A DNA stretch of 22,931 nucleotides from Pedosphaera sp. (GTDB taxonomy: Bacteria; Verrucomicrobiota; Verrucomicrobiia; Limisphaerales; SIBH01): positions 1-22,931 of the forward strand of contig JANOQV010000021.1 in the NCBI GenBank assembly GCA_031414955.1, in the 5' to 3' direction. Below the pieces are notes generated by a model. It searched no databases. It was given only the letters and a program-made list of their open reading frames with translations, and had not been told where the DNA came from. Position 1 is the first letter of the stretch; each line of letters opens with the position of its first letter. This document shows, one piece after another, positions 1 through 22,931 of the stretch. The translations under genes were made by a program, and so were the position numbers.

Positions 1-10
1 CAGACGTATC

Positions 11-150
11 TACTGAGGCTCGTGCCATAGAATGACGGAACGCCGAGCATTGCTCGGCACAAAGGGGCGGCGTTCCACTCATGCCGAGCAATGCTCGGCG
101 CTCCTTCTACAGACACGCCGGTCGCATCATGGCTGTCACGAGTCTCAGTA
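11..150. mobile_element. MITE-like nested inverted-repeat element with an internal REP-like doublet
   Basis: Outer arms TACTGAGGCTCGTG (11-24) and CACGAGTCTCAGTA (137-150) are 13/14 complementary and end in TA. Inner arms 37-59 (GGAACGCCGAGCATTGCTCGGCA) and 82-104 are 22/23 reverse complements, and each is itself a palindrome (GCCGAGCA-N-TGCTCGGC). Confidence 0.6.
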
Positions 151-948
151 ATCACGCCCTGGGGAATGGTTCAGGACGCCATGTCCGTTTACGAGAATGC
201 TCCTGGCGATGGCCTTAAAGATGAACTGTTTTCCTAACTGCACGGCGCGCGGCAAGGAAAGGCCCCGCGCCAGATAAGCCGTAATGGCAGCCGAGTACGT
301 GCAGCCTGTCCCGTGCGTGCTCACGCCGCGAATGCGGGGACTGCACAGCATTAACTCAGTGCGCCCATCGTAGAAAATATCAATGGCCTGCGTGGTGTCA
401 TGCAGATGGCCTCCTTTGACCAGAACGGCGCCGCCGAATTGTTGGTGCAGTTCGCGCGCCGCCCGACGCAACTCTTCCGGCTGACGAATCGTCCAGCCAA
501 GCAGCGCTTCGGCTTCCGGCACGTTGGGCGTCAGGAGCGTCGCCAGGGGCAGTAAGTCGCGGGTCAGGATGCGCCGGGCGTCCGGCTTGAGCAGGCGCGC
601 GCCGCTGGTGGACATCATCACGGGATCCACGACCAGCGGCCCGGGATGTCGGCGGAGCCAGTGCGCCACCACTTCAATGATGTCGGCGGAGAAGAGCATC
701 CCCGTCTTCACCGCCCGCGGCGGCAATTCGGCGAACACCGCTGCAATCTGCGCTCGCACCAGGGCGGCTGAACACGTTTCGACTTTGGTGATCTGTTTTG
801 GATTTTGGGCCGTGATGCAAGTGATGGCATTGGTGCCATGCACGCCCAGCGCCGCGAACGTCTTCAAGTCCGCCGGCACGCCGGCCCCACCGCCGCTGTC
901 CGAGCCGGCGATGGTGAGGGCCACGGGGAGTTCTTTTCGTTTCCGCAT
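145..948 (-). CDS. thiD: Hydroxymethylpyrimidine/phosphomethylpyrimidine kinase
   Basis: ALTIAGSDSGGGAGVPADLKTF, VKTGML, VVDPVM, LTPNVPEAE, VLVKGGH and THGTGCTYSAAI are canonical ThiD motifs. ATG at 948 preferred over the TTG at 960. Confidence 0.95.
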   Translation of the reverse strand: MRKRKELPVALTIAGSDSGGGAGVPADLKTFAALGVHGTNAITCITAQNPKQITKVETCSAALVRAQIAAVFAELPPRAVKTGMLFSADIIEVVAHWLRRHPGPLVVDPVMMSTSGARLLKPDARRILTRDLLPLATLLTPNVPEAEALLGWTIRQPEELRRAARELHQQFGGAVLVKGGHLHDTTQAIDIFYDGRTELMLCSPRIRGVSTHGTGCTYSAAITAYLARGLSLPRAVQLGKQFIFKAIARSILVNGHGVLNHSPGRDY

Positions 949-1260
949 CGGCCCACTCAATCAGGAAAGAACCCAGATGCACATGGATTCCGACGAACGT
1001 GCCGGGTGGGGTGAGGTCGTGGTGCGATCATCCCGCCCCAGTATGATTCGAGGAACGTGGGCCGGGCAGGCGCGCCGAGCGAAGCCCGGCGCGAAGGACA
1101 ACGGCGCTCCCGCACTCGATGGATTGAGTCCCGATTGGTCGCGTGACTTGCTCCGCCTGACCCGCCGGCAAATCCTCATTGCATGGTCGGGGCGTCGGGA
1201 GAAGAATCCGCGCTCGTTCCATGCACAGCCAACGCCACCTATGAACCAAGGATTTAACCT

Positions 1261-4200
1261 ATGAGAATTGTTTTGCTCGCCTGTACGGCCGCTCTGGTCG
1301 TTGCGACCACCCAGGCGGCGGAAACCATCGCCGCCCCCACGCGACTGTTACGCCATCCGACCTACTCCAACGGCAAAATTGCCTTCAGCCACCTCGGCGA
1401 CCTCTGGCTGGCCAACGACAATGGCTCCGACGTGCGACGGCTCACCGACCATCAGGCGCGCGATGTGTATCCGCGCTTCTCGCCGGATGGGAAGTGGATT
1501 GCCTTCTCGTCGTCGCGCCACGGCAACAGCGACGTGTTCATCATCCCCGTCACGGGCGGCAAGCCGCGCCAGCTTACCTTTCACACGGCGGACGACACGG
1601 TGGCGGGCTGGTCCCCGGATGGGCGAAAAATTGTTTTCGTTTCCTCACGCGGCAAGGGTGCGTTCCCAAGTGTGAGCACGCTCTTCGAGATTTCCGCCGA
1701 GGGTGGCATGGAGCAATCCATCGCCACGGACTGGGGATCGTCGGCGAGTTATGCGCCGGACGGAACCAAACTGGCGTTCACACGCCATCCGGGTGGCTGG
1801 ACGCGCCAGCATTATCGCGGCGCTTATGCGACCGACCTCTGGCTCATGGAGGTGGCGTCGAAAAAGTTCACCAAGCTCGGGGACGCGGATTACAAGGGCA
1901 ACTATCTCTGGCCGATGTTCGGACGCAACGGAGACATCTATTTCGTCGCCGATCGTTTGCCGGGCGACACGGAGAAGTCGGTGAAGTTTGGCGGGCCGGA
2001 GGTGATGAAGAGTGTTTACAACATCTGGAAGATTTCCGAACGCGGCGGCAAGCCCCAACAGATCACCCGGCACACCAGCGGCAACCTTTCTTTCCCGAGC
2101 ATGTCGGCGGACGGCAAGACGATCGTGTACGAGGAGAACTTCGGCCTGTGGAAGCTCGACGTGTCGAGCGGCAAAAGCTCTGAGGTTCGCATCCATATCG
2201 ACTCCGACGTGAAGGACAACGAGGTCGAGTGGCGCTCCATCGTCAGCGAGGCTGAGAGCTTCAGCCTGTCGCCCTCGGGCAAGCGCGCGGCCATGGCCAC
2301 CCGTGGTGAAATCTTCTCCATCGCCACGGATCGCGGTGAGGTGCAGCGCGTCACGGAAACTTCCTGGCGTGAGCAGAACCCCCGCTGGTCACCGGATGGC
2401 AAGCGCATCGCCTTCATTTCGGATCGCAGCGGGCGGGAGGAAATCTGGCTCGCCGACGAACGCGGGCGGAACTTAAAGCAGGTCACGGACGTGGACTGCG
2501 ACAAGGCGACGATGCTCTGGGCGGCGGACTCGAAGGCGCTGCTCTGGACCGGATCGGATCACAAGCTGAGGCGGGTGTTCATCGAGGACGGCAAGTCGGA
2601 GGAACTCGCTTCGAGCGAGGTGGGCAACATCGGTACGCCGCAGATTTCGCCGGATGGAAAATGGCTTTCGTACTCGAAGCAGGATTCGTTGCTCCGCTCG
2701 CACGTCTATGTGAAGCCTCTCGCGGGCGGCGAGGAGCGCAAGGTCGAGGGTGAAGACTTCCTCATGTCCAGCGGGGCCAAATGGACACCAGACGGCAAGA
2801 AACTGCTGTTGCTCGGCGGCGTCGGCGCGCCCGGCATGGCCTCGCTCAATCGCACCACCATGCAGCTTTACAGTGTGGCCCTCACCCGCATCGAAAAGAA
2901 TCCAGATGATCGTGACGTGGATTCGGAAGAGCAGGCGGCTGGCCCGCCGGCGACTTCGACCATCCGCCGTGTTTCCTCCACCAACAGCGCGGCAGCCGAT
3001 GACAACGGCGACACCCCGCGTCGCACGAACACGACGGCTTCGGCCAAGGTGCAGGTGAAGATCGAGTGGGACGGAATTGATCGGCGCATCAAGAAGCTCA
3101 CCAGCGTCGCCGGTTCGGTGTCGGGCGTGGCCCCGTCTCCGGACAGCAAGACGTACGCATTCATCGCCAGTGGCGCGGAAGACGATGGCACCGGCGGTGG
3201 TCCGGCCCTTTACACCGTCGCCGAGGACGGTTCGCGGCTCACCCGCCTTTCGCAAGCCGCGGTCGAGGCCTCCAGTGAATCCACCCGGGGCCGCGGTTTC
3301 GGCGGCGGCCTTGGCGACCCGCAGTGGACCAAGGACAGCCGCAACATTTACTACCTGCAAGGCGGCGGCATTTATTCCGTGGGCGTCTCCTCCGCTCCGG
3401 CGGGTGACAGCGGCCCGTCGGCGACGAGCAACACCCTGGGAGGCCGCAGTTCTCGCGGGAGCACGACGGTTGCGACTGCACCGGCCGGCGCCTCGACCTC
3501 CACGCCGCGACGCATCTCCTTCACCGTGCGGCTTGAAGTGGATGAAGCCGCCGAGCGGCATCAAGTCTTCGAGGAGGCGTGGCGCGTGATGAAGAACCGG
3601 TTTTACGATCCCAAGATGCACGGCGTCGATTGGACGGCGGCGAAGAAGAAATACGAGCCACTGCTCGCCCACATTGCCGACTCGGATGAATTGCACACCG
3701 TCATCATGCAGATGATCGGCGAGTTGAACGCCTCGCATACCGGCGTCTCGGGCGGGGGGCGCAGCGACGGCTCGGAACGGGTTGCGACACGCTACCCCGG
3801 ATTTGATTTGGAGCCGGACTCGGCGGGTCGTTACAAAATTTCCCACATCTACAAGAAAGGCCCGGCGGACCACGACTACGTGAAGCTGGCGGCGGGCAAC
3901 TACATTCTGGCTGTGAACGGCAAGCCGTTGAAGGTGGGCGACAATTATTGGAAGCAGTTCAACCTGATCCCCGGCCGCAAGTTCGAGTTCAGCGTCAACT
4001 CGAAGCCGGAAACCGAGGGCGCGTGGATCGTGAGCCTGGAGCCGCTTTCTGGCACCACCCAAAGCAACCTCGACTACGAGCGCTGGGTGAATGATCGCAA
4101 GGCGATGGTGGAGAAACTCTCCAAGGGCGACGTGGGCTATCTCCACATCCGCGCCATGGACGCGGCCTCGTTCCGCAAGTTCCAGCGCGACCTGCTCGAC

Positions 4201-4677
4201 TTGCGCGGCAAGAAGGCGCTCCTCATCGACCAGCGTTTCAACGGCGGCGGCGGCATCGATCAGGAACTGCTGGAGATTTTGAACCAGCGCACCAAATACC
4301 AGACCTGGCGCGGACGCGGCTCGGTCGAAGTGTCGCGGCCGGTGCAGGCGTTCTTCGGCCCGATGGTCGTGTTGCAGAACGAGCGTTCGGCCAGCGACGC
4401 GGAGATGTTCCCGGACGGCTTCCGCAAGCTCGGCCTCGGCAAGCTCGTCGGCGTCCCGACCATGGGCGCGGTCATCGGCACTGGCTCGTATCGTTTGATG
4501 GACGGTTCATCCATTCGCACCCCCGGCTTCGGCGTCTTCACCGCCAGCGGCGAGAACCTGGAGAATTACGGCGTGCCGCCGGATGTCTTTGTGGACAACG
4601 GCCCGGAGGATTTTCTGGCCGGACGCGACCGGCAGATTGAAAAGGCACTGGAGGTTTTGCGAGTGGAGATCAAATGA
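1261..4677 (+). CDS. Tricorn-like peptidase S41 (signal peptide, PD40/WD40-like propellers, PDZ, S41 catalytic domain)
   Basis: N-terminal signal peptide and repeated P-x-(F/W)SPDG(K/R)-x-IAF blades. Also FEEAWRVMKNRFYDP, GELNASHTG, VGYLHIRAM, IDQRFNGGG, SASDAEMF (catalytic Ser) and ENYGVPPDV. Confidence 0.93.
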   Translation: MRIVLLACTAALVVATTQAAETIAAPTRLLRHPTYSNGKIAFSHLGDLWLANDNGSDVRRLTDHQARDVYPRFSPDGKWIAFSSSRHGNSDVFIIPVTGGKPRQLTFHTADDTVAGWSPDGRKIVFVSSRGKGAFPSVSTLFEISAEGGMEQSIATDWGSSASYAPDGTKLAFTRHPGGWTRQHYRGAYATDLWLMEVASKKFTKLGDADYKGNYLWPMFGRNGDIYFVADRLPGDTEKSVKFGGPEVMKSVYNIWKISERGGKPQQITRHTSGNLSFPSMSADGKTIVYEENFGLWKLDVSSGKSSEVRIHIDSDVKDNEVEWRSIVSEAESFSLSPSGKRAAMATRGEIFSIATDRGEVQRVTETSWREQNPRWSPDGKRIAFISDRSGREEIWLADERGRNLKQVTDVDCDKATMLWAADSKALLWTGSDHKLRRVFIEDGKSEELASSEVGNIGTPQISPDGKWLSYSKQDSLLRSHVYVKPLAGGEERKVEGEDFLMSSGAKWTPDGKKLLLLGGVGAPGMASLNRTTMQLYSVALTRIEKNPDDRDVDSEEQAAGPPATSTIRRVSSTNSAAADDNGDTPRRTNTTASAKVQVKIEWDGIDRRIKKLTSVAGSVSGVAPSPDSKTYAFIASGAEDDGTGGGPALYTVAEDGSRLTRLSQAAVEASSESTRGRGFGGGLGDPQWTKDSRNIYYLQGGGIYSVGVSSAPAGDSGPSATSNTLGGRSSRGSTTVATAPAGASTSTPRRISFTVRLEVDEAAERHQVFEEAWRVMKNRFYDPKMHGVDWTAAKKKYEPLLAHIADSDELHTVIMQMIGELNASHTGVSGGGRSDGSERVATRYPGFDLEPDSAGRYKISHIYKKGPADHDYVKLAAGNYILAVNGKPLKVGDNYWKQFNLIPGRKFEFSVNSKPETEGAWIVSLEPLSGTTQSNLDYERWVNDRKAMVEKLSKGDVGYLHIRAMDAASFRKFQRDLLDLRGKKALLIDQRFNGGGGIDQELLEILNQRTKYQTWRGRGSVEVSRPVQAFFGPMVVLQNERSASDAEMFPDGFRKLGLGKLVGVPTMGAVIGTGSYRLMDGSSIRTPGFGVFTASGENLENYGVPPDVFVDNGPEDFLAGRDRQIEKALEVLRVEIK

Positions 4678-4698
4678 GAGAATTTCTGAGTGCAAAAG

Positions 4699-4726
4699 TT
4701 GAATCAGCTAACTGACCCATTACAAT
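4699..4726 (+). promoter_or_regulatory. Putative sigma70 promoter for the islet genes
   Basis: TTGAAT (4699-4704), 16 nt, then TACAAT (4721-4726), 13 nt upstream of the ATG at 4740. Confidence 0.4.
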
Positions 4727-4739
4727 CGGGGCAAATATT

Positions 4740-4928
4740 ATGGATACATCCAAATTCTTCATGGACGCCGCCAGCGCCTTCAATTCGGCAAAAAACCAAG
4801 GTGCAAACCGTGACCTGAGCAATCTCGCCGCTGGATTGATTGAAATGTCGGAAGGATTACGTCAGCTTGCGTTGCAGGTTCACAACATTGAGGCAAAGCT
4901 TGAACACATGGACAAATCACCCGAGTAA
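4740..4928 (+). CDS. Small hypothetical protein (62 aa, predicted helical)
   Basis: ATG ORF fills the gap, has a candidate promoter and ends 10 nt before the next gene. No family recognised. Confidence 0.5.
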   Translation: MDTSKFFMDAASAFNSAKNQGANRDLSNLAAGLIEMSEGLRQLALQVHNIEAKLEHMDKSPE

Positions 4929-4938
4929 ATTCACGCAA

Positions 4939-5838
4939 ATGTGCCGCACGGTTTTATTCCTGATTCTCAGCAGCATTCTCTGCACGATTCGTGCAGCGAC
5001 TACTACCACGATTGATGAATCGCTTGCCAAGCAGGCGATGAGTGGAGATGCCGAAGCTCAATGCCTGATGGGAACATTTTATCAAAATGGCATCGGCGTT
5101 CCGGTGAATTACGAGAAGGCTGTTGAGTGGTACAAGATGTCCGCCGCAAAGGGAAATCAAAGAGCGCAACTGTTCCTCGCCTTTGCATTTCAAAATGGTT
5201 GGGGAGTCAAGAAAGATGACGCTGTTGCCGAGCGGATAATTCTCAAGCTCGCGAATGAAGGATTCCCGTTAGGACAGAGGGCCGCAGGTACGGAATTTGT
5301 GCTGAAGTATGTCCGCGACCAACGTGCTTACCTCGAAAGACACTTTGGATGGTACGGCGGGGCAGTCCCAGGCATCGAAACCAATGCCATCGAGGCTTAC
5401 AAATGGTACTCGTTGGCGTCGGTCGCAAAACAAGAATCTGCTGACAACGAACGCCTCAAAATAGAAAACGAGATGAATCCGGAGTCGATTCAGATCGCCC
5501 AAAGACTCGCTGCTGCGTTTAAGCCGGTGCAGGCGGTTCCGCTGGATTTAATTCAACAAGAAAAGGACGAACGTGAACGGCTTGCCAAAATTGCAGCCGC
5601 TCGTGTCGTCGAACGTAACCGCATCAACGCTGAAACAACCGCACGTGTCATTGCATGGAATGAGCAGCAAGCGTCGAACGGGAACAGCTACGCTAAGTTT
5701 AATCTCGGCGTCCGCTATCTAAATGGTGATGGCATTCCGACGAATCGCATTCGTGCATTGGAACTCCTGCGCCAGTCTGCCGCGCAAACCAACACCGATG
5801 CCATCAAGCTGCTGGAAAAACTTGGAGTGCCGAAGTGA
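4939..5838 (+). CDS. Exported Sel1-like repeat protein
   Basis: Signal peptide MCRTVLFLILSSILCTIRAA. Sel1 repeats GDAEAQCLMGTFYQNGIGVPVNYEKAVEWYKMSAAKG, GNQRAQLFLAFAFQNGWGVKKD and GNSYAKFNLGVRYLNGDGIPTN; also an EAYKWYSLA motif. ATG 4939 chosen over TTG 4840. Confidence 0.85.
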   Translation: MCRTVLFLILSSILCTIRAATTTTIDESLAKQAMSGDAEAQCLMGTFYQNGIGVPVNYEKAVEWYKMSAAKGNQRAQLFLAFAFQNGWGVKKDDAVAERIILKLANEGFPLGQRAAGTEFVLKYVRDQRAYLERHFGWYGGAVPGIETNAIEAYKWYSLASVAKQESADNERLKIENEMNPESIQIAQRLAAAFKPVQAVPLDLIQQEKDERERLAKIAAARVVERNRINAETTARVIAWNEQQASNGNSYAKFNLGVRYLNGDGIPTNRIRALELLRQSAAQTNTDAIKLLEKLGVPK

Positions 5839-5882
5839 GTAGAACAGAATTTCTCAAAAGCATTCTCGCCTGGACGCCCTAA

Positions 5883-5981
5883 TCCGAGCTGTTCGTGGAC
5901 AACACGCCCGAAGCTTTCCTCGCCGGCCGTGACCGGCAGATCGCGAAGGTGCTGGAAGTTCTCGGCGCCGAGATGAAGTGA
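5883..5981 (+). pseudogene. Orphan duplicate of the last 32 codons of the S41 protease gene
   Basis: Translates SELFVDNTPEAFLAGRDRQIAKVLEVLGAEMK* versus PDVFVDNGPEDFLAGRDRQIEKALEVLRVEIK* at 4579-4677 (22/32 identical, no gaps, same stop position). Preceded by an in-frame TAA and has no start codon. Confidence 0.88.
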
Positions 5982-5987
5982 CGCAAT

Positions 5988-8900
5988 TCACGCTGCGTCG
6001 CCTGAAGTGCGGCTTTCAATCTGTTTCATCCTTGGCTGGCCCGCGCGCAGCACGCGCAGCGAAAAGCCACGGCCATTCTCGAACGGCTCGACGGTCGCGG
6101 TGACTTCCAGCACCGGATAACGCACCGTCGCCAATCCGTAGTTTTTGTAAGTCTGGGCGAAGAGTTCGGTCTCGACGATGCCTGTCCAGTCGGCCAGCGA
6201 GAGGAACTTCATCGGCTCGCCGGTGATTTGATGATGCGTGCGCTGCTCGACCACCAACCCGCAGGTCACGACCGTTTCGCCGACGTGCTCACCCAGTCGC
6301 GCCACCGGGCAATAGGTGTCCCACGCCACATCGGAGAAAAGCTCCAGCGGATGGCCGCTCACGGCGTAGCCGAACAATTCCGTCTCCGCTTCCAATCGCT
6401 CGCGGCGCGTTGGTTCGCGAAGAAAGTCAGAATGTTCAATGAAGAATGTTGAGGCGGGGTTACTGGTTTCGCCGAAGTTGAATTCTGCATTCATCATTCT
6501 TACTTCTCCCTTCCTCACCAACTGCGCCTGCCAGAATTGCTGGGTGCGCGTTTGACCAAATTCATCAAAGCCGCCGGCACGAATCATCACTTCCATCTCC
6601 TCGGGCGATGGCTGCACGCGCTGGTGGAAGTCGGTGAGTGAAACGAACAGAGCTCGTTCGCGTTCGGCGAGCAGACGCTTCATCGTGCGATCGGTCAGTC
6701 CCTTGGCGCGCGTCAGGGGAACGCGAATCGCGGCAGGAATTGAAACGGGTTGAATGCAGAAGGCAGCAGGTAGGGCGTCGCTGTCCTCAGCGCGCCGGGG
6801 TGAGGCGTGAACAGTTCTTGCACGCATTGCCGCAGCGTGGCCCGGCGCGGTGAGGACACCGCGCCCTACCTGCGTCCCGTCTTCCGTCGATTCTGCCTTC
6901 GGCCTTCCGCCTTCTGCCTTCACCTTGAACCCCGGCCCCGGTTCGTTGACCGACGGTGGCAGGAACTTCAACCCGAGCCGGTAGCTCTCCAGCACATAGA
7001 CCAGCGGGTCGTAGAAGCCTTTGCCGTTGCTCAGCACGGCGGCCATGAACTCCGCCGGGTGGTTGAGTTTGAGCCACGCCGATTGATATGCCTCGACGCC
7101 GTAGGCCGTGGAGTGCGCCTTGCAAAACGCGTAGCCGGCGAACCCAGTCACCAGCCTCCACACTTCCTCGATTTTCTCCGTCGTATGTCCGCGCGCGGCG
7201 GCGGACGCGATGAACTCCTGGTGAATCTCCGCAATGGTCGCGCGCTTCTGCTTATTCAACGCGCGGCGCAACACATCCGCACGTCCCGGCGGCAGGCCCG
7301 CGAAAGCCTCGCAGATTTGCAGGATGTGTTCCTCATAAACCACCAGCCCGAACGTGTCGTTTAACACCGGCTCCAGCGACGAATGCGGATAGGTGATGGG
7401 TTCAAGCCCCTGATAGCGCCGGGTGAAGGCGAGCTTTTTGCCTTCGTTGGCCGCACCCGGACGGATGACGCTGACGATGGCGATGAGCGTGTCTATGTCG
7501 CGCACGTGGCACTGCCGGCACAAGCCGGTCATGGCCGGGCTTTCGATGTGATGCACCGCGCGTCCGCCGCCGCTGGAGATCATGTCCCAGATTTGCGGGT
7601 CGTCGAAGGCGGAGTTGCTGGAGGGAAAATTGGAATGACGAACGTCGGGTTTCGTCATTCGGCCTTCGTCATTCGTCATTTGTTTCACGTCGCGCATCAC
7701 CGCCAGCCCGCCTTGCGCCAGCACGTCCAGCTTCACCAGGCCGATGGCTTCTACGGCGTCCATGTCGTAATGCGTCGTGACGTAGCCTTTGTGGGCGATG
7801 AACGTCGTCGTCAGTTCGAGCATCGGCTGGCGCGAGAGCACTACGCCGCACGGGTGCATCTTCGGGTAACGCGGGAAGCCATCGAGAAATTCACCCATGT
7901 CGAGTGCGGTCTTGAACGGCTCCTCGTCCAGCGGCAGGTCGCGGTTCTCCGGGCTGGCGAGGAGCAGTTCGCGCAGGCCCGCGCCGCCCATCGGGGCTGG
8001 CTGATCCGGCACCCAACCGTCGCCGAAGCCCCACGGAAAATGTTCGGTGAAGCGCCGCACTTCGCGCTCGGCCACGCCCAGCACCTTGGCCACTTCGGCG
8101 AAGGCGCTGCGCGCCTGGAAGGTCGAGAAGCCACCGACCACGGCGCAATGCGCGCGGCCATAGCGGGCGAAGATGAGGTTCACCACGTCGTCCTTCCGGT
8201 CGTGCGGGAAGTCGATGTCGATGTCGGGCAGTTTGTTCAGTGCCATGCGCTCCTCGTTCAGGAAGCGGCGGAAGTAGAGGCCGAAGCGCACCGGGCACAC
8301 GTCCGAGATGCCGAGGCAATAGCACACCAGCGAATCCGCCGCGCTGCCGCGCGTGATCCACTCGATGCCGTGCGCGCGGCAGTCCTGGAGGATGTTCCAC
8401 ACGACAAGGAAGTATTCCTCATAGCCGACGGCGCTGATGATGCGCAGCTCCTGTTCAATCTGCGATTTGCGATCGGCGATTTGAGATTCGGGATAGCGCC
8501 GCCGTGCGCCATCCATCACCAGCTTGTGCAGGAACTCGTGCGCCGTGGAACCATCCGGCGGCACGAAAGGCGGGAACTGCGGTTTGCCAAAAGGCATTTC
8601 AAACTGGCAGCGCGCGGCGATTTCGATGGAGTGCGCAATCCACTCGGGATGTTCCCGGCACGCCTCAGACATGGCCTGCGGCGGGCGAAAGTGAAAGCGC
8701 CCGTGGCGATCCTTCTCCGGATGCTCTTCGCGCAGCAGTGTCAGCGTGCGGATGGATTGCACGATGTCATACTTCGCCCGGTCGCCGGGCGTGGCGTAAC
8801 GAATCGACGGACAGGCCACGACGGGGAAACGGCCCGCCGCGTTTTGCTTCGCCGCCAATTGGTAGAAGCGGCCGGGGAACAGCTCGGCGAGGCGCGGGTC

Positions 8901-10544
8901 GGTGCTCACGGCGAGGAGGCCGTCGAGGAATGACGAATGAAGAATGAAGAATGAAGAAGTGAGAGGGGCCCGCTGCTGCGCGGCCACGCTGGCTTCTTCA
9001 TTCTGCCTTCCGCCTTCTGCCTTCATCGAAAGCAGCCGGTTCAAGTTCTGATAGCCGCGCACGGACTCCACATAGAGCAGCAGCGGGTGATTCTCCACGC
9101 GCAGTTCGGTTCCGAAAATCGGCTTGAGTCCCGCCTGTTTCGCCGCCAGTGCGAACTCCACCGCGCCGTGCAGATTGCCCGTGTCCGTCAACGCCACGGC
9201 GGACAGGCCGTGCTGCTTCGCCAGATTCACGATGGCCGTGGGCGACAGCGTGGAATCGAGAAACGTGTAGTAGCTGCGCACGCGCAGAGGAACGTAGGCC
9301 AGGGCCGCAGGACGAATGCAGAATGAAGAAACATTGGCGCGCGGACACGCCGGTTTCACTTCTGCGTTCTTCCTTCTGCCTTCCGGCTTCAACACAAAGT
9401 CGTGTCCGCGCCGCACCACCGACCAGCCCTTCGCGCGGCGCAGTGCGTCCAGCGCCACGGCCAGCCGTGCGCGCGCGGCGTGGTTCTTCGCCTCATTAAG
9501 CAGCGGCAGTTCCTGGAGGAAGACGCCGTGGTAAACATTGGAGAGCTTGAGCGACACCATGCGCAGGCTCACGCGGCGCTGCCACGCTTCGCGCAACATC
9601 ACGCGCAGCCGCCCATACACGTCCGTCTCCAGGTCAGTCGGTTCGATCAGGCTGGCGCTGCGCTGGTTTTCGTCGCGGTCGTTGTAGCGCACCTTCACCG
9701 AGAGCGTGCGCACGCTGCGACCTTCCTCGCGCACTTTGGCGAAAAGTTTGTCGGCCATGCGGCGCAGCGTGGCCTCGACGTATTCCTCGTCCGTCACGTC
9801 CTCGTTGAACGTCTCCTGCTGGCTGAAGGATTTTTGCGGCTCGCTCGCGGGAATCAGCGGGCGTTCATCGATGCCGTGGGCGAACTGCCGGATCAGCGGC
9901 GCCTGGCTGCCGAGCACCAGTTCCAGCAACTCCAGCGGCGTGGCCGCGATGTGCGCAATGTCCGCCAGACCCGCCGCGTTCAAGCGCAGGCTCGTTTTCG
10001 GCCCGATGCCCGGCAGCCACCGATTGGGCAGCGGATGCAGAAATTGCTTCTCCTGGCCCGCCGGCACTTCCTGAAACGCCGCCGGCTTGCTTAGCTTCGA
10101 GGCAATCTGGCTGATGAGTTTGTTCGTCCCGATGCCTTCACTCACGGTGATCTTCAGCGACTGCTGAATGGCCCGGCGCACAATGAGCGCGATTTCGTGC
10201 GCCGGCTTTTGGTGATTGGCCGTCAGGTCGAAGTAGCCTTCATCAATCGAGGTCTGCTCCACGTCTGGCGTGAAGTCGTAGGCGTAGCCGAACATCCAGT
10301 GGGAGAACTGCTCGTAGCGTTCGTAATCACCAGGCAATACGATGAGCTTCGGGCAAAGCTTCCGCGCCCGCGCCGTGGGCATGGGCGTGTAGATGCCGAA
10401 ACGCCGCGCTTCGTAGGAAGCCGAGGCGATGATGCCGCGGCTCTCGCCCCCGACCGCGATGGGCTGGCCGCGCAGGCGGGAGTCCGCCGCCTGCTCCACC
10501 GAGGCGAAGAAGGCGTCGGCATCGAGATGAACAATCGAGCGCAT
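5988..10544 (-). CDS. Fusion of Y-family DNA polymerase (DinB/Pol IV-like) and error-prone DNA polymerase III alpha (DnaE2-like)
   Basis: N-terminal ~385 aa: HLDADAFFASVE, ASYEARRFGI, TSIDEGYFD, GIGTNKLISQIASKLSKP, LPGIGPKT and a little-finger domain. From ~9296: PHP start YVPLRVRSYYTFLDS, TRGSAADSLVCYCLGI, PDIDIDF, HPCGVVL, GLVKLDVL, FAGYAFCKAHSTAY and a C-terminal OB fold. One uninterrupted frame. Confidence 0.92.
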   Translation of the reverse strand: MRSIVHLDADAFFASVEQAADSRLRGQPIAVGGESRGIIASASYEARRFGIYTPMPTARARKLCPKLIVLPGDYERYEQFSHWMFGYAYDFTPDVEQTSIDEGYFDLTANHQKPAHEIALIVRRAIQQSLKITVSEGIGTNKLISQIASKLSKPAAFQEVPAGQEKQFLHPLPNRWLPGIGPKTSLRLNAAGLADIAHIAATPLELLELVLGSQAPLIRQFAHGIDERPLIPASEPQKSFSQQETFNEDVTDEEYVEATLRRMADKLFAKVREEGRSVRTLSVKVRYNDRDENQRSASLIEPTDLETDVYGRLRVMLREAWQRRVSLRMVSLKLSNVYHGVFLQELPLLNEAKNHAARARLAVALDALRRAKGWSVVRRGHDFVLKPEGRRKNAEVKPACPRANVSSFCIRPAALAYVPLRVRSYYTFLDSTLSPTAIVNLAKQHGLSAVALTDTGNLHGAVEFALAAKQAGLKPIFGTELRVENHPLLLYVESVRGYQNLNRLLSMKAEGGRQNEEASVAAQQRAPLTSSFFILHSSFLDGLLAVSTDPRLAELFPGRFYQLAAKQNAAGRFPVVACPSIRYATPGDRAKYDIVQSIRTLTLLREEHPEKDRHGRFHFRPPQAMSEACREHPEWIAHSIEIAARCQFEMPFGKPQFPPFVPPDGSTAHEFLHKLVMDGARRRYPESQIADRKSQIEQELRIISAVGYEEYFLVVWNILQDCRAHGIEWITRGSAADSLVCYCLGISDVCPVRFGLYFRRFLNEERMALNKLPDIDIDFPHDRKDDVVNLIFARYGRAHCAVVGGFSTFQARSAFAEVAKVLGVAEREVRRFTEHFPWGFGDGWVPDQPAPMGGAGLRELLLASPENRDLPLDEEPFKTALDMGEFLDGFPRYPKMHPCGVVLSRQPMLELTTTFIAHKGYVTTHYDMDAVEAIGLVKLDVLAQGGLAVMRDVKQMTNDEGRMTKPDVRHSNFPSSNSAFDDPQIWDMISSGGGRAVHHIESPAMTGLCRQCHVRDIDTLIAIVSVIRPGAANEGKKLAFTRRYQGLEPITYPHSSLEPVLNDTFGLVVYEEHILQICEAFAGLPPGRADVLRRALNKQKRATIAEIHQEFIASAAARGHTTEKIEEVWRLVTGFAGYAFCKAHSTAYGVEAYQSAWLKLNHPAEFMAAVLSNGKGFYDPLVYVLESYRLGLKFLPPSVNEPGPGFKVKAEGGRPKAESTEDGTQVGRGVLTAPGHAAAMRARTVHASPRRAEDSDALPAAFCIQPVSIPAAIRVPLTRAKGLTDRTMKRLLAERERALFVSLTDFHQRVQPSPEEMEVMIRAGGFDEFGQTRTQQFWQAQLVRKGEVRMMNAEFNFGETSNPASTFFIEHSDFLREPTRRERLEAETELFGYAVSGHPLELFSDVAWDTYCPVARLGEHVGETVVTCGLVVEQRTHHQITGEPMKFLSLADWTGIVETELFAQTYKNYGLATVRYPVLEVTATVEPFENGRGFSLRVLRAGQPRMKQIESRTSGDAA
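6430..6517. repeat. In-frame inverted heptamer-repeat pair in the polymerase gene
   Basis: GAATGTT CAATGAA GAATGTT (6430-6450) and TTCTGCA TTCATCA TTCTTAC TTCTCCC TTCCTCA (6483-6517). Confidence 0.7.
6752..6925. repeat. In-frame heptamer-repeat pair enclosing a GTAG-type REP doublet (REPIN-like)
   Basis: GAATGCA GAAGGCA (6752-6765), then GCAGGTAGGGCGTCGCTGTCCTCAGCGCGCCGGG (from 6766), its inverted copy CCCGGCGCGGTGAGGACACCGCGCCCTACCTGC (6841-6873), then TTCTGCC TTCGGCC TTCCGCC TTCTGCC TTCACCT (6891-6925). Confidence 0.85.
7633..7680. repeat. In-frame inverted heptamer-repeat pair (TTCGTCA type)
   Basis: GAATGACGAA (7633-7642) pairs perfectly with TTCGTCATTC (7651-7660). Array TTCGTCA TTCGGCC TTCGTCA TTCGTCA at 7651-7678. 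Confidence 0.8.
8458..8492. repeat. In-frame heptamer tandem array (ATTTGCG type)
   Basis: ATCTGCG ATTTGCG ATCGGCG ATTTGAG ATTCGGG; encodes PESQIADRKSQI on the minus strand. Confidence 0.8.
8928..9028. repeat. In-frame inverted heptamer-repeat pair (GAATGAA/TTCTGCC type)
   Basis: GAATGAC (GAATGAA)x3 GAAGTGA (8928-8962) and TTCTTCA TTCTGCC TTCCGCC TTCTGCC TTCATCG (8994-9028). Confidence 0.88.
9314..9394. repeat. Inverted heptamer-repeat pair forming the DinB-DnaE linker
   Basis: GAATGCA GAATGAA GAAACAT (9314-9334) and TTCTGCG TTCTTCC TTCTGCC TTCCGGC TTCAACA (9360-9394). Confidence 0.78.
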
Positions 10545-10593
10545 GACGGGTGCATTCTCTCAGCCTGGGTGGGACAAATACGGTCCGTGTGGA

Positions 10594-11217
10594 TTATTCC
10601 TTCGTGCGTCGAATGAGCGCCTTGAACACGCCCTGGATCATCAACTCCTGCGCCGGGATGAGGTTCGGATACTTCGGGTTCTCCGCGCGCAGATACGGTT
10701 TCCCGCTTTTCATCACGTAGGTTTTGAGCGTGCTGTCGCCGTCGATCAGCGCGGCGACGACTTGCCCGTGACGCGGCTCCGGGCCGTGTTCCAGGACCAC
10801 GACGTCGCCGTCGAGAATGTGCCGGCCGATCATCGAGTCGCCGGTGACGCGCAGCGCGAACGTGTTCCGCGTCGGCTTGAAGCCAATGCTGTCCACGTCC
10901 ACGGAAACGCAACCCTCCGCGTCCTGTTCTTTTTTCTCGGCCAAGCCGGCCGGGATGGAGCCAAACAACGGGATGTCCGCGATACGGCTGCGCAGCTTGT
11001 GCAGCGGCGAAACGATGCGATAGGAACGAGCCTTGCCTGACTCTGATTCGACAAAGCCCTTGCGCTTCAAGGCGTCGAGATGATCCGCCGCCGCGCGCGA
11101 ACTCTGGAAGCCGAAGCGCGCCGCGATTTCGCGCAGGGTAGGGGAGGGGCTGCCGCCGTGTTGCGTGGTGCGGATGAATTCCAAGACCTGCCGCTGCCTT
11201 TGGGTTAACTCGTTCAT
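10594..11217 (-). CDS. lexA: LexA repressor
   Basis: LTQRQRQVLEFI...PTLREIAARFGFQSSRAAADHLDALKRKG winged HTH, Ala-Gly cleavage site (IPAG), catalytic Ser (VTGDSM) and Lys (TLKT). Confidence 0.96.
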   Translation of the reverse strand: MNELTQRQRQVLEFIRTTQHGGSPSPTLREIAARFGFQSSRAAADHLDALKRKGFVESESGKARSYRIVSPLHKLRSRIADIPLFGSIPAGLAEKKEQDAEGCVSVDVDSIGFKPTRNTFALRVTGDSMIGRHILDGDVVVLEHGPEPRHGQVVAALIDGDSTLKTYVMKSGKPYLRAENPKYPNLIPAQELMIQGVFKALIRRTKE

Positions 11218-11219
11218 AG

Positions 11220-11237
11220 ACTACTCAAGTGAGTAGT
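11220..11237. promoter_or_regulatory. Perfect palindrome, candidate LexA operator
   Basis: ACTACTCA-AG-TGAGTAGT, 2 nt upstream of the lexA ATG, overlapping the expected -10 region. Confidence 0.75.
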
Positions 11238-11258
11238 AGTCGCCACCGCGGTTGTCAA
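11230..11258 (-). promoter_or_regulatory. Putative lexA promoter
   Basis: Consensus -35 TTGACA (11258-11253, minus strand). 17 nt downstream is TACTCA, a weak -10 lying inside the palindrome. Confidence 0.55.
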
Positions 11259-11304
11259 TGGCCTTCAGTCGCTTCCGGAAAACGACCGGCGGGGCGGGGC
11301 CCCA

Positions 11305-12606
11305 TTACGGGCTGATCGCTGCGCCCGCGTTCACGGCTCGAATCTCCAACAACTCCGAAAGCGCAAATGGAAATTCCGCCCCCGCCGCAGTGCGGACCGT
11401 TCCGCGTTCGCCTTGGATCGAAAAATCCTTGGCGCGGATTTGTGAGCCGTCCTTGAGGATGAGTTCCCAGTTCGCGCTGTCGTTTCTACCGCCGAGCACG
11501 ACGGCGGCGGGGTGGTCGGACCAGCGCACGGTCTTCGCGCCGAAGAGGACGGTGCCGAGCACGATGCCTTGCGGCGTGAACTCACGCACCTCGCCCTCCA
11601 GCCAGTCGCGGTCATTCATCACCACGCCGGTCGTGGGCGAGATGGCCGGCTGTAAGGCGACCTGCGACGCCACGGGACGAAAGAGTAGGGCGGCGAGGCC
11701 ATTGATGTTGAACTCGTTGGTCACGCCCGCGCGGATAAACTGCACGGTGTCGTTGGTCGCGATGATCTGTCCGGCGAGCACCGTGCCGTCCCGCAGCACG
11801 AGGGCGGGAGCCGGGAGTTCGGCGCGGGCGCGGGCGCGGATGCCTTCGTGGAGGAAGACATCGCGGAACTGCGCCGTGCCGAGGGCCGAATTCACCTCGG
11901 TGGAAACAAAAATTCCGGCGCGCAATTCATTGCTCGTGCTGATGGAGATGCCCTCGACGGGCGACCAGTTCCTGCCGTCGTCGGAAAAGTAAGCCGTGAG
12001 TTGGGGGCCGCTGCGGCTGAGGCGCAACCAGCCGTTGCTTCGCTCAACGGGCAGCGTGCGGCGCGTGAACCCTTCGTCGCTGCGGGCGCGAAAGGTCAGC
12101 GCGCCCTTCGATGATTGCAGGATCGAGATATGCCGCGCGCGCGGTTCAAGGCTCTCGCGGATGCAAAGTCCGGCGAGCACCGTGCCGTCTGAATCGTCGA
12201 AGCTCTCCACGCGGGCGATGATTTCGCCGTCGCCGGTCAGCGGCACGCTGGCCAGGCGCACTCCATCCGCATCGCGCCACAAGCCCCAACCGGACGCGGT
12301 CAAGGTGATCGCGCCGTTCGTCCTGGCCGTCGAGCCGGGCTTGAACACCGCGCCGATGTCCGCGCTGGTCCAAGGGGCGTTGGTCAGCGTGATGGTTTTG
12401 GGCGCATCAAAAAAGGAGACACGCTGCACGTCGCTCATGGGCACGGTGGTCTTCTGGCCGGCGGCGGCGGTGATGACGATGGAATTGGATTCAAATGAGA
12501 CTGAACCATCGAAACTCGTGTGCTGCCGCGTTTCCAGGATGGCGGCGTCCACCGTGGCGGCCGGGAGGACCGCGAGCAGCAGACCTATCAGCACGAGACG
12601 CTTCAT
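11305..12606 (-). CDS. Exported hypothetical protein with a ConA/DUF1349-like beta-sandwich domain and repeated small beta modules
   Basis: Signal peptide MKRLVLIGLLLAVLPAATVDA at ATG 12606, 1 nt after the upstream stop. Segment WTSADIG...LTGDGEIIARVES...AGLCIRESL...WLRLSRSG...YFSDDGRNW resembles a lectin-like fold. Repeats LVLRDGTVLAG / VVMNDRDWLEG / LILKDGSQIRA. Confidence 0.8.
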   Translation of the reverse strand: MKRLVLIGLLLAVLPAATVDAAILETRQHTSFDGSVSFESNSIVITAAAGQKTTVPMSDVQRVSFFDAPKTITLTNAPWTSADIGAVFKPGSTARTNGAITLTASGWGLWRDADGVRLASVPLTGDGEIIARVESFDDSDGTVLAGLCIRESLEPRARHISILQSSKGALTFRARSDEGFTRRTLPVERSNGWLRLSRSGPQLTAYFSDDGRNWSPVEGISISTSNELRAGIFVSTEVNSALGTAQFRDVFLHEGIRARARAELPAPALVLRDGTVLAGQIIATNDTVQFIRAGVTNEFNINGLAALLFRPVASQVALQPAISPTTGVVMNDRDWLEGEVREFTPQGIVLGTVLFGAKTVRWSDHPAAVVLGGRNDSANWELILKDGSQIRAKDFSIQGERGTVRTAAGAEFPFALSELLEIRAVNAGAAISP

Positions 12607-12607
12607 C

Positions 12608-13471
12608 TCACTTGCGGCGCGGCTGGCGATTTTCCTGCTGTTCCCAGGCCGCGCGGAAAGTTGCCTCCAGATCCCGCTCGGCTTGCGCCCGCTCACGCTG
12701 CCATTCGCGCCAGAGCCTCTCGCCGTCCGCCCGCTGCTTCATCATGTCGGTGGTCCGGTCACCGAGTTTCTCGAACTCGCGAATCTTCTTCTCCAGTTCT
12801 TCCGAGGTCACGGTCTTGTCCCAGAGCCGGTCGTCGAGGGTCTGGCGGATGCGCCAGCGTTCCTCGGTCGAGCGCACCTCGGCTTCGGCGAGATGGGCGG
12901 CGTCCTCCAGCGCCAGTTGCTGCTCGCGCCCGACACCCGGCCCAATGGACTCGGCGTAACGTCCCCAGGCGGCGGAGGCCCGGCGTTTGGATTGCACCCA
13001 TTCCGCGCCAAAGGCCTTGGTGCGTGCGCCGCCCCACTTGGCCTGCATCTCCTCCGCCCATTTTTCACTGGGCCAGTTTTGGAATTGCTCGCGTCGGGCC
13101 TGCAAGCGTTTGCCCCAGTCACGACTCTCCCTGGCCTTCTCCGCGTCCCGGACGAGCGTTCGTGCCGCCTCCGCCTCGCCTTGGCGATAGGCGTCGATGG
13201 CCTTTTGAAAACCATCGATGAATCCCTGGTACTCTGCGGTGACCAGTCTCAAGTCACTCTTGGAGAAATCACCGGACTCCTGGAAGTCGGTGGTGAACGC
13301 CTGCTGCGTCTTCTGCCGCCAGCCCATGCGCTCCTGCAATTGGCGGATCTCTTTCGTGTAAGCGCCCGGCGAATCATCTGCCGCCGGCGCATCGGCGGCG
13401 TGGGCGAGCGGATGGCTGGCGACGCAGCCGGCCAGCGCAAGCAGCGCAACGCGTGCGGCAAATGAATTCAT
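12608..13471 (-). CDS. Exported alpha-helical hypothetical protein (possible lipoprotein)
   Basis: Only the C-terminal part of the 773-aa track ORF looks real: MNSFAARVALLALAGCVASHPLAHAA signal followed by charged helical sequence. Alternative start at 13480. Confidence 0.75.
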   Translation of the reverse strand: MNSFAARVALLALAGCVASHPLAHAADAPAADDSPGAYTKEIRQLQERMGWRQKTQQAFTTDFQESGDFSKSDLRLVTAEYQGFIDGFQKAIDAYRQGEAEAARTLVRDAEKARESRDWGKRLQARREQFQNWPSEKWAEEMQAKWGGARTKAFGAEWVQSKRRASAAWGRYAESIGPGVGREQQLALEDAAHLAEAEVRSTEERWRIRQTLDDRLWDKTVTSEELEKKIREFEKLGDRTTDMMKQRADGERLWREWQRERAQAERDLEATFRAAWEQQENRQPRRK

Positions 13472-13570
13472 GAGTTCCATCGTGAGCCTTATGGACGCCC
13501 AGGGAAACGGATTTGTTCCAAACCGAATCCAGTTTGATGAATCACTCGGTCCGTCGCGTCGGAACAAGGC

Positions 13571-14854
13571 ATGAACACCCAACAGACCCGCCGTGATTTC
13601 GTCCAGCGCACCACTGTCTTCAGCTTTGGCCTGGCCGCCGCGCCGCTTCTGGCGCGAGCGCAGACCAGTAAAAGCCCCGGCGAGAAATTGGTGGTGGGCG
13701 TGATGGGCCTGAGTCGCGGCGCGGCGCACGTCACCGCGCTGCAACAAATTGCCAACGTCGAGATCGCCTACGTGGCCGAGGTGGATGGGGACCGGATGGC
13801 CAAGCTCATGAAGAGCGCATTCGCCAAATCCGACCGGCCGGCCAAGGCGGTGCAGGACTTCCGCCGCATCCTCGACGACAAGAACGTGGATGCGCTCTTC
13901 ATCGCCGCGCCGAATTTCTGGCACGCTCCCGCGACGATCCTGGCGTGCGCTGCCGGCAAGCACGTCTATGTCGAGAAGCCCGGCTCGCACAACGCACGCG
14001 AGGCCGAACTGATGGTCGCCGCCGCCCGCAAACACAAGCGCGTGGTGCAGATGGGCAATCAGCGCCGCAGTTGGCCGGGCGTCATTGAGGCGATTGAAAA
14101 GCTCAAGTCCGGCGTGATCGGCGAGGTGCGTTACGCGCGCTGTTTCTACAACGCCAGTCGCGGTTCCATTGGCCGGGGCAAGGCGGTGTCGGTGCCGCCA
14201 GGCCTCGACTACACCATGTGGCAGGGGCCAACGCCTGATCGGCCTTACGTCGATAATCTTGTTCATTACAACTGGCACTGGCGCTGGCATTGGGGCGGCG
14301 GCGAACTGGCGAACAACGGCATCCACGCGCTCGACGTGGCGCGCTGGGGATTGGGCGTGGAACTGCCCGAACGCGTGAGTTGCAACGGCGGGCGCTATCA
14401 CTTCGAGGACGATCAGGAGACGCCCGACACGGCGGCGGCGGTCTATCACTTCGGCAAGAAGGGCATCCTGTGGGACAACAGCAGTTGCAACCCGCGCGGC
14501 GCGGACAACCTGCCGTTCGTGGCCTGGTACGGGGACAACGGCTCGCTCGCGAACTTCGGCAACGGCTACAAGGTTTTTGATCCCAAGGGCAAGTTGACGA
14601 GTGAAGGCACCGGCACCGCCGGAGAGAAAGGCCACATCGAGAACTTCCTCCAATCGATCCGTGGCGACGCGAAACCCAACTCCGAGATTGCCGCCGGCCA
14701 GACCAGCACGCTGCTCTGCCACCTCGGCAACATCGCCTATCGCACCGGCCACGAGATTCACTTCGACCCGAAGGCGCGCAAGATCGTCGGTGATCGTGAT
14801 GCGGACAAACTCTGGGGCCGCGAGTATCGCCAGGGCTGGGAACCCAAAGTGTAG
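13571..14854 (+). CDS. Tat-exported Gfo/Idh/MocA family oxidoreductase
   Basis: TRRDFV twin-arginine signal; DALFIAAPNFWHA, GKHVYVEKP, VQMGNQRRS and GELANNGIHALD. Confidence 0.92.
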   Translation: MNTQQTRRDFVQRTTVFSFGLAAAPLLARAQTSKSPGEKLVVGVMGLSRGAAHVTALQQIANVEIAYVAEVDGDRMAKLMKSAFAKSDRPAKAVQDFRRILDDKNVDALFIAAPNFWHAPATILACAAGKHVYVEKPGSHNAREAELMVAAARKHKRVVQMGNQRRSWPGVIEAIEKLKSGVIGEVRYARCFYNASRGSIGRGKAVSVPPGLDYTMWQGPTPDRPYVDNLVHYNWHWRWHWGGGELANNGIHALDVARWGLGVELPERVSCNGGRYHFEDDQETPDTAAAVYHFGKKGILWDNSSCNPRGADNLPFVAWYGDNGSLANFGNGYKVFDPKGKLTSEGTGTAGEKGHIENFLQSIRGDAKPNSEIAAGQTSTLLCHLGNIAYRTGHEIHFDPKARKIVGDRDADKLWGREYRQGWEPKV

Positions 14855-14927
14855 AACCAAAACGCAAAGTCCGGCCGGGTGGACTTGGGTTGGACACCGC
14901 AGGCTCGCCTGATAGTTTCGCCGCCGC

Positions 14928-16112
14928 ATGACGCCGATATTCCAGGAACACCTTCAGAGGCAACTCGCGGACATCCGTGCCGCTGGGACTTACAAGCGGG
15001 AGCGCGTGATCATGACGCCGCAGGGCGCGACCATCCGGGTCTCCGACGGCCAGCCCGTGCTCAATTTTTGCGCGAACAACTACCTTGGTCTTGCGCAGCA
15101 TCCGGCGGTGAAGCAGGCCGCGCACGAGGCTCTGGACCAATGGGGCTACGGCTGTGCCAGTGTGCGTTTCATCTGCGGCACGCAGGGAGTTCACAAGCAA
15201 CTGGAGCAGAAGCTCAGTGAATTCCTTGGCACGGAGGACACGATTCTTTACGGCTCATGCTTCGATGCCAATGGCGGGTTGTTCGAGACTCTGCTGGGCG
15301 CGGAAGACGCCATCATCAGCGACGAGTTGAACCACGCGAGCATCATCGACGGCGTGCGGCTCTGCAAAGCGGCGCGCTTCCGCTACGCGAACAGCGACAT
15401 GGCGGACCTGGAGGCGAAGCTGAAGGAAGCGAGCGGCGCGCGCTTCAGAATGATCGCGACCGACGGCGTGGTCACGATGGATGGCTACATCGCGAATCTC
15501 CAGGCCGTCTGCGACCTCGCGGACCAATACAACGCGCTCGTGATGGTCGATGACTCGCACGCCGTCGGCTTCATGGGCAAGACCGGGCGCGGCACGCATG
15601 AGCATTGTGGCGTGATGGGCCGCGTGGACATCATCACCGGCACGTTGGGCAAGGCGCTGGGCGGGGCGAGCGGCGGCTACACCAGCGGACGGCGCGAGAT
15701 CGTCGAACTGCTCCGGCAGCGGTCACGGCCTTACCTGTTCAGCAACACGCTGGCGCCGACCATCGCCGGCGCGTCGCTCCAGGTTCTGGAATTGCTCACG
15801 CAATCCACAGCGCTGCGCGACACGCTGGAGTCGAACACGAAGTTTTTCCGCGACGGCATGGCGAAGCTGGGCTTCACCATCCTGTCCGGCACGCACCCGA
15901 TTTGCCCCGTGATGCTCGGTGATGCGGCGCTGGCCACGCGGTTCGCCGACGCGATGCTGGCGCACGGCGTGTACGTCATTGGCTTCAGTTATCCGGTGGT
16001 GCCGAAAGGCAAGGCCCGCATCCGCACGCAGATTTCCGCCGCCCACTCGAAGGCGGACTTGGAGCGAGCACTGGAGGCCTTTGCGAGCGTGAAGCGTGAA
16101 CTGGGTCTTTGA
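14928..16112 (+). CDS. kbl: Glycine C-acetyltransferase (2-amino-3-ketobutyrate CoA ligase)
   Basis: [63 protein letters not shown] and ARIRTQISA. Confidence 0.96.
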
Positions 16113-16128
16113 AGTTGGAGACAAGCTC

Positions 16129-17295
16129 ATGCGCGTTCTCATTCCCACCGTCACCGCCGGGGCAGGGCACCTTCAGGCCGCCGCCGCGCTTGAAGAAGCC
16201 TGGCGCGCTTTGCGCCCCGAGGACGACGTGCGCCTGCTCGACGTGCTCGACTACACGCCGCGCTGGTATCGGAAAATCTACGTCAAAGGTTACCTCAAGC
16301 TCATCGAACACGCGCCCGACCTTTACGCGATGATGTTCAAGAAGACGGACAACCCAGAGCGCATCAAGGAGCTGACCAAGTTCCGCCGCCGTTCCTCGCG
16401 CGTGATGGCGTCGCGTTTCGTGAAGGAGTTGCTGGCCTTCCAGCCGGAGGTGCTGCTCTGCCCACATTACTTGCCGCTGGAAATCCTGGGCGGCGTGCTC
16501 ATGAAACGCAGCGCCCGGGCGAAGTTTGACCCGCATATCGTCTGCATCGTGACGGATTTTGAAGCGCACGCCTTGTGGATGGAGCCGTGCGTGAATTTGT
16601 TCTGCGTGGCTGCGCCGGGCACCAAGGCCCGGCTCGTGGCGCGTGGCACTGCGGATGACGCGGTGGTGGTCACCGGCATTCCCATTGCCTCAAAGTTCTC
16701 CACGCGTGTGGATGCCGCCGCGATGCGCGCCCAGTTGAAATTTGCCGCTGATGTCCCGACGCTGCTGGTACTGGGTGGCGGATTCGGCATGGGGCCAGTG
16801 CGGGAGATTCTCGGCGAGTTAAACAAGATCCAGCGCCCGCTCCAAGTGATCGTCGTGTGTGGCAAGAACGAGAAGTTGCGCCAGCAAGTGGCGGCCACTC
16901 AGTCGCGCCACGCCACGCAAGTGCTGGGCTTCGCCACGAACATGCAGGAGCTGATGACCGTGTCGGATTTGATCCTCACCAAGCCGGGCGGGCTGACGAC
17001 TTCCGAGGCGCTCGCGATGGGCAAGCCGTTGTTCATCCTGAATCCCATTCCCGGCCAGGAGGCAGCGAACAGCGACTTCCTGCTCGAACAGGGAGCGGCG
17101 GTGAAGGCGAACTGCCTGGAGGATTTGCCGTTCAAGGTCACGAGCCTGCTTGAATCCAAAAAGCTCGCGCAGATGTCCCGCGTGGCACGGAGTCTGGGCC
17201 AGCCGCGCGCGGCGGCGGCCGTTTGCCTGGCGACGTTGGAGAGTCTGGCCCGCCAGAGCGGCCCTTCGCCGGCGGTCCCGACTGAGCCGAAATGA
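16129..17295 (+). CDS. Monogalactosyldiacylglycerol synthase / UgtP-like glycosyltransferase (GT28)
   Basis: GAGHLQAA, VTDFEAHALW, TGIPI, LVLGGGFG, VCGKN, TKPGGLTTSEA and PIPGQEAAN. ATG 16129 preceded by GGAG. Confidence 0.9.
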   Translation: MRVLIPTVTAGAGHLQAAAALEEAWRALRPEDDVRLLDVLDYTPRWYRKIYVKGYLKLIEHAPDLYAMMFKKTDNPERIKELTKFRRRSSRVMASRFVKELLAFQPEVLLCPHYLPLEILGGVLMKRSARAKFDPHIVCIVTDFEAHALWMEPCVNLFCVAAPGTKARLVARGTADDAVVVTGIPIASKFSTRVDAAAMRAQLKFAADVPTLLVLGGGFGMGPVREILGELNKIQRPLQVIVVCGKNEKLRQQVAATQSRHATQVLGFATNMQELMTVSDLILTKPGGLTTSEALAMGKPLFILNPIPGQEAANSDFLLEQGAAVKANCLEDLPFKVTSLLESKKLAQMSRVARSLGQPRAAAAVCLATLESLARQSGPSPAVPTEPK

Positions 17296-17297
17296 GA

Positions 17298-17327
17298 CGG
17301 AGCGCGACGCACCGACGTCGCGCTCCG
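17298..17327. repeat. Perfect 12-bp GC-rich hairpin (REP-like or RNA-stability element)
   Basis: CGGAGCGCGACG-caccga-CGTCGCGCTCCG just after the glycosyltransferase stop; no U-tract. Confidence 0.55.
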
Positions 17328-17395
17328 CGTGCCTCGGAGCCGGTTGCACACTGCGTATTTGAGCCGTTCCCCGTTTTCCCTCATGCTCCGCGCGC

Positions 17396-18535
17396 ATGGT
17401 CTCATACCGGTGTTGGGCTGAAGTCGATCTATCCGCGTTGCGGGGCAACCTGGCGTGGATTCGTCATCGCGCGGGCGCGGGCGTGAAGATCATCACCGTG
17501 GTCAAGGCGGACGCCTACGGCCACGGCCTCAAGCCGATTGCCGCGCTGCTCATGCAGAGCGGCACGGATATTTTCGGCGTGGCCAATCTCACCGAGGCGG
17601 CGGCCATCCGCAGCGTCGCTCAGGGCTGGCCGATTCTCATGCTGGGCGCGTGTCTGCCGGAGGAGGTGGACGCCGCCGTGCGCGACGAAGTGATGCCGAC
17701 CATCTCCTCGCTCGAAGAGGCGCAAGCCTTCGATGCCGCCGCCGCGAAGCGTCACCGCCGCGCGCTGGTTCATGTGAAAGTGGACACGGGCATGGGCCGG
17801 CTCGGGGTGAGCGCCGCGCGCGCGGTTGAACTGGTGGAGCAGATGGCTGCGCTGCCGCACTTGGTGCTGGCCGGACTCTACACCCACTACGCTTCGGCGG
17901 AGGATGATGCGGCGTTTTCTCTCGCCCAACGGAGGAGCTTCAGCGCCGTGCTGGACGCGTTGAAAGCAAAGCGACTTCTGCCACCGCTCATTCACGCCAA
18001 CAACAGCGCCGCGCTCCTGCATGAATCAGAAAGCATTTACGGAGCGGTTCGCCCCGGGCTGCTGGTTTACGGGATCGTGCCATCCGGGAAACGCCGGCTG
18101 AAGGTGGCCCGGCCGAAGCACGTTCTCCCGGCGCTTTCACTCCATTGCCGCGTGAGTCTGGTCAAGGAAATCGACCCAGGAACCTCGTTGAGCTACGGGC
18201 GGACTTTCGTGGCGGCAAAAAGAATGCGGGTCGCCACCCTGACGGCGGGCTATGGCGACGGTTATCCCCGCGCCGCCAGTCAGCAGGCCGAAGTGCTGAT
18301 CCACGGACGGCGCTGCCGCGTGTTGGGCCGTGTGACCATGGATCAAATCCTGGTCGATGTGAGCCGGATTGCCGGGGTGAAGAACGGCGACGAGGCCGTG
18401 CTGATCGGACGTCAGGGTGGCGAGGAAATCTCCGCCACGGAACTGGCCCGATGGTGCGGCACCGTGCCGTGGGAAGTCTTGACCAACATCACCTCTCGGG
18501 TGCCGCGCCTCTACCGGGGCGGTCACGCGGCGTGA
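17396..18535 (+). CDS. alr: Alanine racemase
   Basis: WAEVDLSAL, VVKADAYGHG (PLP Lys), HVKVDTGMGRLG, HANNSAA, VRPGLLVYG, SYG, GYGDGYPR and GRVTMDQ. Confidence 0.96.
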   Translation: MVSYRCWAEVDLSALRGNLAWIRHRAGAGVKIITVVKADAYGHGLKPIAALLMQSGTDIFGVANLTEAAAIRSVAQGWPILMLGACLPEEVDAAVRDEVMPTISSLEEAQAFDAAAAKRHRRALVHVKVDTGMGRLGVSAARAVELVEQMAALPHLVLAGLYTHYASAEDDAAFSLAQRRSFSAVLDALKAKRLLPPLIHANNSAALLHESESIYGAVRPGLLVYGIVPSGKRRLKVARPKHVLPALSLHCRVSLVKEIDPGTSLSYGRTFVAAKRMRVATLTAGYGDGYPRAASQQAEVLIHGRRCRVLGRVTMDQILVDVSRIAGVKNGDEAVLIGRQGGEEISATELARWCGTVPWEVLTNITSRVPRLYRGGHAA

Positions 18536-18538
18536 GGG

Positions 18539-19201
18539 TCATTTCCGCTGGCTTTTCAGGCGCCTTCTTTCACGCCAGAATTCAAATACCGCCGGCAGGA
18601 CGGAGAGGATGATGATGGCGATGATGACCAGCCCAAAATTTTTCTTCACCGCCTGGATGTTGCCGAAGAAGTAGCCGAGGAGCAGGAACGAGACAATCCA
18701 CACCACCCCGCCCACGATGTTGAAGGACATGAACCGGCGGTACGTCATCTTCCCCATTCCGGCCACGAACGGCGCGAAGGTGCGAATGATGGGCATGAAC
18801 CGGGCGAGGATGATGGTCTTGCCGCCGTAGCGTTCGTAAAACTCGTGCGTGCGCTCGAGATGCTTCTTGTTGAGAAACCGCACACTCTCGCCTCGGAAAA
18901 TGCGCGGCCCGAGTCGGGCTCCAAACCAGTAGTTCACGGTGTCGCCCAGGATCGCGGCCACGATCAAGAGCGGGAGCAAGAGGCCCAGACTAAGGTTGTT
19001 CGGCGGCGGCAGCGCGCAGAAGGCACCCACGGCGAAGAGCAGGGAATCGCCGGGCAGGAACGGCGTCACCACCAGTCCTGTCTCGCAGAAGATAATGAGG
19101 AAAAGGATCAGGTACATCCACGGGCCGTACGTTTCGATCAGACCCCCGAGGTGCTTGTCCAGGTGCAACACCAAGTCGATAAATTTTCGGAGCAGTTCCA
19201 T
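18539..19201 (-). CDS. dedA: DedA family membrane protein
   Basis: [30 protein letters not shown] and [31 protein letters not shown] at 19201. Confidence 0.93.
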
Positions 19202-19255
19202 TTTAAGCGGGCGCAACTTGCGGGAAAACGCTGTTGGGAAACAAGGACGATGTTA

Positions 19256-19432
19256 AAGCCTGTCTGAAAAATCGGAGGTGGAGTGCGCCCGTCCTCCGGC
19301 GCAGCAAGGTGATGACTGGGAGCGCGTCGGAAAAACCCATACCCGCTGAGGTTCGCACGTTGCTGCGCCCGAGGACGGGCACACTCCGGGGCGGGCAGCT
19401 TGCGCTGCCCGAGTGACTTTTCAGACCGGCTC
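19256..19432. mobile_element. 177-bp MITE-like element with TTA direct repeats and an internal inverted doublet
   Basis: TIRs AAGCCTGTCTGAAAAATC (19256-19273) and GACTTTTCAGACCGGCTC (19415-19432) match 15/18 and are flanked by TTA on both sides. Inner arms 19280-19311 and 19356-19387 match 29/32. Additional 8-bp stem at 19392-19411. Confidence 0.72.
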
Positions 19433-19448
19433 TTAGATACTGGCCCCA

Positions 19449-20501
19449 ATGAAAGCCGCTGTGCTCCACGGGAAGGAAGATGTGCGCATCGAGGATGTCG
19501 CCGAGCGTCCGCTCGCTCCAGGCGAAGTCAGGGTGCGCATCGAGGCCGCGCTGACCTGCGGCACGGACTTGAAGGTGTTCAAGCGGGGATACCACGCGAG
19601 GATGATCGTGCCGCCGGCGGTGTTTGGGCACGAGCTCGCGGGCGTCATCACCGAGGTCCAAAGTCCAAAGTCCAAAGTCCAAAGTCGGGCGTGGTCGGTT
19701 GGTGATCGGGTGGTCGTCGCGAATTCCGCGCCTTGCGGCGAATGTTTCTTTTGCCAGGCGGGACAGGAGAGCCTTTGTGATGACTTGCTTTTTCTAAACG
19801 GCGCGTACGCCGAGTCGATTGTCATCCCGGCACGGCTGGTCGAGAAGAACCTGTTGCGGCTTGCGGACACCACGGCCTTTCGGGACGCCGCACTGTGCGA
19901 GCCGCTGGCCTGCGTCGTGCAGGGCATCGAGGACTGCCGGCTCAAGCCCGCGCAACGGGTCATGATCCTGGGCGCGGGTCCAATTGGCTTGATGGCCGTG
20001 GCTCTGGCCCGCCACGCCGGCTGCGAAGTACTCGTGGCCGGACGCGGCGAGAATCGTCTCGCCAAGGCCAAGCAACTTGGCGCTACGACAATTATTGATG
20101 TCGGGCAGTCGGATTTGGTCACGGCCTTCAAGGCGGGCGGGGTCGCCGCGCCGGATGTCGTCTTCGAGGCCGTGGGCAAACCCGAGGCGTGGGAGGCAGC
20201 GGTGCAGATCGTGCGCAAGGGCGGGTTGGTGAATTTTTTCGGCGGCTGCCCGGCCGGCACGTCCGTGTCGCTCGACACGGGTCGGCTTCACTATTCGAGC
20301 ATCAACCTGGTGGCGAGTTTCCACCATACGCCGCGCACCATTCGGCGGGCTCTGGAGTTCATCGAGGCAGGCGTGATCCGCGCCGCCGACTTCGTGGATG
20401 GTGAGTGCGCGCTGGAGGAATTGCCCGTGCTTTTGCTCGGCATGGCGCAGGGCAATCGAGCCGTGAAGACACTGGTCCGGACGCAGCTTCCGCCCGCCTG
20501 A
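19449..20501 (+). CDS. Zinc-dependent medium-chain dehydrogenase (iditol/threonine dehydrogenase-like)
   Basis: TCGTD, GHE, structural Zn motif CGECFFC...C, EPLAC and Rossmann GAGPIG. Confidence 0.92.
   Translation: MKAAVLHGKEDVRIEDVAERPLAPGEVRVRIEAALTCGTDLKVFKRGYHARMIVPPAVFGHELAGVITEVQSPKSKVQSRAWSVGDRVVVANSAPCGECFFCQAGQESLCDDLLFLNGAYAESIVIPARLVEKNLLRLADTTAFRDAALCEPLACVVQGIEDCRLKPAQRVMILGAGPIGLMAVALARHAGCEVLVAGRGENRLAKAKQLGATTIIDVGQSDLVTAFKAGGVAAPDVVFEAVGKPEAWEAAVQIVRKGGLVNFFGGCPAGTSVSLDTGRLHYSSINLVASFHHTPRTIRRALEFIEAGVIRAADFVDGECALEELPVLLLGMAQGNRAVKTLVRTQLPPA
19656..19686 (+). repeat. Perfect heptamer tandem repeat (GTCCAAA)x4 inside the dehydrogenase CDS
   Basis: GTCCAAA GTCCAAA GTCCAAA GTCCAAA GTC, encoding VQSPKSKVQS. 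Confidence 0.95.
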
Positions 20502-20519
20502 TAACGGCCAACTCAGCCG

Positions 20520-20547
20520 TTGACGGGCAAATGCCCTTTGCTACTGT
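20520..20547 (+). promoter_or_regulatory. Putative ppdK promoter
   Basis: TTGACG, 16 nt, then TACTGT with an extended -10 TG; about 70 nt upstream of the ATG. Confidence 0.45.
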
Positions 20548-20618
20548 CGCGCCTCATTTTTCACGGCCCAGCCGCTGAAAGTGGATTCACTCACAAGTTT
20601 GACTGGCACAATTGATTT

Positions 20619-22931
20619 ATGGCTAAAGCATCGAAGACATCGAAATACGTTTACACCTGGGGCAACAAAAAGGCTGACGGCGACGGCAGCATGAAGGCCC
20701 TCCTCGGCGGCAAGGGCGCGAACCTCGCCGAGATGACCCGCATCGGCCTCCCCGTGCCTCCCGGCTTCACCATCAGCACCGAGGTCTGCACTTATTTCTA
20801 CGCCAACAAGCGCACCTATCCCGCCGTCCTCCAGGCGCAGATGGAAGCCGGCGTCGTGAACATGGAGAAGATCATGGGGACGAAGTTCGGCTCGACCTCC
20901 GGCATGCCGCTGCTCGTCGCCGTGCGCTCCGGTGCCCGCGATTCCATGCCGGGCATGATGGACACGATTTTGAACCTCGGCTTGAACGACCAGGCTGTCC
21001 TCGCGCTGGCCAAGGCCACGGGCAATGAACGTTTCGCGTGGGACTGCTACCGCCGCTTCATCCAGATGTATGGCGACGTGGTGATGGGCGTGCAGAAGCG
21101 CGAAGGCGAAGATCACGATCCGTTTGAGTCCGTCATCCACGGTTTCAAGCACGACAAATATCATCGCGACATCATTGATTCCGATCTCACCGCCGCTGAT
21201 CAGCAGGAACTCGTGAAGCGCTTCAAGGCGCTCGTGAAGGAACGCACGAACAAGGCCTTCCCGAACAATCCTTGGGATCAACTTCGCGGCGCGGCCGGTG
21301 CCGTGTTCGGCTCCTGGATGAATGACCGCGCCAAGGTCTATCGCGCGAAATACAACATCCCCACCGAATGGGGAACGGCCGTCAACGTGCAGGCGATGGT
21401 CTTCGGCAACACCGGCGAAACCTCCGGTTCCGGCGTGGCCTTCACCCGCAATCCCGCGAACGGCGTGAATGAATTCTACGGTGAATTCCTCATCAACGCC
21501 CAGGGTGAAGACGTCGTCGCTGGTGTTCGTACCCCGGAGCCGGTGCTTAAGCTCAAGCAGCAGATGCCCAAGTCCTACGCCGAGCTGATGGAAGTCCGCA
21601 AGACCTTGGAGAAGCATTTCAAGGACGTGCAGGACATCGAGTTCACGGTGCAGGAAGGCAAGCTCTTCATGCTCCAGACGCGCAACGGCAAACGCACCGC
21701 GATGGCCGCGCTGAAGTTCGCCGCCGACATGGTGAAGGAGAAGCTCATCGACTGGGAAACCGCCATCCTGCGCAACCCGGCTGACCAGCTTGAACAGTTG
21801 CTCGCGCCCATCTTCGACCTCGCCGAGGTGAAGAAGGCCAAGGCTATTGCCACCGGTCTCCCGGCTGGTCCTGGTGCGGCCACTGGCAAGATTTACTTCA
21901 ACGCCGAGCGCGCTGTCATCGCCGCTGAAAAGGGTGAGAAGGTTCTCCTCGTTCGCGTCGAGACTTCGCCCGAAGACTTGCGCGGCATGATCGCGGCGGA
22001 AGGCATTCTCACCGCTCGCGGTGGTGTCAGCTCGCACGCGGCGCTCGTCGCCCGTCAGATGGGCAAGGTCTGCGTCTGCGGCGCAGCGGCGCTCCATGTC
22101 GATTACGACAAGAAGACCGTGACCGTGGATGGACAGACCTTCAGCGAAGGCGACTTCCTCTCCATCGACGGCACCTCCGGTCTTGTCTATGGCGGCCAGA
22201 TCAAAACCGCGCCGTCCGAGATCGTCTCCGGCCTCATCAACGGCGACAAAGCCGCGCAGAAGACCGAGAAGTTCAAGAACTACGCGCAGCTCATGCAGTG
22301 GTGCGCGAAGGCCACCCGCATGCAGGTCCGCACCAACGCCGACAACCCCGAGCAGACGGCCAACGCCCTCGCGTTCGGTGCCGTCGGCATCGGCCTCACC
22401 CGCACCGAGCACATGTTCTTCGAAGGCGACCGCATCGACGCGATGCGCGAAATGATTCTCGCGGACTCGCTCGAAGCCCGTCAGGCCGCGCTGGCCAAGC
22501 TGCTCCCGTATCAGCGCGAAGACTTCTTCGGCATCTTCAAGGAACTGAAGGGCTATCCCGCCACCATCCGTTTCCTCGATCCGCCGCTGCACGAGTTCCT
22601 GCCGCACGATCAGGCCGCGCAGGCCGCCCTCGCCGAGAAACTTGGCGTGAAGCCGGAAAAGATCAGTGCCCGCGTCCACGAATTGCACGAGTTCAACCCC
22701 ATGCTCGGCTTCCGCGGCTGCCGCCTCGGCATCAAGTTCCCGGAAATCACCGCCATGCAGGCCCGCGCCGTCTTCGAGGCCGCTGCGGATGCGAACAAGA
22801 AGGGCTTCAAGGCCAAGCCCGAGATCATGATCCCGCTCGTCGGCTTCAAGAAGGAACTCGACCTCCAGGTCCAGGTCGTTCACGAAGTCGCCGCCCTCGT
22901 GCAGAAGGAGAAGAAGGTGAAGATCGCCTAC
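20619..22931 (+). CDS. ppdK: Pyruvate, phosphate dikinase (3' end runs off the window)
   Basis: Manual translation from ATG 20619 gives [15 protein letters not shown]...[12 protein letters not shown]...PVPPGFTI...[13 protein letters not shown]...[11 protein letters not shown]...LQTRNGKRT...[12 protein letters not shown] (phospho-His)...TEHMFF...[12 protein letters not shown]. No stop in the window, so it is absent from the ORF track. Confidence 0.97.

What the first reader, a model, noticed from the sequence alone, without database searches (positions are those of the whole stretch)
5988..11258. Two-gene SOS mutagenesis cassette: lexA plus a single-chain Y-family/C-family dual polymerase
Seen: lexA is followed 49 nt later by one 1518-aa ORF joining a DinB-like polymerase to a DnaE2-like alpha subunit. 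Both sets of catalytic acids are intact (HLDADAFF and SIDE; PDIDIDF and KLD). No imuA or separate imuB gene is in the window. Known: in the canonical lexA-imuA-imuB-dnaE2 mutasome, ImuB is a separate, catalytically dead Y-family scaffold. Inference: this is a self-contained translesion machine with two potentially active sites on one chain (for example lesion inserter plus extender). I cannot tell how widely this fusion has already been reported.
Basis: partly seen in the sequence, partly recalled or inferred. Interest (0 to 1): 0.85.

Follow-up and report, generated by a model that had tools for sequence, protein, structure and literature searches.

The report
Two-polymerase fusion with private LexA switch
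This is a real, widely conserved bacterial gene that joins two different damage-bypass DNA polymerases, both with intact active-site residues, into one protein, and it sits behind its own DNA-damage repressor whose binding sequence changes from copy to copy in step with the repressor's DNA-reading helix.

Summary
Observation confirmed. lexA (10594-11217, minus strand) precedes one 1518-aa ORF joining a Y-family polymerase to a DnaE2-like subunit. The fusion is not an assembly error. It is one ORF in 41 of 57 GTDB loci, 0 of 57 split cleanly, and cultured Prosthecobacter carry it. Both catalytic triads are invariant in 44 of 44 copies and equally constrained (dN/dS 0.065 and 0.062). The scan noted this fusion before in four other genomes.

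'Self-contained' is doubtful. A RecA-N-terminus-like motif lies between the halves, so this looks like a covalent form of the predicted DnaE2-PolY-RecA mutasome.

Added here: each cassette's LexA has a 20-bp operator directly before its start codon. In this genome the operator is unique and recA has none. Across relatives the operator takes 21 half-site forms that track LexA helix 3. Residue 41 predicts operator base 5 in 81 of 81 cases (19 of 19 blind; 7 of 7 independent pairs, p=0.016). A DNA-only search returned Arg41 in 46 of 46 readable lexA genes.

My paper searches found no description, but the 2016 Verrucomicrobia LexA paper was not available. No activity is shown.

The parts
11253..11258 (-). 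TTGACA, -35-like hexamer of the lexA promoter
   Evidence: present at the same place upstream of nearly all cassette lexA genes listed
11219..11238 (-). 20-bp palindromic putative LexA operator (half-site ACTACTC, 4-nt centre), 1 nt before the lexA ATG; it must overlap the -10 region and start site, so a leaderless mRNA is inferred
   Evidence: only site in the genome with fewer than 3 mismatches to the 16-base consensus; DNA-only search finds lexA with Arg41 behind it
10594..11217 (-). lexA, 207 aa; helix 3 SSRAAADH (39-46), Ala90-Gly91 cleavage site, Ser128 and Lys165
   Evidence: TIGR00498 155 bits over cut-off 111; alignment to solved LexA; positions
5988..10544 (-). PolY-DnaE2 fusion ORF, 1518 aa
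9525..10544 (-). Y-family polymerase (palm, fingers, thumb, little finger); D8, F13 steric gate, YxAR, D101/E102, K153
   Evidence: each invariant in 44 of 44; best PDB matches TTEDbh 7YLL and E. coli Pol IV; dN/dS 0.05-0.065
9498..9515 (-). degenerate beta-clamp motif (ELPLL where 7YLL has QLSFL)
   Evidence: the Gln is kept in 1 of 21 fused and 6 of 9 unfused phylum relatives shown
9396..9488 (-). RecA-NT-like helix-Gly-strand motif ending in RGHD
   Evidence: hhalign to a 28-row RecA alignment, E 0.0015; a single-HMM search did not rank RecA (559 of 883)
9300..9389 (-). variable low-confidence linker between the halves, with a genome repeat in it
   Evidence: length varies widely; pLDDT under 50 at 389-413; repeat copies elsewhere in the genome
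8580..9299 (-). PHP domain with the HxH metal ligands lost (no proofreading expected)
   Evidence: first His is Arg in 37 of 44; dN/dS 0.17
6945..8579 (-). C-family palm, thumb and fingers; catalytic aspartates in PDIDIDF and D940
   Evidence: invariant in 44 of 44; dN/dS 0.062-0.069; fold matches Pol III alpha
6735..6914 (-). 60-aa in-frame insertion special to this copy, holding a 108-nt REP-like hairpin
   Evidence: absent from most of the 44; about 50 genomic places, -47 kcal/mol as DNA
6030..6737 (-). HhH region and OB fold; the protein ends after the OB fold, as DnaE2 does, with no SRDF-type tail (motif recalled)
   Evidence: PF01336 in relatives

Best explanation
A self-regulating damage-inducible mutasome cassette. 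Under normal growth the cassette's own LexA binds the operator over its promoter and silences lexA and the polymerase gene. DNA damage produces RecA filaments, LexA cleaves itself, and one protein with two working polymerase sites is made. The Y half most likely inserts a base opposite the lesion. The proofreading-dead DnaE2 half extends the distorted primer and fills the gap. RecA most likely docks on the RecA-NT motif between the halves and does the job that ImuA does in the canonical mutasome. The fusion arose once in Verrucomicrobiota from a translationally coupled polY-dnaE2 operon and has split again at least once. Because each LexA controls little more than its own promoter, repressor helix and operator can change together. 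This has produced many specificities within one cassette family. Shown: the architecture, conservation, operator uniqueness and covariation. Inferred: induction, both activities, the division of labour and RecA binding.
For: Single ORF in 41 of 57 GTDB loci, lexA upstream in 52 of 57, no clean split in 57. 59 of 66 clade loci in 64 of 150 genomes of the order have frames of at least 1300 aa. All 120 listed best hits carry IMS and PHP. Fusions occur in P. fluviatilis and P. fusiformis. Both triads are 44 of 44; dN/dS is 0.065 (Y) and 0.062 (C palm) against 0.17 (PHP) over 15 pairs. RecA-NT match; no ImuA or ImuB-C. The fused clade has support 100 on the C tree and 94 on the Y tree; split operon L081 with an ATGA overlap is sister on the C tree, and split L080 is nested inside on both. 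Operator data.
Against: No biochemical, genetic or expression data. Conserved acids do not prove that both sites act in the same pathway. The RecA-NT match is weak (hhalign probability 16%), a plain HMM search missed it, and the Gly turn is shortened in the 4 Prosthecobacter, Verrucomicrobiaceae and Chthoniobacteraceae rows. The model (pTM 0.63, disordered linker) shows no fixed hand-off geometry. A common Lys of Y-family motif V (recalled) is Gln or Ala here. L104 and L105 stop in the linker, and several copies are frameshifted. Trees are quick searches with long branches. Only one covariation rule reaches significance on independent pairs; the rules for bases 6-7 and 8 scored 11 of 16 and 16 of 21 blind.
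Confidence: 0.6

Rival explanations
1. Both halves are real polymerases but work separately, on different lesions or gaps. The fusion only fixes co-expression, stoichiometry and co-transfer; there is no hand-off between the sites.
For: Long, variable, repeat-invaded linker with low confidence. A secondary split exists (L080). Close Y-half relatives occur with no dnaE2 in the region fetched (L082-L097, L099-L101).
Against: The fusion is kept in 59 of 66 clade loci. RGHD is retained across the fused rows shown, and the Y half's clamp Gln is lost in 20 of 21, which suggests dependence on the partner.
Confidence: 0.22
2. One reading: a self-contained machine that needs RecA only for LexA cleavage. 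The RecA-NT-like segment has become an internal docking element that packs on the DnaE2 half.
For: The Gly turn is shortened in four rows, and the RGHD ending is largely specific to the fused clade. The HMM search for RecA similarity was negative.
Against: The helix-Gly-strand pattern is conserved in most rows, has dN/dS 0.089 and aligns to RecA residues in register. All ImuA-less systems in PMC6511836 keep the motif.
Confidence: 0.12
3. The Y half is an ImuB-like scaffold that keeps its acids for DNA or metal binding; only DnaE2 makes DNA.
For: In the canonical mutasome the Y-family partner is dead (PMC6511836). The nearest named C-half relative, on a Desulfosarcina plasmid, is paired with a PolY lacking the catalytic motifs.
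Against: All Y catalytic, steric-gate and nucleotide-binding residues are invariant, 94 of 231 columns are invariant, and dN/dS equals that of the C palm.
Confidence: 0.05
4. Assembly or gene-calling artefact joining two genes.
For: The window comes from a metagenome assembly with 5.84% contamination.
Confidence: 0.01

Closest known systems
Predicted DnaE2B-PolY-RecA mutasome of Bacteroidetes (Cellulophaga algicola type; PMC6511836, PMC12926913)
   Same: An apparently active PolY with a RecA-NT motif paired with DnaE2; no ImuA and no ImuB-C.
   Different: There the polymerases are separate genes; here one chain, in Verrucomicrobiota, behind a dedicated LexA. That system is itself only predicted. 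I did not test whether either half belongs to the Bacteroidetes groups.
ImuA-ImuB-DnaE2 mutasome (M. tuberculosis, Caulobacter, Pseudomonas)
   Same: LexA-linked cassette; Y-family protein with clamp and RecA-NT motifs coupled to a proofreading-dead DnaE2.
   Different: The Y half keeps its active site; no ImuA, no ImuB-C barrel; covalent link; the C half branches away from the DnaE2A references.
DnaE2B-iPolY-RecA type (PMC12926913); example seen here: lexA-DUF72-iPolY-dnaE2 on Desulfosarcina plasmid NZ_AP021877
   Same: Best plasmid match of the C half (33%), same gene order, and DUF72 also lies near 14 cassette loci. The group label is my inference.
   Different: Its PolY lacks the catalytic motifs and is a separate gene.
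LexA paralogues with diverged motifs (duplication model, PMC8565304 section 20; lexA2 cassettes of Pseudomonas and Xanthomonas, recalled)
   Same: A LexA attached to a mutagenesis cassette with its own motif; motif change linked to paralogy and regulon shrinkage.
   Different: That paper counts 17 LexA motifs across bacteria and calls them stable over broad groups. Here one cassette family in one order shows 21 half-site cores (13 seen at least twice, many one base apart) that map onto helix-3 residues.

Membership tests
ImuA-ImuB-DnaE2 mutasome | ImuA present | tested here: not met
   NF033429 and PF00154 find only RecA in the 95.9%-complete genome
ImuA-ImuB-DnaE2 mutasome | Catalytically dead Y-family subunit | tested here: not met
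   D8, D101, E102 invariant in 44 of 44
ImuA-ImuB-DnaE2 mutasome | ImuB-C domain, fused or standalone | tested here: not met
   PF20114: 0 matches in the genome; the control rang in Caulobacter
DnaE2B-PolY-RecA module | PolY with intact active site | tested here: met
   (sequence only)
DnaE2B-PolY-RecA module | RecA-NT motif after the clamp motif | tested here: met
   hhalign E 0.0015, best-scoring region; weak, and negative by single HMM
DnaE2B-PolY-RecA module | No ImuA or ImuB in the genome | tested here: met
   (own genome only)
DnaE2B-PolY-RecA module | C-family subunit falls in the DnaE2B clade | tested here: inconclusive
   Apart from the DnaE1 and DnaE2A references, next to the Desulfosarcina protein, but long branches, 8 references and no Bacteroidetes row
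DnaE2B-PolY-RecA module | Separate subunits | tested here: not met
   one ORF
DnaE2B-PolY-RecA module | Physical binding of RecA | not tested
DnaE2 (non-replicative C family) | Second C-family copy beside DnaE1, dead PHP, ends after the OB fold | tested here: met
   DnaE1 with HxH on C54; PHP ligands lost
LexA SOS repressor | Winged-helix DNA-binding domain, S24 peptidase, Ala-Gly site, Ser/Lys dyad | tested here: met
LexA SOS repressor | Global regulon including recA | tested here: not met
   No operator match at recA; each own-genome operator occurs only at cassette promoters. In 15 other genomes, 4 have one further 1-mismatch site, none at a repair gene that Pfam names
LexA SOS repressor | Damage induction and operator binding | not testable with these tools
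   needs EMSA and RT-qPCR

The most novel reading that the evidence does not exclude
A natural single-chain polymerase with two active sites from unrelated families (Y and C) that passes the primer end from inserter to extender within one molecule under RecA control. It spreads as a two-gene cassette whose private LexA/operator pairs have diversified into non-cross-reacting specificities, so that co-resident cassettes are regulated independently, like phage immunity groups. The family would be a natural recognition code for LexA and a source of new SOS-box motifs.
Probability: 0.33. Interest if true: 0.85.

Novelty: new variant of a known kind. Interest (0 to 1): 0.68.

Why it matters
First, how DnaE2 mutasomes divide the work between the Y-family subunit, DnaE2 and RecA or ImuA is unresolved. 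A one-gene version with two mutable active sites, present in cultured Prosthecobacter, makes polymerase switching at a lesion testable with one purified protein. Second, why the LexA-binding motif is stable over whole phyla yet differs between them is a standing question (PMC8565304). These near-single-operator LexA/operator pairs give dozens of matched natural variants with residue-to-base rules that can be tested directly. They could also serve as orthogonal damage-inducible switches.

Tried and rejected
Complex prediction of RecA with the motif: tool not available, no verdict. Single-HMM search of the motif against the genome's ORFs: RecA ranked 559 of 883. L080 as a precursor of the fusion: rejected, it nests inside the fused clade. 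A second, independent fusion in G045: rejected, the PolY ORF there is 409 aa and the 1540-aa frame listed was not the PolY frame. Empty-site comparison with three same-genus genomes: no orthologous flanks, so no verdict. Expression: no RNA holder listed. The gap in X3 and X4 at the junction proves nothing. Phages: 0 of 1432 matching records cover 80% of the fusion. Canonical TGTTC-N4-GAACA box (recalled): 3 exact matches in the genome, none at recA. Independent-pair tests for H40, S40 and V43 had too few pairs (2-5). The counts printed came from a script error and were replaced. Paper searches that found no description of the fusion.

Full report
Observation. The window holds lexA at 10594-11217 and, 49 nt downstream, one 1518-codon ORF at 5988-10544, both on the minus strand. 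Pfam places IMS and IMS_C in residues 7-337, and PHP, Pol III alpha, finger and HhH domains in 420-1335. An AlphaFold2 model of residues 1-1200 (mean pLDDT 82, pTM 0.63) matches Pol III alpha and DinB-type structures, with a disordered linker at 389-413. One contig in each of two runs bridges the junction without differences; both runs may be the source samples.

The fusion is a conserved gene. Of 57 GTDB loci, mostly titled Verrucomicrobiota, 41 hold one Y+C ORF of at least 1340 aa that starts with motif I. lexA lies upstream in 52, and none shows two intact genes split at the junction; the rest run off contigs or are broken. In 150 other genomes of the order, 64 carry the clade (66 loci, at least 59% identity in the Y half) and 59 loci have frames of at least 1300 aa. 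Of the seven shorter loci, two end at contig ends, three break inside the C half, and two (L104, L105) stop in the linker. The three same-genus genomes lack the clade with this query. The Y half matches 1347 proteins of 834-2657 aa, and all 120 listed carry IMS and PHP. Named records include Prosthecobacter fluviatilis and P. fusiformis, annotated only as Pol III alpha or Pol IV. In an even sample of 250 genomes of the phylum only one other fusion appeared among the 150 best matches listed, so the distribution is uneven.

Both active sites look maintained. In 44 full-length copies (41 loci plus three in this genome) D8, F13, Y44, R47, D101, E102 and K153 of the Y half and the three C-family aspartates are invariant, while the PHP metal histidines are lost. 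Over 15 non-overlapping pairs dN/dS is 0.065 for the Y core, 0.049 for the little finger, 0.062 for the C palm and 0.17 for PHP. The genome has a separate DnaE1, one RecA, no ImuA, no ImuB-C and no Y-family gene other than the three fusions.

The segment between the halves. After the little finger comes a clamp-like motif that aligns with QLSFL of 7YLL but has Glu for Gln. The Gln survives in 1 of 21 fused and 6 of 9 unfused phylum relatives. Residues 353-379 then align to the N-terminal helix and strand of RecA: score 22.6, E 0.0015, against at most 14.8 for the 29 windows starting before residue 351 and 16.7 for 60 column shuffles. A plain HMM search did not detect this, and four rows have a shortened Gly turn. 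Timinskas and Venclovas propose that this motif binds RecA in ImuA-less systems, including an active PolY plus DnaE2 pair in Bacteroidetes (PMC6511836, passages; PMC12926913, section 19 in full). I therefore read the protein as a covalent form of that predicted complex.

Origin. On quick trees the fused proteins form one clade (support 100 for the C half; 94 for the Y half). L081, a split operon whose polY stop overlaps an ATG (ATGA), is sister on the C tree. L080, split in the same way, is nested inside on both trees and is a secondary fission. The next C-half relative is a lexA-DUF72-inactive PolY-dnaE2 operon on a Desulfosarcina plasmid, on a long branch. Placement in DnaE2B is not established. 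Two further cassettes in this assembly lie in related islands with tyrosine integrases beside tRNA-Gly and tRNA-Cys. They are 92% identical, and at 5.84% contamination one may come from a second strain.

Regulation. Each cassette lexA is preceded by TTGACA and a 20-bp palindrome that usually ends within a few bases of the start codon. The window's operator is the only site in 6.5 Mb with fewer than three mismatches. The C102/C143 operator occurs only at those two promoters, and recA has no match. In 15 other genomes, chosen for their operator type, 11 have no second site within one mismatch and 4 have one, none at a repair gene that Pfam names; 2-mismatch counts are mostly near the reversed-pattern control. 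These LexAs appear to control little beyond their own cassette.

The operator tracks the recognition helix. From 68 upstream regions, 59 with at least 6 of 7 paired positions were kept. The two LexA columns with the most mutual information with the operator were 40 and 41, in helix 3 (43 representatives). E. coli DNA contacts are listed there as Ser39, Asn41, Ala42, Glu44 and Glu45 (PMC3091678, one passage). Another paper places Asn41 at operator position 15, one base from the position that covaries here (PMC5999292, passages). I fixed rules in the notebook and tested them on 40 new regions. Seven lacked a usable lexA start, one was a duplicate and seven had low palindromy, leaving 25. Residue 41 predicted base 5 in 19 of 19 scorable cases (one, L154, is a doubtful operator pick), residue 40 predicted bases 6-7 in 11 of 16, and residue 43 predicted base 8 in 16 of 21. 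Over both sets, Arg/Lys41 goes with A in 42 of 42 and other residues with G in 39 of 39. On a tree built without helix 3, 7 of 7 independent pairs agree (p 0.016). The 62 fully palindromic operators among 84 show 21 cores. In reverse, a DNA-only scan of metagenomes for TTGACA plus the window's operator gave 68 hits: 46 with a readable lexA helix, all Arg41, 14 without lexA and 8 cut by contig ends. Residue 40 was Ser in 26, Thr in 13, Lys in 6 and Ile in 1, so that rule is loose. I did not check that the fusion follows these 46 genes. The four assemblies seen with several cassettes (own, G398, G372, and the one holding L042, L043 and L049) each show two operator types, though two of them also hold a pair of the same type.

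Mechanism, graded. Shown: architecture, conservation, absence of ImuA and ImuB, operator uniqueness, covariation. From established knowledge: RecA-triggered LexA cleavage, and error-prone synthesis by DnaE2 and Y-family enzymes. Inferred: damage induction, activity of both sites, Y insertion followed by C extension, RecA docking, and independent control of co-resident cassettes.

Literature. Nine searches aimed at the fusion or its regulation found no description. The terms 'fus' and 'Verrucomicrob' gave no such passage in PMC6511836, PMC3919608 or PMC12926913. The supplement of the last was cut when stored; no DnaE2 or Y-family table rows appeared, and these could mention it. Erill et al. 2016 on Verrucomicrobia LexA and Erill et al. 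2006 on the mutagenesis cassette were not held; what I say of them is recalled. Of PMC8565304 I read passages and section 20; passages of PMC11787620 were not used. The scan's earlier notes report the same fusion in four other genomes; a word look-up for the operator covariation returned nothing.

Verdict. Real, conserved and apparently undescribed: a new variant of a known kind, since the unfused module has been predicted. The private, diversifying LexA switch is the part added here. Interest 0.68.

Noticed in passing
G000 C102:37335-42317 and C143:7555-12555: Two more intact lexA-fusion cassettes in related islands with tyrosine integrases beside tRNA-Gly and tRNA-Cys, carrying DUF72 and nickel/cobalt or arsenic transport genes; they share an operator type different from the window's.
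   Followed up: partly
window 6766-6873; also 7610-7690, 8455-8500, 8925-9035, 9300-9390: Genome-wide repeats sit in frame inside the polymerase gene: a REP-like hairpin with about 50 genomic places, and short heptamer-type repeats in loops.
   Followed up: partly
window 6420-6520: The region of the C half that reads QGWLL (clamp-motif-like) in many relatives reads NLEFDF or NAEFNF in the window's subclade.
   Followed up: no
L200:1460-1520 (G319): A one-mismatch copy of that genome's cassette operator, behind a TGGACA hexamer, lies just after a tyrosine integrase gene and before a short ORF at the contig end; a possible second target.
   Followed up: partly
L108, L115 (lexA upstream regions): Tandem overlapping TGTTC/GAACA-type operators upstream of lexA, resembling the tandem-site model recalled from Erill et al. 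2016.
   Followed up: no
L006, L010, L041, L056, L040: Extra genes inserted between lexA and the fusion: a small conserved ORF (L006, L010), other small ORFs (L041, L056), and a 3.8-kb block with a 1036-aa ORF (L040).
   Followed up: no
G000 C54:24344-28255 and C122:11502-13043: DnaE1 runs off the end of C54, and a similar but not identical C-terminal part lies on C122, pointing to a second strain in the assembly.
   Followed up: partly
window 4840-5838: A low-GC (about 51%) Sel1-repeat gene faces the 3' end of the fusion gene, unlike the 62% GC surroundings; probably a separate acquisition.
   Followed up: no
G000 C12 (L058): The recA promoter has no match to any operator tested, and the only LexA genes found are the three cassette copies, so this organism may lack a global SOS regulon.
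   Followed up: partly
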